Source: Candidatus Multivoradales bacterium
Lineage (GTDB): Bacteria > Acidobacteriota > Thermoanaerobaculia > Multivoradales > J023
Direction: 5' to 3'
Length of the DNA stretch: 64,000 nt
Assembly: GCA_965248925.1 (NCBI GenBank)
Contig: CBDFLE010000006.1
Span: 2,784,001 to 2,848,000 of the forward strand
The translations under genes and the position numbers were made by a program. Each line of letters starts with the position of its first letter. Position 1 is the first letter of the stretch. Below are positions 1 through 64,000 of this stretch, piece by piece. The notes under the pieces were generated by a model. That model was not told the origin of the DNA and ran no database searches. It was given only the letters and a program-made list of their open reading frames with translations.

Positions 1-2
1 AA

Positions 3-146
3 GAGGTCGCGGAAATCGCTGGCTGCCGCGAATCAACGGTTCGTAACCACCTGTTTAATGCGCGCAAGTATCTGCGCGCGAAGGTGCTCGAGCGCTATCC
101 CGAGTATGCTCGTGCTTACACCACGGACGCGGAGGAAGGTGTATGA
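3..146 (+). CDS. ECF sigma-70 factor, C-terminal region 4 (5' part outside window)
   Basis: Hand translation EVAEIAGCRESTVRNHLFNARKYLR...* matches the sigma region 4.2 HTH; TGA overlaps next ATG (ATGA 143-146). Confidence 0.85.
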   Translation, partial: EVAEIAGCRESTVRNHLFNARKYLRAKVLERYPEYARAYTTDAEEGV

Positions 147-589
147 GCGAACGCCAACACCCCACAGATCGAGATCCGGCATTGGCGATATTTCATGCTT
201 TGCCCGCGCTTGAGGTCTCTCTTGATGAGATCGAGGCGATGAAGGGCGCGGTCGCCTCCATGCGGCGGGCCGAGAGGCATACCGCGCCGCTTGTTCAGCG
301 CCGCAGATTGGGTTGGGGTCGGGCGGCGGCGATCGCGGCAGTGCTGCTCACCGCGGTCTTGCTCCGTGGTGCCGCGCCTCCGGTAGCCGGCCTCGATGCC
401 GGCTTGGGACCGGCGGCGGCGATTTTGATCGTCCAGCCGCGAGTCGACCAGGCCACGGCGCAGCTGGCGGATTACGCGAGCTATGTCACCCAGCTGCCGC
501 TGATCGATGGCCTCGAAGAGCCGCTGCTGCAATTTCACGACGAGGGCCTGTCGTTGGTCTTTATCGCTAGTGAGCATCTCGATGTCTGA
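143..589 (+). CDS. Putative anti-sigma-like single-pass membrane protein
   Basis: Coupled to sigma gene; central TM segment (AAAIAAVLLTAVLL); function inferred from context. Confidence 0.55.
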   Translation: MSERQHPTDRDPALAIFHALPALEVSLDEIEAMKGAVASMRRAERHTAPLVQRRRLGWGRAAAIAAVLLTAVLLRGAAPPVAGLDAGLGPAAAILIVQPRVDQATAQLADYASYVTQLPLIDGLEEPLLQFHDEGLSLVFIASEHLDV

Positions 590-1439
590 GTCTTCAATGC
601 ACAGCTCAGTGCAGAAAGATTCAGTGCAGAAAGCTGCTGTTTGGCGTCGGTCAGGTGTCGGTTTCGGAATGCTAGTGCTCACCCTGGTCGTGGCCGCCGT
701 GCCGCTGGTGGGTCAAGGTTCCGAGGTGCCCAGTGGGCACGTCGTGACTGGCACCCCGACCGGCCACACCGGACCCGCCACTAGTGTTTACGCCCACACC
801 TTTCGCCACCAACAGGCCAGCGATGCAATCGCTTTGGTGCGCTTGGTGCTATCGCCCACTGGTTCGGTCGAGCTGCAACCGGCGGGCAATTCACTGGTGG
901 TGCGCGATCGGGTGGCGCGGATCGCCCATATTCAACGGCTGCTCGGCCAGTTCGATCATCCCCTCCAAGATCTGCGTTTCGAGATCAACGTCTTGCGTGC
1001 CGGCGGCTCCTCGGCGAGTCCCGTAGGAGCTGGCGGCAGCGGCAAGAACACCTTGCCAGCCGATCTGGTGGCACGTTTGAAAGACCTGCTGCGCTATGAG
1101 TCTTACGAGTTGCTGGCTCGTACCGAGCTGTCTTTGAAAGAAGGCGAGGCCGTGACTTATGCGCTGGGCGACCGCTACAGCGTTAGCTTCCGTCCGGGCA
1201 CTATTCTGGCCGACCGCCGGATGCGATTGCAGGATTTCGAGATCTTGCAGCGCTCGCCGGAGAGTGCCAACAAGAGTCGCCGCTTGGAGCCGCACCGGCT
1301 GGTGCAAACCCACCTAAACCTGTGGATGGATCAGGTCTTCGTGCTCGCTGTCGCCCAGAAGGATGGCGGCGCGAACGACGGAGTGCTGATGGTCGCCATC
1401 ACTTGCCGCCGCGAGGAGCCCAGCGCGAGAGAGCGGTAA
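582..1439 (+). CDS. Exported protein with secretin N-terminal (NolW-like) domain
   Basis: Hydrophobic signal then HTFRHQQASDAIALVRLVLSPTGSVELQPAGNSLVVRD...LLGQFDHP; start uncertain (582 or later). Confidence 0.6.
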   Translation: MSESSMHSSVQKDSVQKAAVWRRSGVGFGMLVLTLVVAAVPLVGQGSEVPSGHVVTGTPTGHTGPATSVYAHTFRHQQASDAIALVRLVLSPTGSVELQPAGNSLVVRDRVARIAHIQRLLGQFDHPLQDLRFEINVLRAGGSSASPVGAGGSGKNTLPADLVARLKDLLRYESYELLARTELSLKEGEAVTYALGDRYSVSFRPGTILADRRMRLQDFEILQRSPESANKSRRLEPHRLVQTHLNLWMDQVFVLAVAQKDGGANDGVLMVAITCRREEPSARER

Positions 1440-1505
1440 GCCGGGCGGCGTACTCGCCGCCTACCCCGAATCCTGGATCCGACCGCGACTCTTCCGATTC
1501 CCGTC

Positions 1506-2720
1506 ATGCAGTACGTTTGCCGGCTAGGCACCCCCGACGGCCGAGTGCTGACCCAGATCGAAAAGGGCAGCGATGAAGACTCCCTGCGCCGCAGTCTCGA
1601 GCGCCAGGGGTTTCATATTTTTGAACTTCGCCAGCGGGGCCTGAAGATCAGCTTGCCTTTCTTCGGCAAGGGCCGCCGCAAGAAGCTCAAGATTCAGGAG
1701 TTCCTGCTCTTCAACACGGAGCTTGCCGCTCTGCTGCGGGCTGGTTTGCCTCTGTTGCAGGCCCTGGAGTTGATGCTCGAGAGCATGGAGAATGAGGACT
1801 TCAAGAGCGTTCTCAGCGAAATCTACGAGAACGTCAAGTCGGGGGCCGAGTTATCTGATGCCTTCGGTGAGCATGGAGACATGTTTCCCTCGCTCTATGC
1901 GCCGACCTTGAAGGCCGGTGAGCGATCGGGTGAACTCGAGCAGGTGGTGCGGCGCTTTGTTCGCTACCTGCGGCTTGTGCTCGATGCGCGCAAACGGGTG
2001 GTGTCGGCCTTGGTCTACCCGCTAGTGCTGATCGGCTTGTCGATCGCCATGCTGGTGCTCATGGCGATCTTCGTGGTGCCCAACTTCTCCCGCTTCTACG
2101 CCGATCTGGGCGCCGAGCTGCCGACTATCACCAAGGTCACTCTGGGCATCTCGTTCTTCATCCGCGACTACTTCTTTTTCCTGGCAGGGGGGCTGTTCCT
2201 GGCCTCTTGGGCTTTCCGGCGGTGGCGAGCGACACCGAGTGGGCTCTTGGTGGTCGACCGCTGGCGGCTGCGGCTACCGATTCTGGGCACCATCTTTCAT
2301 TACTTCTCGTTGGCTGAGTTCTGCCGCTCACTGGCCACCCTGCTGACCGGTGGCATTCCGCTGGTCTCAGCGATGGAGACCGCGGTGAGTTCGGTGTCGA
2401 ATGCCTATATCAGCGCTCAGCTGGGGCCGCCGATCGACGAAGTTCGCGAAGGTCAGGCATTTCATGAGACTCTGCGCCGCACCGAAGAGTTTCCCAACCT
2501 GGCGATCGACATGATCAAGGTGGGCGAAGCGACCGGTGCGCTCGACGACATGCTGACCGCCGTAGCCGACTACTTCGATGAGCAGGTCGAAGTGCGGATG
2601 CAACGCCTGCTGTCGCTGGTCGAGCCTTTCATGCTGATTGTCATGGGCTGCATCATCGCGGTGCTGCTGATCTCTATCTACCTGCCGATGTTCAGCGCTC
2701 TCAGTTCGGTCGGAGGTTGA
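1506..2720 (+). CDS. pilC: T2SS/T4P inner-membrane platform protein GspF/PilC
   Basis: LLRAGLPLLQAL, AGERSGEL, ALVYP, VGEATGAL, SLVEP repeats. Confidence 0.93.
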   Translation: MQYVCRLGTPDGRVLTQIEKGSDEDSLRRSLERQGFHIFELRQRGLKISLPFFGKGRRKKLKIQEFLLFNTELAALLRAGLPLLQALELMLESMENEDFKSVLSEIYENVKSGAELSDAFGEHGDMFPSLYAPTLKAGERSGELEQVVRRFVRYLRLVLDARKRVVSALVYPLVLIGLSIAMLVLMAIFVVPNFSRFYADLGAELPTITKVTLGISFFIRDYFFFLAGGLFLASWAFRRWRATPSGLLVVDRWRLRLPILGTIFHYFSLAEFCRSLATLLTGGIPLVSAMETAVSSVSNAYISAQLGPPIDEVREGQAFHETLRRTEEFPNLAIDMIKVGEATGALDDMLTAVADYFDEQVEVRMQRLLSLVEPFMLIVMGCIIAVLLISIYLPMFSALSSVGG

Positions 2721-2860
2721 CGGCGAAGGGGCGGAGTGCAAATGACCGAAGGGTAGACCAGTTTTCTCTGGGCGACAGGACTCTAGGCAAAGGCGGGCAG
2801 GGCCTAGACGGACGCTGGCCCACAGCCGTTTGAAGAAGCAAGGACCGAAGGACCGAGGCT

Positions 2861-4510
2861 ATGGAAACCGACATCGACACATTGCAAACCGAGCTTGCCG
2901 AGCCCGGCGGAGATTACGCCGCCGCGGTCGCCAAAGCCGAGGTGGAAGAGCAAGCTGCTCGGCAGATGGCGGCCGACTACGGGCTCGAATTTGTCGATAT
3001 GCGCAATTTCCGGATCCAGAACGACCTGTTTCGCCGGATTCCGTTCGAGCACATGTTGAAGTACTCGTTCATCCCCGAACGCCAAGTCGACGGTCGCTTG
3101 GTGGTGGTGATGGCCGATCCTACCGATGTGCGCAAGGTCGACCAGCTGGAGCTGTTGCTCGGCTTGCCGGTAGAGCCGCGGGTGGGAGCGCTGTCGGCGA
3201 TCGAAGACATTCTGCAAAAGTCCGATAGCACCCAGCGATTGGTCGAGGAGGCCACCGCCGGGCTGGTCATGGTCAAGGGCGATGGCGACGACGAGGATAT
3301 GTCCCTCGAGTCTCTGACCCAGGACGATTCGAGTCCGATCATCAAGCTCATCGACTCGACCCTGTACAACGCCATTCAGCGCCGCGCCAGCGATATTCAC
3401 GTCGAGACCGGCGAGAACGAAGTCAACATCAAGTACCGCATCGATGGCGCCCTCTACCGGGCGATGGACACCATCGACAAGAGTCATCACCAGACCATCA
3501 TCAGCCGTATCAAGGTGATGTCGGAACTCGACATCGCCGAAAAGCGCATCCCGCAGGATGGCCGCTTCAAGCTCCGCCTGCGCGGTCGCACGATCGATTT
3601 TCGCGTCTCCATTCTGCCGACGGTGCACGGTGAGGATTGCGTTATTCGTATCCTCGACAAGGAGTCAATGAACAAGGAGTTCAAGAGCCTTCGGCTCGAT
3701 ATCTTGGGCTTCGACACCGGCACCATGGCGAAGATGCGCAAGTTCATCCGCGAGCCCTATGGCATGGTTCTGGTCACCGGGCCCACCGGTTCGGGAAAGA
3801 CCACGACCTTGTATGCCTGCTTGTCGGAGATCCAGTCGCCCGAGGACAAGATCATCACCATCGAAGACCCGGTCGAGTACCAGCTCGCCGGGATCTCGCA
3901 GATTCCAGTGAACGAAAAGAAGGGCCTGACTTTCGCCCGCGGCCTGCGTTCGGTCTTGCGCCACGACCCGGACAAGATCATGGTGGGCGAGATTCGCGAC
4001 GAGGAGACTGCCCAGATCGCCATCCAGTCGGCGCTCACCGGCCACTTGGTGTTCACTACCGTGCATGCCAACAACGTGGTCGATGTGCTGGGTCGCTTCC
4101 TCAACATGAAGGTCGACCTGTACAATTTTGTCTCGGCGCTGAATTGCGTCCTGGCGCAGCGCTTGGTACGCCGGATCTGCGATCATTGCAAGCAGCCGGT
4201 GAAAGTGTCCGAAGAATTGCTGGTCGACAGCGCCTTGAACCCCGACATCTATCGTGAGGTGACCTTCTATGAGGGGGCGGGCTGCATCGAATGCAATGGC
4301 ACCGGCTACATGGGCCGCCTGGCGGTCTCAGAGTTGTTGGATTTGTCTGATCATATCCGCGAGCTGATCTTGTCGCGGCGGCCGGCGTCGGAAATCCGTC
4401 GAGTGGCTAAAGAAGAAGGAATGAGCTTCCTGCGCGAATCGGCGCTAGAGAAGGTCTTTCAGGGAGTGACGACGCTTCGTGAAGTCAATAAGGTTACCTT
4501 CGTGGACTGA
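2861..4510 (+). CDS. pilB: GspE/PilB assembly ATPase
   Basis: RRASDIHVE, Walker A GPTGSGKTT, TIEDPVE, LRHDPDKIMVGEIRD, Zn motif CDHC...CIEC. Confidence 0.95.
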   Translation: METDIDTLQTELAEPGGDYAAAVAKAEVEEQAARQMAADYGLEFVDMRNFRIQNDLFRRIPFEHMLKYSFIPERQVDGRLVVVMADPTDVRKVDQLELLLGLPVEPRVGALSAIEDILQKSDSTQRLVEEATAGLVMVKGDGDDEDMSLESLTQDDSSPIIKLIDSTLYNAIQRRASDIHVETGENEVNIKYRIDGALYRAMDTIDKSHHQTIISRIKVMSELDIAEKRIPQDGRFKLRLRGRTIDFRVSILPTVHGEDCVIRILDKESMNKEFKSLRLDILGFDTGTMAKMRKFIREPYGMVLVTGPTGSGKTTTLYACLSEIQSPEDKIITIEDPVEYQLAGISQIPVNEKKGLTFARGLRSVLRHDPDKIMVGEIRDEETAQIAIQSALTGHLVFTTVHANNVVDVLGRFLNMKVDLYNFVSALNCVLAQRLVRRICDHCKQPVKVSEELLVDSALNPDIYREVTFYEGAGCIECNGTGYMGRLAVSELLDLSDHIRELILSRRPASEIRRVAKEEGMSFLRESALEKVFQGVTTLREVNKVTFVD

Positions 4511-5462
4511 GCGTTTGCTGGGCTCGGCGTCGGTGGCAGCACCCCCCGATGTCTTCGCGCTCGATGGGCGCGAGTTGCGCCATGCCCGCCTCGACCAGGG
4601 TCCGCAGGGTTACGTTTTCGAAGGTTACCGCTGGCAGGAGCTGCCGGCGGAGACCTTTCAAGATGGCGCTCTGGGCGGCACGTTGCGTTCCCCGGGGGAC
4701 TTCCAGGCCCAACTCGGCGAGTTCATCGGCCGTTCCCGCGAGCCGATCAAGCAAGCCTCGTTGGTGCTGCCTGATGAATGGCTGCGGCTGACTTTTGCCG
4801 AAATCACCGAGCTGCCACGCAAGGTAGATGAGGTCGAAGACGTGCTGCGGTGGAAGCTTAGACGTTTGGTGCCGTTCAATGTCGACGATCTGCGAGTCTC
4901 GGCGACGGAGGTTTCTCCGGTGCCGGGCCAGGATGAGCCGCGGCGCTTGATGCTGGGCATTGGTTTAGAGAATCAGCTGGCCCAAATCGAGGCCAGCTTC
5001 GCCGCCGCCGGGGTGCAGATCGGCACCATCACCAACACCACTCTGGCCTTGCTGTCGAGCCTCGAAGAAGCGGTCGAGCGAGACGATTTAGCGGCCTTGG
5101 TCAGCACTGATGGTGAGACCTACACCTTGACCTACTTCCACGCTGGCGAGCCCTTGATTTACCGCTTCAAGGCTTTCACCATGGCGATGTCGGCCGAGGC
5201 CCGCGAGCATTCGGTATCCCGTGATTTGCGGTTGACCGGCAGCTTCATGCGCGAGCATTTCTCCGAGCTATCGTTGCGGCGGGTCTTCCTGGCGGCGTCG
5301 ACCGAGGTAGAAGACGATTGGGGACGGTTGATCCAAGCAGAATTGGCAATGCCAGCTGAACCGCTGAACCTCGACCACTTCCCTATGGTGGGTGCCCAGG
5401 TGGATGCTTCTTGGTTGGAAACCGCGCCTCTGCTCGGCGCCGCGCGGTTGGAGGTCGCCTGA
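4479..5462 (+). CDS. PilM-like alignment protein
   Basis: Operon position between ATPase and PilN; LRWKLRRLVPF motif; start uncertain. Confidence 0.65.
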   Translation: MKSIRLPSWTERLLGSASVAAPPDVFALDGRELRHARLDQGPQGYVFEGYRWQELPAETFQDGALGGTLRSPGDFQAQLGEFIGRSREPIKQASLVLPDEWLRLTFAEITELPRKVDEVEDVLRWKLRRLVPFNVDDLRVSATEVSPVPGQDEPRRLMLGIGLENQLAQIEASFAAAGVQIGTITNTTLALLSSLEEAVERDDLAALVSTDGETYTLTYFHAGEPLIYRFKAFTMAMSAEAREHSVSRDLRLTGSFMREHFSELSLRRVFLAASTEVEDDWGRLIQAELAMPAEPLNLDHFPMVGAQVDASWLETAPLLGAARLEVA

Positions 5463-5463
5463 G

Positions 5464-6786
5464 TTGAAGTTCGTCAATCTGGCACAGCGTCCGTTTCTCA
5501 ACACCCGACCCCTGGCGCGCGTGGTGATGCTGCTGTGGCTGCTGGGGGCCTTGCTGCTGGCCTACAACCTGTGGCTCTTCTGGGGTCATTTGGCGGGCTC
5601 CTCAACCGCTGGCACCAGGCTGGCGGATATCGGTGCCGAGCTGGATCGCGTCGACTCGCAGTACGAAGAACTTGAGAACCAAAGCCAGGCCTTGCAGCTC
5701 CGCAGCCAGAATAGTCAAGTAGCCTTTCTCAATCAGCTGATCGCCATGCGCACTTTTCCTTGGAGCCAGCTGTTCGAGGACCTCGAAGAAGTGCTGCCAC
5801 TCGACGTGCGGCTGATCAATGTCCAACCGGATGTGCAGCGTTCGGAGGATTTGGGTCGTTTGCTCAGCGGCACGGCGTCGCGTCGTCGTAGTTCTCGTCA
5901 GACGAGTGGTCGGCGGCGCCGAGTCGAGATTACCGACGGCGCCTCCTATGGCACCGTCCGGTTGCAAATCCAGGGCGAGGCTAAGTCCGAAGAGGCGATG
6001 CTCGATTTCTGGCAGGGTCTTTTCGACAGCCCCTTGTTTTCAGCTCCAGAGCCCACCCGCGACGGCGTCCAACGGGACAATGTTCTGATCTTCACCATGG
6101 CGGTCAACTATCTCACCGAGGAGCCTCAGTCGCCGCCAAGCGGGGCCCCGGATGCGGTCGCCCAGCAGCTAGGGGTGGCAGATGAAGCCGTCGCTGGCGA
6201 GGCGATGAAGGATGCGGAGCGGGTAGCGTCACGGACCCCAGCCGGAGCCCCGGATGCGCCCGCTGAGATGGTGCCGGTGGAGGTTTCAGCGGGGGTCGTC
6301 GTCACCTCCCAATCTGCTCCCGGCACGGCCGAGTCAACCCCCTCGCCTTCAGTTGGGGCGGAAGACGACGCGATGAAGAGATTCAAGGAGCGGATTGCCG
6401 GCGCAAGTCGGGCCGAGCGGTCACCGTCCCCTGGTCCTTCAACCGGTCGCCAGGCGATTCGTCAGCGAGCGAGCACCACTCCTGAGCGAGCGCCGGCGGC
6501 CTCCACCGGTTCGCCGCGGAGCCAGCCAGCCGTCACCCTGCCAGGTGTGCTGAGCGTTCGACCCGGAGTAGTAGGCCAGCCCGTGGCGCCAACTTCGACG
6601 CCAGGTACGGCCGCCGGCACGACGCCCGAGAAACCAGCAACCCAGGCACTACCGCCCACTACCCCAGGCACGCCGCCGTCAGCACCCAGCATCGAGCCCT
6701 TGCAGGCGCCAGCCTCGGCCGCGCCGCGGCTCGGCGGCTTGCTCAGGCAGCCGGCAGCAGTGGTTGCTCAGGAGCGTTCCTCGTGA
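5464..6786 (+). CDS. PilN-like protein with long Pro/Ala-rich C-terminal tail
   Basis: VNLAQRPF N-terminus, TM, coiled coil, FPWSQLFEDLEEVLPLDVRL; GGAGG RBS before TTG 5464. Confidence 0.75.
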   Translation: MKFVNLAQRPFLNTRPLARVVMLLWLLGALLLAYNLWLFWGHLAGSSTAGTRLADIGAELDRVDSQYEELENQSQALQLRSQNSQVAFLNQLIAMRTFPWSQLFEDLEEVLPLDVRLINVQPDVQRSEDLGRLLSGTASRRRSSRQTSGRRRRVEITDGASYGTVRLQIQGEAKSEEAMLDFWQGLFDSPLFSAPEPTRDGVQRDNVLIFTMAVNYLTEEPQSPPSGAPDAVAQQLGVADEAVAGEAMKDAERVASRTPAGAPDAPAEMVPVEVSAGVVVTSQSAPGTAESTPSPSVGAEDDAMKRFKERIAGASRAERSPSPGPSTGRQAIRQRASTTPERAPAASTGSPRSQPAVTLPGVLSVRPGVVGQPVAPTSTPGTAAGTTPEKPATQALPPTTPGTPPSAPSIEPLQAPASAAPRLGGLLRQPAAVVAQERSS

Positions 6787-7385
6787 TCAGTCGTTGGGCA
6801 GTCTGGCAGCGCTATCGTTGGCAGTGGATCGCACCGGCTGTCTTTGTCGTGCTCAATTTGTTGGTCTACGGTTTCTATCGAGCGCGCTACGCCGGCACTG
6901 TCGACAACTTGGAGGGTCGCTATCAAGCGGCCGAGAAAGAGCTTGGGCTACTACGCCAGGAAACGGAAGATTTGCAGGCTTTCCTGACCGAGGTCGAGCG
7001 TACTCGCGGCGGCCTGCGCGAGCTCTACGAACAGCGGTTCGCTACTGAGGAGGAACGCTACACGGAGGTCAATCGCGAGATTCGCGAGCTCGCTCGCCGA
7101 GCGGGCTTGGCGCCGCAGGTCTTCAGCCACCTCAAGACTCCGCTGGGCAAGACCCGTCTGGTGCAGTTGACGCTCAGTTTCAATATTGAAGCTACCTACG
7201 ATCAGCTGCGCACCTTCATCAACTTGCTCGAGCTTTCCGACCACTTCTTGACCCTGGAGTCGGTGTCGATGAACGGTGGCAAAGAAGACCCGCGCAACCC
7301 ACGGCTCGGAGTGCGTCTTGCGGTGTCGACTATTTTCAATGGTCCGAGAGAAGAGGCAAGGCCCTCTCGAGGTGCCTCGCCATGA
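6783..7385 (+). CDS. PilO/GspM-like protein
   Basis: TM, coiled coil, ATYDQLRTFINLLELSDHFLTLESV; GTGA overlap. Confidence 0.75.
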   Translation: MISRWAVWQRYRWQWIAPAVFVVLNLLVYGFYRARYAGTVDNLEGRYQAAEKELGLLRQETEDLQAFLTEVERTRGGLRELYEQRFATEEERYTEVNREIRELARRAGLAPQVFSHLKTPLGKTRLVQLTLSFNIEATYDQLRTFINLLELSDHFLTLESVSMNGGKEDPRNPRLGVRLAVSTIFNGPREEARPSRGASP

Positions 7386-7927
7386 GCCCGGACAAGAGAC
7401 AGCGAGTCTTGCTAGGGGTGCTGGCTCTGCTGGTGCCGCTTGTGCTGTGGCAGTATTTTGTTCCCTTGCTCGGAGGAATGACCCGAGCGGGCGCGGCGGT
7501 TCAGGACCGGGTCGGTCGGGTGCGTGGTGATGCCGGTCCTCAGCAAGTGGTGCGGTTGCACGAACTCCAGCCCGAGGTCAGCAGTTACACCCCTGGGCGC
7601 AACTTGTTTCGTTTCGGCGAGCGTCCTAAACCAGCCCCGCCGCCGGTGGCCCCGCCGCCGGTGATTCGCCGGCCGCCGCCGCCCACCGCACCACCGCCGC
7701 CCACCGGACCGCAGTTGCCGCAGGTCACGGTCTCCCTCATCGGTACTTTTGGTCCCAATCGCCTTCCGATCGCGGTTTTTCGCAACGGTGAAGAGTTGGT
7801 CAATGCCATCTTGGGAGACAAGGTTTCCCCAGGTTTCGCGGTCGCGCGCATCGGTCTTGAGTCGGTAGATCTTTCCTATGTCGATTTTCCCGATCAGCAG
7901 GCCGTCAGGCTGGAGATCGAGCCGTGA
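7382..7927 (+). CDS. PilP/GspC-like protein
   Basis: N-terminal TM, RNLFRF motif, poly-Pro linker, beta-rich C-terminus; precedes secretin. Confidence 0.6.
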   Translation: MSPDKRQRVLLGVLALLVPLVLWQYFVPLLGGMTRAGAAVQDRVGRVRGDAGPQQVVRLHELQPEVSSYTPGRNLFRFGERPKPAPPPVAPPPVIRRPPPPTAPPPPTGPQLPQVTVSLIGTFGPNRLPIAVFRNGEELVNAILGDKVSPGFAVARIGLESVDLSYVDFPDQQAVRLEIEP

Positions 7928-8071
7928 ACAGACGGCGGTGGATCAACGCAAGGAGCGGGTGGCCCGTAAGCGATGTTGCAGGCGGCTATCGTGTCAATGG
8001 ACTTGGCCTAGAGATTCGGTTTTTTGATTGCCAGAGCCAGCGGTGAGAACCCACGGCAGGAGAACGAGAAC

Positions 8072-9967
8072 ATGCGGAAGATCCTAACAGCGGCGATGAT
8101 TCTGATCCTCGCCGCTACATTGCTCTCGGGGTGCTCGGGCTATCGCCTGTTCCGCCAGGCACAGGAGGCGGAGGAGTCCCAGGATTGGGATCGGGCGGTG
8201 CTCCACTACCTCGAGGCGGTCGAAGTCTATCCGCAGAATATCTCCTACCGTGCGTCGCTGATGCGGGCCAAGATTCAAGCTGCTCAAGAGCATTTCAGCC
8301 AGGGCCGCCGTTACCACAAGGCAGGCGTACTAGAGCGTGCTCTGTTGGAGTTTCGCCAGGCTGTAGAACTCGATCCGACCAACCAATACGCGGAGTCGGA
8401 ACTGGTTAAGGTGATGCAGGAAATCCGCGCCCGCGATCAGCAGACCGAGCCGCCATTGTCGATCGAGGAGATGAAGGCCAGGGCGCGGGCCCGTAACTTG
8501 CCGCCGGTGCTCAATCCGCGTTCTGTAGAGCCGATCGACTTACGCTTTCCGGAACCGACCTCGGTGTCTGACATCTACCGCGTGCTGGGCGAGGCTTTCG
8601 GTATCAACATCTTGTTCGATCCCAAGCTGCGCGACCAGGAAATCCCGATCGTGCTCAAGGATGTCGTTGCCCAGGATGCGCTGGAGATCCTGATGCGCAC
8701 CGTCGGCCATTTCTACAAGGTGCTCGACGAGCATTCGATCATCATTGCTGACGACACGCCGCAGAACCGGCGCAACTACGAAGATCAGGTGATCCAGACC
8801 TTCTTCCTCTCCAATGCCGAAGTCAAGGATGTGCTGACCATGGTGCGCAGCCTGATCGGTGCCAAGCATGTTGCTGCCAATGAGCAGCTCAACGCCATCG
8901 TCATGCGCGACACTGCCGACACGGTCAAAGTGGCCGAGCAGATCATCCTCACCAACGACAAGGCCAAGGCCGAGGTAGTGATCGATATCGAGCTGCTGCA
9001 AATCAATTCCAACAAGTTGCGGGAGTTGGGTTTTGCTCTGTCGACTTCGCAGATCTCATCGAGTCTCGATCTCGGTGGCGAAGATGTGCCGCTGCGGCTT
9101 TCAGATGTCGAATTCTTGAACGCCAACAACTGGGTGTTGTCCATACCCAGCTTCATCTACAACTTCGTCAAGACCACCGGTGATGCGCAGCTGCTGGCCC
9201 AGCCAAAGCTGCGGATCAGTGAGGGTGAGAAGGGTTCCTTGGTGATCGGCGACCGGGTGCCGATCCCCACCACTACCTTCAACACCTCCAACACCGCCGG
9301 CACCAACATCGTGCCGATCACCTCCTTTCAGTACCAGGAGGTGGGTATCAAGATCGATATCGAGCCACGGGTGCATCACAACGACGAGATCAGCCTGAAG
9401 CTGAGCATCGAGGTGTCTAATATTTCTGGCCAGGTGGAAGGGTCTGGCGGCCAGAATCAGCCGATCATCGGCACCCGTACCATCGAGTCGGCGATTCGCT
9501 TGCGCGATGGCGAGACCAACTTTCTCGCCGGCTTGATCCGTACCGATGAGATCCAGAACGAGAGCAGCGTCCCCGGCCTCGGCGATCTGCCGATCATCGG
9601 TCGCCTGTTCCGCAACAACCGCACCGACCGCCAACGCACCGACATCGTGCTGACTCTGACCCCGCACATCGTTCGCCGTGCGGATATCACCGAGCGCGAT
9701 CTGCAGCCGATCTGGGTCGGCACCGAGGCCAACATCACCTTCCGCGGCAATTCGACGCGGGTGGAGTCCAACGTCCAGGGTCCCTTCGATGGCGATAGCG
9801 ATGCCCGCAGCCGGGTGCAGGAGCGCTTGCGCCAGCGTCTACGGTCGCTGCCGCGAGGTTTGCAAGACAGTGGTCAAGAGGGCGGCGAGCCGGGCCAGGA
9901 AGATCCTGAGCAGCCGGGGATAGAACTTGCCCCGAGCGGCTTCAACAAACCGGAAGGCGAGCGGTGA
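8072..9967 (+). CDS. Secretin (GspD/PilQ family) with lipobox and N-terminal TPR
   Basis: LSGC lipobox, TPR-like helices, N domains, QYQEVGIKIDIEP, VPGLGDLPIIGRLF signature. Confidence 0.92.
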   Translation: MRKILTAAMILILAATLLSGCSGYRLFRQAQEAEESQDWDRAVLHYLEAVEVYPQNISYRASLMRAKIQAAQEHFSQGRRYHKAGVLERALLEFRQAVELDPTNQYAESELVKVMQEIRARDQQTEPPLSIEEMKARARARNLPPVLNPRSVEPIDLRFPEPTSVSDIYRVLGEAFGINILFDPKLRDQEIPIVLKDVVAQDALEILMRTVGHFYKVLDEHSIIIADDTPQNRRNYEDQVIQTFFLSNAEVKDVLTMVRSLIGAKHVAANEQLNAIVMRDTADTVKVAEQIILTNDKAKAEVVIDIELLQINSNKLRELGFALSTSQISSSLDLGGEDVPLRLSDVEFLNANNWVLSIPSFIYNFVKTTGDAQLLAQPKLRISEGEKGSLVIGDRVPIPTTTFNTSNTAGTNIVPITSFQYQEVGIKIDIEPRVHHNDEISLKLSIEVSNISGQVEGSGGQNQPIIGTRTIESAIRLRDGETNFLAGLIRTDEIQNESSVPGLGDLPIIGRLFRNNRTDRQRTDIVLTLTPHIVRRADITERDLQPIWVGTEANITFRGNSTRVESNVQGPFDGDSDARSRVQERLRQRLRSLPRGLQDSGQEGGEPGQEDPEQPGIELAPSGFNKPEGER

Positions 9968-10452
9968 AACGTTGGTTCGAGCGCCGCCGCCGGCTGCCCG
10001 GAGGCGCGGGCTACAGCTTTGTCGAGCTGCTGGTAGTGTGCGTGGTGCTAGTCATTCTGGCCGGGGTCAGCTTTCCGCTGGCGCGGCACTCGTTGCGCAG
10101 TGTCAAGGAACGTGAGCTGCGTGCCGCTCTGCGTCAGGTGCGCAACGCGATCGACGACTACAAACGCTTCAGCGATGCTGGCCTGCTGCCGGTCGAGTTC
10201 GGCACCGAGGGCTATCCCACCGATTTTGAAGTGCTGGTCGAGGGAGTCGAGTTGGTCGGTGACGCCTCGGGCAAGAAACACCGTTTCCTGCGCCGTATCC
10301 CGATCGATCCGATGACCGGCAAGGACGAATGGGGCAGACGCTGTTTCGGGGATGATTGGGATGCGGAGAGCTGGTGTGGTGACAACCTATTCGACATCTA
10401 TTCCGAGAGCAGCAGCACTGGGCTGAACGAGATCCCCTACTTTGAATGGTGA
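9964..10452 (+). CDS. GspG-like pseudopilin
   Basis: G|YSFVELLVV class III signal; FLRRIPIDPMTG. Confidence 0.85.
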   Translation: MKRWFERRRRLPGGAGYSFVELLVVCVVLVILAGVSFPLARHSLRSVKERELRAALRQVRNAIDDYKRFSDAGLLPVEFGTEGYPTDFEVLVEGVELVGDASGKKHRFLRRIPIDPMTGKDEWGRRCFGDDWDAESWCGDNLFDIYSESSSTGLNEIPYFEW

Positions 10453-10529
10453 AATTGGACGGCCAGGCTGAACCGGACGTAAAAGAACTTAGAGGCCGAC
10501 GTGTTCGATAAATCAAGCTGAGAGCTACC

Positions 10530-10979
10530 ATGAGCCAGTCACCGAACCCAATGCCGCGTCGCCAAGGCGGCTTTACCCTTCTCGAATTGATCGTCGTCGT
10601 GGCGATGATCGGCATCCTTGCCTCCATGGCGCTGCCGGCGCTGATCAACATGCCGCTGCGCGCCAAAGAGGCAGTGCTGAAGAACAACCTGCGCACCTTG
10701 CGTGAGGTGATCGATCAGCACTACGGCGACAAGGGGATCTACCCGCCGAGCCTGGAAGCGTTGGTCGACGAAGGCTATCTGCGCTCCGTGCCGATCGACC
10801 CGATGATTGGTCTGCCCGAGTGGGAGCTGGTGTTCGACGAAGGCGGTGACGACATCGAAGATATCGATTGGCTCGATCTCGACGATGGCGAGGGCTCGGG
10901 ACCTGGCATTATCGATATCCACTCGACCTTCGACGGCAGAGAAAGTCTGCTTGACGGCACTCCCTACGCCGAATGGTGA
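10530..10979 (+). CDS. GspG-like pseudopilin
   Basis: G|FTLLELIVVV; YPPSLEALVDEGYLRSVPIDP. Confidence 0.9.
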   Translation: MSQSPNPMPRRQGGFTLLELIVVVAMIGILASMALPALINMPLRAKEAVLKNNLRTLREVIDQHYGDKGIYPPSLEALVDEGYLRSVPIDPMIGLPEWELVFDEGGDDIEDIDWLDLDDGEGSGPGIIDIHSTFDGRESLLDGTPYAEW

Positions 10980-11764
10980 AGCGAGAAGGCGAGCACGCCT
11001 ACAATTTGGTCGTTCTGGTGATGGCGATCACCGTCATGAACATCATGATTGCCATGGCATTGCCAGCCACTAGCCAGCAGTTACGCCGCGACAAAGAGGA
11101 AGAGCTGATCTTCCGCGGTTTGCAATACGCCGAGGCGCTGCGTCGCTTTCAGCTCGACAACCAACGCCAGCCGGTGCGCTTTGACGAGTTGATGGAAGAT
11201 TTTGGTAAGCCGCGAGCGATTCGTCGGCTGTGGCCCAATCCGATGACCGAAGACGGTTCTTGGGCATTGCTGTTGGTGGCCGGCCAAGGACCCCCGGGTC
11301 AGGATCTTGTTAACCCCGCTGCAGACGAGCGAGACAGCCACTCCGCAGACGGCGTTCCGACGGTGCCGATTGGCGAAGTGCCAAAGCGGGGAGAAGAGGA
11401 GTTTGGGGGCTTCGGCAAGAACGATGCACTGAGCGTCCTGGGCCCGATCCGCGGCGTCTACAGTCTCGAAGGTGGCGAGTCGGTGAAGTCGTTTTTTGGC
11501 AGTTTCGAGATTTCCGAATGGCAGTTCACCGCCGACTTGGTGGCGCCGCAGGCTGGTGGTGCAGGGGGTTCAGGCGGGGGCCAACAACAAGTCGCCGCCC
11601 AGCAAGCGGGGGGGCAACGCCCTCCCATCGGTAGAATGATCGGTCGGCCTTTCCCGATCACGCCGCCAGGCGGCGGCTTGCCCGGCGCTCCGGGCCTCCA
11701 GCCTCCTGGTCCGCTCGGTGGGGGGCCCAAACCGCCCCTGGGCGGCAAGACTCAGGAAGAATAG
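10973..11764 (+). CDS. Minor pseudopilin lacking Glu5 (GspK/PilX-like)
   Basis: A|YNLVVLVMAI, RDKEEELIFRGLQY; Gly/Pro-rich tail. Confidence 0.7.
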   Translation: MVKREGEHAYNLVVLVMAITVMNIMIAMALPATSQQLRRDKEEELIFRGLQYAEALRRFQLDNQRQPVRFDELMEDFGKPRAIRRLWPNPMTEDGSWALLLVAGQGPPGQDLVNPAADERDSHSADGVPTVPIGEVPKRGEEEFGGFGKNDALSVLGPIRGVYSLEGGESVKSFFGSFEISEWQFTADLVAPQAGGAGGSGGGQQQVAAQQAGGQRPPIGRMIGRPFPITPPGGGLPGAPGLQPPGPLGGGPKPPLGGKTQEE

Positions 11765-11770
11765 GCGGCG

Positions 11771-12208
11771 ATGAAAGTCCGCCTGCGCCGTTTGGCGACC
11801 GATTTGCCTCTGCCCGGCCGAGCTTCCGCCGGCAGTGCCGGGTTCGATCTGCGAGCCGCGGTCGATGCACCGCTCACCCTCAGCCCTGGTCAGCGTGCCC
11901 TGGTACCCACCGGTTTGGCTATTGAGTTACCCTTGGGCTGGGAAGGCCAGCTACGGCCGCGCAGCGGCCTGGCTTTGCGCCACGGTGTGACTTTGCTCAA
12001 TTCTCCAGGTACCATCGACAGTGACTATCGAGGCGAGATTGGGGTGATTTTGATCCATCACGGCAGCGAGCCGTTCATCGTCGAGCGCGGTGAGCGCATT
12101 GCCCAGCTGGTACTGGCGCCGGTTGCGGAAGCGGCCTGGGAAGAGGTCTCGGAGTTGTCTGTCAGCGAGCGCGGCAGCGGCGGCTTCGGTTCTAGCGGTC
12201 GCCACTAG
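11771..12208 (+). CDS. dut: dUTP diphosphatase
   Basis: [36 protein letters not shown]. Confidence 0.97.
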
Positions 12209-12229
12209 CGGCGCGCCAGAGAGCGTTTG

Positions 12230-13711
12230 ATGGATCCTCGACTTCTCCATTCTCAACCCGTCCGCTCTCACCGTCTGGCCATGCTGTGCCTGGCGGTGGC
12301 TTTGCAGAGCTTCGCTGCGCTCTCCGCTGCGGAAGATGCCGCAACGGAAGATGCCGCTACGCTAGCCGCCCGCGCCCAGGCGGTGCTGGCAGCGGGCCAT
12401 GCCGAAGAGGCTAGCGAACTCTTTGCTCGGCTGACTCAGCTTAACCCCTTGGCGGAGGACGCCTGGCTCGGTTTGGCGCAGACCTATGAGCGCCGCGGGC
12501 AGCCGCTCGCCGCGCTCGAACCCGCCCGGCGAGCGGTAACACTGGCGCCGACCAGTGCTGCGGCGCGGTTGACAGTGGGCCGCCTGCTCGCCCGCCTGGG
12601 TTCGGTGGAGCAGGCGCAGGCCGCCTTTGCCGCTGCTCGCCAGCTCGATCCGCTGCTTGAGCCCGCCTATCTCTTGCCTGCTTTGCTGCACCGCGACGCG
12701 GGCCGCACGGCAGCCGCTGTCAAGTTACTCGAGGAGGCCAGCGCCGCGGGCGCGGCGGGTGCCGATGTCCACGAACAGTTGGCTCTGCTGCTGCTGACTT
12801 CAGGCAAGGCCGAACGGGCCGCCGCTGTTGCCCAGCCGGTCCTCGCCGAGCATCCCACCCACGCCGGATTGCAGCGGGCTCTGGGCATGGCCTTGGCTGC
12901 TCTACCGGATGGCGCCGAGCGAGCCGTCGTGGCCTTGCAGCAAGCCTTGAAACTTGGCGTCGAGACCCCCGGCCAAATCTACTTGGTTCTTGGCCAGCTG
13001 CAGCTCGACACCAACCAGGCCGCCGCAGCAGTGGTTCAGCTGCGGCTGGCAACTGACTACTTGCCCGAGCTGCCGGAAGCGCACTACCGCCTGGCGTTGG
13101 CTTTGCGGGCCACTGGTCAGACCGCGGCGGCGGCGGTGGCCTTGCAGCGCTTCCAACAGCTCAGCCGTCAGCTCGAAGATGTTGAGCGCACAGCTAAAGA
13201 GCTGGGCACCGCGTTCAACGAAGCCCAGACACTGGCCGTCCAAAACCAACTTGCAGCAGCCCTGGAGCGGACCGAGGCGATCCTGACTGAGCGGCCCGAT
13301 CATCCGCAGACCTTGGCCTTACGCGGCAAGGTGCTGTTCTCGATGGGTCGGATCGAGCCGGCCCTGGCCAGCCTGCACCGCGCCCGCCAGCTCGATCCCG
13401 GAAAAGTCGAGTACCACTATCTTGAAGGGCTCGTATTGCAGCGCACCGGCCAGCCCGTCGCGGCCGTCGAGGCCTTGACCCGCGCGGTGGCCCTGCGGCC
13501 GGATCTGGGTGAAGCCCACGCGCTGTTGGGCCTGGCCCACTCCAAGCTTGCCCGAGCAGCGCCAGCGGTTCGCCACTTTGCTCTGGCTCTCGAACTCGGG
13601 GCCGAAGGCGCCGAGCTGCGCATGGCCTATGCCTATGCCCTCGAGAGTCTGGGTCGCCAGGCCGAGAGCGAAATCCAATTCGCCGCCTACCGACGGTTGC
13701 GCAAGCCGTGA
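12230..13711 (+). CDS. Exported tetratricopeptide-repeat protein
   Basis: Signal-like segment and repeated TPR patterns (AWLGLA, AHYRLA, YHYLEG); start uncertain. Confidence 0.8.
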   Translation: MDPRLLHSQPVRSHRLAMLCLAVALQSFAALSAAEDAATEDAATLAARAQAVLAAGHAEEASELFARLTQLNPLAEDAWLGLAQTYERRGQPLAALEPARRAVTLAPTSAAARLTVGRLLARLGSVEQAQAAFAAARQLDPLLEPAYLLPALLHRDAGRTAAAVKLLEEASAAGAAGADVHEQLALLLLTSGKAERAAAVAQPVLAEHPTHAGLQRALGMALAALPDGAERAVVALQQALKLGVETPGQIYLVLGQLQLDTNQAAAAVVQLRLATDYLPELPEAHYRLALALRATGQTAAAAVALQRFQQLSRQLEDVERTAKELGTAFNEAQTLAVQNQLAAALERTEAILTERPDHPQTLALRGKVLFSMGRIEPALASLHRARQLDPGKVEYHYLEGLVLQRTGQPVAAVEALTRAVALRPDLGEAHALLGLAHSKLARAAPAVRHFALALELGAEGAELRMAYAYALESLGRQAESEIQFAAYRRLRKP

Positions 13712-15375
13712 TCAGGCTCGGCTGTGCCTTGCTGGTTGTTGTTGCCACCACTCTGCCGGCGCTGTCGCAGGCTGCGGTGCCACGTTTTGTCGAACGTTCG
13801 GCAAGGCTAGGGGTCGATTTTGTCCATCGGCACTTCGGTCGGGGCGAGAAATACATGCCCGAGAACATGGGCTCTGGCGTAGCGATTCTCGATGTTGACG
13901 GCGATGGTCGGCTGGACCTCTATTTCGTCCAGGGAGCCCCCTTGGGACCCGGCGCCAAGCCAGACCCGACGGCTACCAATCGCCTCTATCGGCAGCGTGC
14001 CAACGGCACCTTCGAAGATGTCAGCCTCCCTTCGGGGGCCGCCGATCCGGGCTACGGCATGGGAGTGGCCTATGCCGACTACGACGGCGATGGTGACTTC
14101 GACCTCTTCATCACCAACTTTGGCGCCAACGCGCTCTACCGTAATCGTGGTGACGGCACCTTCGATAGCGTCACCGCGGCGGCCGGTATTGGTGCCGCAG
14201 CGTGGTCCACCGGCGCCGGCTTCTTCGATGCTGATGGTGATGGCGACCTCGACCTCTACGTGTCGAACTACGTCGACTTTGCTTTTGCTCGGCACAAGTG
14301 GTGCGGCAACGCCGAGAAGCGCTTGCGCTCCTACTGCCACCCAGACCTCTACGACGGCCTAGCCGACCTGCTCTACCGCAACAACGGCGATGGTAGCTTC
14401 ACCGATATCAGCCAGCAGGCCGGTCTGTTGCGCTCGGTGCGCGATGCCAAGGGTTTGGGCCTGGCCTTTGGTGATTTCGATGGTGATGGCCGGCAGGATG
14501 TTTTCGTCGCCAACGATTCGGCGATGAACCACCTCTATCTCAGCGGCAGTGATGGCCGATTCGGCGAACAGGCACTGCTCGCCGGGGTGGGATTCAATGC
14601 CGCCGGTGGTGCCGAGGCCGGCATGGGGGTAGCGCTAGGCGACTTCGATGGTGACGGCCGCGTCGACCTCTTCCTCACTCATCTCGACCAGGAGACCAAC
14701 ACCCTGTACCGCAACCAGGGCGGCGGCAACTTCATCGACACCACTCGCCGCGCTGGATTGGCGAGCGCCAGCTTGCCGTGGGTGGGTTTTGGAGCAGTGC
14801 CGTTCGACTTCGACAACGACGGCGATCTCGACCTCTTCGTCGCCAACGGCCACATCCTCGACAACGTCGAATTGTTCGACCCCACCAGCAGCTGGCGCCA
14901 GCCGGCGCAGCTGTTCGAGAACCAGGGAGACGGCAGTTTCGTCGAGATCTCAACCGCTCTTGGCCTGAGCGAGCCCTGGGTCGGCCGTGGAGCCGCCGCC
15001 GCCGATCTCGACCGTGATGGCGATCTCGACCTGGTCGTCTCCCAGAACAACGGCCCGGCTCGGGTGCTGATCAACCAAGGCACGGTAGGCGGCTACCTCG
15101 CCGTCGAGCTAAGCGGCACGAATCGCAACCTGCATGCATTGGGCGCTCGGCTCGAACTGAGAGTTGGCGAACGTCGTTTGACTCGCTGGATCAAGAGTTC
15201 TGGCAGCTATCTCTCCCAGAGCCCTCCGATCGCCTGGTTCGGGCTTGGCGAAGCCAAGCTGACCGATGAGCTGCGGGTAACCTGGTTGACCGGCAAGACA
15301 AGGCGGTACCTTGGCCTGGGTGTTGGTCATCGCATCTTGAGGTTGCAGGACGGCTTGCCGGTGGCCAAGCCCTAG
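13708..15375 (+). CDS. CRTAC1/ASPIC-UnbV family protein with FG-GAP repeats
   Basis: Many D-x-DGDG-x-x-DL repeats; C-terminal GARLEL...SGSYLSQS...FGLG. Confidence 0.9.
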   Translation: MIRLGCALLVVVATTLPALSQAAVPRFVERSARLGVDFVHRHFGRGEKYMPENMGSGVAILDVDGDGRLDLYFVQGAPLGPGAKPDPTATNRLYRQRANGTFEDVSLPSGAADPGYGMGVAYADYDGDGDFDLFITNFGANALYRNRGDGTFDSVTAAAGIGAAAWSTGAGFFDADGDGDLDLYVSNYVDFAFARHKWCGNAEKRLRSYCHPDLYDGLADLLYRNNGDGSFTDISQQAGLLRSVRDAKGLGLAFGDFDGDGRQDVFVANDSAMNHLYLSGSDGRFGEQALLAGVGFNAAGGAEAGMGVALGDFDGDGRVDLFLTHLDQETNTLYRNQGGGNFIDTTRRAGLASASLPWVGFGAVPFDFDNDGDLDLFVANGHILDNVELFDPTSSWRQPAQLFENQGDGSFVEISTALGLSEPWVGRGAAAADLDRDGDLDLVVSQNNGPARVLINQGTVGGYLAVELSGTNRNLHALGARLELRVGERRLTRWIKSSGSYLSQSPPIAWFGLGEAKLTDELRVTWLTGKTRRYLGLGVGHRILRLQDGLPVAKP

Positions 15376-15381
15376 CCCACG

Positions 15382-15410
15382 AAAAAGGGCCTCCCGCGGT
15401 GGGAGACCCT
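15382..15410 (-). terminator. Intrinsic terminator of TonB receptor gene
   Basis: Minus strand AGGGTCTCCC-accgc-GGGAGGCCCT followed by TTTT. Confidence 0.75.
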
Positions 15411-15454
15411 GATCGTCCAGAGAGAGCCCGGTGGGCTCCCCGCAGGCGAGGGGA

Positions 15455-18343
15455 TCAGTTGAAGCTGATCCGAGCGCCGATCTGGAAGGTCCGCGGGGTG
15501 GTCACCAAGGTGCCAGCAATACCGAACTCGCCCTGGTTCGGGTCACGCTGATCGAAGCCGGTCACCGCGAAGCTGTTCTCGTCGAGGAGGTTGAATGCCT
15601 CGCCGAAGAGATCGATCTTCCAGGTACCGAGGTTGATGAACTTCGACACCCGCAAGTCGATGCGGTTGATCGACTCGTTGCGGAACGAGTTGCGCTCCAC
15701 CACCTGGCCGTTGATCACCGCGCGGACGTCGGGGCAGTTGAAGCCCAAGCGGCCGAAACCGCAGTAGGCAAAATCCACCGAGTCGTCGACCGCGGTGTAG
15801 GGACGGCCGGAGCGGTACTCGAAGATGCCGCTGATCCGGATATCCCACGGCAGCAGATACAGACCGCTCAACACGAAGCGGTTCTCGACGTCGCGATCCG
15901 ACAGACCGTAGTCGTAGTTGAGGTCGGCCGGGTTGCTGATGTCGATGCCGGTGGCGCTGCGCTCGTTGTCGTCGTTGCTCTCGTCCTTCGACCAAGTGTA
16001 GTGAGCCTGCATCTGGTACTTGTCCGAGAAACGCTTGTTGACCTTGAAGGTCACCGCTTTGTACTCCGACTCACTGATCGACTGGCGGGTGAAGATCTCA
16101 TTGAAGTCCGAGTTCGGGCGCGTTGAGGAGTAGACCGGACGGCCGAACTCATCGAGACGATCCAGGGTGCGGTTGAGTTCGACATTCGAACCCAACATGT
16201 CGCCCTCGGCGTAGACGACGTCAACACCAGCAGTCCAGTTGCCACCCAAGTTACGCTCGTAGCCGAGATTAAGCCGGGTGGTCTCCGAGTCTTCATAGCT
16301 CGGATCGACATAGGCAGGCGAGTTGGGCGCGTCGAGCGGTGGGTTCTGATTGTCGATCGAGGTGCCCAGGGGCACGAAGCCGATATCGCCAGGCTGCACG
16401 TTGACCCGGCCGAAATTCGGGAACAGGCCGTTCTGCTGGATCTGGCTGGCGAAAAGCAGCGACGGGGTGCGACCGTAGAACAGGCCGGCACCACCGCGCA
16501 ACACACCGTTCTCACCCAAAGTGTAGGCAAAGCCTAGACGCGGGGCGAAGTTGTTGGTGTCGTCCGGGATATCGCGACCTTCGGGGAACAGGTGCTCTAG
16601 GTTGTCAGGGTTGTAGGTCGCGCCGTAGCGGAAGCCGAAGTTGACCGACAAGCGGGCGTTGGGCTTGTAGCTGTCCTGGGCGTAGATGCCGAGTAGCGAC
16701 TGGGTCTCGTCGTAGTTCGGGTTGGTGATGTTGCCGAAGTAGATCCGCACGTTCGAGGCTTCGTTGTTCATGAAGTCTTCGAGAGAGCGGAAATCGTAGC
16801 GGCCATCGGCGCTGCCCTTGAAGAGCTGCGACAGATTATCTTCCTGGTAGTCGACACCGAATTTCAGGTCGTGGTTGCCGAACAAATAGGAGAAGTTGTC
16901 CTGCACCTGCAGCTTCTCCTCCTCGACAAAGATCGGCAGGAAGTCGAATTTGCCGACGCTATCGCGCGAGCCGAAGCGGAAGCGGATCTGTGCCTCTATC
17001 GGCTCTCCTACCCGCAGTGACAGGCGGTCGAGATTGTCCTCTGCCAGCTGAATGCGGAACTCGTTGACCGAACTCTGGCCGACTAGCGAAACTACCGCAG
17101 CGACCAGCGAGGTGGTGTCTTCGGTCTTGTTCGACTCCTCGTCGCGGAAGGTGCTGAGGCGTTCGTAGTCGGTGAGGTTGATCCGTGCCGACAGGGCGTG
17201 GCGGTCGTTGATCTGATGATCGATCTTGGCGAACAAGATCTGGTTATCGACCTCGCGATTAAAGATGCCTTCGGCGGTGCCATCGGCGTTGCGGGTGTAG
17301 CCCTCCACCAGCTGGTCGAAACCGCGCGCGATCAGCGCATCATAGACCCCGGCGGTGCGCAGGCTGCGGGTGATCGGCTCATCACGGTTGGTCTGGTCGT
17401 AGGAGAAGAAGAAGTGGGTCTTGTCCTTGGAGATCGGGCCACCGATCGATAGACCATAGTTGAGCTTCTCGAATTGGGAGACCTCGCGGTCGCCGCCGTT
17501 GCCACGCGATTCGTCGAGGGGGGTGGCCGGAATGTCGTCGGCCATGCTGTCGTCTTGGAAGAAGAAGAAGCCGGTGCCCTTCAACTTGTTGGTACCCGAC
17601 TTGGTGATCACGTTGACGAAGCCGCCACCGTTGGCGCCGTACTCGGGAGCGAAGCTGCTGGTAACTACCTGGAACTCCTTGACCGAGTCCTGGGCGATGA
17701 CCAAACCGTCGTTCTCGGTCGCCTCGCCGCCACGGCCGTAGCCGAAGAAGGCGCTCTTGGCCGAGGTGCCGTCGATGTTTAGGCCGGTGTAGATACCGCG
17801 CTGGCCGCTCATGGTGATGAAACCACGATCGGTGTCGGCCTGTACGGTCGGCGTGAGTAGAGCGAAATCGGTGAAGTCGCGGCCGATGATCGGCAACGCC
17901 TCGATCTCTTCTTCGCTGACGTAAGAGGCGGTGCTTGACCGGCTGGTCTCGAGCAGCGGCGCTTCGGAGGTGACGGTAATGACCTCGGTCACCTCGGCGA
18001 CACCGAGTTCCAAGTTGAGGCTGATGGTCTGACCCACCTGCAATCGCACACTTTCTTGGCGCACGGATTGGAAGCCGTCGAGCGAAGCGGTGACGTCATA
18101 GCGGCCACTGGCCATTGACGGTGCGCTGAAAAAGCCAGCGCTGTTGGTCTGAGCCGTTCGCACGGCTCCGGTCTCGGTGTTTTTGGCCGAGACGCTGACG
18201 CCGGGTAGGGGGGCGCCAGAAGAATCGAGGACATAGCCCTGGATCGAACCTAGGGTCTGTCCGGTTGCATTGGACGCACAAAGCAAGAGCAGGGCAGCTG
18301 TGAAGCCGAGCCAGCGGAACCTGCACCGCGAAACAGAGAGCAT
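15455..18343 (-). CDS. Oar-like TonB-dependent outer membrane receptor
   Basis: Carboxypeptidase-regulatory-like N-domain, plug (DSVKEFQVVTSSFAPEYG...NVITKSGTN), NNFAPRLGFAY, C-terminal QIGARISFN; GGAGG RBS. Confidence 0.92.
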   Translation of the reverse strand: MLSVSRCRFRWLGFTAALLLLCASNATGQTLGSIQGYVLDSSGAPLPGVSVSAKNTETGAVRTAQTNSAGFFSAPSMASGRYDVTASLDGFQSVRQESVRLQVGQTISLNLELGVAEVTEVITVTSEAPLLETSRSSTASYVSEEEIEALPIIGRDFTDFALLTPTVQADTDRGFITMSGQRGIYTGLNIDGTSAKSAFFGYGRGGEATENDGLVIAQDSVKEFQVVTSSFAPEYGANGGGFVNVITKSGTNKLKGTGFFFFQDDSMADDIPATPLDESRGNGGDREVSQFEKLNYGLSIGGPISKDKTHFFFSYDQTNRDEPITRSLRTAGVYDALIARGFDQLVEGYTRNADGTAEGIFNREVDNQILFAKIDHQINDRHALSARINLTDYERLSTFRDEESNKTEDTTSLVAAVVSLVGQSSVNEFRIQLAEDNLDRLSLRVGEPIEAQIRFRFGSRDSVGKFDFLPIFVEEEKLQVQDNFSYLFGNHDLKFGVDYQEDNLSQLFKGSADGRYDFRSLEDFMNNEASNVRIYFGNITNPNYDETQSLLGIYAQDSYKPNARLSVNFGFRYGATYNPDNLEHLFPEGRDIPDDTNNFAPRLGFAYTLGENGVLRGGAGLFYGRTPSLLFASQIQQNGLFPNFGRVNVQPGDIGFVPLGTSIDNQNPPLDAPNSPAYVDPSYEDSETTRLNLGYERNLGGNWTAGVDVVYAEGDMLGSNVELNRTLDRLDEFGRPVYSSTRPNSDFNEIFTRQSISESEYKAVTFKVNKRFSDKYQMQAHYTWSKDESNDDNERSATGIDISNPADLNYDYGLSDRDVENRFVLSGLYLLPWDIRISGIFEYRSGRPYTAVDDSVDFAYCGFGRLGFNCPDVRAVINGQVVERNSFRNESINRIDLRVSKFINLGTWKIDLFGEAFNLLDENSFAVTGFDQRDPNQGEFGIAGTLVTTPRTFQIGARISFN

Positions 18344-18508
18344 GCCGTAACCTCCGTGTTCCTTCCCGAAGCCTGCTTCGGGCTCGGCCACCGCGGCCGA
18401 ATTCAGTTGATCTCTTCGTCTTAGGGACGGCTAGATCGTAGCAGGCGGAAGGGTTTCTTTGAATCCTCTAGGGACAGTTTGACCCCTACAGGTAGCAGTC
18501 TTTTTACA

Positions 18509-18536
18509 GTAGTTGCACAAGGTTTTGTGCAACTAC
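18509..18536. promoter_or_regulatory. Perfect 12-bp inverted repeat, candidate operator
   Basis: GTAGTTGCACAA-ggtt-TTGTGCAACTAC; no U-tract on either strand. Confidence 0.5.
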
Positions 18537-18611
18537 CCTCTCCTCAGACTATTTGCTGTTGAGTCGAGGCAGAGTTTACGACAGTCGGGGTGGGAGCGGG
18601 TTAGGGAATTG

Positions 18612-18830
18612 TCAGGGACTCTTAGACGGCGGTTTGCCGGCGATCGCCAAGAACAGCTCTTCGACAATCCCTTTGAGTTCCAGAGTGTAGTTAGCCAGAT
18701 CCTTCACTTTGCCGTCGACTTGGTCCAGGTTTGTGCCGCGCATGGAGCTTTGGGGCCGGATCTTGTGGCGCAGACGCTCGTCGAGCAGGTCGAGGCGTTG
18801 GTAGGCGTCTTTGAAGCGCTGCGGGTCCAT
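18612..18830 (-). CDS. Small hypothetical helical protein (72 aa)
   Basis: AGGAG RBS, ATG 18830, MDPQRFKDAYQRLDLLDERL... Confidence 0.7.
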   Translation of the reverse strand: MDPQRFKDAYQRLDLLDERLRHKIRPQSSMRGTNLDQVDGKVKDLANYTLELKGIVEELFLAIAGKPPSKSP

Positions 18831-18930
18831 TCTCAGCTCTCCTGGTGGCAAAACGCCAGAGTGGCGCCGGCCTGGTCGTTGGGGCTTGGGGAGTTTGGTC
18901 TTCGGCGGGCCGTAGTCCGGTTCTCGCTCT

Positions 18931-19518
18931 TCAATTAGTGCTGGACTCGCCGTAGTTCGGCGTCCAACTCGGCAGTTGGGCAGGGTCGATCCCCACCGAG
19001 CCCAAGGCTGTTGCCCAGATATTTTCCGCATCTTTGTCGAATACCAGCTCGACGTCGAGCGGCGCGGTCAGCCAGTCGTTACGCATCATCTCGTCTTGCA
19101 GTTGGCCCGCTCCCCACTGGGCGAAGCCGAGCAACAGGCGGAAAGACGCCGGCGGCTGCCGGGCCAATACCTCGAGATCGCCAATGTGCTGAGTGAAGCT
19201 CACCCCTGGGCAGATCTCGCGCGGCTCGTGCTCGCCCACCGGCGGCTGTGCATCGGTGGGGTAGATCACCGTACCGAGCTGCTGTTGCACCGGCCCGCCG
19301 AGATGGGCGGTGGCGACTTGATCGCCGGCCCAAGGAATCTCCAATCCTTCGAGGATTTCGGCGACTTTCATGCCGGTGGGTCGGTTGACGACAAACCCCA
19401 AACTACCGTCTTGCTGATGGTGGACTAGAAGCACGACGCTTTGGTGGAAAAACGGATCGAGCACCTGTGGCATGGCCAGTAGAAAGACTGGTGGGTTGAG
19501 TTCCAGGGTGTCGGACAT
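18931..19518 (-). CDS. YqgE/AlgH family protein
   Basis: LLAMP..DPFFHQSVV, GFVVNRP, GGPV, GFAQWGAGQLQDE. Confidence 0.92.
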   Translation of the reverse strand: MSDTLELNPPVFLLAMPQVLDPFFHQSVVLLVHHQQDGSLGFVVNRPTGMKVAEILEGLEIPWAGDQVATAHLGGPVQQQLGTVIYPTDAQPPVGEHEPREICPGVSFTQHIGDLEVLARQPPASFRLLLGFAQWGAGQLQDEMMRNDWLTAPLDVELVFDKDAENIWATALGSVGIDPAQLPSWTPNYGESSTN

Positions 19519-19736
19519 GGCCCTATTCTATGTCAGGAGTCGTCTTGGGCGGAGGTTGGACGGCCACTTCTTCCATCCCTTCATCGACGGGTAGGCTAGG
19601 CAGGGCTCGGCTCACAGGGTCTGTTAGAATCCAGCCTCTTGGTTGCATTTCGGCCTGTTGAGCTTGCATTTTCCGGGCACAGCCTTAGTCAACACATCCC
19701 TTAATGAACATAGCCTGGAACGAACCCAGCCCTTAG

Positions 19737-22433
19737 ATGGACACCTCTAATATGAAGAATAGCTTCAACGCCCAGCGTACACTTCGAGTCGGCGACCGCG
19801 AGCTGCAAATCGCCAGTCTCGAAGCCCTCGACCAGCAAGGCTGGAATCCTAGCCGCCTACCCTTCGCCACCCGCATTCTGCTCGAAAATCTGCTGCGTCG
19901 CGAGGACGGCAAGGTGGTGCCGGCGGCGGATGTCGAAGCGGTGGCCAAGTGGGATCCGCAAGCCGAGCCGGCGACCGAGATCGCTTTCATGCCGGCCCGC
20001 GTCTTGCTACAAGATTTCACCGGTGTGCCGGCGATCGTCGATTTGGCGGCAATGCGCGACGCCATGTTGCGAATGGGGGGCGATCCGGAGCTGATCAACC
20101 CGCTGCAAGCGGTCGAGTTGGTGATCGACCACTCGGTGCAGGTCGACGAATACGGCAAGGCGGCGGCCCTGTTGATCAACGCTGAGCGTGAGTTCGAGCG
20201 CAATCGCGAGCGTTACGGTTTCCTGCGCTGGGGGCAGAGCGCGCTGCGCAACTTCCGCGTCGTACCGCCGGCCACCGGCATCGTCCACCAGGTCAATCTG
20301 GAATACCTGGCACGGGGGGTCATGGTCGGCGAGGGCGAGGCGCCTTTTGCCTACCCCGACACTCTGGTTGGCACCGACAGCCACACGACGATGATCAATG
20401 GCCTGGGCGTGCTCGGCTGGGGAGTGGGCGGTATCGAAGCCGAGGCGGCGATGCTCGGCCAGCCGATCTCGATGCTGATTCCCCAGGTGGTGGGTTTCCG
20501 CTTCACCGGCGAGCTGCCCGAGGGAGCCACCGCTACGGACCTGGTGCTACGGGTCACCGAGTTGTTGCGGGCTCATGGCGTGGTGGGCAAGTTCGTCGAG
20601 TTCTTCGGCCCTGGGCTGACCTCCTTGCGTCTCGCTGATCGAGCGACGATCGCCAACATGGCGCCGGAGTATGGAGCTACTTGCGGCATCTTCCCGATCG
20701 ACGCGGTGAGCCTTGGCTACTTGCGCTTCACCGGCCGCTCGGCCGAGCAGTTGGCGCTGGTCGAGGCCTACATGAAGGAGCAGGGCCTGTTCCACACCGC
20801 CGACAGCCCGGAAGCCGAGTACAGCGACACCCTGGGGCTTGACCTCGGCGATGTCGAGCCCAGCCTGGCGGGACCCAAGCGGCCGCAGGACCGGATCAAC
20901 CTGCGCCAGATGCACACTGCGTTTGGAGAGCAGCTGCCGGCGTTGCTGCCGGCGGGCTCCGCGGCCAGCAGCGCGGTCCAGACTTCCTTTGGGGGCAGCG
21001 ATTTCGATCTGCGCCATGGTTCGGTGGTGATTGCCGCCATTACCAGCTGCACCAACACCTCCAATCCATCGGTCATGGTGGCCGCCGGCTTACTGGCCAA
21101 GAAAGCGGTCGAGTTTGGCCTTGAGTCCAAGCCGTGGGTCAAGACCAGTTTGGCACCGGGTTCCAAGGTGGTCACCAGTTACCTTGACCGGGCTGGCCTG
21201 ACTCCCTATCTGGAAGCGCTCAAATTCCACACCGTCGGCTATGGCTGCACCACTTGTATCGGCAATTCCGGGCCGCTGCCAGAGCCGATTCGAGAGGCTA
21301 TCCATGCGGGCGATCTGGTGGCTTGCTCAGTGTTGTCGGGCAACCGCAACTTCGAAGGGCGAATCGGCCCTGACATTCGTGCCAACTACCTTGCCTCGCC
21401 GCCGCTGGTGGTGGCCTATGCCTTGGCTGGACGGATGGACATCGACGTCTACAACGAACCCCTCGGTACCAGCAAAGACGGCCAAGAGGTGTTTTTGAAG
21501 GACCTCTGGCCGAGTCAGCAGGAGATCGAAGACACCGTCCGAGTGGCTCTCGAGCCAGAGATGTTCGAGCGTGAATACGCCGACGTCTATGCCGGTGACG
21601 AGCAGTGGCGCAGCATGCCGACGCCGGAAGGCGCGACCTTCGACTGGCAAGCAGATTCGACCTACATTCGCCTGGTGCCGTTCTTCGATGGCATGTCGGA
21701 GCAGGCCGAGCCGCCTGCGGACATCAAGGGTGCCCGCGTGCTGGCGCTGTTGGGTGACTCGGTCACCACCGACCACATCTCGCCGGCGGGCGCCATCCAG
21801 CGCGATAGCCCGGCCGGCAAGTACCTCACCGAGCATGGCGTCGCGGTGCGGGATTTCAATTCCTACGGCTCGCGGCGGGGCAATCACGAGGTGATGATGC
21901 GTGGCACCTTTGCCAATGTGCGGCTGCGCAACAAGCTGGTGCAGATCGAGGGGGGTCACACCTTGCATATGCCGTCCGGCGAAGCGATGACCATCTACGA
22001 CGCCGCCATGCGCTATCGCCAAGAGGGAGTGCCGTTGGTGATCCTTACCGGCAAGGAATACGGCACCGGCTCGTCCCGCGACTGGGCGGCCAAGGGCCCC
22101 CTCTTGCAGGGAGTGCGGGCGGTGATCGCGCAGAGTTACGAGCGTATTCATCGCTCCAATCTGATCGGCATGGGCATTCTGCCCCTCGAGTTCTTGGCCG
22201 GTGAGTCGGCCGCTAGCCTGGGATTCGATGGCCACGAGACTTACGACGTCGAGGGGCTCGCTGAGCTGGTCGGTGAGGAATTTCAAGCAGCCCGACAACT
22301 CACCGTCGTCGCCCACTCCGCGGCCGGCGGCAACCGCTCCTTCCAAGCCGTGGTGCGTCTCGATACGCCCCAAGAGGCGGCTTACTTCCACCACGGCGGC
22401 ATCTTGCAGTACGTCCTCAGACAGCTGCTCTAA
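19737..22433 (+). CDS. acnA: Aconitate hydratase A
   Basis: [49 protein letters not shown]; start may be 19752. Confidence 0.97.
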
Positions 22434-22473
22434 CAGCCCGCGATCACCGCGGGTCGACCGGATGATTTCGCTG

Positions 22474-22512
22474 AAAAAAACCCCGTACCAGGGGAAGATT
22501 CCGGGTACGGGG
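22474..22512 (-). terminator. Intrinsic terminator oriented on minus strand
   Basis: Stem CCCCGTACC/GGTACGGGG with T7 on the minus strand. Confidence 0.7.
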
Positions 22513-22610
22513 TGGAGGAGTGGAAACTGAAGGAGAAGGTTGGCGGCGAAGCCGCACGGTGCGCAACCCGCCAGCAGGCACCCTGCGGCCTCGCCGACCT
22601 TCCTCTTTAA
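22474..22610 (-). ncRNA. Candidate small structured RNA
   Basis: Nested hairpin 22535-22602, C/U-rich linker and minus-strand terminator; no nearby minus-strand gene. Confidence 0.35.
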
Positions 22611-22761
22611 GTAACGCATGGCCTGTAAAATTGGATTTCTCCACTGAAAACCCGCAGGCGAAAAGAGTCCTTTCTTGGCTCTTTTTGTCAAATTTCAGCT
22701 GAAGCCTCGGTCTCGACGGTAACGTTGGACCCGCGCCGAAGCAATCGGTCTACCGCCTGCC

Positions 22762-23529
22762 ATGAGCCAAGATCCACTGACCCGTTTCGTCTTTCTGCTG
22801 CAGGGCCTGCCACCCGAACTGCTGTGGTTGGCGATGCTCCTCGTCTGCTTTTCCTCGCTGCTGGTGCTGCACCGGTTGTTCGGCGAAGCTGGGCTCTATG
22901 CCTATGGGGTGGTGGCTATTTTGGGGGCCAATATTCAGGTCTTGAAAGCGGTGCAGTTCTCGGTCTACTCAAAGCCGGTGGCGCTGGGCACGGTGATCTT
23001 CGCCTCGTCGTATTTGGCGACCGATATTCTTTCCGAATGCTATGGCGCGGCGCGGGCGCGCCTCGGTGTGCTGCTGGGCCTGGTCTGCTACTTGGTGTTC
23101 ACCATGATCATGATCGTCACCATGGGTTTCGCCCCGCTGACCGCCGAGCAGGCGGGCCAGGAGATGGCCTGGGCGGTGGCCAACAACCAGCACATCATGG
23201 CGATTTTTATGCACTCTCCGGCCCTGTTCATTGCCGGTATGGCAGCCTACTTGATTAGCCAGCTGCACGATGTCTGGCTTTTCGATCGCTTGAGAGCGGT
23301 GTGCGGCGGGCGTCATCTGTGGTTGCGAAACTCGCTGTCGACCGCGGTTTCCGCCTTCATCGACAACTTTGTTTTTTCAATGTTGGCCTGGATCGTTCTG
23401 GCCCCCGAGCCGTTGTCGTTCGATACCGTCTTCTGGGTCTATGTGGTCGGCACCTACTGGCTACGCCTGGCGATTGCGGTGCTCGACACGCCGTTTATGT
23501 ACCTAGCCCGACGCTGGAGCCCGAAGTGA
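22762..23529 (+). CDS. yhhQ: Queuosine precursor transporter (YhhQ/VUT family)
   Basis: ANIQVLK, LATDILSECYG, AYLISQLHDVWLF, LWLRNSLST, DTPFMY. Confidence 0.9.
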   Translation: MSQDPLTRFVFLLQGLPPELLWLAMLLVCFSSLLVLHRLFGEAGLYAYGVVAILGANIQVLKAVQFSVYSKPVALGTVIFASSYLATDILSECYGAARARLGVLLGLVCYLVFTMIMIVTMGFAPLTAEQAGQEMAWAVANNQHIMAIFMHSPALFIAGMAAYLISQLHDVWLFDRLRAVCGGRHLWLRNSLSTAVSAFIDNFVFSMLAWIVLAPEPLSFDTVFWVYVVGTYWLRLAIAVLDTPFMYLARRWSPK

Positions 23530-24701
23530 AGTATCCCGGGTTTGATTTCGAGGTAGTGGCCGAGCAAGAAGGCCACCAGGCTCGATTGGGCAAGCTCACC
23601 ACTCCCCATGGGGTGGTGCAAACGCCGGCCTTCGTCTTTTGCGCCACCAAGGGCACGATCAAGGTCGCCAGCCCGCAAGACATGGTGGCGGCGGGCGCCC
23701 AAATCATCCTTGCCAACACCTACCACATGATGTTGCGCCCTGGCGGTGAGCTGGTTGAAGAACTCGGTGGCCTGCATTCCTTTACCGGATGGTCGGGGCC
23801 GATGCTCACCGACAGCGGTGGCTTTCAGGTGTTCAGTCTCGGTCATGGCTCGGTAGCCGACGAGATCAAGGGCGCCAAGTTCTCCCGCCAGCGGACGCTG
23901 CTCAAGATCACTGAAAAAGGAGCTGCCTTTCGCTCCTACATCGATGGTTCACGCCAGTTGGTGACCCCCGAGAGGTCGATTCGCGAGCAGCGGCGGCTCG
24001 GCGCCGACATAGTTCTGGCCTTCGACGAATGCACCCCATTTCACGCCGACCGGACCTACACCCGAAGGTCGATGGAGATGACTCACCGGTGGGCGGATCG
24101 CAGTCTGCAGGAATTCGAACGCCATCACGACGGCAAGCAGGCTCTCTACGGCATTTTGCAGGGTGGAGTATGGAGGGATCTGCGTCTCGCCGCGGCGGAG
24201 TTCATCAGTTCGCGGCCGTTTTTTGGCCATGCCATTGGCGGCTCCCTGGGGGGCACCAAACAACAGATGTACGACGTTGTCGAGCATGCCCTAGTCGGTT
24301 TGCGTCGGGACAAGCCGGTACACCTGCTCGGTATTGGCGGGGTCGAGGACATCTGGGAGGGGGTTAGCCGCGGGGTCGACACTTTCGACTGCGTCTCGCC
24401 GACCCGCATTGCCCGCCACGGTTGGGTGCTGACCCGCGAAGAGCCGAAATGGCGGATGAACTTGCGCAATGCCCGCTTTCGCCGCGACCCCCGCCCCTTG
24501 CGCGAAGACTGTGACTGCCCCACTTGCCAGCGCTACTCCCGAGCCTTCATCCACTACTTGTTCAAAGCTGGCGAGGTGCAAGCCATGCACCACGTTACGG
24601 TCTGCAACGTGCGTTTCATGGTCCGTCTGATGCAGGAGATCCGCGATGCCCTGGCTGCCGGTCGCTTCGAGCAAGTACGCCGGGAGTGGCTGGGGCGGTA
24701 G
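23526..24701 (+). CDS. tgt: tRNA-guanine transglycosylase, probably queuine-inserting type
   Basis: TDSGGFQVFSL, DECT, QGG, IGGSLG, HLLGIG, DTFDCVSPTR, CDCPTC; GTGA overlap with yhhQ. Confidence 0.95.
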   Translation: MKYPGFDFEVVAEQEGHQARLGKLTTPHGVVQTPAFVFCATKGTIKVASPQDMVAAGAQIILANTYHMMLRPGGELVEELGGLHSFTGWSGPMLTDSGGFQVFSLGHGSVADEIKGAKFSRQRTLLKITEKGAAFRSYIDGSRQLVTPERSIREQRRLGADIVLAFDECTPFHADRTYTRRSMEMTHRWADRSLQEFERHHDGKQALYGILQGGVWRDLRLAAAEFISSRPFFGHAIGGSLGGTKQQMYDVVEHALVGLRRDKPVHLLGIGGVEDIWEGVSRGVDTFDCVSPTRIARHGWVLTREEPKWRMNLRNARFRRDPRPLREDCDCPTCQRYSRAFIHYLFKAGEVQAMHHVTVCNVRFMVRLMQEIRDALAAGRFEQVRREWLGR

Positions 24702-24744
24702 TCAACCCACCGGGTCGGCAAAGCGCGATCTGCCACCGTGAGGA

Positions 24745-25731
24745 GTGAGAGTAGTGTCGACGATGACTGGCCCCCTGACTCTCAGCGACCAGGTCCGCCG
24801 AGATTGTCGCCGGGTGGCCGAGCGGGCGCGCTGGGTGCGGGTCGATCGCCAGCGGATCGCCAGCTACTCAGCGGCGCTGGATCCCCAGCAGCTGCGGCTA
24901 CCGACCCTTGATCGGCAGTGTCACTATCTTGGGCAGGGTGAGGCGACCGTGGCCTTCATGCTGACCTTGGAGGCAGTGAATTTCGGCTCCGCCAACCTCT
25001 CCTGCTTGCGTCAAGACGAGCAGCGATCCGGTTACTTTACGGTTGCAGGCGCCTTGACCCGCTATTTCCAACGCCACGGGCCGATCGCGGCACAGCAGCT
25101 GGCGCGCCTCGGGCTCAATGACTGCGCCAAGATTTTCGATCAGGAAGACCATCCGCCTGCCACCCCGCTACTGCACCGCTTCGCCGTCGCCCTGAAGGGA
25201 TTTGGAGAGCACTTGCTAACCCACTTCGACGGAGACTTCAGCCGGCTACTCGCCGCTGCCGAGGGGTCCGCCCAGTGTTTGGCGGCGCTGCTGGCTGAGG
25301 TCGAGAGTTTCCGTGATCAGGCGGTCTACGCTGGCCAAACGGTGCGCATCTACAAGCGGGCGCAACTCACCGCGGCAGACCTGTCATTGGCCTTTAGCGG
25401 TCGTGGGCCAGGCGAATTGGCCGGGCTCGATCAATTGACTCTCTTTGCTGACGACTTGGTGCCCCATGTGCTGCGCAGCGACGGCATCTTGCGTTACGAC
25501 CCGGTGTTGGCGGGCCGCATCGACAGGGGTGAACTGCTGCCCGCCGGCTCGGCGGAAGAAGTCGAGATCCGTGCCTGCGCGGTGCAAGCCGCGGAGTTGA
25601 TCACCGCCCAGCTGCGGGCCTGCGGGCTGCGGGCCTGCGCCATGCAGGTGGACTACTGCTTGTGGAATCGAGGTCTCGGAGCGGCCTACCGGCGGCGGCC
25701 TCGGCATCGCACGGTGACCGACTTCTACTGA
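24745..25731 (+). CDS. Queuosine salvage protein Qng1 (DUF2419 family)
   Basis: AVNF, YKRAQL, LTLFAD..VPHVL...GILRY, EEVEIRA, DYCLW, terminal HRT..DFY; start may be 24763. Confidence 0.88.
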   Translation: MRVVSTMTGPLTLSDQVRRDCRRVAERARWVRVDRQRIASYSAALDPQQLRLPTLDRQCHYLGQGEATVAFMLTLEAVNFGSANLSCLRQDEQRSGYFTVAGALTRYFQRHGPIAAQQLARLGLNDCAKIFDQEDHPPATPLLHRFAVALKGFGEHLLTHFDGDFSRLLAAAEGSAQCLAALLAEVESFRDQAVYAGQTVRIYKRAQLTAADLSLAFSGRGPGELAGLDQLTLFADDLVPHVLRSDGILRYDPVLAGRIDRGELLPAGSAEEVEIRACAVQAAELITAQLRACGLRACAMQVDYCLWNRGLGAAYRRRPRHRTVTDFY

Positions 25732-25782
25732 GTTAGCGAGTGTGGTGGGCGAGCTTTGGAGGGCAGAGAATACCGCTGCGGT

Positions 25783-28086
25783 TCAAAGCAGCCGCCGAAT
25801 GTTGACGAGTTCTTGGGCGGCTGCACCGCGGAGTTGTTCAGGCATCGGTTGATCTTGCAGCAGGCCGAGGGCTTCATGCGGGAAGCCGTATTGGCGCAGC
25901 ACTTGGGCGGCGTAGAGGCGGATGTCGGGGCGTTGCGGAGCTGCCTGGTGCCAACGGCGGAATAAGTCTGGGATCCAGCGATCAGCTAGTACCGGTTCGA
26001 CCGCGCCACGGCGACTGACGGTTTCCAGGTAAAGCCGACCGCCGTCTTCGAGTCGGCCCGCCGCGCCGAGGGCGGCCGCTAGGTAGATCTTGGCCCGGCG
26101 CACCTTTGGCAGGCGTCGGGTGACAAAACGCAGGGCGGCGACGGCTTCGCTGGCGCGATTGTTCTCGAGCATTGCCAGGCCGAGCAGATATTGCCCATCG
26201 ACAACACTCCAATAGCGCTGCAACTCAGTCGCGTACCGCCCTTCGCCCAGAGCGATGAGCTCGGCCAGCAGGAAGGACTCTCCCGGATTCTCTTCCAGGC
26301 TATGTCGCAAGATGCCGAGAGCACCCTGGAGATCACCATTTTGCAGGCTGGCTCGGGCCAGGTAGAGACCGGTGGTGGACGATTGGTGACCACGTCTGTA
26401 AACCGCTCGGGTGGGGCTAGACGCCGCCGTCAGTAGATCCCATGCCAGAGCTGGCTGTGCGGTTCGCAGGGCCAAGACGGCTTGATCGAAACGTAGCGAT
26501 AGGCTCTGTTCGGGACATTCGCTGAGCCAGGTCAGCACCTTTTGGTCGATGCTGGCCTCTTCTTGCAGCAAGAATGCCGGTCGCATGCGTTCATGGTGCC
26601 AGGGTGCCCTGGCCAGGGCTTCGATAGCGAGTTCTCCATGCTGCGACACAGGTGCCGTGGTGTTCAATTCGCCGAGTTGTCGCAACAGTTCCGTCGCGCG
26701 CGCGATCCCCCGCTCCTGGTAAAGCACATCGCGGATCAGCGGACTGGGTAGTGACAATGCCGCTACTGCCGCCGCGATTCCCAAGCCAACAGCCAGCGCC
26801 TGGCGCCGTCGGGCGGCTGCCAACCAAGAGATCGCTGGCGCCGCCAGCACCGTTGCCACGGCCAAGAGTGGCAACCGCTGGCGGGCGGAGACATAGAACA
26901 CCACCATCACCGCGAGTTGCACCATCGCCACCCCCAGCAGTGGCCACCAATGCCGCCAGCGCCGTCGTGACACCACCACCCCCAGGATTGCCAAGGACAC
27001 GAAGAGCGGAAAAGGAATGGCGGGCGTGTGTATCGCCAGGTCCATTCGCCAGGCGGTCGGCAGGTCGTGAAAACGAAAACTGTGCAGCGCCAGCCAGAGC
27101 TTGTGGGACCATAGCCCCAAAGCGTGTCCAGGTTGGTCGAGTAAGAAACGTCGCGCCAACTGGGACCAATAGGCATTGACCTGACGCACCGAAAGCTGTT
27201 GGTTGGTGCTGACTCTGGCAAAGTCGCGGTAGAGCTGGTGCGGCGCATCGGGTTGCTCGCGGCTAGAGTCGAGTGCCGCCGACACCAACGGTGGATAGAC
27301 CGCGCTGGTGCCCCGCGACAGTGGGTTGTTACCTTCGAAGAACACCGTTCCGGGGTTCATCACCGGGGTACGAAAGTCACCCACCAAATAGGCGCTGCGC
27401 GCCGCCATCAGCCCGATGCCGAGGAGTATCGGCAGCAGGAACAGAAGTGGCGGGCGTAGCCGTCTTCGGTCCAGTCCCAGCTGGCCTTGTCCGAGAGGGC
27501 GCCGTCCGAGCCAGAGAAACAACAGGGTGAGGACGAACACTGGCAGCAAGGTGGGGCGGTTGGCCAGGCTGAGAGCAGCCAATACTCCAGCGCCCAGTGC
27601 TGGCCAGCTGGCGGCATGGTCGCGAGCGAGCTCCAGCGCTACCAGAAAGCCCAGTAGCAGAGCCAGTTGGCAGATTTCCGGCTCCAGGACCCGAGCGTAG
27701 ATCACCAGGTGGCGATCGATCGCAAAGAGGCCCACCAGGAGGGCGGCCACCCGGTGGCTAGCGTGGCGTCGAATCAGCCAATAGAGCGCTCCACATACCA
27801 GCGCCACCAGCAGGATCTGCAGACCTTCGATCACGGTGCTGGCGGCGCTGCCAAACCACGAGTTGGCCAGCCGGTGCAAGGACAGGTAGAGAGGGCTGAA
27901 GTCCAATAGCCTTTCGGCGCTTAGCTGACCCGCCCGCCAAAACTCCGCGGCGGCGGGGTATTTGCCAAACTTGAGCACCGGGATCCACCAGGCCAAGGAG
28001 GCATGTAAGAGCAAGGCTGCCAAGGTGGCGAGCAAAGGCCCGGGCAGGGCCCGCGGCTCTTGGGTTAGCGTCGGGCTGGAGTTCAT
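25783..28086 (-). CDS. GT-C-type (ArnT/PMT-like) membrane glycosyltransferase with C-terminal TPR-like region
   Basis: Many TMs, SPLY, NRPTLL, GTVFFEGNNP, FYVSARQRLP; helical soluble tail. Confidence 0.65.
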   Translation of the reverse strand: MNSSPTLTQEPRALPGPLLATLAALLLHASLAWWIPVLKFGKYPAAAEFWRAGQLSAERLLDFSPLYLSLHRLANSWFGSAASTVIEGLQILLVALVCGALYWLIRRHASHRVAALLVGLFAIDRHLVIYARVLEPEICQLALLLGFLVALELARDHAASWPALGAGVLAALSLANRPTLLPVFVLTLLFLWLGRRPLGQGQLGLDRRRLRPPLLFLLPILLGIGLMAARSAYLVGDFRTPVMNPGTVFFEGNNPLSRGTSAVYPPLVSAALDSSREQPDAPHQLYRDFARVSTNQQLSVRQVNAYWSQLARRFLLDQPGHALGLWSHKLWLALHSFRFHDLPTAWRMDLAIHTPAIPFPLFVSLAILGVVVSRRRWRHWWPLLGVAMVQLAVMVVFYVSARQRLPLLAVATVLAAPAISWLAAARRRQALAVGLGIAAAVAALSLPSPLIRDVLYQERGIARATELLRQLGELNTTAPVSQHGELAIEALARAPWHHERMRPAFLLQEEASIDQKVLTWLSECPEQSLSLRFDQAVLALRTAQPALAWDLLTAASSPTRAVYRRGHQSSTTGLYLARASLQNGDLQGALGILRHSLEENPGESFLLAELIALGEGRYATELQRYWSVVDGQYLLGLAMLENNRASEAVAALRFVTRRLPKVRRAKIYLAAALGAAGRLEDGGRLYLETVSRRGAVEPVLADRWIPDLFRRWHQAAPQRPDIRLYAAQVLRQYGFPHEALGLLQDQPMPEQLRGAAAQELVNIRRLL

Positions 28087-30413
28087 GGGGTAGCAGTCTT
28101 GCCCCGGGGGCGGCCTGACTCCAACAAGAGCAGCCCGAGCAAGGCCGCGACCGCGGCCGCGACCGACAGCCGCAAAGACTGGTCTGCAACCCACAGCCGT
28201 ATCTGATGCTCTCCGGCGGGTACCTTGACCGCCATGCGGTGGATGTCGGCGACTTCGATCTGGGCTGGCCGGCCGTCGATGGTGGCCCGCCAGATCGGTA
28301 GATAAGTCTTTTGTACGACCAAGGTGCCGCCCTGCTCAGAGCGCACCGTGGCCCGCAGGTGCTGGACCTCGTTTTCGCTCACCTGCACCGCCAACGCGGC
28401 GGGGTCGCCCGCAGGCTCTCCCGGAGCGCCGGGAAGTACCACCGCTAGCCGTGGGTCGAAGGCGGGATTGGCCAGTCGAGTCAGGGCCGCGGTCATGTCC
28501 GGTGCGGAGTGCACCTGGCCGACGAAACGAATGGGCGGAACCGCGTTGGGCAGTCGATAGACTCGAACCGTGTGGTCCACCTCTCGTTGCTCGGCCACCA
28601 ACTCGACGCGCTGCAAGGCGCGCGGGTCGAGCTGTCGGTCGAGGATCAGGGTGTTGACCCCGGAGGCCTCCAGAACCCGCACCCTGGCGTCGTCGTCGAG
28701 GCGTTTCATGGCTTGGACCAAGGCCACGGTGAAAAACGAATCGAGGCCCTCTGGAGAGTGGTTAAACTCGTAGCGTAGCCCCCAGCGGGTGCCGGAGAAG
28801 GGATATAGCTCGGCGAAATAGCGGCGCTCCAACCACAGTCCACGCAGATCTGGGAACAACTCGCGGACCGCGCCGCGGCGCGGCCCGAACAGGCTGCTGG
28901 TGCCGCCATGGACTATCTGATCGCTGGCCGAAACGTGTTCGAGCAGAGCCGGTTGTTCAGCATATGGAAAGGCGCTATCCTCTTCGTAGAGCGGCTTCAA
29001 CAGATAAATCTGAGAGCCGACGTGAAGCGCCAACAAGAGGGCCCCCATCAAGCGCCGCCCGCGGTGTTCTAGGGTCAATACGGCAGCCCCTAGAGCGAGA
29101 ATTCCCAGGCTCGCCAGGCACAGCCAAGTCCAGCGCTGAATCTCCTCTGAAAGCATCACTCGCAGCAGGTCCGGAGCCACCCTTTGCAGCGCTGAAGTGA
29201 GCCGCCCTGTGCCCAGGACCAGCACCGCCAAGCCGGCCACAAAGGGCAGCGCCAGCAGAGCCAACAAGCGCTGCAAGCTCTGTCCACCGGTCCTCAACAA
29301 GCGCTCAAAACCGACTCCCGCCAACAACGCCGTGCCCACCGCCACCAATAACCAGAATTTCACCGGGTAGCGCAGCAGCGAGGTACCAGGAAGTCCGTAG
29401 AGCCAGCGCACCAGCGGATTCCAGGCACCGAGCGCCAGCAGCAGGCCGCCGAGGGCCACTAGCCAAGCCCAAAACTGCTCGCTGCGTCGGGGTCGACCCG
29501 AATACAGCAGCAGGCCGAGCGCCAGCAAACCGGGATAGAGGGAGAAAAATAGAGGCGCATTGCCGCCATTGAGGCCCTGTCCCCAAAACCCCAGATTAGG
29601 TTCGCCGAAGACCATCGGCAGCAACAGCTCCAATGAGCTGCGGGGGTCCCAGCTCTGAGCCAGAGCAGCATTGATGGTGTAGCGCCAATAACCGCGGAAC
29701 GAAAGCTCCAAGATGCTCCAGGTAGCAACGATCTGCGGTGCTGCGATCAAGGTGCCAAGGGCAAAAGCGACCGGTAGCCGCCACCATTTAAGCGGTGGCC
29801 GACGGAAGCGCACGATGGCGGCGGTCAAGGCCAGACCGAAGGCCATCAAGGCCAGGAACGGGTCGCCGCCGAGCACCAGTAGCGTCCACAAGCCGCCACT
29901 GATCAGCCAGCGCCGGGGCTTGCCTCTCCATGCCTCCATGACCGCGGCGCTCAATGCCGGAGCCAAGGTGGTGCCGACCATCAAATTGTACAAGTTGAGC
30001 TGCGACAAGTAGTGGCCGCTGGTGGCGTAGATCGCCCCTGCTGCCCAGGCCGCTGGCCGGCTCAGCCCCCAAGCCCGACCAAACCAATAGAAGGCCAGCG
30101 GCGCCAGCAGCCAATGCAGCCAGAAATGGGCGTTGAGGGTCCACAGCGGTGATGCCACCCGCAGCAATAAGCTGGTGGGATAGAGCGGAGCGCCGTTCAG
30201 GTTGCCCAGCAATGGCTGGCCGCCGGCGCGAAACGGATCCACCTGCGCCAGCTCGCCCCGACCCATCATCTCTGCCTGGGCACACTTCAGCGGATAGTGA
30301 GAATGTAGAACGTCTCTTTGGTAGAGCGTGCCGACGCCGAGCACCAATGGCAACACCGCCGCGCCGATCAGCAGCAGGGTCGGGGTGACGTAGAAGAGGC
30401 CAAAACGCTTCAT
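28083..30413 (-). CDS. YfhO-like GT-C membrane protein
   Basis: RDVLHSHYP, DPFRAGGQPLLGN, LRYPVKF, C-terminal YLPIWRATIDG...AVKVPAGEH. Confidence 0.8.
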   Translation of the reverse strand: MKRFGLFYVTPTLLLIGAAVLPLVLGVGTLYQRDVLHSHYPLKCAQAEMMGRGELAQVDPFRAGGQPLLGNLNGAPLYPTSLLLRVASPLWTLNAHFWLHWLLAPLAFYWFGRAWGLSRPAAWAAGAIYATSGHYLSQLNLYNLMVGTTLAPALSAAVMEAWRGKPRRWLISGGLWTLLVLGGDPFLALMAFGLALTAAIVRFRRPPLKWWRLPVAFALGTLIAAPQIVATWSILELSFRGYWRYTINAALAQSWDPRSSLELLLPMVFGEPNLGFWGQGLNGGNAPLFFSLYPGLLALGLLLYSGRPRRSEQFWAWLVALGGLLLALGAWNPLVRWLYGLPGTSLLRYPVKFWLLVAVGTALLAGVGFERLLRTGGQSLQRLLALLALPFVAGLAVLVLGTGRLTSALQRVAPDLLRVMLSEEIQRWTWLCLASLGILALGAAVLTLEHRGRRLMGALLLALHVGSQIYLLKPLYEEDSAFPYAEQPALLEHVSASDQIVHGGTSSLFGPRRGAVRELFPDLRGLWLERRYFAELYPFSGTRWGLRYEFNHSPEGLDSFFTVALVQAMKRLDDDARVRVLEASGVNTLILDRQLDPRALQRVELVAEQREVDHTVRVYRLPNAVPPIRFVGQVHSAPDMTAALTRLANPAFDPRLAVVLPGAPGEPAGDPAALAVQVSENEVQHLRATVRSEQGGTLVVQKTYLPIWRATIDGRPAQIEVADIHRMAVKVPAGEHQIRLWVADQSLRLSVAAAVAALLGLLLLESGRPRGKTATP

Positions 30414-30517
30414 CGATGGCGGGATCAGGCCAGACCAGCGGACGTCAGGTCCGGATCGGCTGAAAAACCTTAGCACTGTCAGCACGGGCAGCGGAGGAGA
30501 ACCCTATAATAGCCGGC

Positions 30518-31390
30518 ATGTCGATGGCTTTGCTGCGTGCAATACGGCCCATTCAGTGGGTCAAGAACGGGTTTGTGCTGGCGCCTGTGGTCTTTGCCCA
30601 CCAGCTGGACGAGCCCGAGGTCTTAGGGCGCGCCGCGCTCGCTTTTGCGGCCTTCTGTGCCGCCGCCAGTGCTGTATACCTGTTCAACGATCTTCGCGAT
30701 CGTGAGGACGACCGCCGGCATCCGCTGAAGCGCAGCCGGCCGATTGCCCGTGGCGACCTCGGAGTTCCGCTGGCGTGGGTCGCGGCGGTTTTGCTCGCCG
30801 GCGCGGCTCTGGCAGCTTCGGTTCCTTTGGGACGGGGCTTCGGCGGCTTGCTGGCTCTCTACCTGGGCATCAATCTGCTCTACAGCAGCTGGTTGAAACG
30901 TCTGGTGATCATCGACGTAATGCTGGTCGCGGTGGGTTACGTCATCCGCGTGGAAGCCGGTGCCGCGGCGGTGGGGGTGGCGTTATCCAGCTGGTTGTTG
31001 CTTTGCACCATCTTCTTGGCCCTCTTTCTGATTTTCTCCAAGCGTCGCCACGAACTCCTGCTGTTGGCTGAAGAGGCCGGCGATCACCGGGCGGTTCTCG
31101 ATCATTACAGCCCGACCTTTCTCGACCAGATGATCAACGTGGTGACCGCTTCGACGGTGGTTTCCTATGCCCTCTACGTCGTCGATCCGGAGACCATCTC
31201 CCGCTTCGGCTCCGAGCGATTGGTCTACACCGTGCCGCTGGTCCTGTACGGCATCTTCCGCTACCTCTACTTGGTGTATCAGCGGCCGCGGCGGCGTAAT
31301 CCGACCGAGGCCGTGTTGAAAGACCTGCCGTCGGTTATCAATGTCTTGGTCTGGGGATTGGCAGTGCTGTGGATCGTCTACGGCGGCTAG
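30518..31390 (+). CDS. UbiA-family decaprenyl-phosphate phosphoribosyltransferase
   Basis: RPIQWVKN, YLFNDLRDREDDRRHPLKRSRPIA, KRRHEL, YGIFRY. Confidence 0.9.
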   Translation: MSMALLRAIRPIQWVKNGFVLAPVVFAHQLDEPEVLGRAALAFAAFCAAASAVYLFNDLRDREDDRRHPLKRSRPIARGDLGVPLAWVAAVLLAGAALAASVPLGRGFGGLLALYLGINLLYSSWLKRLVIIDVMLVAVGYVIRVEAGAAAVGVALSSWLLLCTIFLALFLIFSKRRHELLLLAEEAGDHRAVLDHYSPTFLDQMINVVTASTVVSYALYVVDPETISRFGSERLVYTVPLVLYGIFRYLYLVYQRPRRRNPTEAVLKDLPSVINVLVWGLAVLWIVYGG

Positions 31391-31402
31391 CCGAGGGCGT
31401 AG

Positions 31403-31756
31403 ATGACGGCAGCCGAAGCACAGCAACGCATCTTGGCCTGCTTCAAGCAGGAAATACGCCAGCGTCGGGGTCGGATCGGTGAACTCGAAGATCGTCTGGG
31501 GCGTTACCGGGGTTATCTCGCCAAAGTTTGCTCGGGGCGGTATCCAATATCCCTCGGCCAGCTGCTCGAAACCCTCGAGCTGATGGAAGTAGATCCGGCC
31601 GACTTCTTTGGCCGAGCACTCGATCTGGTGATCGATGTAGGCCAACTGTTGCGCGAGGTGGCAGGCGATAGCCAGGGCGATCCGGAGCTGGACGAGATTC
31701 TGCGCGCCAGCGACCAGCTTGATCAACAACGGCAGGCGTCATTGGATAACGACTGA
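31403..31756 (+). CDS. Small protein with XRE-like HTH
   Basis: ELEDRLGRYRGYLAKVCSGR...LLETLELMEVDPADFF. Confidence 0.5.
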   Translation: MTAAEAQQRILACFKQEIRQRRGRIGELEDRLGRYRGYLAKVCSGRYPISLGQLLETLELMEVDPADFFGRALDLVIDVGQLLREVAGDSQGDPELDEILRASDQLDQQRQASLDND

Positions 31757-31765
31757 AGGGGCCCC

Positions 31766-33430
31766 TCAGATTGGCGGCCGATAGCGATAGATGCTCATCA
31801 CGGGTGCCCCTTCGAGTCGCCAGACAACCTCTGGTTGCAGTCGTGCTTTGCAGTCGCGGACCAGCGCGTTCTCCCAATCGAGGCGCTCGACGAACATTAC
31901 ATACAAAGGCCGCAGGCGAGCAGCCTCCAGGGTCTTGGCCAGTCGGTCGGCTGCGATACGCGGTGAGAACGGGGTGGTGATCGGCAGCAAGAACAGGTCC
32001 TCACGCAAGCGTTCGGGCGCCACTAGCCGCACCGCGTGTTCGACAATCGGCACCGCTAGCAAGGCGTCTTGAGAGGCATGTTCGTTCAGCCATTCGAAGC
32101 CTAAGCGGTAGCTCGTTCCCCAATAGTCCCCGGCTTGAGGCAGGCCGCGTTGGCGGGCTCCGTCCAACCCACCGGCGAACTCGTTCCAATAGGCGAGCTG
32201 AAAAGGATGACTGCGCAGAGTCGCCCAGGCGCCGGGTAGCAAGAGCAGTAGCACGGCCACTGCCTTGAGACTCTCGGGGTGCCGGGCATGGCGCACGGCC
32301 TTGCCAATCAACCACGAGCCACCCAAACCGGCCAATGCCGCCAGCGCCGGGAAGAGCTCCAGGAAGTGACGCACGCCATCGAAATTAACCGCTTGCGGCA
32401 GCAGATAGCGCAGCATTGCCACTATCACCCAGACCCCCATCAGGCGAGCGGTGAGGTCCCCGGTCAGCGCCCGCCGAATGGCGATCACTGAACCCACCAG
32501 GGCCAGGGCGAGCAACAGGGGCGGAGTGGTGAACCAGACGGCTTCGAGCACCGGGGCGATGCTCTCGGGCCGAGTGTGGCCTTGGCGAAAGCCGATGTAG
32601 TCCAGGTGTTGCCACACCCGGTTCCAGGGATCGGCCCACAGATACGGCCAGCTGGCAAAAGTAGTCAGCAAGCCGAGCACTCCGCCGCCAACCAGGCTTC
32701 CAATCAGCTGCCGGGTGCGGCCTCGCCAAGACACTGGCGGCCCACCGAGTAGCAGCATGCCGAGGGGAATGCCGGGCAGAAACAAAGCATTTGCTTTGCA
32801 GCCGAGGGCCAGCCCCCACAGCACGCCGGTGAGCAACAGCCCGCGCACCGAACCCGATTCCCAGGCGCGCAAGAAGGCCATCAGGGTCAAGGCGTAGAGC
32901 ACCAGCAGCGGAAAATCCTTGATGTTCGCCATCAGGTGGCCGAATACCCGCGGTGAACTGAGCAGTAGGACCACCGCCAGGGTTGCCGCCACCGCTCCCC
33001 AGCGAGTGGCCAAGAAGCGCCAGAAGACCCAGCTGAGGAGGGCCGCCAGCAGCGGTCCGAGGGCATGAAAACCATCGAAGGGATCGAGCCAGCCGAGGCT
33101 GCGCGAAAAGACCACCGAGCAGGCGGCCGCCAGGGTGTTGGCCACCGGGTAGTACTCCCACGGCCGGCCGCGAAAAGGCGACAGCCGTAGGTCGGGCCGG
33201 TGCTCGGCAGGATAAGGGTCGGCGGCGAAGTCCAGATAAGCCGGGTCTAGCGAAGTAAAGAACGACAGATAGCGCTGGCCAAAGAACAGATCGCCCAGAG
33301 CTTCGTCCCAGGTCACGTTATAGGATCCCAGGCTAGCGAAGCCGAGAACCAGTATGGCCAGTGCCAGCACCACGGGTAGCCAGCGTCGCCAGGACTCGCC
33401 TTCGGTCGCCGATCGCCGTTCTTTGCTCAG
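31766..33430 (-). CDS. GT39/ArnT-like membrane glycosyltransferase
   Basis: VTWDE luminal motif, ANIKDFP, FDGVRH, DYWG; start approximate. Confidence 0.75.
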   Translation of the reverse strand: MSKERRSATEGESWRRWLPVVLALAILVLGFASLGSYNVTWDEALGDLFFGQRYLSFFTSLDPAYLDFAADPYPAEHRPDLRLSPFRGRPWEYYPVANTLAAACSVVFSRSLGWLDPFDGFHALGPLLAALLSWVFWRFLATRWGAVAATLAVVLLLSSPRVFGHLMANIKDFPLLVLYALTLMAFLRAWESGSVRGLLLTGVLWGLALGCKANALFLPGIPLGMLLLGGPPVSWRGRTRQLIGSLVGGGVLGLLTTFASWPYLWADPWNRVWQHLDYIGFRQGHTRPESIAPVLEAVWFTTPPLLLALALVGSVIAIRRALTGDLTARLMGVWVIVAMLRYLLPQAVNFDGVRHFLELFPALAALAGLGGSWLIGKAVRHARHPESLKAVAVLLLLLPGAWATLRSHPFQLAYWNEFAGGLDGARQRGLPQAGDYWGTSYRLGFEWLNEHASQDALLAVPIVEHAVRLVAPERLREDLFLLPITTPFSPRIAADRLAKTLEAARLRPLYVMFVERLDWENALVRDCKARLQPEVVWRLEGAPVMSIYRYRPPI

Positions 33431-35316
33431 TGCAACTCCAACAGCAGATAGCCGCCGTCTGGGGACTTGTAGGTTGGCCGCACGCGGCTCGGGTCCCGCA
33501 CCAAGTCGAGCAGCTCTTGAGGGTAAGGGATGCCCCAATTCGCCTTGCGCAGCAGCAGGTGGGTGATGCCCTCGGCGGCCAAGTGCTGGTTGAGGGCCTT
33601 GGGGCCGTCTATATCCTGAAGCCAATCAACCAACTGCGAGGCTTCGAAGAAGCTATCGGCGATGTAGTCGCGCTCACAGAAGAAGGCTCGGTTGTAATCG
33701 ATCATCAACAGGCGGCTTTGCTCCGGCAGCTCATCGATGTGCAGCCACACCGGATCGATGACCGAGGCCAGCACTCGCTCGCCCTCTTCGCGCAGCAGGA
33801 TCTTGCTGGTCTGCCAGCCGCCGCGCAGCACTTTTTGTTGATCGACCACCGCCAGCAACGCCACCGAGCAGCCCAGCAACGCCCAGCCGGCTTGGCGCAT
33901 CCTGGCGTTGCGCAGCTTGCCCAGCAAATCGGCCAGTGCCAGCCCGGCGGCCAAGGCGGCCAGGGGCAGCAGGGGAACCAACAGCCGACTCTGCTGCGAA
34001 GTCAAACTCCAGAAGACAAAGCACAGGGCGACGACAAACAGTGCCCGGCGCACTGCTGGCAGTCGCCAGCCGGCGATCAAAGTCGCGGGCAGCAGTACCA
34101 GCCAGAAGGCACCTAGCCGGCCGTCGAAGTGCTCGTAACCCTGGCCGCCATTGAGCAAGACCCGAGGAATCAGCAGCAAATAATCGAGGGGCTCGCGGCC
34201 CATACCGATCGAGCTCTGCCAAGCGGCCAGTTGCTCCGCCAGCCGGGCGCTCCAACCGCTGCCGCCGAGAACCCCATAGAGCGCCGGGTACACTGGATTG
34301 CCGGTCCACCAAGCTGATTTCACCAACCACGGTGCCCACAGCACCGCCACCGGCAGGGCAAAGCGGGTGGCAAAGTCGCGGCGCAGCTCGGCACGGTGAT
34401 GTTCGGCACGGTGATGCCCGGTACCGCGCAGCAGACGCGGCAGGTAGAGCAGTGCCAGTATCGCCACGCCAACAATGCCGGTGAGCTTGGTCCCCGCCAC
34501 CATGCCGCCACAGAGGCCCGCCAGCAACAGCCAGCGTTGCCGCTCGCGGCGCTGCTCACTATCGAGCGCCTGACAGAGAAAGAGAAACGCACCGAGTAAG
34601 AAAAACGCGTGAGCCAGTTCGACATAGGCCGTCCGTAGCTCAAACATGACGACATCATTGGCGAGGAAGAACAGCGCCGCCAGCCAACCGACCCGACCGC
34701 CGCCGAGCCGCCGGCAGCCCACCACCAGGGCGTAAAGCACCGCCACTCCAAAGCCGAAGTGCAGCAGCTTGGCTAGCACATGGTCCTTGATTCCCAAGGC
34801 CAGGGCATAGAGCAGCTCGGTGTTCTGTGGCCAATGCGAATAGACATTCCACGGTAGCTCGACAAAGCCTCCATGGCGCAAGTAGATCTTCGGCAGAGTC
34901 AGATGGTAGACGCTGGCATCCCAAGAGACCGCCGGCCCCAGGGTGACCATCAAGACGGGAAGCAGATAGAGCCCCAGCAAGAGAGCCAGCACCAGCTCCC
35001 CACGGCCATAGCCCAAAGCCCCTGCGGAGTCGCTGCCGGGAGCAAGTCGTTGGCGCCAGATGGCTGCCAGGAGTAGCAAGCCCAGCATCGCCCCGGTCAG
35101 GCTCCAGGTACACAGCCAGCCCACCGCCGCCAGAGCGAAGAGCAGAGCCACCCAACAGACCAATCCCAGGCAGAGTTCGGCCAAGCCACGGTAGGCGCCC
35201 AATTCGCCGAGGCTGTAGCGAGTGCTGTTCAGGCCGCTCGCCAGCAGCCGGCCGGCGAGCCAGAAGCTCAGACCCAGGGCCAGAGCCAGCAAGCAATGCT
35301 CGAGGATGTAAAGCAT
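33427..35316 (-). CDS. GT-C-type membrane glycosyltransferase
   Basis: WDASVYHLTLPK, GTKLTG, TGNPVYP, QQSRLLVP; many TMs. Confidence 0.7.
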   Translation of the reverse strand: MLYILEHCLLALALGLSFWLAGRLLASGLNSTRYSLGELGAYRGLAELCLGLVCWVALLFALAAVGWLCTWSLTGAMLGLLLLAAIWRQRLAPGSDSAGALGYGRGELVLALLLGLYLLPVLMVTLGPAVSWDASVYHLTLPKIYLRHGGFVELPWNVYSHWPQNTELLYALALGIKDHVLAKLLHFGFGVAVLYALVVGCRRLGGGRVGWLAALFFLANDVVMFELRTAYVELAHAFFLLGAFLFLCQALDSEQRRERQRWLLLAGLCGGMVAGTKLTGIVGVAILALLYLPRLLRGTGHHRAEHHRAELRRDFATRFALPVAVLWAPWLVKSAWWTGNPVYPALYGVLGGSGWSARLAEQLAAWQSSIGMGREPLDYLLLIPRVLLNGGQGYEHFDGRLGAFWLVLLPATLIAGWRLPAVRRALFVVALCFVFWSLTSQQSRLLVPLLPLAALAAGLALADLLGKLRNARMRQAGWALLGCSVALLAVVDQQKVLRGGWQTSKILLREEGERVLASVIDPVWLHIDELPEQSRLLMIDYNRAFFCERDYIADSFFEASQLVDWLQDIDGPKALNQHLAAEGITHLLLRKANWGIPYPQELLDLVRDPSRVRPTYKSPDGGYLLLELH

Positions 35317-35320
35317 CCGA

Positions 35321-36535
35321 TCAGTCTGCTTGAGCGATCGCCGTCCGCAGCTTGGCGGCGACCCGTTCGAGGTCCGCGAGAGTCATTTGATCAAACAATG
35401 GCAGCAAGATCGCCTGCTCCTGCGCCAGCTCCGACTCGACCAGCCGCCGGCAGCCATCGGCACCGCAGCTGCAACTGTGATCATTGGTGCGGCCGGTCCC
35501 AGGGGCACAAGACCAGGGCTGTTGCCGATAGGCCGGTTCACGATGAGCACACATGATGCCGCGACGACTGGCGACGCCTGCATCGAGCAAATGTTGCATC
35601 ACCCGGATTTGGTCACACCCCGGCGGCAGCCGCACGCAGAGGCTCTGCCAGTTAGTGCGCGCCCACGGTGGCTCGACCGGCAGCTCGAGACCAGGAATAT
35701 CACCGAGCAGCGCGAAGTACTGCTCGGCCAAAGCTCGGCGGCGCTGGACCACCGCAGGCAGGCGGCCCAGCTGCACCCTCCCCACCGCCGCCTGGATATC
35801 GGTCAGGCGGTAGTTGTAGGCCAGCTCGTCATAGGACTCGAAGACCACCTGGTGGGCGCCGTGGCGCACCGTGTCGGGCACCGTCATGCCGTGATGGCGC
35901 AGGCGGCGAAAGCGCGCATCCCAATCCGCGTCATGGGTCGTCAACATGCCGCCATCGCCGGTGGTCAGCAGTTTGCGAGGATGAAACGAGAAACACGCCA
36001 CCTTGCCATGCGGCCGGCCGATCTTCTGCCACTCGCCCCGCCAATCGATCTCCGAGCCAATCGCACAGGCGGCATCCTCGATCACCGGCAGGCCGTGTTT
36101 CTCGGCGATCGGCAGCAGCCGTGCCAGGTCGGCCGGCATGCCCATCTGGTGGACGGCCAGAATCGCCCGCGTGCGCTCGCCGATCAGTCCTTCGACCTTC
36201 GCTGGGTCCAGGTTGTAGGTCTGGCGTTCTATATCGATAAACACCGGCAGGGCATCGACAAAGCGGATGCAATTGGCGGTGGCGACAAAAGAGTGCGAAA
36301 CGGTGATCACCTCGTCACCCGGCCCCACCCCCGCCGCCAGCAGCGAGAGGTGCAGCGCTGCCGTGCAATTGGCCACCGCGCAAGCATGGCGGGCGCCGAC
36401 AAACGCGGCAAACTCCTCCTCGAACGCCAGCACCCGCGGCCCCTGGGTCACCCAACCCGAGCGCAGCGCCTCGGCCACTGCGTCGGCCTCCTCCTCACCT
36501 AGCAACGGCCGAATAATCGGCAGCGAGTCGCTCAC
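35321..36535 (-). CDS. DegT/DnrJ/EryC1/StrS sugar aminotransferase
   Basis: SGWVTQGP, NCTAALH, IEDAACAIG, SFHPRKLLTTGDGG, YNYRL. Confidence 0.93.
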   Translation of the reverse strand: MSDSLPIIRPLLGEEEADAVAEALRSGWVTQGPRVLAFEEEFAAFVGARHACAVANCTAALHLSLLAAGVGPGDEVITVSHSFVATANCIRFVDALPVFIDIERQTYNLDPAKVEGLIGERTRAILAVHQMGMPADLARLLPIAEKHGLPVIEDAACAIGSEIDWRGEWQKIGRPHGKVACFSFHPRKLLTTGDGGMLTTHDADWDARFRRLRHHGMTVPDTVRHGAHQVVFESYDELAYNYRLTDIQAAVGRVQLGRLPAVVQRRRALAEQYFALLGDIPGLELPVEPPWARTNWQSLCVRLPPGCDQIRVMQHLLDAGVASRRGIMCAHREPAYRQQPWSCAPGTGRTNDHSCSCGADGCRRLVESELAQEQAILLPLFDQMTLADLERVAAKLRTAIAQAD

Positions 36536-37512
36536 CGTCCAGCCTCCCCCGGCTTCGACGCCAGCACCCAATCCACCAGCTGGCGCAAACCCTCCCCCAG
36601 GCCCACCTCAGCTTCAAACCCCAGCACTCGGCGAGCCGCTTCGGTATCAGCTAGCCGGCGCGACACCGGATTCACCGCCCGTTCCTCGCGATACTCCACC
36701 CCCAGCGTAGAGCCCATCACGGCGAGCAGCGCCTCAGCCAGCTGCAGCAAACTGGTTTCAGTGCCCGAGGCGACATTGAACACCTGATCACCAGCCCGGC
36801 CCGCGGCCAGCGCCTTGGCGGCTAGCAAATTGGCGCGGGCGATGTCTTCGATAAAAACAAAGTCCATGGTCTGACAACCGTCGCCAAAGATCAGTGGCGG
36901 CAGGCCAGCACGAATCCGTTCGATCCAGCGGATCAGCACCTCGGTGTAGGCGCCAAAGATGTCCATCCGCGGGCCATAGACGTTGAAATAGCGCAACGCC
37001 ACATAGTCCAGGCCGTACATGTCATTGAAACTGCGCAGTAGGCCCTCGTTGAACACCTTGGCGGCGCCGTAGAGAGTGCGATTGGCATAGGGATGGTGAT
37101 CCTCGCGGGTAGGAAACTCCTCCGCCAGCCCATAGGCCGAGGCTGACGAAGCCGCCACCACCCCCCTCACCCCAGCCTCCACCGCCGCCTCGACGACGTT
37201 GAAGGTGCCATCCACCAGCACCTCGAGCGCCACCCGAGGCTCCTCGGCACAGCGGGTAATGCGGATCGCTGCCTGATGAAACACCAGGTCGATCCCCTCG
37301 GTGGTGCGCCGCAGTAGGTCACGATCGCAGATATTGCCCTCGACAACCGTCACCCGGCCATGGTCCATCGCCCAAGCCAGGTTCTCGCGCCGGCCGCGTG
37401 AGAAGTCGTCCAGGACCACCACTTCGGCGGCATCCTCGCGCATCAGCAGATCGGCAATATGCGAGCCGACCAGGCCCGCACCGCCGGTGATAAGAATTCT
37501 CTTGCCGCGCAT
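36532..37512 (-). CDS. NAD-dependent sugar epimerase/dehydratase
   Basis: TGGAGLVG, YGAAK, LRYFNVYGP, FNVASG. Confidence 0.93.
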   Translation of the reverse strand: MRGKRILITGGAGLVGSHIADLLMREDAAEVVVLDDFSRGRRENLAWAMDHGRVTVVEGNICDRDLLRRTTEGIDLVFHQAAIRITRCAEEPRVALEVLVDGTFNVVEAAVEAGVRGVVAASSASAYGLAEEFPTREDHHPYANRTLYGAAKVFNEGLLRSFNDMYGLDYVALRYFNVYGPRMDIFGAYTEVLIRWIERIRAGLPPLIFGDGCQTMDFVFIEDIARANLLAAKALAAGRAGDQVFNVASGTETSLLQLAEALLAVMGSTLGVEYREERAVNPVSRRLADTEAARRVLGFEAEVGLGEGLRQLVDWVLASKPGEAGR

Positions 37513-37771
37513 CTTTCTCCCCTCGCTGGGATTCTCTGGGTGGTTGTTCCGGAGGGGGGCAGTTTATACCTCTGGGGGGTTGGGGTGGTGGGTGCCTGGA
37601 TCATGAAAACGAAGCTCAAGCAGTGTCGACTGGTTCAGTTGCGGCAGTGGGCGGTCTCGGACTCAGATCTGGTGTTACATTTTCGGCTAACAGTGGTGCG
37701 TTGCTGCTGCCACTTGCGCTGTAACTGAGCATGAGCATCAGCATCAGCATCAGATGTTGGGAGGGGCACGG

Positions 37772-38626
37772 GTGCTGAAAAATATCCTGGTCCTCGGTGC
37801 CGGAACCTTGATCATTGGCCTCTTGATCTTGGATCTTCTAACAACCCTTGCCCCGAACGATTTCCAGACTTCCTGGCAAGAACCTCCGGGCGGCTCGACC
37901 TATCGTGCCGATGTCGAGATCCAGCGGCTTCGCTTTGACCAGATACACGGCACGCTGCGAGCGGTACTTGGACTTGTCTTGGTACGGTCGGCTCAAGATG
38001 ACGAGATTTCGAAGTTCAGTTTCAGTTTGCAGAGTTCCGGCAGCGAAGGGACCACTTACTGGTTGCCATATCCGGAAACCTGGCCGATGCCGGGTACTAC
38101 TTGGGAAGAGATTCGCGGCGAAGAGAGCTTCGACGTTCTCGAGGCCAGTCAGGAAATGACGCTGTTTGTCAACCAGAGAACTCGCCAAACGTTATATCCG
38201 TTTGATGATATTACTCTGCGATTTCTCCCCAGAGGATTCGTTGACGGCGGGGTACTTGATCCGGATCTGTGGGTCCACAGTTTTTCAGTTAGTCTTTCAG
38301 ACCCAAACTTCCACTTGCTCTGCTCGGTTGATGAGAGTGAGGTTGTTTGTCAACTGAAGCGAAGCGCCTTCGTTCGCATGATTAGCGTGGCATTGCTGGC
38401 CTGTGTGTTGGTGTTTTATTTCTATCTATTCCGACTGACCAGTCGTGACGAATTACTTGCCAAGACGTTGGGCTTCATGGGCGCACTCTGGGGTGTTCGC
38501 TCGGTGCTAGTTCCGCGCTCTTTGGCTGTTTTTCCCTCTTTGATCGATTACGTCGTGTTGATCCTTTTCTTTGTCTTGTTTCTAACCGTCATCGCAACTG
38601 TTCAGCCTGCCAGGCCTAACCCATAG
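37772..38626 (+). CDS. Membrane protein resembling pentameric ligand-gated ion channels (DUF4436-like topology)
   Basis: N-terminal TM, beta-rich domain with YPFD, LKR, three C-terminal TMs with P...PSLIDY; GGAGGGG RBS before GTG; visibly lower GC. Confidence 0.55.
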   Translation: MLKNILVLGAGTLIIGLLILDLLTTLAPNDFQTSWQEPPGGSTYRADVEIQRLRFDQIHGTLRAVLGLVLVRSAQDDEISKFSFSLQSSGSEGTTYWLPYPETWPMPGTTWEEIRGEESFDVLEASQEMTLFVNQRTRQTLYPFDDITLRFLPRGFVDGGVLDPDLWVHSFSVSLSDPNFHLLCSVDESEVVCQLKRSAFVRMISVALLACVLVFYFYLFRLTSRDELLAKTLGFMGALWGVRSVLVPRSLAVFPSLIDYVVLILFFVLFLTVIATVQPARPNP

Positions 38627-38636
38627 GAGGGAAAAC

Positions 38637-39170
38637 ATGAAGAATACGTCATTTTTTGTACTGCTGATTGCCTTAGCTGGGTGGGGCGTCAGCACCTTGG
38701 CTCAGGATCAGGAGATGCCCTTGGGCAAGACTTCGCTTGAGCTTCCCACAACCCTGGCGATCGAGTCCGAGGAAGTATCGAAGCTCCGGGTGGTCAGAGG
38801 CCGAGAAATCGCATTCGTGCAGAGGGACGATGGAGACTATGTGCTCAACAAAATGCTGCCCTACGGTGCGATTGTCGACGATCCGAAAACAAAGCGACCG
38901 CGCAACGGTCTAATTGTGGAGTATCAGATCTATGCCCAAGACGATCAAGCATTCTTCGTTGAGATAATTGTTCCGAGAATGCAACACAAAGGTCTAGCGG
39001 ATAGCGAATTCGAAGCGAGTCTCTCAGGTAACGCACTAGTTGATGACTTGGTCTCGGCTTTGGCACTCCAAGTAAGATCTGGTACGCACAGCTGCGCTAA
39101 CGGTCGGGTTTGTGTCAAGACCCGTAAAGTCGACGGGGTTGAAAAGTGTTGCCGATACAAATGTCGATGA
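38637..39170 (+). CDS. Secreted protein with Cys-rich basic C-terminal tail
   Basis: AGGAGG RBS, signal peptide, tail CANGRVCVKTRKVDGVEKCCRYKCR. Confidence 0.75.
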   Translation: MKNTSFFVLLIALAGWGVSTLAQDQEMPLGKTSLELPTTLAIESEEVSKLRVVRGREIAFVQRDDGDYVLNKMLPYGAIVDDPKTKRPRNGLIVEYQIYAQDDQAFFVEIIVPRMQHKGLADSEFEASLSGNALVDDLVSALALQVRSGTHSCANGRVCVKTRKVDGVEKCCRYKCR

Positions 39171-39401
39171 ACGAGAGGGGTGCGGCTGATCATCTGTTGG
39201 AGCAGCCGACGGCAGACCTGGTGCCGCCGGCCTGACTGCCCGGACCAAGTGCCAGCCGATTCTCGGCCATTGCGGCGAGTAGACCTGAAGCCGTCAGTGC
39301 AAACCCACGAAGCTTGCCGAGGGCGATCTATCCGCCCAAATGTCTCTGAAGAAGACGGCGGCAGGGAATAGGTACCAGCCGATTCGCAGCCACCTTGGTG
39401 G

Positions 39402-39791
39402 TCATTGGCCTGTAGCCGCGGAAACCGCCGCGGCAAGATCGGGTGAACGAGATCTACCGCGCCCACTTGCCGCCGTTCTCAGCGGATTACGAGGAACTTG
39501 CGCTGCCTTGCCCGGTGCCTCCGACGGAGTCAGTTGTATGCGAAGTTCTGCTCCGAGCGCCTTCGCCAGCCGGACCATGGTCATCAGGGTGAAGTTGGCG
39601 TTACCGCGCAGGATCTTGGTGATGTAGGCGGGGGAAGTACCAAGTCGGCGAGCCAACTCCGACCTCGACACCTCTTCCCGTTCCATCAGGCGGAAGATCT
39701 CCTCGGTGAATTCCTGCACGGTGCCGGCGAGCCAATAGTCGTCGTGTCCTTCGGCTCTTTTGTAGAGATCGTCGAAGTTCTTGGCTTTCAT
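39402..39791 (-). CDS. XRE/HTH antitoxin (HigA-like)
   Basis: SRSELARRLGTSPAYITKILRGNANFTLMTMVRLAKALG; downstream of toxin. Confidence 0.85.
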   Translation of the reverse strand: MKAKNFDDLYKRAEGHDDYWLAGTVQEFTEEIFRLMEREEVSRSELARRLGTSPAYITKILRGNANFTLMTMVRLAKALGAELRIQLTPSEAPGKAAQVPRNPLRTAASGRGRSRSPDLAAAVSAATGQ

Positions 39792-39796
39792 CGTCT

Positions 39797-40189
39797 CTAT
39801 CCTTTCATTTTGAGAGCGGCTTGCCCTTTTGCCAAGAAGTACTGGCGTCGGTACTCTTGCGCTCTTTCGATCTCGGTTGCCGGGGTCTTCTGGCGCTTTT
39901 TTACGAAGCCGTGACTACAAATCACCAGCTTGCCCTCGTCGTAGAACCAGAGTACCCGGACTCGGCCCTGGATGAACTCCCAGAGCCCAGGCCCGAGCTG
40001 ATGGGAGATCTCCGTATTGCGTGGCGGGCCGTGGTCAGCGACCCGATCAAGAAGCTTGAGCATCCGACGACCGTCTCTTGCGAGCCCGCCTTCAATTTCT
40101 GCCAGAAACTGCAGAAGCGGGCAGTCACCGCGATCGGTGCAGACCGCCAAGACTTGCCAACCTCCACTTCGGACCCGCCGTAACCTCAT
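39797..40189 (-). CDS. RelE/HigB (Gp49-like) toxin
   Basis: GLWEFIQGRVRVLWFY...SHGFVKKRQKTPATEIERA; GGAGG RBS. Confidence 0.85.
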   Translation of the reverse strand: MRLRRVRSGGWQVLAVCTDRGDCPLLQFLAEIEGGLARDGRRMLKLLDRVADHGPPRNTEISHQLGPGLWEFIQGRVRVLWFYDEGKLVICSHGFVKKRQKTPATEIERAQEYRRQYFLAKGQAALKMKG

Positions 40190-40208
40190 TTTAACCTCCA
40201 GGTTCAAA
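40189..40208. promoter_or_regulatory. Candidate TA autoregulatory operator
   Basis: Imperfect IR TTTTAACCT-CC-AGGTTCAAA over the toxin RBS. Confidence 0.45.
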
Positions 40209-40592
40209 CGGTGGCAAGCAGGATCTTGCTCATTGTCGATCCTGACCGCCCACGAGGGGTTCGCAACGTGCTGCGGCCCAGCCTCCTCAGCTGAGCCAGC
40301 CAAGCCGATATCGCGTATCCTAGAAGGTCTGGAGGTACTGTATGGCGACGACAATCCAATACTACCCTGAGATAGGTGCCAGCCGATTCGCAGCTGCCGA
40401 TTCGCAGCTACTCGGACCTCCGGCCCCTTCGGCCAGGACCCTCTGCCTCCTCTGCACTCTATCCAGCGACCCGTCGCCGATCGTCGAGCTAGCAGAGAGC
40501 TTGTGCGAGAGTGATCGCGTGCGCACAGCCAGCATTGTCGAGAGCGTGGTAGATTGTCCCTCTCCAGGTAATATGCCCGGAGGACGATTCTC

Positions 40593-40874
40593 GTGAGTGG
40601 AGCGAGTACACCGAGCATTGAGTATCCGCCCGAGGTTCTTTGGGCTCTTCAGCAGGCCCCCGAAAAGTTTGCCGCCGAGGCTCGCCTGCTCCTTGCCCTC
40701 AAGCTCTATGAGATGGGCAAGCTGACCACCGGCATGGCGGCTCGGCTTGCTGGGATCCCACGCCTTCGCTTCATCTTCTTGGTGGGCGAACATGGCCTCT
40801 CCCCCTTCGGCGAGGCGCCCGAAGATCTCGAACAAGATCTCGCCGATGCCCGAAGGGCCTGTCGTTGCGAATAA
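40593..40874 (+). CDS. UPF0175 family antitoxin
   Basis: RLLLALKLYEMGKLTTGMAARLAGIPRLRF...EDLEQDL; GGAGG RBS. Confidence 0.85.
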   Translation: MSGASTPSIEYPPEVLWALQQAPEKFAAEARLLLALKLYEMGKLTTGMAARLAGIPRLRFIFLVGEHGLSPFGEAPEDLEQDLADARRACRCE

Positions 40875-40948
40875 CACGCCCCTCGCGGCTCTCTGGGCGA
40901 TCGACCGTCTGGATCTACTGGAGTCTTTGTTCAGCGAGATCCTGATCC
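40846..40948 (+). pseudogene. Truncated DUF3368/PIN-like toxin
   Basis: VVANNTPLAALWAIDRLDLLESLFSEILI resembles the DUF3368 N-terminus; similarity stops at repeat copy 40949. Confidence 0.75.
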
Positions 40949-41110
40949 GAGATAGGTGCCAGCCGATTCTCGGGAGCTTGGTTGAGGTTGTCGGCGGCAA
41001 AAGCCCTAAACGCAGCAGGGGCAGCCCGGCCTGGCCGGCAACTGCCCCGTCTTTCTTCTGCAAAGAAGGAGTGCGGCCCTCGCTAGAGCCGCACCGGGTC
41101 TGAGCGGGTC

Positions 41111-41947
41111 CTACTGACGCTTACCGCACACTGGATTGATGCAGTGGTCGTGGGGGGCGGTGCCGAAGGAGCTGTGGCAGCTCGTCAGAGCGGCGTTGGC
41201 AGTCCAGCAGTCGACGTCTTCAGTGTCGCAGGAGCGGCCTGGGAAGAAATTGGTCGTACCCGGCAGGACCAAGTCGGGGCGGCCATCGCAGTTGGTGTCC
41301 ACCTTGAACGGACTACTCACTTCGAGATCGCCAGGCCCTGCATTGGTGCAGAAACCCATGCCGTCGATGGCCAGGGTCACCGGGTGGGAAACCGGACCGC
41401 GAACTTCGCCAGTCGCAATATTGGTGAAGTTCAGGCATACATTGACCGACAGGTTGCCAGAGAACTTGCCGCAGTTCTCACACCCCAAATCGGCCTTGAT
41501 CTTGGTGGCATCTTGGCACTCACACAGACAGGCACTGACCCGCCAGCTGGTATCACCGGTTGCCGGGCAAAAGACGTTGATGACGTCGTTGCTGAACAGA
41601 TTGAGGGCGCGGATAACGATTGCAGAAGTTACATCGCCGGAGGCGAAGTCGATCGGATCGAGGCGTTCGACCACGGTATCCGCGTTGCCGAGGATGCCCG
41701 GAGGATCGGTCACCAAGGGCGCGCCCTGAAATGTCACCGAACCGGTGAAAGGGGGAGAGCCGGCGCAGAAGAAGCCGGCTGGAATGGGAACGGCGGAAAA
41801 ATCGGCCACGCTCGGCACGGTGCTCGAAGTCTGGAATGCGTCGATGCCGGGGACGATGTACGGGGGTTGGGCGATAGCCGGAGCGCAGAGCAAGGCCACC
41901 ACAGTCAGGCTAAAGCAAAGCCTAATCCAAGAATTTCTCATGAGCAT
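41111..41947 (-). CDS. Secreted cysteine-rich hypothetical protein
   Basis: AGGAGG RBS, signal peptide ending AIA|Q, 15 Cys in mature part. Confidence 0.8.
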   Translation of the reverse strand: MLMRNSWIRLCFSLTVVALLCAPAIAQPPYIVPGIDAFQTSSTVPSVADFSAVPIPAGFFCAGSPPFTGSVTFQGAPLVTDPPGILGNADTVVERLDPIDFASGDVTSAIVIRALNLFSNDVINVFCPATGDTSWRVSACLCECQDATKIKADLGCENCGKFSGNLSVNVCLNFTNIATGEVRGPVSHPVTLAIDGMGFCTNAGPGDLEVSSPFKVDTNCDGRPDLVLPGTTNFFPGRSCDTEDVDCWTANAALTSCHSSFGTAPHDHCINPVCGKRQ

Positions 41948-42330
41948 ATCCTCCTAAATTTGTCGAAAAACAAAAGCATCCGCGAAGCTAGGCCTCGGGT
42001 CAGACGGATGCCGGTTCAGCAATCTGACCAGCGCGCATTGTAGAGATCTTTAGTGAACACCCACTTCTTTGAACTTGCGGAATGCAGAGCGTTATCATCT
42101 CAACTAATTGCCTGGAACCGGGCTGCTGGGGCTCGCCGCAGAGAGCCTCTGATCCCCCCTAGGAGGTGGCTGCCGAGGCTTTGTTAGAGACTAGGCGCGG
42201 ATTAGGTGCCGCCGGAATAGGTGCCAGCTGACTCGCGGCTACCCTGGGAAGGGCAGCAGAAGCGGGGCGGTATAGTGTCGCCAGCTCGATTCCCAACCCG
42301 CTACCTGCAAGCGACCCGAGATCCTCGTTG

Positions 42331-43296
42331 ATGAACCAAGAGCCCCTCCCCCCGTCCTCGCCGGAGCTAACCCTCGTCACCCCGGCTTACGATGAAGAGC
42401 GCAATCTGCCGCTGCTCTACGAGCGCCTGTGCGTGGCGCTCGACGGCGTCGATTGGGAGTGGGTGGTGGTGGACGATCATTCCACCGATCGAACTTTCGC
42501 GGTGGTGCAATCACTGGCGGCGGCGGATCCGCGGGTGCGGGGAATTCGCCTGTCGCGCAATTGTGGTTCGCACAGCTCGGTTCAGTGTGGAATCGAGCAC
42601 GCCCGCGGGGCGGGTGTGGTGGTCATGGCCTCGGATCTACAGGATCCGCCGGAGTCGATTCCGCAGCTGCTGGTCGAATGGCGGGCGGGGGCGCAGGTGG
42701 TGTGGGCGGTGCGCGAGGAACGCCAGGGCGAATCGCTGGCCACCCGCGGTTCATCGCGGGTCTACCATTGGATGATGCGCCATGTGGTTGGGATGAAGGA
42801 GCTGCCGTCAACCGGCGCTGACTTCTTTCTGATCGACCGGCTAGTGGTCGATGCCTTAGCGAGATTCCAGGAGCGCAATGGCAGCATCTTCACCCTGATC
42901 ACCTGGCTTGGTTTCCGTCAGACCTCTATCTTCTACAGCAAGGCGGCGCGGGCTCACGGCAGCTCGAAGTGGACGCTCGAGAAGAAAGTCAAACTGGCGT
43001 TGGACTCGGTGTTGTCGTTCAGTTACCTGCCGATCCGGCTAATCTCCTACCTCGGCATCACGGTGGCCTTTTTCGGCTTGCTCTACGCCAGCGCGGTGAT
43101 TTACAACGCCCTGACCGGCGCCCCGGCCGATGGTTGGTCGTCGTTGATGGTGGTGGTGCTGGTACTCGGTGGCATGCAGATGACGATGATGGGAGTGCTC
43201 GGCGAGTATCTCTGGCGGGCGCTCGACGAGGCCCGCCGCCGCCCTCTCTACACTGTTGAAGCCACTACCCTTCTTCAGCGAGGGGGAGGTAGTTGA
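42331..43296 (+). CDS. GT2 polyprenol-phosphate glycosyltransferase (GtrB/ArnC-like)
   Basis: PAYDE, VDDHSTD, LSRNCG, DLQDPPE, two C-terminal TMs, GEYLWR...RPLY. Confidence 0.9.
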   Translation: MNQEPLPPSSPELTLVTPAYDEERNLPLLYERLCVALDGVDWEWVVVDDHSTDRTFAVVQSLAAADPRVRGIRLSRNCGSHSSVQCGIEHARGAGVVVMASDLQDPPESIPQLLVEWRAGAQVVWAVREERQGESLATRGSSRVYHWMMRHVVGMKELPSTGADFFLIDRLVVDALARFQERNGSIFTLITWLGFRQTSIFYSKAARAHGSSKWTLEKKVKLALDSVLSFSYLPIRLISYLGITVAFFGLLYASAVIYNALTGAPADGWSSLMVVVLVLGGMQMTMMGVLGEYLWRALDEARRRPLYTVEATTLLQRGGGS

Positions 43297-44221
43297 GTAG
43301 CAGACCGCCAGCGCAGGCCAGCGACAAGACCACGGTGACGGCCCGTGCCAGCATGACGGTCTCAGCACCACCACCGATTGCCAGCTGTTGGTAGAGCACC
43401 GCCGCTACCGAATCGGTCACTCCAAGGGCCATTGGCGTCGTCGGGATGCTGGATGCAAGTTGAATCGCTGGCGCTACCTGGAGCACTTGCCGTGGCGAAA
43501 CTCCTAAACCAAGGGCCGCGAATGCGCACCAGGAGGCGAAGAAGCTGAACAGATGGCCCACTAATGACAGCAGGAAGGCGAAGGTGAGGACACCGGGCTG
43601 CCGGCGATAGTCGGCAAGGGCCCGCGACAGGGAGTGCAACCAGCTGCCGGCCGGCGGGCGTCCAAGACGTTGGATCAACGCCAAGGCAATCACGGCGGCC
43701 AGCAGCGCCAGGGCGCTCCAGCTGAGAATCTGCCGGCCGAGCTGGCCGCCAAGACCAACCATGAGGCGGCTGGAGAGCACCGCCATCAGCAGCAGCAGGG
43801 CGCCGAGACCGAGCAGGCGGTCGATCACCAAGCTCGAAATCAGCCGCCCCTTGCGTTGCTTGGCTAGCGGCGCAAGGTAGTAGATCTTGGCGCCGTCCAG
43901 GCCCAGGCCAGAGGGCAGGAAGGTGTTGCTGAACATGCCGATCAAGCCGATCTGCAGAGCCGCTCCGGCGCTCAGCTCGAAGCCTTGGGCGCGCACTAAG
44001 CGCAACCAGCGCCAGACCTGGCAGACCACGGAGAGAATCAAGCCCGCCACCAAACCGGCCAACGGCCAGCCTGGGCGTAAGGCCAGCAAGGTGGCGAAAT
44101 CGAATCGGCTGCTGCTGACCAACCAGGCGATTAGGATCCCAGCCAAGACCAGCTTGAGTGCCGTGCCGAGCCAGCCCAAGCGTGTACCGGCCGGGGGACT
44201 TGGGGGCAGCGAAGCCCTCAC
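43265..44221 (-). CDS. LPG synthase TM / flippase-like membrane protein
   Basis: WRW, FSNTFLPSGLGLD, DRLLGL, IPTTPMALGV. Confidence 0.8.
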   Translation of the reverse strand: MRASLPPSPPAGTRLGWLGTALKLVLAGILIAWLVSSSRFDFATLLALRPGWPLAGLVAGLILSVVCQVWRWLRLVRAQGFELSAGAALQIGLIGMFSNTFLPSGLGLDGAKIYYLAPLAKQRKGRLISSLVIDRLLGLGALLLLMAVLSSRLMVGLGGQLGRQILSWSALALLAAVIALALIQRLGRPPAGSWLHSLSRALADYRRQPGVLTFAFLLSLVGHLFSFFASWCAFAALGLGVSPRQVLQVAPAIQLASSIPTTPMALGVTDSVAAVLYQQLAIGGGAETVMLARAVTVVLSLACAGGLLLNYLPLAEEG

Positions 44222-44258
44222 CCTGCCTCGATCATCGGCGATCGCCTGGGGGCGCCGA

Positions 44259-44741
44259 TCATTGATAGCGAGCCTCTCGAGCGTCGCCGGCCACCCGCGC
44301 CGGCACGCCGAGAACTACCGCATGCGCGGCGACGTCTTGGGTGACCACCGCGCCGGCCCCCACCAGCGCTCCTCGGCCGATCGCGATGCCTCCCAACAAG
44401 GTCGCGTTGGCGCCCAAGGAGGCGCCGAAACCCACTCGGGTGAGCAAAGCCCGCCAATCGTCGTCGGTCTGTAGGCGGCCGGCGAGGGTCGCTCGCGGGT
44501 GCAGGCCGTTGACGAACATCACCCCATGACCAACGAATACTTCGTCCTCGATCGTCACGCCCTCACAAATGAAGGCGTGGCTGCTGAGCTTGCAGCGACA
44601 GCCGATCTCGGCCCCCTTCTGGACCTCGACAAAGGGTCCGATCTGGGTGCCGGCGCCGATCCGGCAACCATAAAGGTTGACCAGCTGCGGGTGAGGAATG
44701 TGGACCCCTTCGCCGAGTTCAACGTCCTCAGCGATCGGCAT
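44259..44741 (-). CDS. Hexapeptide-repeat N-acyltransferase (WbpD-like), copy 1
   Basis: VNLYGCRIG, GPFVEVQ, EDEVFVGHGVMF, GVPAR. Confidence 0.88.
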   Translation of the reverse strand: MPIAEDVELGEGVHIPHPQLVNLYGCRIGAGTQIGPFVEVQKGAEIGCRCKLSSHAFICEGVTIEDEVFVGHGVMFVNGLHPRATLAGRLQTDDDWRALLTRVGFGASLGANATLLGGIAIGRGALVGAGAVVTQDVAAHAVVLGVPARVAGDAREARYQ

Positions 44742-45813
44742 CCTCAGCCTCCGTGGCTGGAGTTTCGCTGTGGTTGAGGTCTCGTTCATGAAGGGTGGCC
44801 AGGCCCTCGTCCACGGCAGCTCGTTCGACGGTCTTGCAGTCGAGCCCGCGCCTGCGGCCGCGGGCGAGTACTTCGCCGACTTTCAAGCCCCCGGCCTGCA
44901 ATCGAGCCACCGGCTCGGGCCCGAGGTCGGAAGGCAGCACTCCCATGTGGCCGGGAACGTTGTTGAGGGGCCAAGTAGGTAGGGGCGGATCGCTGGGTAG
45001 GTCGCCCCAGAAGCGCACCAGCGGGGTACCCGGAAAACGCTCGGCAAAGGCTGCCAGCTCGGCCCCACCGAGCACCGGCTGCTGCCGTGGCTGCATCGCC
45101 ACCAGGATCGCGTCGGGAGCCAGCGGCAGATCCTGTGGTAGCTCGGCCACGATCGTGAGTCTCGCTCCGGCATTTTCCAAGCTCCGTTTTAAGTAGGGCT
45201 CGAAGGGGGTGTTCGACAGCAGTAGCAGCTGGCTGCCGTAAACCGCGACACCGGCGTCGAACAATAATTTCTGCGCCATCGGGCCGAGGTAGGAGAACAC
45301 GTCCACCGCCGGGTGGCGCTCGTTGGTACCGGCGATGGCGATGTGGTGGCGATAACAGGCTTGCAGGTCGACATCTTCAGGCCGCAGTTCCCAGGCCTCG
45401 TACATCAAGGTCACCACAGCGGTGGGCTTCATCCAGCTCACCAGGCGGGCGCCGATCGGCCGCAAATGACCGCTGTTGGTGATGATGTCGGCGCTACCTA
45501 CCTGCGCCGGGTCGAGTTCGAAGATCACTTGCAGCTGCTCCTCGACGCCTCCCATAGCGAGCAGCTGATGGGTCGCGGCGTGCACTTCACGGGCGCTACC
45601 CCAGCGGCTGTCGGCGGTGTATGCCAGCACTCTCTCGGCGCCGGCCAAGGCGGCGATCAAGGGGGTGATGGCGTAGGCGCCGCTGGCTGCTTCGGTGAGC
45701 ACCACTAGGCCGCGCAAGTCGAGCTTGCAGCGTTCGACGGCGGCTCGCGACAGACTCAGGAGTCGCTGGGGGTGAAGGCCCGGAAGGCTAGCGTTGGGCT
45801 TGGCCCTAGGCAC
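44728..45813 (-). CDS. Hypothetical soluble enzyme in sugar pathway
   Basis: Overlaps both neighbours; VLTEAASG, ITNSGHLRPI, LMYEAWELR motifs; no family recognised. Confidence 0.65.
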   Translation of the reverse strand: MPRAKPNASLPGLHPQRLLSLSRAAVERCKLDLRGLVVLTEAASGAYAITPLIAALAGAERVLAYTADSRWGSAREVHAATHQLLAMGGVEEQLQVIFELDPAQVGSADIITNSGHLRPIGARLVSWMKPTAVVTLMYEAWELRPEDVDLQACYRHHIAIAGTNERHPAVDVFSYLGPMAQKLLFDAGVAVYGSQLLLLSNTPFEPYLKRSLENAGARLTIVAELPQDLPLAPDAILVAMQPRQQPVLGGAELAAFAERFPGTPLVRFWGDLPSDPPLPTWPLNNVPGHMGVLPSDLGPEPVARLQAGGLKVGEVLARGRRRGLDCKTVERAAVDEGLATLHERDLNHSETPATEAEDADR

Positions 45814-46834
45814 TGATTTCCACCGGCTGGCCGTTGTTGGCCAGTGATTTGTTGGCGGCTTCGAGGATCTTCACCACCCGCAGGCCGGCCTGACCGTCGC
45901 TGACCGCCGCGGTGTGGTGTTCGATGCGGTCGGCGAAGTGCTCGGCCTCTACCCCCAGGGCCTCGGCACGTTCCAGCTGCGGCGCCCACATGTCGCCGGT
46001 GCGGTAGCCCACCAGGCGTTCGTAGATTTGCTGCGGGTCGTCGACCCCATCGTCGCCCAAGGTCACTCCACTGTCGTAGAGCTTGACCTTCTCGCTGGGT
46101 TCCAGATCGTCGTAGATGATCATCCGACGGTCGCCGCCGATCAAGGTCTGGCGGATCTTCACCGGTGCCAGCCAATTGACATGGATGTGGGCGATCAGCC
46201 GGCTGTCACCGAACAGGCAAGTCAGGTAGGCGAGGTTCTCCAACTGACCGGGTATGTGGGCCATGCCGGTGGCCGACACCATGCTGGGAGGCTGGCCCAG
46301 CACGTAGTCCATGATCGATAGGTCGTGGACCGCCAGATCCCAGAGCACGTTGACATCGTGCTGGAAGAGCCCCAGATTGACCCGCACCGAATCGTAGTAG
46401 TAGAGTTCGCCGAGCTCGCCGTCGCGCACCAGCTGGCCGATCTTGCGCACCGCGCCGGTGTAGAGAAAAGTGTGGTCAACGTGCAGCACCAGGCCTTTGC
46501 TGGCGGCTAGCTCGATCAACCGCTCGGCTTGCTCGGTGGTGGCGGTCAGCGGCTTCTCCAACCAGACGTGCTTACCTGCCTCCAGGGCGGCTCGGGCGAG
46601 CTGGTAGTGGCTGGCGGTGGGGGTGGCGATGGCCACTGCGTCGACCGCCGGATCGGCGATCAGGCGGTTGGCGTCGGCGTAGGAGGTGAGGCCAGGATAG
46701 CGCCGGCCAGCGGCTGTCAATCGCCGCTCGTCGCGATCGGCCACCGCCCGCAGGTCGAGGCGCGGCGATTGGTTGAAATTGCGCACCAGGTTGGGGCCCC
46801 AATAGCCGTAGCCGATCACTCCAATACCAATCAT
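45806..46834 (-). CDS. Gfo/Idh/MocA oxidoreductase (sugar 3-dehydrogenase-like)
   Basis: GYGYWGPN, HVWLEKP, WDLAVHD. Confidence 0.92.
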   Translation of the reverse strand: MIGIGVIGYGYWGPNLVRNFNQSPRLDLRAVADRDERRLTAAGRRYPGLTSYADANRLIADPAVDAVAIATPTASHYQLARAALEAGKHVWLEKPLTATTEQAERLIELAASKGLVLHVDHTFLYTGAVRKIGQLVRDGELGELYYYDSVRVNLGLFQHDVNVLWDLAVHDLSIMDYVLGQPPSMVSATGMAHIPGQLENLAYLTCLFGDSRLIAHIHVNWLAPVKIRQTLIGGDRRMIIYDDLEPSEKVKLYDSGVTLGDDGVDDPQQIYERLVGYRTGDMWAPQLERAEALGVEAEHFADRIEHHTAAVSDGQAGLRVVKILEAANKSLANNGQPVEISA

Positions 46835-47337
46835 CCTCTCTCCTCCTCATTGTTCATACGGTAGCGTTCTTGGCGGGCATCACCCACCACCCGCGCCGGC
46901 ACGCCGAGCACCACCGCATAGTCGGGCACGTCACGGGTCACCACCGCTCCCGCGCCCACTAAAGCGCCGCGGCCAATGGTGATGCCGCCTAACAGGGTAG
47001 CCTTGGAGCCGATCGAGGCCCCGTGGCAAACGCGGGTCGGCAAGAGCTGCCAATCGTCCTCGCCCAGCAGCTGGCCGGCGGCGGCGGCGCGCGGGTGTTT
47101 ATCGTTGACGAACATCACCCCGTGGCCGATGAAGACCTCGTCTTCCAGGGTCACACCTGCACAAAGGAACGAGTGGCTGCTGACTTTGCACAGCCGGCCA
47201 ATCTCGGCCCCTTGCTGGATCTCTACGAAGGGTCCAATCTGTGAGCCATCGCCGATCCGGCAGCCGTAGAGATTGACCAGCTCGGGGTGGTGGATCTTGA
47301 CCTCAGCACCCAGCTCTACGTTGTCGCCGATCGGCAT
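46831..47337 (-). CDS. Hexapeptide-repeat N-acyltransferase, copy 2
   Basis: Closely similar to 44259-44741. Confidence 0.88.
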   Translation of the reverse strand: MPIGDNVELGAEVKIHHPELVNLYGCRIGDGSQIGPFVEIQQGAEIGRLCKVSSHSFLCAGVTLEDEVFIGHGVMFVNDKHPRAAAAGQLLGEDDWQLLPTRVCHGASIGSKATLLGGITIGRGALVGAGAVVTRDVPDYAVVLGVPARVVGDARQERYRMNNEEERG

Positions 47338-47338
47338 T

Positions 47339-49087
47339 TCAGGGTTCCTCCGCAGCGATCGAGGATGCGGCCGGGGATTCCACCCACTGCAATCGCTCGA
47401 TCGACACTGGCTCGCCAGCTTCCTGGTAAGTCAGATGATAGTAGGCCCGGTCGGGGAAATGGGTGACCAACTGCGGTGCGTCGATCGACGGATAGACCAC
47501 CAGCACATCGTCGCGCAACCAAGGATCGGGATGAGGGAAACGTAATCTCCAAGAACGCACGTCTTCGTAGAGATCGGGTCGCTTTTCCCACAGCAAGTAA
47601 GGCGGTTCGGCGATTAGCAGCGCGGGCCGCACGGTCACTGCTTCAAGATCATTCAACGGCAACCGGGACAGGGCCGCCTGCGCTCGCAAGGTCAGTCCGT
47701 GGGTGGCGGTGAAGATCACCAAGCCCAAGCCATAGGCTACTAGCAAGCTGGCGCCCACGGTTCGTAGACGGCGATTCTTGGCCAACAGGTCGAAGAGGGC
47801 TAGCAGGCCCAGGGTGGCGATGAGGATCAAAGGCGCGGCGGCTTCTGAGTAGTGAATCGGGCCCACCAGGTGGATACCGGTGTCGTCATGGGCCAGAGCG
47901 ACCAGCAGGTTGAGTACCACTCCCCAGCCCAGGCTCACCGTTACCGCCGAGCACTTGGCCAGGCCGAGCCAAATCAATGCCCCGCCCAAGGGACCTAACA
48001 AGTAAACGCTCAACATGCCGACGTTGAAGCCCAAGTTCAAGCCCAATCGCTGAGCGATGTCCAATTGCTGCCCGGTCTGGCTGCTGGCGCCGCCGGCGAA
48101 TCTAGCCTGCAATAGCCAATGACCGGTGATCTGCTGGTTGTACCAAGCGAAGACTAAGGCCATGGCACCCCAGGCCAAGGCCGCCGCCAGCAAAGGCCGG
48201 CGACATTCCCGTCGCTGCCAAGCCATGGCGCCGAGGTGCAGGGCCGCCGGGGTCAGCAGGCAGGCCGCCTCGACCGGTCGGGTGAGAAAGGCGAGGCCGG
48301 CCAATAAACCGAGCAAACCCCCGGCCAGGGTCCGGCGGCGGCCCGCGTCGAGCGCCAGATAGAGGTAGCAAGGCAAGGCCATGGCGAGCAGCGAGCGCGA
48401 CAGCAGATGGCTGTGGTGGGTCATCGCCATCACTCCGACCATCGGTGACAGCAGCCAGAGGGCGGCACAACTCATAGCCCCGGCACGGCCGCCGAGGAGC
48501 GCCCCGGCCGCGGCTAGCGCGACCCCGGAGACGGCCACCAAGATGGCGTAGAGCACGTCGCCCGTGCCGCTCACCCGACTCAAGGCGTCGAAGAACAGAC
48601 CGCCGGGAAAGTCCATCGAACTAGTGTAGCCATCGCGCTCATAGACGAACAGCAGTTTCAGTGCTTCTCTGGGCTGCGGGGTGGGTACTCGCAGATGACC
48701 CTCGGCGATCATTCGACCGCCGAATGTGACCGCGCTTTCATCGTCGGTCAGCGGTTGATCGAGCAGCAAATAATGACGACCGCCCATCGCCACGGCGAAG
48801 AGCAGCAGGCCGTAGAACACAGCGGCAAGCTGCCACCGGTGTCGGCCAAGCCCGCTCAAGCCATGCCATAGGCGGCTCAGAAGCTGGCCCAGGTGCGGCG
48901 CCAAGCCATAAGCGATCAACAGCAGTCCGGGTACCGCCAGGACGTAGTGCGACATCCAGAACATCGCTTCGCGCCAGCTGACGAAGTGGAAGGCCAGGCC
49001 CAGCTGAGCCACGAAGCCGACCGTTTGGGCGAGGCTGAAGTGGGCTGCAAAGAGAACCAGCCCGGCAATGATGGGCTTGAGTCGCAA
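47339..49087 (-). CDS. GT-C-type membrane glycosyltransferase
   Basis: TDDE luminal motif, FLTRP, AWYNQQITG; many TMs. Confidence 0.6.
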   Translation of the reverse strand: MRLKPIIAGLVLFAAHFSLAQTVGFVAQLGLAFHFVSWREAMFWMSHYVLAVPGLLLIAYGLAPHLGQLLSRLWHGLSGLGRHRWQLAAVFYGLLLFAVAMGGRHYLLLDQPLTDDESAVTFGGRMIAEGHLRVPTPQPREALKLLFVYERDGYTSSMDFPGGLFFDALSRVSGTGDVLYAILVAVSGVALAAAGALLGGRAGAMSCAALWLLSPMVGVMAMTHHSHLLSRSLLAMALPCYLYLALDAGRRRTLAGGLLGLLAGLAFLTRPVEAACLLTPAALHLGAMAWQRRECRRPLLAAALAWGAMALVFAWYNQQITGHWLLQARFAGGASSQTGQQLDIAQRLGLNLGFNVGMLSVYLLGPLGGALIWLGLAKCSAVTVSLGWGVVLNLLVALAHDDTGIHLVGPIHYSEAAAPLILIATLGLLALFDLLAKNRRLRTVGASLLVAYGLGLVIFTATHGLTLRAQAALSRLPLNDLEAVTVRPALLIAEPPYLLWEKRPDLYEDVRSWRLRFPHPDPWLRDDVLVVYPSIDAPQLVTHFPDRAYYHLTYQEAGEPVSIERLQWVESPAASSIAAEEP

Positions 49088-49370
49088 GATTCTAGCTCCG
49101 GTTGGTTGGCTGAAGTCAGCATTCTAAGCCGGTCAGAGACCCCATGCGGCCAATCATCGGAACGGCGACAACAAAACGCTAAGAGGTTTTTCTGCGCCAC
49201 ATCTCGCCCTCTTGGGCAAGCACTGCTCGGACGACATCACCGCCGATCAGCTCGATGACATCCGCGAATTTGACTACCAATTCGGTTCCTTTATCGACCC
49301 AGGTATTGAGCTCGGGATCGATTCGGTCATCTTGCCGATCGACTGGTGATCTAGGTTGGAGGCAGGGCTC

Positions 49371-50954
49371 TCAGGGCTCGTCGCCGGCTTTCTCGCTCAA
49401 TGCTGGAAAACGACACCACGGGGTGCGCAGCACGGCCAGCTCGTCTCCGGCCATGGTTACGTTGTCGGGTACCGGAAAGCTGGCCAGGCGCTCGAAGTCC
49501 GGTTGGCCAGCGGTGAGTCGGGGGTAGGAGCTGGGAAACACCACCAGATAGTCAGGTTGTTGCTCGGCCAGAAAACGGGCCAGCCGCTCTTCCCAATGGA
49601 CCTTGGCCAACTCGCCGTCAGGGTGCAGGTAGGGGCCGACCTCCGGTGAGACGATGCCTGCTAGGTCGAGCACCGGGTTGGGCAGGTAGTACTTTAAGGC
49701 GCCGATATCTTGGACCGCCAACAACGCCTCCGGGTCGACCCGCTGGGCCAACCAGTGGGCGGCTTTTACATCGCTAGCGCGGACATTGGCGAGGGTCTGC
49801 ACGTAGCGCTCCATACCCTGCACCAGGCTCCAGAACTGCGGCATCAGCACGGCCGCCACCACCAATCCCCGCAACGGCAGCCGGCGTCCCGCCAAGTGGA
49901 GGTTGGACCAAGCGGCCCAGGCGCGTTGCAGGCCGACTGCGCCGAGCACCGCGGTGAGCGGCAGTAAGGGGAAGAAGTAGCGGCCAAAATTGCCCACTAG
50001 CACCGGCTCTCCCGCGGCACTGAGCAGCGAGTAAGCGAGCGGCAGGCCGAGTAGCCACATCGCCGGCAACAGTCCGCGGCTACGCTCGCTGCCGAGGCGT
50101 TCGGCCAGAACCAGCACGCCGGCGCCAGCGAAGATCGTCATCACCGGTTGCGAGTCGAACAGGATTCCCAGCACGGTTCTGAGATACCGCAGGCTGGGCA
50201 GCAGGTCGCCGGAGGCGCTGGCCTTGACGCCGAAGGTGCTAGGCAGTGGCGAACCGCCCACCCAGGTATAGAAGAGCGCTACCGGCAGTACCACCAGCGC
50301 CGCCAAGCCAACCGCGTAAGGCAAGCCGCGGAGCGGCTTCTCGCGCTGGCCGTGGAGGCTCTTGGCGAGCCAGCGATCGATCACGGCCAGCAGCCACAGC
50401 AGGGCGCCTTCGGGCCGTGCCAGGGTAGCCGCGGCCAGCACTACCAGGCTGGCTCGGGGGCGGCTCGCTTGGCGCAGCTCGCGCAGATGCAGGATCATGC
50501 CCCAGAGGCTCAGACAGATGAAGAGCGAGACTTCCATGGCCGACAACGCCGACCAGACCAGCCAAGATGAACTGGCGGTCACCGCGGCTGCCAGCCAACA
50601 AAGGCCACGGGCCAAGCCCAGCTCGCGCGCCAGTTTGGCGGTGGCGTCGACCGCCGCCAGTTGTAGGGCGATGCCGAGGGTCTTGGCCCACAGCAGTGGG
50701 CTGCCGGGCATCAAGAAGCCGAGGGTCAGGAGAGCGGTCCACAGAGGGGCGGTCGAACCGGTGACCCACTGACCGTCGTTGTAGGCTAAGCCCTGGCCGG
50801 CGGCCATTTGGCGGGCAAACTGGAGGTGGATCCAGCTATCGTCCAAAGGCAGGCCGAACTCGCCGCCGAAGACGTAGAGTTCGCTGGCCAGGTAGCAGGC
50901 GCAGGCCAAGGCGGCAAACGCCAGCGGTAGCACCGAGGGTCTTGTTCGGCTCAT
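49371..50954 (-). CDS. GT-C-type membrane glycosyltransferase (arabinofuranosyltransferase-like)
   Basis: LDDSWIH, GSTAPLW, ARPEG, DIGALKYY...DLAGIV. Confidence 0.7.
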   Translation of the reverse strand: MSRTRPSVLPLAFAALACACYLASELYVFGGEFGLPLDDSWIHLQFARQMAAGQGLAYNDGQWVTGSTAPLWTALLTLGFLMPGSPLLWAKTLGIALQLAAVDATAKLARELGLARGLCWLAAAVTASSSWLVWSALSAMEVSLFICLSLWGMILHLRELRQASRPRASLVVLAAATLARPEGALLWLLAVIDRWLAKSLHGQREKPLRGLPYAVGLAALVVLPVALFYTWVGGSPLPSTFGVKASASGDLLPSLRYLRTVLGILFDSQPVMTIFAGAGVLVLAERLGSERSRGLLPAMWLLGLPLAYSLLSAAGEPVLVGNFGRYFFPLLPLTAVLGAVGLQRAWAAWSNLHLAGRRLPLRGLVVAAVLMPQFWSLVQGMERYVQTLANVRASDVKAAHWLAQRVDPEALLAVQDIGALKYYLPNPVLDLAGIVSPEVGPYLHPDGELAKVHWEERLARFLAEQQPDYLVVFPSSYPRLTAGQPDFERLASFPVPDNVTMAGDELAVLRTPWCRFPALSEKAGDEP

Positions 50955-51027
50955 CGTGTGGGGGCGCCAGATCGCTGGTTCAAGAGGGTTGAGTTCACTG
51001 CTCTGGATGCTAACATCCACCCCCCTT

Positions 51028-52488
51028 ATGTGGCGCAAACCTCTTCTTCGTTGGAACAAAGTAGTAGCTCGCAGCGTGCTTTACGGCTCGGCGGCGATTC
51101 TGCTGGTGCTGTTGATCTGGGGGCCTGGTTGGGTGCGCCAGGCCAATCGGATTGGCATCGCTGTTGAATGGCGCAACACGGATTGGGAGGCTCTCGAGTC
51201 GGTGCAGTGGTTTCGCGATTTTCTGCGCATCGACAGCAGTGCTCCGGACGGCAATGAGGTGCCCGCGGCCGAGTTCTTGGCGCGCCAGCTGGAAGCGGCT
51301 GGCATCCCGGCCCATGTCGAGCGCATTGGCGACCGCAATGCCAACCTGTGGGCGATTATCGAAGGTGAGGAGCGCGGCGCGTTGGTGTTGCACAATCACC
51401 TGGATGTCGACCCAATCCGCTTTCCTGAACAGTGGTCCCACGAGCCCTTTGGAGCCGAGATCGAAGGTCCGTGGGTATTCGGTCGTGGTGCCTTCGATAT
51501 GAAGAGCGTCACCATTGCCCAGTTGAAGGCGATGATCGAGTTCAAGCGTGGTGGCCGCAAGCCGCAGCGCAGCGTCATTTTCCTCGCCACCGGCGATGAG
51601 GAAACCGGCAGCTGGTTGGGCACTCGTTGGATGCTTCGCAATCATCCGCGGCTGGTCGAGCGTTTTGAGCTGGTCTTGACTGAAGGTGGCGCGGTCGAAG
51701 CGACCGATTCCGCGGAGGTCGTCTATTGGGGAACAGAGTTTGCTCAGCGCCGCTACGTCGAGGTCTTCTTCTGCCATAGCAGTCGAGAACGCCTCGAAGG
51801 CATGAGAGTTGCGCTGGAGAGCTATGACTCGGAGCAGCTCAAATGGCGCCTGATACCGACGGTCGAGCAGTTCTTTGCGGTCTATGGTGAGCATCGCAGA
51901 TTTGCCCATCAGAGGGCGATCTTGAGAGATCCACGGGCCGCTTTCGCGACCCTCGGTTTCGACACCCTGCCACCCTACTTGCGGTCCATGTTACGCAATG
52001 AGGCCTATCCCTTTCCCATAGAGCAGCTGGATGATGGCAGTTTCGAACTGCGAGTCATCCTGCATTTGCTGCCCGGTGTCGAACTGCATGAGGCCTGGGA
52101 GCAGCTGTTGCCAGAGTGGATCGTCGAAGATTTGCCGCGGCGCATCGAAGAACCCCATCCCGTGCAGATTCCGAGTGGCGCTGATCACCCCCTCTTCGAG
52201 ATGCTCGAAGGGATGATTGAAGAGCGTTGGCCGGGCACCGCCAATGGCCCGCTGTTCGTGCCGCGCAATGCCACTGACGCGCGCTTCTTTCGCAGCGCTG
52301 GTATTCCCGCCTTTGGCTTCTCGCCGTTCCTGATCCTGTCGGTCGATACCCTACAGATGACCGGTGCCAACGAGCGCATGGCCTTGCCGGCCTTCGCCGA
52401 CGGGGTAGAGATGTACGTGGAGCTGGTACGCCGATTGGCCGCGGGCGAAGATCGATCGATAGCCGCCCAGCGGGCCAAATCCCAGTAG
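51028..52488 (+). CDS. Membrane-anchored M20 family peptidase/amidohydrolase
   Basis: HNHLDVDP, GRGAFDMK, DEETG, EGG, TDARFFR; N-terminal TM; start uncertain. Confidence 0.85.
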   Translation: MWRKPLLRWNKVVARSVLYGSAAILLVLLIWGPGWVRQANRIGIAVEWRNTDWEALESVQWFRDFLRIDSSAPDGNEVPAAEFLARQLEAAGIPAHVERIGDRNANLWAIIEGEERGALVLHNHLDVDPIRFPEQWSHEPFGAEIEGPWVFGRGAFDMKSVTIAQLKAMIEFKRGGRKPQRSVIFLATGDEETGSWLGTRWMLRNHPRLVERFELVLTEGGAVEATDSAEVVYWGTEFAQRRYVEVFFCHSSRERLEGMRVALESYDSEQLKWRLIPTVEQFFAVYGEHRRFAHQRAILRDPRAAFATLGFDTLPPYLRSMLRNEAYPFPIEQLDDGSFELRVILHLLPGVELHEAWEQLLPEWIVEDLPRRIEEPHPVQIPSGADHPLFEMLEGMIEERWPGTANGPLFVPRNATDARFFRSAGIPAFGFSPFLILSVDTLQMTGANERMALPAFADGVEMYVELVRRLAAGEDRSIAAQRAKSQ

Positions 52489-52647
52489 CTCACCCACGGC
52501 TGCGAATCTCAGCAGGGAGTATTTCTGCTGCCAACAATGACAAATAGTGTCGGTCAGAGGCTTTGCTGGTGCCGCGAATTGTTCTTGTCTTGTGGGTAGG
52601 GAGAATCGCAGGCCCTAGATCTGGGGTCTGCCGCCAATCGTAGGACT

Positions 52648-52663
52648 TGGCACGATCGATGCA
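52648..52663 (+). promoter_or_regulatory. Sigma54 promoter of pilin gene
   Basis: TGGCAC-GATCG-ATGCA, GG-N10-GC. Confidence 0.7.
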
Positions 52664-52725
52664 AGAGGGTCAGAAGTAGCTCTTGTGGAATGCTTTTGCG
52701 AGAGTTCGCCAGAAGGAGAAGGCTT

Positions 52726-53262
52726 ATGATGTTTCGCAACCGCCAACGGGGTTTCACCCTGATCGAGTTGCTCATTGTTATCGCGATCATCGGCATCATC
52801 GCCGCGATTCTGATCCCCAACCTGCTGGACGCCCTCCAGAAGGCGAAACAGAAGCGGACGGTCGCGGACGAACGTAACGTAGGTACGGCGCTGATGTCGT
52901 ACATCATCGACGAGGTGGGTGCCGCCTCAGCTGGTGCGACCAAGATCTACCAGGGCTCGACCCACACCGCTCAAACCTACTCGGCGGTCTACCAGATACT
53001 TCACCCGAGCAACACTTTCTTCTATATGCAGGAAGTGGCTCAGTTCGATGGTTGGGGCTACGACCTCACCTTCGCGCTGGCTAGCAACTTCGTGCAGTCC
53101 GCGGTTGTGGCGGTGTGCAGTGGCGGCCGTGACGCTGGCCAGGCGGGTATTACCTGCAATGCAGACCACGACGTCTACCCGTTCCCCACCACCGACTACG
53201 ACCAGGACATCATCTGGGCCGACGGTTACTTCGTACGGTGGCCCGACAAGGTCGCCAATTAA
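52726..53262 (+). CDS. pilA: Major type IV pilin
   Basis: QRG|FTLIELLIVIAIIGIIAAILIP; AAGGAG RBS; own promoter and terminator; two C-terminal Cys. Confidence 0.85.
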   Translation: MMFRNRQRGFTLIELLIVIAIIGIIAAILIPNLLDALQKAKQKRTVADERNVGTALMSYIIDEVGAASAGATKIYQGSTHTAQTYSAVYQILHPSNTFFYMQEVAQFDGWGYDLTFALASNFVQSAVVAVCSGGRDAGQAGITCNADHDVYPFPTTDYDQDIIWADGYFVRWPDKVAN

Positions 53263-53280
53263 GTCCGAGCTAGTTGGCTA

Positions 53281-53308
53281 AAGGCGCCGCTTTCAAGCGG
53301 CGCCTTTT
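53281..53308 (+). terminator. Intrinsic terminator after pilin
   Basis: AAAGGCGCCGCT-ttca-AGCGGCGCCTTTT. Confidence 0.85.
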
Positions 53309-53345
53309 CCAATTCTAGGGATGTTCGACGTAGAATCGAGCCATC

Positions 53346-54143
53346 TTGTCGAGTTCACTACCCGTCCTCGGTCCGCTACTGCTCGCCTATGCCGGCTTTG
53401 CCGGAGTGGTGATTGGCAGCTATCTGAACGTTGTCGTTTACCGTCTGCCGCGCAGTCACTCCACCGTGCTGCCACGCTCGCGTTGCCCCCACTGCGATGC
53501 TCTGATCAGCGCCCGCGACAACATTCCCGTTCTCAGTTTCCTCTTGCTGCGCGGCAAATGCCGTAGCTGCGCGGCACCGATCTCTTGGCGCTATCCAGCC
53601 GTGGAGCTGCTGACTGGCGGGCTCTTCATGACGGTTTTGCTGCGCTTTGGCTGGTCAGTCGAGAGCCTGGTTGTGGCGGCTTTCTGTGCCGCGATGTTGG
53701 TGTTAGCGCTGATTGACGCAGAGCACTACCTGCTACCTGATGCGATCACCCTGCCGGGGATTGTCCTGGGGCTGGCATTGCAGCACTGGTTGCCGTGGTC
53801 TAGCTTGGGTCAAGCATTGATCGGTGCATTCCTGGTCGCTGGCACCCTGTTGGCGCTGACCTTGGCCTGGCGCGCTCTGCGCGGGGTGGACGGTCTCGGT
53901 CTTGGTGACGTCAAGATGCTAGCGTTGGTGGGCGCCTTCTTCGGCTGGCGGGGAGCCATGGCCACCCTGTTGGTGGCGGCATTGGTAGGTTCGACCTTCG
54001 GTTTAGCGATGATGGCGCGAGGACGCATGAGGCTTGACTCGAGACTACCGTTCGGCCTGTTCCTCGCCCTTGCTGCCGTGTTGGTGTTGTTTTGGGGCCT
54101 GCCGCTCGAGCCGCGAGCCGCCAGTTGGGCCGGGCTACCTTGA
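53346..54143 (+). CDS. pilD: Prepilin peptidase
   Basis: GSYLNVVVYRLP, CPHC/CRSC, ISWRYPAVE, LID, GLGDVKM, PFG. Confidence 0.95.
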   Translation: MSSSLPVLGPLLLAYAGFAGVVIGSYLNVVVYRLPRSHSTVLPRSRCPHCDALISARDNIPVLSFLLLRGKCRSCAAPISWRYPAVELLTGGLFMTVLLRFGWSVESLVVAAFCAAMLVLALIDAEHYLLPDAITLPGIVLGLALQHWLPWSSLGQALIGAFLVAGTLLALTLAWRALRGVDGLGLGDVKMLALVGAFFGWRGAMATLLVAALVGSTFGLAMMARGRMRLDSRLPFGLFLALAAVLVLFWGLPLEPRAASWAGLP

Positions 54144-55912
54144 GCGCGCCGTCACCCAGTGCGCGGAGTGAACGCTGGCGCCGCCTTGGGTTTCGCCACG
54201 ACAGCCTGATCCTGCTGCCAGCGGCCTTGCTGACTCTGGCGGCTCTTTCGACTTTCTTACTATTTGCCTATCGCAGCACCGTCGAATTGCTGATCGAGCA
54301 ACGCCAGGCGGAAGCCGACCTGCTCGCTCGGCAGGTGGCCGCTAGCGGCGGTGGCGGCCGCTCGGCGATCGAGCGCCTGATTCGTCTCGCCCCGCAGGCC
54401 CGAGGCGTCGCGGTGGTGGATGAGAAAGGACGGATCATTGTTTCTTATGGCGATGTGGCGACCGCTTCGTCGGTCGGGGAGGATCGCCGTCTCTTTACCT
54501 GGTGGGGCGTCGCGCCCGAGTTGCCCGGCGTGGTGCGAGGCCGGGCGAGGCGGCAGACCGCAGCTGGCAGTCAGCAGATTTGGATCGACCTGCCAGCTGC
54601 GATTTTGCACTCCCGGGTCCGTAGCCTGGCGATCTTGACCTGGGTGGTTCTGGGCACCAGCGCGGCGGTGGTGTTGTTGGCGCTGATCTCTCTGCGCCAC
54701 CTGCTGAGCCCCATCGAGAAGCTAATCGAAGGCGCACGCGATCTTGGCCAAACGCCCGAGGACGACGAGGTCAGCTTCTTGCTCCATGCTTTTGAGCGCG
54801 CCACGCAACTGCTGACAGATCGCGAGCAAGCGCGTGAGACCGAGGAGATGGAAGTCATCGAGCGCACTTTGGCCCGCAGTCTAGAGAGCGGCGTGATGTT
54901 GCTCGATCGCCAGGCACGGGTGCTGTCCCTGAATACCATCGGCGCTGCCTTCCTGGGAGTAGCGGAGCCGGCAACCGCGGGAATCCCGGTCCGCGACCTG
55001 CTGGCGGTTCATCCAGAGCTGCTCGAGAAGGTTTATGACAGCAGCCTGCGAGGACGGGCGTTGAAGCGCTTGGAGTGCAGCCTGGAAGTCGCCGGGGAAA
55101 GCCGTACCCTGGGCTTCAGTCTGCATCCGCTGCGCCGCGATGACGGCTCCTTCCGCGGCACCTTGATGCTCTTCGCCGATCTCACTGCCAGTCAGCAGGA
55201 AAGCGAGCGCCGATTGCTGGCCGAGAACCTGGCTCGGGTGGGCGAGATGGCGGCCGGCATTGCTCACGAGATGCGCAACAGCTTGGCCACCCTGGGAGGG
55301 TACCTAACCCTGGTGGAGCGTGGTGGCGAGGCTGAATCGATGGCGGATTACGTGCGAGAGATCCGGCATGAGACCGACCATATTCAACGGGTGGTGGAAG
55401 ATTTTCTGTCTTTTGCTCGACCTGGAACCGCGCGCATGGAGCGGCTAGATCTCGAGCCGCTGTTGCATCGTGCCGCGGTCGATCCGGCGTTGGCTGGATT
55501 TCCGGTGCGGGTTCGTCGGCAGCAGGAAGAGACCCTGCCGTGGGTCGATGGCGACCCCCAGCTGCTCGAGCGGGCCCTGCGAAACCTGCTGCACAACGCC
55601 GTTCGAGCGCAGCGTGAAAACTGCTGTAAGGAGCCGCTGCTGGTGACCTTGGAAGTTGTTGCAGAGCAGTTGGTGGTGAACATCGAAGATCGCGGTGTCG
55701 GTCTCAGCGAAGAGGTGCGCGTTCGTCTCTTCCATCCCTTTTCCTCCGGCCACCCACAAGGAGTTGGATTGGGCCTGGCGCTTACCCATCGGATCGTCGA
55801 GCTGCACGGGGGCACGGTGTCTCTCGAGGATAGGGCAGGTGGTGGCACCCGGGCCAGAGTTGCCCTGCCGGTTGTCAAGATTGTTACGAAAGGTAGCAAA
55901 AACGCACTCTAG
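54140..55912 (+). CDS. PilS-like sensor histidine kinase
   Basis: Two TMs, PAS-like region, AGIAHEMRN, NLLHNA, DRGVG, GVGLGL. Confidence 0.9.
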   Translation: MSAPSPSARSERWRRLGFRHDSLILLPAALLTLAALSTFLLFAYRSTVELLIEQRQAEADLLARQVAASGGGGRSAIERLIRLAPQARGVAVVDEKGRIIVSYGDVATASSVGEDRRLFTWWGVAPELPGVVRGRARRQTAAGSQQIWIDLPAAILHSRVRSLAILTWVVLGTSAAVVLLALISLRHLLSPIEKLIEGARDLGQTPEDDEVSFLLHAFERATQLLTDREQARETEEMEVIERTLARSLESGVMLLDRQARVLSLNTIGAAFLGVAEPATAGIPVRDLLAVHPELLEKVYDSSLRGRALKRLECSLEVAGESRTLGFSLHPLRRDDGSFRGTLMLFADLTASQQESERRLLAENLARVGEMAAGIAHEMRNSLATLGGYLTLVERGGEAESMADYVREIRHETDHIQRVVEDFLSFARPGTARMERLDLEPLLHRAAVDPALAGFPVRVRRQQEETLPWVDGDPQLLERALRNLLHNAVRAQRENCCKEPLLVTLEVVAEQLVVNIEDRGVGLSEEVRVRLFHPFSSGHPQGVGLGLALTHRIVELHGGTVSLEDRAGGGTRARVALPVVKIVTKGSKNAL

Positions 55913-55996
55913 GGAAATCTGGAAACGATCTACTAACTATCGCTTAAAGACTGTAAATAAATGGCTTGTGCTTGCCTCCGCAAGTGGGTTGGCGAA

Positions 55997-56012
55997 TGGC
56001 ACGAGCATTGCT
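55997..56012 (+). promoter_or_regulatory. Sigma54 promoter of minor pilin operon
   Basis: TGGCAC-GAGCA-TTGCT, consensus match. Confidence 0.75.
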
Positions 56013-56027
56013 CTACCAGGAAGTGCG

Positions 56028-56738
56028 ATGCAAATTCGAAAAGGACATCACCCCGAAAAGGGGTTCAATCTGTTGGAGCTGTTGGTAGTGCTGGCGGTGG
56101 CCGGCATCGTGCTCGTGACGGTGTTCCGTTTCTTCGACAACTGGCGTCCGGTTTTCCAGCTCGAAAGCGCTACCCGGCGGGCCTCGGCACTGATCGCCAG
56201 GGCGCGGTTGGAGGCCTTGCGGCGCAACACCACGGCGGTGATCGAAGCGGACATCGTCAACGGCACCTTCTTCGCCTATGCCGACATCAATGGCAATTCG
56301 AGCCCGGCTTCGCCCGAATTCTCCAGTTATCTGGTTTTCGATCCGACAGATGCAGACCTGTCCGAGCGCCGCTTGGACGACTATTTGATTGGCGAAGCGA
56401 CAATCCCGGCGGGGGTCTTTTTCGGCGATCCGACCAATGGCATCCATGGGGTCGACTCGGTTTGGAAGCTGACCCCTCGCCCTGCCCACGCCGACCCAGG
56501 CGCCAACCTCATGGTTTTCGATCCGAGTGGCCGACTGCTGGATATCGGCACCTATCGATTCACTCGCCTGAACGACAACCACTTGGAAGTTGCCGTGACC
56601 TCTGTGGGTGGCGCGGTTGAGATTCGCAAGTTCTTGAAGATGGCTGATCGGCCCACCAACGGTGTTGACGAAAACGAAGGTTTCTTTGCCCGCGGCAACA
56701 TCGATGGAAATAGCAATCAGATCTGGGTTTGGTATTGA
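56028..56738 (+). CDS. FimT/FimU-like minor pilin
   Basis: KG|FNLLELLVV; ARARLEALRRN. Confidence 0.85.
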   Translation: MQIRKGHHPEKGFNLLELLVVLAVAGIVLVTVFRFFDNWRPVFQLESATRRASALIARARLEALRRNTTAVIEADIVNGTFFAYADINGNSSPASPEFSSYLVFDPTDADLSERRLDDYLIGEATIPAGVFFGDPTNGIHGVDSVWKLTPRPAHADPGANLMVFDPSGRLLDIGTYRFTRLNDNHLEVAVTSVGGAVEIRKFLKMADRPTNGVDENEGFFARGNIDGNSNQIWVWY

Positions 56739-56772
56739 GCCGATGAGCCTGGACGACGAGGAGAAATCCACT

Positions 56773-57456
56773 ATGTCTTCTATCCCCCAAGCCAAAGTCC
56801 GGCGTCGAGACCGGCGGCGCTCGCTGCCCACCGCGGCAGGCGTCACGCTGATTGAGACGCTGGTTGCCGCCGCCTTGTTGTTGGTCGTTGCGGTCATGCT
56901 GTTGCCGATGTTCATCCAGTCGACACTGAACAACGTCAAAGGTGCCGACTCCACCGAGATGACAAACTTCTCCGTCGCCGCGATGGAGGAATTCTGGCAG
57001 CTGTCGATCGATGAAGAAGAGTTCAAGATGGGTGATGCCGAGACCGGCGATATCGAGGCCATCCCCGATACCATCCCCGAGTTCTCCCTCACCACCGCAG
57101 AGCAGCTAGTGTTGCGACAAGAGGTCTGGCGTCTCTCGGCCAAGACCGCTTCTTTGGAGCATTTCAAGCTCAACGACGGGGCTTGGATCGAGGCCAGGGA
57201 CTTCGTGGAAGACGACGATGTCTTCCGCCGCAAAGTGGTCATGCGCCAGTTTCGCTACGGCGATATTTTCGACGGTTTGCTGAGCATCGATGGCTCGACG
57301 ATCATCACCGAGGGCGACCCGTTCCTGTTTGACAGCCCCTTGGCCAACGGCACCCGCGAAGAAGCAATCCAGCTGCGCGAGCTGGAGGTCGAGATAGAGA
57401 GCGCCCGACAGCCTGGCAAGGGCACCCAGCGGCAACGCCTGTTCCGGATTTTCTAA
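56773..57456 (+). CDS. PilV-like minor pilin
   Basis: AG|VTLIETLVA; operon position. Confidence 0.75.
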   Translation: MSSIPQAKVRRRDRRRSLPTAAGVTLIETLVAAALLLVVAVMLLPMFIQSTLNNVKGADSTEMTNFSVAAMEEFWQLSIDEEEFKMGDAETGDIEAIPDTIPEFSLTTAEQLVLRQEVWRLSAKTASLEHFKLNDGAWIEARDFVEDDDVFRRKVVMRQFRYGDIFDGLLSIDGSTIITEGDPFLFDSPLANGTREEAIQLRELEVEIESARQPGKGTQRQRLFRIF

Positions 57457-57466
57457 AGGGGTCAGC

Positions 57467-58876
57467 ATGCTCGACAAACTCATTCATCCGTCAACCTTTG
57501 TGGGTCGCGCCAGCCACCTGCCGCGGCGCGGGTTCAGCCTTATCGAGACCCTGGTGGCCTTGGTGGTGATGGTGCAAGTAGCGTTCGCCATCATGGTGCT
57601 GTTCAACCAGACCAATAACCTGTCGCGAGCGCAGAACAATGTCGCGATGATGCAGCAGCAGCATCGCATGGCCCAACATGAGATCGCCACATTCACCCGC
57701 ATGGCTGGAGCCGGCGGCTTGCCCCAGGGAGTGCCAGTGCAGATTGCTGCCACCGGTGGCTATGAGATTCACCAGCCCGGTGCGACCAACAGCCTTGGTG
57801 CCGCGCCGCGAGGTCTCGGGGTTGCCGTGATCAATAACATGGCGGTTTCTCAGCGGGCTTACACCGCTGCCGGTCCCATGGTTCGCAACTTCATCCAACC
57901 GGGCACCGATGTACTAGTTCTGCGCGGTCAGATTTCTGAGCAGACCTATTACGTCAACTCGCAACAGCTGGTCGATGGCGATGGTGACGGCACTTTCTTG
58001 GTGCAAATTCCCACCGCCAGTCCCGGTGGCGTGCCGCAAGATTTAGAAGGGCTCCGTTCGACTCTGGCCGAGGTGCTGTCGAGCGGCGATGCCTATCCCG
58101 AAGCGATCATCATTCGCGACACCCAGAACCCTTCCGCCTACGCGGTCATGCAGTTAGACCTCGGCAACTCAACCGTCGGCACGGTGGGTCAGCCAATGAC
58201 CCTGGGAATCAAATTGGATGGCGCCACGCCCCAGGCCAGGGCCTATGGCCAGCTAACCCGCGGCACTTCCCTACTCCTCGGTTCGGGGGGGGTCACTCTA
58301 AACCCGGGAGAAGGACCGAATGTACAGCTACCGGCCAATGTGGGGGCAATCGGAATTCTCGAAGAATACCGCTACTTCGTGCGCCAGGAGTTCGACATTG
58401 CCGGTGACGACACCAGCCGGCCCACCCCGTCGCTGAGTCGGGCGCGAGTCTATCCCGGCACCAACGTCCTGCATCGCGAAGGCTCGGTGACCATTGCCGA
58501 CAATATCATCGACCTCCAATTGGCACTCGGCGTCGACCACTTGCTCGATGGTCTGGCTGCCGATGGGGTGACCGCGGCGCTCAACGGACTGATCACCGAC
58601 GATGGCAGCGAGACGGATGAAGTGCTCTACAACAATACCGCCGACGTTGATGGCCTCGCCAACCCGCTGGTCAGTCCGTGGGCAGGAAACGGCGCAGCCC
58701 TGGGTTTTCTCCGTTTCAGCACCCTTGCCCAGACCGACCGCATGGACCGACATTTTGCGGTGCCGGAGCTTTCGCCCTTAGAAGATCGGACCTACGATGC
58801 GAGCAGCGACTTGATGAAATACCCGACCCGTAAACGAGTACTTACCACCGTGATCGACTTCAGGAATATCCCGTGA
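57467..58876 (+). CDS. PilW-like minor pilin (469 aa)
   Basis: RG|FSLIETLVAL; TRMAG; IADNIIDLQ. Confidence 0.8.
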   Translation: MLDKLIHPSTFVGRASHLPRRGFSLIETLVALVVMVQVAFAIMVLFNQTNNLSRAQNNVAMMQQQHRMAQHEIATFTRMAGAGGLPQGVPVQIAATGGYEIHQPGATNSLGAAPRGLGVAVINNMAVSQRAYTAAGPMVRNFIQPGTDVLVLRGQISEQTYYVNSQQLVDGDGDGTFLVQIPTASPGGVPQDLEGLRSTLAEVLSSGDAYPEAIIIRDTQNPSAYAVMQLDLGNSTVGTVGQPMTLGIKLDGATPQARAYGQLTRGTSLLLGSGGVTLNPGEGPNVQLPANVGAIGILEEYRYFVRQEFDIAGDDTSRPTPSLSRARVYPGTNVLHREGSVTIADNIIDLQLALGVDHLLDGLAADGVTAALNGLITDDGSETDEVLYNNTADVDGLANPLVSPWAGNGAALGFLRFSTLAQTDRMDRHFAVPELSPLEDRTYDASSDLMKYPTRKRVLTTVIDFRNIP

Positions 58877-59454
58877 ATAAAACCCCCAGCCAACGACACT
58901 CACAGCAGGGTGGTACCTTCATCCTGGTTCTCATGGCCATCTTGGTGTTTACTTTCCTAGGTCTTTCCTTAGCAGTGGTAACTGAGACCGAGATGACTCT
59001 GGGAGCCAACATGCAGAGCATCAATCGTACTTACTTCAGTGCCGAGTCCGGCTTGGCTGCCGCGGTGGCCGCGGTGATGACTACCAACGATTGGTCGGGC
59101 GAGAGCTTCCTGGTCACGGAGCGGGAAATTGGCAATCCCAGTGCGTCCGATAATCTGGTGATCGGCTATCGAGTGCAATCCACTCCCGTAGAACTCATCG
59201 GCCGCTCGCAGCCACCCCTTTCCAATGCCAATTGGGGAGAGCGAACCCACAACACCTTCTTCGTCCGCACGTCGGCGAGCGCCCAGCGCGTCGCTTACCA
59301 GGAATCCGAGGGGGCAAGGGATGTCGTCAATGGCACGACTGCGGGCGACCTGACTTTCGAGTCGCAGCGTGTCGCCACTACCTCCATGCTGCTCTCGCCG
59401 CTCGAAGATCCACCCCTGCAGCAGCTCGATCTCGCCCGCGACGGAGTGCCCTAG
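58873..59454 (+). CDS. PilX-like minor pilin
   Basis: QQG|GTFILVLM with no Glu5; YFSAESGL. Confidence 0.8.
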   Translation: MNKTPSQRHSQQGGTFILVLMAILVFTFLGLSLAVVTETEMTLGANMQSINRTYFSAESGLAAAVAAVMTTNDWSGESFLVTEREIGNPSASDNLVIGYRVQSTPVELIGRSQPPLSNANWGERTHNTFFVRTSASAQRVAYQESEGARDVVNGTTAGDLTFESQRVATTSMLLSPLEDPPLQQLDLARDGVP

Positions 59455-59482
59455 GCGTTATCTAGGAGCGGGAGGAAGAGAG

Positions 59483-62400
59483 ATGATTTTCATGCACGTA
59501 AACAACCCGAGGACCGTAATGTTCACCATCCCAGAAAGTCCCTACCGTCGAGGGTGGCGCCCGGCCGCGATCGCCGGAGTCCTCGCGCTGCTCTTACTGG
59601 CTGCAACATCCGTCTCGGCAGACGACCGTTCCTTGCTGCGTGATTCGGCTGGAGAGCCCTATGTCTTCATCATCTTCGACACCTCCGGATCGATGCATTG
59701 GACGCCCCGTTGCCCGCTAGCGGATTTCAGCCGCCCGCCCGGAGATCCCGAGAAATGCAACCAACTCTGCGCGCCGGGCGACTGCTTTGCTCCAATGCAA
59801 GGAGACGATCCGAACTCAAAGTTGTATATCGCCAAAGAAGCGCTCTACGAAATCATCGATCAAGTAGACGATATGCACTTTGGCTTTGCGACCTACAATC
59901 AGGATGAGCTGAGGGTGCGCCACAAGCATTGGCTGTACGAGGTTGCCGAACATCAGCCCACCGGACCTGACAATCGGGGTATTGAACTGGTGAACGGCGA
60001 GCGTTTTCCCTGCGACCCGATCTCGCAAGCAGCGGGTGATTGTGCAACCGTAGCGCAAGAAGTCTTTGGCTACGGTCCCGGTAGTGATGAAGATTGGGAT
60101 TGTGACAATGGCAGCGGTTTCAATGACCGGGGCTGCAAGGGGTCGAACCCCTCGGACACCAATGATCCGGTCGAGCTGATGCGGGTGCATCGGTATCCCA
60201 AGTTGGGGCGTTTCCGCACCACCACCACGCGACTCTATATTCGCTCCTCTGACGGTTTGCACTACCGCGCCACCTACACTCAGGGGGCGACCGCCGACCT
60301 GTTCGGCAACCCGACCTTCAGCGCCACGATCAGGGTGGATCGTTGCAATAACAGCAGCTGTTCCGACCGCACCTACAGAGATCAGAAGCAGATCCACTAC
60401 GAATTGGTCGACGAATTCCTGGCTTGGGACTTTCAGCCCAACACGTCCGAGAGCAAGCGCGGTTTCTTCAGCCAGGGAGAGGCTTCCGACAGCCCCGCCG
60501 ATGGCGGCAGCAGCTGCAACGGCTGGGATAGTAACGACGATACTAGTGCCGACAAGTACCCCAACAGTTCGGGTTACAACATCCGTTTCCCGACCCTCGG
60601 CAGCGATCCCCGCGGACCGGCCTTCAATACTGGCGATGTCATTCCGCTCGATTGGCGCGCCAAACAACGCAGCGCAATCAAAGAGCGCTTGGCTCCCAAC
60701 TTAGTGGGTAGTCCGTCCGCCGCCCCTGATTTCAGCAGCGCTGGTTATTTCGCCGACAGCCGGACTTCTAGCAACGACTTCCTGCTCCTGAAACAGCCGA
60801 ACGAGCGACCGATCCTAGCCTTTGGCGCGACCCCGCTAGGTGGATCGCTGGCAAACTTCGAGACTTGGTTCACGGACTTCGCCGCGGTTGCCGCGGTGCA
60901 GGATCCGCTGTTCAACTGCCGGGCCAAGTATGTGCTTTTCCTCACTGACGGTGACGCATCCGGTTGCGATCCGGTCGATGCTTGCACCGCGGCGACTAAC
61001 CTGCGCTCTCAGCTGGTTAAGACTTTTGTCGTCGCCTTCGGGGTGCAAGGCGGCGGTAACAAGCTGGGCTGTATGGCTACCAACGGCGGCACCGGTGAAC
61101 CGGTGTTCCCGCAGAACAAGCAACAGTTGGTGGAGTCCTTGGGACAGATCTTCAATGAGATCCGTGCCGAGACCAAAGCATTTTCAGCGGCCTCCGTACC
61201 CACCGTTCAGCGTGAAACCGCCGATAAGATCTATCTCTCGAGCTTCACGCCGCTTCCTGGCGAGAGCTTCTGGAGCGGGTCCCTACAGGCATTCCGCAAG
61301 CAAATTCCCCTGACCGATGACAATCGTCCAGATTCCTCGAAAGTGTGCTCCAGCAGTGTTCAATCCAGTTGTTTGCTGTGGGAGGCTGGGGCCAATCTCT
61401 ATGACCAAGCGCCGACCCAAAGTCAAGTAGATGCTGGCAATTACCGACTCAGTATCTCAGCCAATGAGCGGCGAGTGTTCTATCCCCGGCAAAGTCTCAC
61501 CGGCGAGGTGCCAGGTTCGTTGCGGCTGTTCGAGCCGCCGACACCGGCTAGCGGTCCGGTGATCACGGCTGAGGAAGCGGACTTCTGGAATGCTTTGGAC
61601 CTGGATCCCGATCCCCTCGATGCGCCGAGCAACCGAACCCGCGCGACCACAGTGGTGAAGAAAGTGCTGCGGCAGAAAACGGCTTCGATCATCAATCTCG
61701 ATGGCATGCAGACGGAAGTCAACTACGTGTTGGGCGACATCTTCCATGCTGACCCGCGGGTTCTCAGCGCACCGAGCACGGTGGAGTACTACATCAATGA
61801 CGTGTGCGGCAGCGGGGCGGTGGTTGGGATTCCGAACAATTGTCCAGCGGGCATTGACGACCGGGGCTACAAGGACTTTGCCGACCGCCACCAATTCCGC
61901 CGCCGGATGCTTGCGATCGGTGCCAACGATGGCCAGATGCACTTCTTCAACGCGGGTGTGCGGCGTAAAGTTGGCGGTACCAACTTTGTTGACGATGGCA
62001 CCGGGAAAGAGCTGTTCTCCGTCATGCCGCGGTTGTCGATGCCAGCTCTAACGCGGCAGGTGGAAGACGTTTTCGACCGCCATGTGTTTACGGTCGACGG
62101 TAGTGTTTCGACCGGCGATGTGATGATCGATCCGGTGCACAACGGTAGTCCTGTGGCCGCCGATCGGGAGTGGCGCACAGTGCTTGTGGGTGGCTTGCGG
62201 GAATCAGGTTTTGTCCTCGGTGCCGATCGCTTAGAAAAGGTCAATGGCTATTACGCTTTGGACATTACTCTGCCCGATCCGACGGTCACCGACAACGGTG
62301 TTATCGTTCCGGCATCTTCGAACGAAGTGCCAGCTTGCTTGCTCCTCGCCGGATCCGGCCAGGGTATCAACGCGTCCTGCGAAACCCTGTCTAGCGAGGG

Positions 62401-63859
62401 TTTGCCATTCCCTGCACAGATGTGGTCATGGTCGGATCGAGAGGTCAACCCGGGCGCTCTTGGTAACCCGGCAACCGGTCCAGACTTCTTCTATCTAGAT
62501 GAAGAGGATGTCAACGGTGATGGTAACCCCGACGGTAATGGCGAGCCCGATCTTGGTGACGGTTGGTCAGTGCCGGTCATCGGCCAGATTCGCATTTGCC
62601 GCGGACCCGATTGTGACCCCAGTGGTAACGGCGGAGATATAAGGACCGTCTTTGTGTCGATCTTCGGTGGTGGCCTCGACCCGGAGCACAAGACCGATCC
62701 CCGCCGCGGCCAGTTCATTTACATGGTCGATATCGAAACCGGGCGGACGATCTATAAGCGGCAGGTCGATGGCGCCGTACCGGCAACCCCAGCGGCGCTC
62801 GACATCGATCAGAACGGCGTCCTCGATCGTGTTTACTTCGGTACTACTGAAGGTTCGGTCTATAAAATCGATTTGCAGGCACTGAATAGCTCGGGGCAGG
62901 TTCCTGGCTTGGTGTCGTTCGGCATCGACAATTCGCGCTTGGACGGCTCGCCATTGGCAGTGGGCATTTCCATCCCGACAGAGAGAGTTCTAGACCCAGC
63001 CTGGGAGCCGCTTGAGATCTTCCAGACCGGTGAAGACACCTTTATCAACGCAATTGGCGACACCGTAAGCGTCGGTCGTCGGCCGATCTATCAAGCGATC
63101 ACAACCTTGTTCGTGCCTGACCTGTCACAGTACGCGCTCACCTTCGGTACTGGAGACCGGGAGAATCTGTGGGAGCAATCGCGCTTCACGGGCCGGCAGT
63201 ACTTGATCGTCGACCAGGGCTTTGAGCCTCTAAGCTCTGGTCTGCCCAGACAGGAGGACGATTACGAGAAGATCGCCTTCGACGCGTCCACTTCCGGTGG
63301 GGATTTCATCCTCAATCCCACCGCCGCCAGTCGTGGATGGGTATTGCAGCTGGAGAAGGAAGACCGTTTGATTACTCAGACCTTTGCTTTGGTCGGAGTG
63401 CTGGTCTTTACCGTCTTTGAGCCGCAGATCGATGTCAACAGCGCTGACGATGTAGATGGTGACGGTATTCCCGACACGCTCTGTGCTTTCTCAGGGGTGA
63501 GTAAGGCCTTCGTCATTGCCGCTGACAACGCGGATCCGGTGGCGAATCTCGAGGCGCTTACAACCTCCGCCATCGAAGGCGGGCGAGGTTTGAAGATCAA
63601 CGACTTCACGACCTCTCCCTTTGTCGATCAGACAGCCACCAAGAACCCTGAGGATCCTTCTCAGAGCACCCTCAACAGTGCGTTGCAGGAGCAGATCCAG
63701 CGCGAGATTCGCGAGTCACTGAAGCGTTTCTTCCCCAAAGGCTGTCGCTACAGTGACGCCTACAATTTGACCGTTAATGCAAGTCAGTCAAACACCGGCT
63801 TGGTGCGCTACGCGACCATACCGATTGCCATGTGTCCAGTAGATTGGGTTGATCGGTAG
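59483..63859 (+). CDS. pilY1: PilY1/PilC-type pilus tip adhesin with vWA domain
   Basis: MIDAS DTSGS, TPL, LTDG; LGDIFH, GANDGQMH, VDG, WRTVLVGG; Ca loop DIDQNGVLD; start 59483 or slightly later. Confidence 0.88.
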   Translation: MIFMHVNNPRTVMFTIPESPYRRGWRPAAIAGVLALLLLAATSVSADDRSLLRDSAGEPYVFIIFDTSGSMHWTPRCPLADFSRPPGDPEKCNQLCAPGDCFAPMQGDDPNSKLYIAKEALYEIIDQVDDMHFGFATYNQDELRVRHKHWLYEVAEHQPTGPDNRGIELVNGERFPCDPISQAAGDCATVAQEVFGYGPGSDEDWDCDNGSGFNDRGCKGSNPSDTNDPVELMRVHRYPKLGRFRTTTTRLYIRSSDGLHYRATYTQGATADLFGNPTFSATIRVDRCNNSSCSDRTYRDQKQIHYELVDEFLAWDFQPNTSESKRGFFSQGEASDSPADGGSSCNGWDSNDDTSADKYPNSSGYNIRFPTLGSDPRGPAFNTGDVIPLDWRAKQRSAIKERLAPNLVGSPSAAPDFSSAGYFADSRTSSNDFLLLKQPNERPILAFGATPLGGSLANFETWFTDFAAVAAVQDPLFNCRAKYVLFLTDGDASGCDPVDACTAATNLRSQLVKTFVVAFGVQGGGNKLGCMATNGGTGEPVFPQNKQQLVESLGQIFNEIRAETKAFSAASVPTVQRETADKIYLSSFTPLPGESFWSGSLQAFRKQIPLTDDNRPDSSKVCSSSVQSSCLLWEAGANLYDQAPTQSQVDAGNYRLSISANERRVFYPRQSLTGEVPGSLRLFEPPTPASGPVITAEEADFWNALDLDPDPLDAPSNRTRATTVVKKVLRQKTASIINLDGMQTEVNYVLGDIFHADPRVLSAPSTVEYYINDVCGSGAVVGIPNNCPAGIDDRGYKDFADRHQFRRRMLAIGANDGQMHFFNAGVRRKVGGTNFVDDGTGKELFSVMPRLSMPALTRQVEDVFDRHVFTVDGSVSTGDVMIDPVHNGSPVAADREWRTVLVGGLRESGFVLGADRLEKVNGYYALDITLPDPTVTDNGVIVPASSNEVPACLLLAGSGQGINASCETLSSEGLPFPAQMWSWSDREVNPGALGNPATGPDFFYLDEEDVNGDGNPDGNGEPDLGDGWSVPVIGQIRICRGPDCDPSGNGGDIRTVFVSIFGGGLDPEHKTDPRRGQFIYMVDIETGRTIYKRQVDGAVPATPAALDIDQNGVLDRVYFGTTEGSVYKIDLQALNSSGQVPGLVSFGIDNSRLDGSPLAVGISIPTERVLDPAWEPLEIFQTGEDTFINAIGDTVSVGRRPIYQAITTLFVPDLSQYALTFGTGDRENLWEQSRFTGRQYLIVDQGFEPLSSGLPRQEDDYEKIAFDASTSGGDFILNPTAASRGWVLQLEKEDRLITQTFALVGVLVFTVFEPQIDVNSADDVDGDGIPDTLCAFSGVSKAFVIAADNADPVANLEALTTSAIEGGRGLKINDFTTSPFVDQTATKNPEDPSQSTLNSALQEQIQREIRESLKRFFPKGCRYSDAYNLTVNASQSNTGLVRYATIPIAMCPVDWVDR

Positions 63860-63875
63860 ATCGAGGAGAAAGGCG

Positions 63876-64000
63876 ATGAACCGGGCAAGCAAGAAGCTGA
63901 TGGTCGTCCTTGCCGGAGTGCTGGCTTTGCCGGCGGGCGCGGACTGGTTGGTCACTCGAGATGGTGCCAGGGTCGAAACCAAAGGACCCTGGAGGGTGCA
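63876..64000 (+). CDS. Secreted hypothetical protein, 5' fragment
   Basis: GAGGAG RBS; MNRASKKLMVVLAGVLALPAGA|DWLVTRDG... Confidence 0.65.
   Translation, partial: MNRASKKLMVVLAGVLALPAGADWLVTRDGARVETKGPWRV

Follow-up and report, generated by a model that had tools for sequence, protein, structure and literature searches.

A low-GC patch of accessory genes in the genome of a Candidatus Multivoradales bacterium is inserted into a polysaccharide gene cluster and carries copies of a short repeat in its spacers. The five copies are orphan ends that lack an accompanying transposase gene, and we consider it likely (probability, about 0.7) that they derive from a Y1/HUH transposase family whose enzymes act in trans and shape the patch. 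Sequence comparison was sufficient to demonstrate what the site is, that it is dispersed, how it is oriented around the transposase genes, that a toxin gene is truncated at one copy, and that one indel in a related genus ends precisely at two direct copies. Integron-like capture of genes is much less likely.

Coordinates refer to the window, the whole 64-kb stretch of DNA analyzed, unless a contig or locus is named. The patch (GC content, 49 to 60%, against 63 to 68% in its flanks) lies between a NAD-dependent epimerase gene of the polysaccharide cluster on its left (36532 to 37512, minus strand) and a family-2 glycosyltransferase gene on its right (42328 to 43296, plus strand). Its left edge is near 37400, and it opens about 1.8 kb ahead of the first repeat copy; the island therefore extends beyond its repeat-partitioned part. 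The lowest-GC portion is occupied by two plus-strand genes of unknown function that precede the first copy (37754 to 39170), one encoding a membrane-like protein of 290 amino acids (aa) and the other a secreted-like protein of 177 aa. Beyond them are genes for an HTH_3 antitoxin (39402 to 39791, minus strand; PF01381, 1.1e-9), a Gp49/HigB-like toxin (39797 to 40189, minus strand; PF05973, 3.4e-17), and a UPF0175 antitoxin (40593 to 40874, plus strand; PF03683, 5.3e-19), the first 34 codons only of a PIN-like toxin gene (40846 to 40947, plus strand; assigned by homology to paralogues), and a gene for a 278-aa Cys-rich secreted protein (41111 to 41947, minus strand), which is without a Pfam family and comes from a patchy multigene family. 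Pfam and paralogue comparison thus confirmed the modules named in the initial annotation (HigBA, UPF0175 plus part of a toxin, and the Cys-rich protein); the 177-aa protein, the Cys-rich protein, and the 37-aa toxin fragment had no Pfam match at E ≤ 10. The Gp49/HigB-like toxin had no match at E ≤ 1e-10 in the 23 own-family genomes searched, and its best match (76% identical) was in another family. The absence of an integrase or transposase, also noted there, held as well, with none of the 37 Phage_integrase matches and none of the 11 Y1_Tnp matches in the genome falling inside the window. A tRNA-linked island was rejected, because the window contains no tRNA gene.

The repeat, an 18-mer (ATAGGTGCCAGCCGATTC), occurs five times in the window, always on the plus strand (starts at 39245, 39368, 40372, 40952, and 42217), against 0.03 occurrences expected by chance; five or more were reached in 0 of 100 shuffles, and neither strand of the 64-kb window yielded a sixth match at up to 3 mismatches. 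Copy 1 (39245 to 39262) starts 75 nt past the stop of the 177-aa gene and has 3 mismatches, all in the head, with the core GTGCCAGCCGATTC intact. Copy 2 (39368 to 39385; 1 mismatch) lies outside the HTH antitoxin gene, close to its 3′ end. Copy 3 (40372 to 40389, or to 40409 with its duplicated tail) is exact, and its 14-nt tail, GCCGATTCGCAGCT, stands in tandem duplicate at 40382 to 40395 and 40396 to 40409. Copy 4 (40952 to 40969) is likewise exact and is preceded by a GAG prefix, and copy 5 (42217 to 42234) has 2 mismatches. An 11-mer, GGTGCCGCCGG, stands ahead of the first and last copies and occurs exactly twice in the window (39220 and 42205; 0.15 expected). At the first position it forms a head-only partial unit (39220 to 39230, plus strand), GGTGCC followed by GCCGG with the tail absent, 25 nt ahead of copy 1; at the second, a head-only unit of AGGTGCC plus GCCGG (42204 to 42215) immediately precedes copy 5, the two together spanning 42204 to 42234 on the plus strand. 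Both the five like-oriented copies, found nowhere else in the window, and the shared 11-mer had been recognized from the sequence beforehand, with copy starts 2 to 3 nt off. A degenerate inverted copy then placed at 42104 to 42120 proved attributable to chance, its best register (42105) having 7 mismatches in 18 and 169 window positions being equally good.

A scan of the genome and its relatives, as the initial annotation had proposed, found the motif dispersed and not private to the island. The core GGTGCCAGCCGATTC has about 20 to 25 occurrences in the source genome, where a 16-mer at ≤1 mismatch gave 25 matches (0 for the reversed control) and a 20-mer at ≤3 mismatches also gave 25 (0 for the control). 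At ≤2 mismatches, the 18-mer was present in 26 of 40 other genomes of the order, with up to 42 copies each, against 3 control matches in total in the same 40-genome scan. The conserved site is about 15 nt long and consists of GGTGCC joined to AGCCGATTC, the island 18-mer being a local form; the 4 nt ahead of GTGCC vary (ATAG, CGAG, AGAG, GCAG, and GTAG). The motif string was absent from the papers of the searched literature, a search that excluded subscription papers and figure-only data.

By sequence comparison, the motif core is the terminal inverted repeat of multicopy genes for predicted Y1/HUH (IS200/RAYT-like) transposases of about 320 aa. The motif stands forward upstream of these genes and inverted downstream: GGTGCCANCC was counted in 30 loci from 30 genomes as upstream-forward 21 times, upstream-reverse 2 times, downstream-forward 0 times, and downstream-reverse 12 times, and GGTGCCA in 71 public loci gave 65, 11, 3, and 58, respectively, the two locus sets overlapping. 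One genome (G005) has a 318-aa Y1 open reading frame with at least 6 forward copies before it and 2 inverted copies after it. In 12 of 27 loci, the best upstream/downstream inverted repeat included GTGCC; the tail of the terminal repeat differed among loci but matched within each locus. In the source genome, tblastn gave 21 matches to the family (up to 44 in a relative), and units of about 1.4 to 1.5 kb were 87 to 90% identical, with similarity ending at the motif. One intact copy there has GGTGCCACCCGATTCG as its end, one base off the island core; intact members lie elsewhere in the genome (C6:2885800-2886744 and C6:3751723-3752667 among them), the nearest about 60 kb away, and the exact AGCC-type site is adjoined by broken Y1 genes only (C6:2544201-2544386 and C5:1744690-1745226). 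This inverted terminal core, together with the intact members elsewhere in the genome, supports the earlier idea of a REP-like site acted on in trans.

Family proteins (about 310 to 330 aa) score above the Pfam Y1_Tnp cutoff; the best NCBIfam match of the enzyme, REP_Tyr_transpos, is below its cutoff. The HUH motif (NH.H) and the RLRY tyrosine were conserved in all six aligned proteins, with the tyrosine motif reading RLRY[LVI][LI]S[HQ]G, and a conserved C-terminal extension of about 170 aa contains no HTH family by Pfam. Against the PDB, the family profile matched ISDra2 TnpA (2xm3; 7e-5) and E. coli TnpA-REP (4er8; 0.025); only this profile search succeeded, a direct phmmer search with a single Y1 protein giving no match. 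The family is common in the order, and its public relatives are labelled Acidobacteriota/Thermoanaerobaculia. Co-occurrence of gene and motif was rejected as evidence, because it does not discriminate (Y1 matches in 23 of 26 motif-bearing versus 11 of 14 motif-free genomes). The genome with the most motif copies (G002; 42 copies, assembly 93% complete in 640 contigs) had no Y1 match at E ≤ 1e-10.

Among known systems, IS200/IS605 elements share the Y1/HUH catalytic domain, as the profile match to ISDra2 TnpA indicates, and the multicopy habit of the 1.4- to 1.5-kb units. They are not known to have inverted repeats at their unlike ends, whereas here both ends are inverted copies of a single site. 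According to Quentin et al. 2018 (PMC6006769), small hairpins lie subterminally in IS200/IS605; the class 1 Y---Q motif given there is absent here, where the protein is twice as long. The same paper describes class 3 TnpA-Y1 from Planctomycetes, Acidobacteria, and Proteobacteria, an overlapping taxonomic range, with IS and REPtron traits, “atypical” flanking structures, a median length of 178 aa, and the Y motif YV[VI][AENY]EQ. Its flanking repeats (CnGAGCCGCGACCGT.AGGGAGCGG; PMC6006769, supplement 2, part 7) are unrelated to our motif, and a reading of the letters before the head as a class 3 CnGA foot was rejected for that reason. REP/RAYT systems (REPtrons and REPINs), as described (PMC3116915, PMC3337134, PMC5581495; Quentin et al. 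2018, PMC6006769), likewise have a Y1 enzyme with an HUH motif and catalytic tyrosine between inverted copies of a short, intergenic, dispersed repeat, presumably moved in trans, and the best NCBIfam match here is to a REP-associated tyrosine transposase. REPs are typically short palindromes (hairpins) that carry a GT[AG]G foot, and the REPtron enzyme is single copy and domesticated; here the 4 nt before GTGCC are variable, the unit appears barely palindromic (fold z-scores, −2.1 to +0.2), copies number in tens and not hundreds, and the enzyme is multicopy and IS-like, with a Y motif (RLRY[LV][LI]SHG) unlike the Y---NP of class 2 (Quentin et al. 2018, Table 1, PMC6006769). In TIRtrons (TIRYT), described by Di Nocera et al. 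2013 (PMC3733652), Y1 genes lie between terminal inverted repeats whose copies also make up dispersed families, and that paper draws particular attention to a group from Acidobacteria. As in TIRYT so described, the Y1/HUH gene here lies between inverted repeats without clear hairpin REPs, and the repeat is a dispersed family with single, paired, and clustered copies. Unlike in TIRYT, the proteins are longer (about 320 aa) and multicopy; by inspection, the GGGGWSAS motif of most members (PMC3733652) misfits the core GGTGCCA[GC]CC / GG[CG]TGGCACC. Subclass 2.1 has a C-terminal HTH-like extension; in the conserved extension of about 170 aa here, Pfam detected no HTH family.

Any hairpin in the unit is weak at best. 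Seven motif stretches gave the fold z-scores above, and the proposed stem had 67.1% of cells paired, compared with 64.1% in shuffles, of which 16 in 500 matched it. A hairpin model, weakly favored by these two measures, was set aside, and the weakness of the hairpin makes classic hairpin recognition doubtful. Of 91 full units, from partly redundant loci, 17 had a head-only duplication no more than 30 nt upstream, against 4 of 91 at the control distance; in the source genome, the figures were 3 of 23 against 0. A 15-nt tail duplication directly after GGTGCC is polymorphic between the congeners G027 and G202, and the island shows both kinds, head-only units and one tail duplication. We propose that family enzymes encoded elsewhere in the genome would cut a single strand at the head/tail joint, following GGTGCC, and rejoin it, and that units would thereby spread and be duplicated in part. 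DNA between two like-oriented copies would be lost, and possibly gained, as a block, and the modules (two toxin-antitoxin pairs and the secreted protein gene) would be ordinary horizontally acquired genes without the site.

Turnover at the copies is visible in a cut gene and in comparisons between relatives. Judged against its paralogues, the putative PIN-like toxin gene is cut after codon 34 by a motif copy: homology stops at residue 34, and copy 4, with its GAG prefix, begins within a few nucleotides. Full-length paralogues adjoining UPF0175 genes reach about 160 aa (one is a 162-aa open frame), and the remainder of the toxin was not found in 37000 to 44000. The source genome is the sole member of its genus in the collection, and its flanking glycosyltransferase is at most 44% identical elsewhere. 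G027, from another family of the same order, has an island of like layout, with direct copies at positions 6785, 8454, and 10439 of locus L067. The ends of a 1,985-bp gene block in G027 coincide exactly with two direct copies, and this block is missing from the 96%-identical congener G202, where one copy remains; in G090, the locus is in an “empty” state, with blocks and motif both absent. Of the other indels in this comparison, one ends 13 to 45 nt from a copy and one includes a copy 33 nt inside its edge. Indels ending in the motif, which the initial annotation had suggested seeking, were thus found in one exact case, and two of the three did not fit. G027 also holds one inverted doublet, REPIN-like, and G027, G202, and G090 have 20 to 29 copies each. 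The comparison among these congeners covered one locus completely and a second in part. Two of its loci were left out of the comparison, L181 being heavily rearranged with other short repeats present and L182 consisting of pieces at 73 to 84% in different contigs with no single collinear match; nine further G027 loci, L184 to L192, were left out as well.

The best-surviving alternative, which we regard as unlikely, is that the copies are decayed, immobile Y1/REP-like remnants that accumulated as litter in dispensable low-GC DNA and played no role in module gain or loss, the toxin cut and the indel being unrelated or due to slippage. A 15-nt direct repeat could indeed yield deletions by slippage without an enzyme, and the island copies are singlets without inverted partners. 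Passive accumulation is also consistent with the two indels not bounded by copies, with cargo homologues that lack the motif elsewhere, and with a copy at L183 within a collinear stretch that is 95% identical in G202 and 81% identical in G090. Public data agree: the four runs with the island come from one sample of one study, are stored as contigs only, and are perhaps the assembly's own source (none is recorded as RNA), and their contigs contained no variant letters, indels, or true joints at the island. An apparent joint from 40391 to 39368, with 13 letters between, was rejected, since it lies in a 146-nt contig of a tandem array (C6:4208368-4208455) and maps on two copies. The circular junctions envisaged in the initial annotation, and deletion junctions, were not seen in the contigs of these four one-sample runs. 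Passive accumulation sits poorly, however, with the density of the cluster, 4 of the 19 genome copies at ≤2 mismatches (5 with copy 1) lying within 3 kb of an 8-Mb genome, with the indel whose ends match two direct copies to the base, with toxin homology that stops at a copy, and with the same partitioned layout in another family.

The Y1/HUH reading has a bolder form, which we consider quite unlikely: the family would treat its own end sequence, with the nick following GGTGCC, as a portable site for recombination, and the stretch between two like-oriented copies would leave as a single-stranded DNA circle with one rebuilt copy, to be re-inserted at any other copy. If this were true, Acidobacteriota would have gene-cassette exchange without an integrase, and the islands in the window and in G027 would be two arrays.

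A true cassette system, in which another enzyme captures modules at, or excises them from, a resident copy of a dedicated, integron-like site, is highly improbable. In its favor, an HUH enzyme can begin at one nick site and finish at the following one, so that the intervening DNA is released. Integron attC cassettes and the pdif modules of Acinetobacter plasmids are small modules, including toxin-antitoxin pairs, set between copies of a short site, and the island resembles them in this, with direct copies at every module boundary. The layout recurs in G027, whose block is absent from G202 with one copy kept, and G090 offers the empty state. Against this, the island neither contains nor adjoins a recombinase gene, with no IntI or Xer-type gene nearby, the site is neither attC- nor dif-like, and all copies are direct. 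An attC site is an imperfect palindrome of tens of nucleotides that accompanies each cassette, whereas the unit here is 18 to 22 nt, weakly structured, and does not travel with the cargo: at ≤2 mismatches and within 1.5 kb, the motif was found near 0 of 7 and 0 of 13 cargo homologue loci in other genomes, which argues against an attC-like cassette site. Integron cassettes are co-oriented and mostly promoterless, whereas the modules here occupy both strands. The low-GC patch opens before the first copy, copies also lie in collinear, conserved stretches between congeners, and a single exact case was found. The integron-like capture and deletion first suggested for the island is doubtful but not refuted: cargo homologues occur without the motif, but a related-genus block between two copies is missing in a congener, and a toxin gene in the window ends at a copy.

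The copies could also be regulatory or structural sites of the host, such as an operator, a terminator, or an RNA element, with no link to transposition, but this reading has next to no probability. In its favor, several copies elsewhere precede a GC-rich hairpin and T run, and some stand right behind stop codons. However, no such hairpin follows the island copies, the two Rfam matches in six motif loci including the island were both under the gathering score, and both the strict forward/inverted arrangement at Y1 genes and the location of the motif at the limit of the 87 to 90% identical units speak against it.

A previously unexplained repeat is now tied to a concrete enzyme family, one little described in Acidobacteriota that keeps a single end sequence of about 15 nt throughout the order. 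Because the site marks gene-block differences between close species and a cut gene, it is useful for tracing genome plasticity within a host group known mainly from metagenome bins. If the enzyme exchanges DNA between direct copies, this would be a cassette mechanism operating by single-strand nicking.

The island (39220..42239) was partitioned by five matches to ATAGGTGCCAGCCGATTC at ≤3 mismatches, all on the + strand: copy 1 at 39245 (3 mismatches), copy 2 at 39368 (1 mismatch), copies 3 and 4 at 40372 and 40952 (0 mismatches each), and copy 5 at 42217 (2 mismatches). No sixth was found in the 64-kb window, the chance expectation was 0.03 (shuffle mean), and five matches occurred in 0/100 shuffles, confirming the five same-orientation copies of the initial annotation and their absence elsewhere in the window. 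There was one copy per spacer, and all were singlets. The 11-mer GGTGCCGCCGG, earlier noted before the first and last copies, was present at window positions 39220 and 42205 only (0.15 expected). A degenerate inverted copy proposed near 42104 had 7/18 mismatches in its best register and was ascribed to chance, because 169 window positions were equally close.

Pfam searches and open reading frames gave the modules as previously described: an HTH_3 antitoxin and Gp49/HigB-like toxin pair (HigBA, − strand), a UPF0175 antitoxin and, after it, a toxin fragment (+ strand), and a Cys-rich secreted protein of 278 aa (41111-41947, − strand), for which a Pfam search at E ≤ 10 gave no family. Copy 4 coincided with a break: the open reading frame after UPF0175 matched the N termini of paralogous toxins (those adjoining other UPF0175 genes; ~160 aa at full length, one open frame 162 aa) only to residue 34, and the remainder of the gene was not found within 37000-44000. 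Flanking polysaccharide genes encoded an epimerase, a family-2 glycosyltransferase, an LPG_synthase_TM protein, and a hexapeptide transferase. GC content was 49-60% across ~37400 to 42300 and 63-68% outside, so the foreign-looking patch starts ~1.8 kb ahead of copy 1. Its lowest-GC stretch (49-52%) held two + strand genes without a Pfam match (37754-39170), one of 290 aa with hydrophobic stretches and one of 177 aa, signal-like at its start and Cys-rich at its end. The window had no Phage_integrase or Y1_Tnp match, in agreement with the reported lack of an integrase or transposase, and no tRNA gene; no Rfam family reached its cutoff there.

The island modules seem to have been acquired horizontally. 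Among the 23 own-family genomes searched, none had the HigB-like gene at E ≤ 1e-10; a 76% identical counterpart was present in another family. The Cys-rich gene belonged to a patchy multigene family (40/201 genomes of the order), with 9 matches in this genome, at least 12 in some genomes, and copies partly in tandem (G036:C53, for example, had seven).

The 7.98-Mb genome contained 25 copies of the 16-mer at ≤1 mismatch (15 forward, 10 reverse; reversed control, 0), and the 20-mer gave 25 versus 0 control matches at ≤3 mismatches and 48 versus 12 at ≤4. Tandem copies were spaced at 33-35 nt (e.g., C6:4208368-4208455). Across the order, the 18-mer at ≤2 mismatches was found in 26/40 relatives (3 control matches in all), with 42 copies in G002, 25 in G027, and 15 each in G026 and G014; congeners of G027 had totals of 29 (G202) and 20 (G090). 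The motif is thus dispersed, and its strings had no match in the open literature searched. One exact copy (C4:253168, locus L001) adjoined an HTH_3 gene and two SymE-like toxin genes, as part of an ~80-nt unit with a GC-rich hairpin at its end; related units were at C5:710326 and C6:3642323. A second repeat with the same head, ATAGGTGCCAGGCACATTATG, had 46 copies in this genome and 0 in the 40 relatives. It held a small GTGCC/GGCAC palindrome, formed long tandem arrays, and was seen at C6:1196590-1198930, 1206381-1206651, 2177217-2177502, and 1089093-1090092, at C5:1443394-1443527, and at L012:6695; it also directly followed the stop of a Y1 paralogue, itself 3′ of an Mg-chelatase/ComM-like gene fragment.

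In the relative G005, a 318-aa open reading frame that encodes an HUH motif and a conserved tyrosine had six or more forward copies of CGAGGTGCCAGCCGATTCGTG upstream and two inverted copies downstream. This protein, like its homologues in this genome, exceeded the Pfam Y1_Tnp cutoff; the best NCBIfam match, REP-associated tyrosine transposase, was below cutoff. NH.H and RLRY..S.G were conserved in a six-protein alignment, whose profile matched ISDra2 TnpA (2xm3, 7e-5) and E. coli TnpA-REP (4er8, 0.025); a single Y1 sequence searched against PDB found nothing. The family was present in 35/41 genomes (E ≤ 1e-10), with up to 44 matches per genome; RAYTs are typically single-copy, according to PMC5581495.

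The orientation rule around these genes is strong. Within 500 nt of the best locus from each of 30 genomes, GGTGCCANCC was upstream-forward 21 times, upstream-reverse 2, downstream-forward 0, and downstream-reverse 12. At 71 public loci with both flanks ≥300 nt, which overlap the 30-genome set and so are not independent of it, the counts for GGTGCCA were 65, 11, 3, and 58, respectively, with both ends present in 28/71. Most public relatives were bins that carry the label Acidobacteriota or Thermoanaerobaculia. The longest upstream/downstream inverted repeat held GTGCC in 12/27 loci, and the letters after GGTGCCA varied between loci and matched within a locus (AGCCGATT, ATGCGA.TT, ACCCTTTTT, AGGCACCTTC). 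In this genome, tblastn with the family gave 21 matches, and similarity among units of ~1.4-1.5 kb (87-90% identical) ended at the motif. An intact copy ~60 kb from the island (C6:2885800-2886744) bears GGTGCCACCCGATTCG, one base off the island core, and the Y1 genes adjoining the exact AGCC-type site were all broken. That the site is an orphan end of this Y1 family is well supported; it can be called REP-like in a broad sense, with the TIR-flanked "TIRtrons" as its nearest known counterpart.

Di Nocera et al. 2013 (PMC3733652) describe TIR-flanked Y1 genes whose TIR copies form repeat families, an Acidobacteria group included; the TIR motif there is GGGGWSAS, which the core found here does not fit. 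Quentin et al. 2018 (PMC6006769) give Y1 classes and motifs (text and Table 1). In supplement 2 of that paper, the class 3 repeats are unrelated to our motif, and repeats under subclasses 2.1 and 2.2 start with GGTGCC.

The unit has two parts, a head ending in GGTGCC and a tail, A[GC]CCGATTC plus a few bases; the bases before GGTGCC are ATAG here and CGAG, AGAG, or GCAG in other genomes. Head-only duplicates lay just upstream of full units in 17/91 cases (partly redundant, at least 8 distinct loci) versus 4/91 at control distance, and in 3/23 versus 0 in this genome; both island GGTGCCGCCGG 11-mers are head-only units, and island copy 3 has a tail-only duplicate. At one G027 locus, an extra 15-nt tail, absent from the 95%-identical G202, starts directly after GGTGCC, where the break-and-join point would lie. 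A hairpin in the unit is doubtful: fold z-scores were −2.1 to +0.2, and stem bases beside the core were 67.1% paired versus 64.1% in shuffles (reached by 16/500), with some CGA/TCG versus AGA/TCT covariation.

No close relative of this genome was in the collection, so G027 (another family, same order) was compared instead. Its island L067 had a Y1 gene whose ends were inverted (forward at 904, reverse at 2110) and, on the − strand, three more copies (6785, 8454, and 10439) parting three modules: an AbiEii-like pair, DUF5996 plus DsbA, and an extra hspR-dnaJ-grpE operon. G202 (96% identical) had one copy versus two in G027, with the 1,985 bp between them missing and its left and right flanks matching the sequences that lie outside the two G027 copies. 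Another difference (267 nt in G202 versus 44 nt in G027) ended 13-45 nt from the copy at 6785, and G090 (89-90% identical) lacked DUF5996 and that copy, as well as everything from DsbA to ~L067 11728, where the motif was absent. Of the three indels at L067, one had direct copies as its exact boundaries, and the other two were only near copies. The hspR-dnaJ-grpE operon (L067:8469-10305) behaves as an accessory block, present in G027 and not at this place in G202 or G090; elsewhere, G027 has a dnaJ stretch with 72% identity. Forward and reverse copies 17 nt apart (L067:10407-10453) formed an ~15-bp inverted doublet, the sole REPIN-like pair met.

At another G027 locus, a copy lay within a collinear stretch common to G027, G202, and G090 (the orthologous spot in G090 being too diverged to call a copy); therefore, the site is not confined to variable DNA. 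At L181 of G027, the motif was inside an ~60-nt direct repeat (2830-2890 and 3750-3810) flanking a 919-bp segment; in G202 the second repeat was complete, and of the first just the distal part was present. This genus was also rich in other short dispersed repeats (28-100 nt).

The insertion-sequence load of the Multivoradales genome was very heavy (e.g., C5:696500-701600). A 1,641-bp element and an ~2.6-kb element each had dozens of copies (96-100% identity), some mutually nested. An ~372-aa tyrosine recombinase gene had at least 14 full-length copies, several 7.5-12 kb apart (C5:923200-976003, C6:3501654-3517752, C4:72331). It may be part of a larger repeated element, because a degenerate motif followed by a GC-rich hairpin (GTGCCAACCGTTTCGCAGAAAGCCCGG...) recurs ~4.5-5 kb from five copies. 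RHS-repeat protein genes of ~1,675 aa (L012:10932-15968 and L009:7326-12353) lay amid Y1 genes and repeat clusters, near an IS5-like DDE transposase.

Slippage between 15-nt repeats could also cause block loss or gain. A dedicated capture system is an unlikely reading. Of the integron-like array with a non-attC site first envisaged, the REP-like nature and one block indel bounded by direct copies in a relative stand; the absence of the motif (≤2 mismatches, within 1.5 kb) from 7/7 Cys-rich and 13/13 HigB-like homologue loci is evidence against an attC-like cassette site, two HigB-like loci with two matches each at 3 mismatches of 15 being taken as chance. HUH enzymes at tandem nick sites can start at one and end at the next, freeing the DNA between. 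Enzymes of the Y1 family would act on the island copies in trans. One exact case in a relative, together with the truncated toxin gene here, supports a role of the site in the loss or gain of blocks between direct copies.
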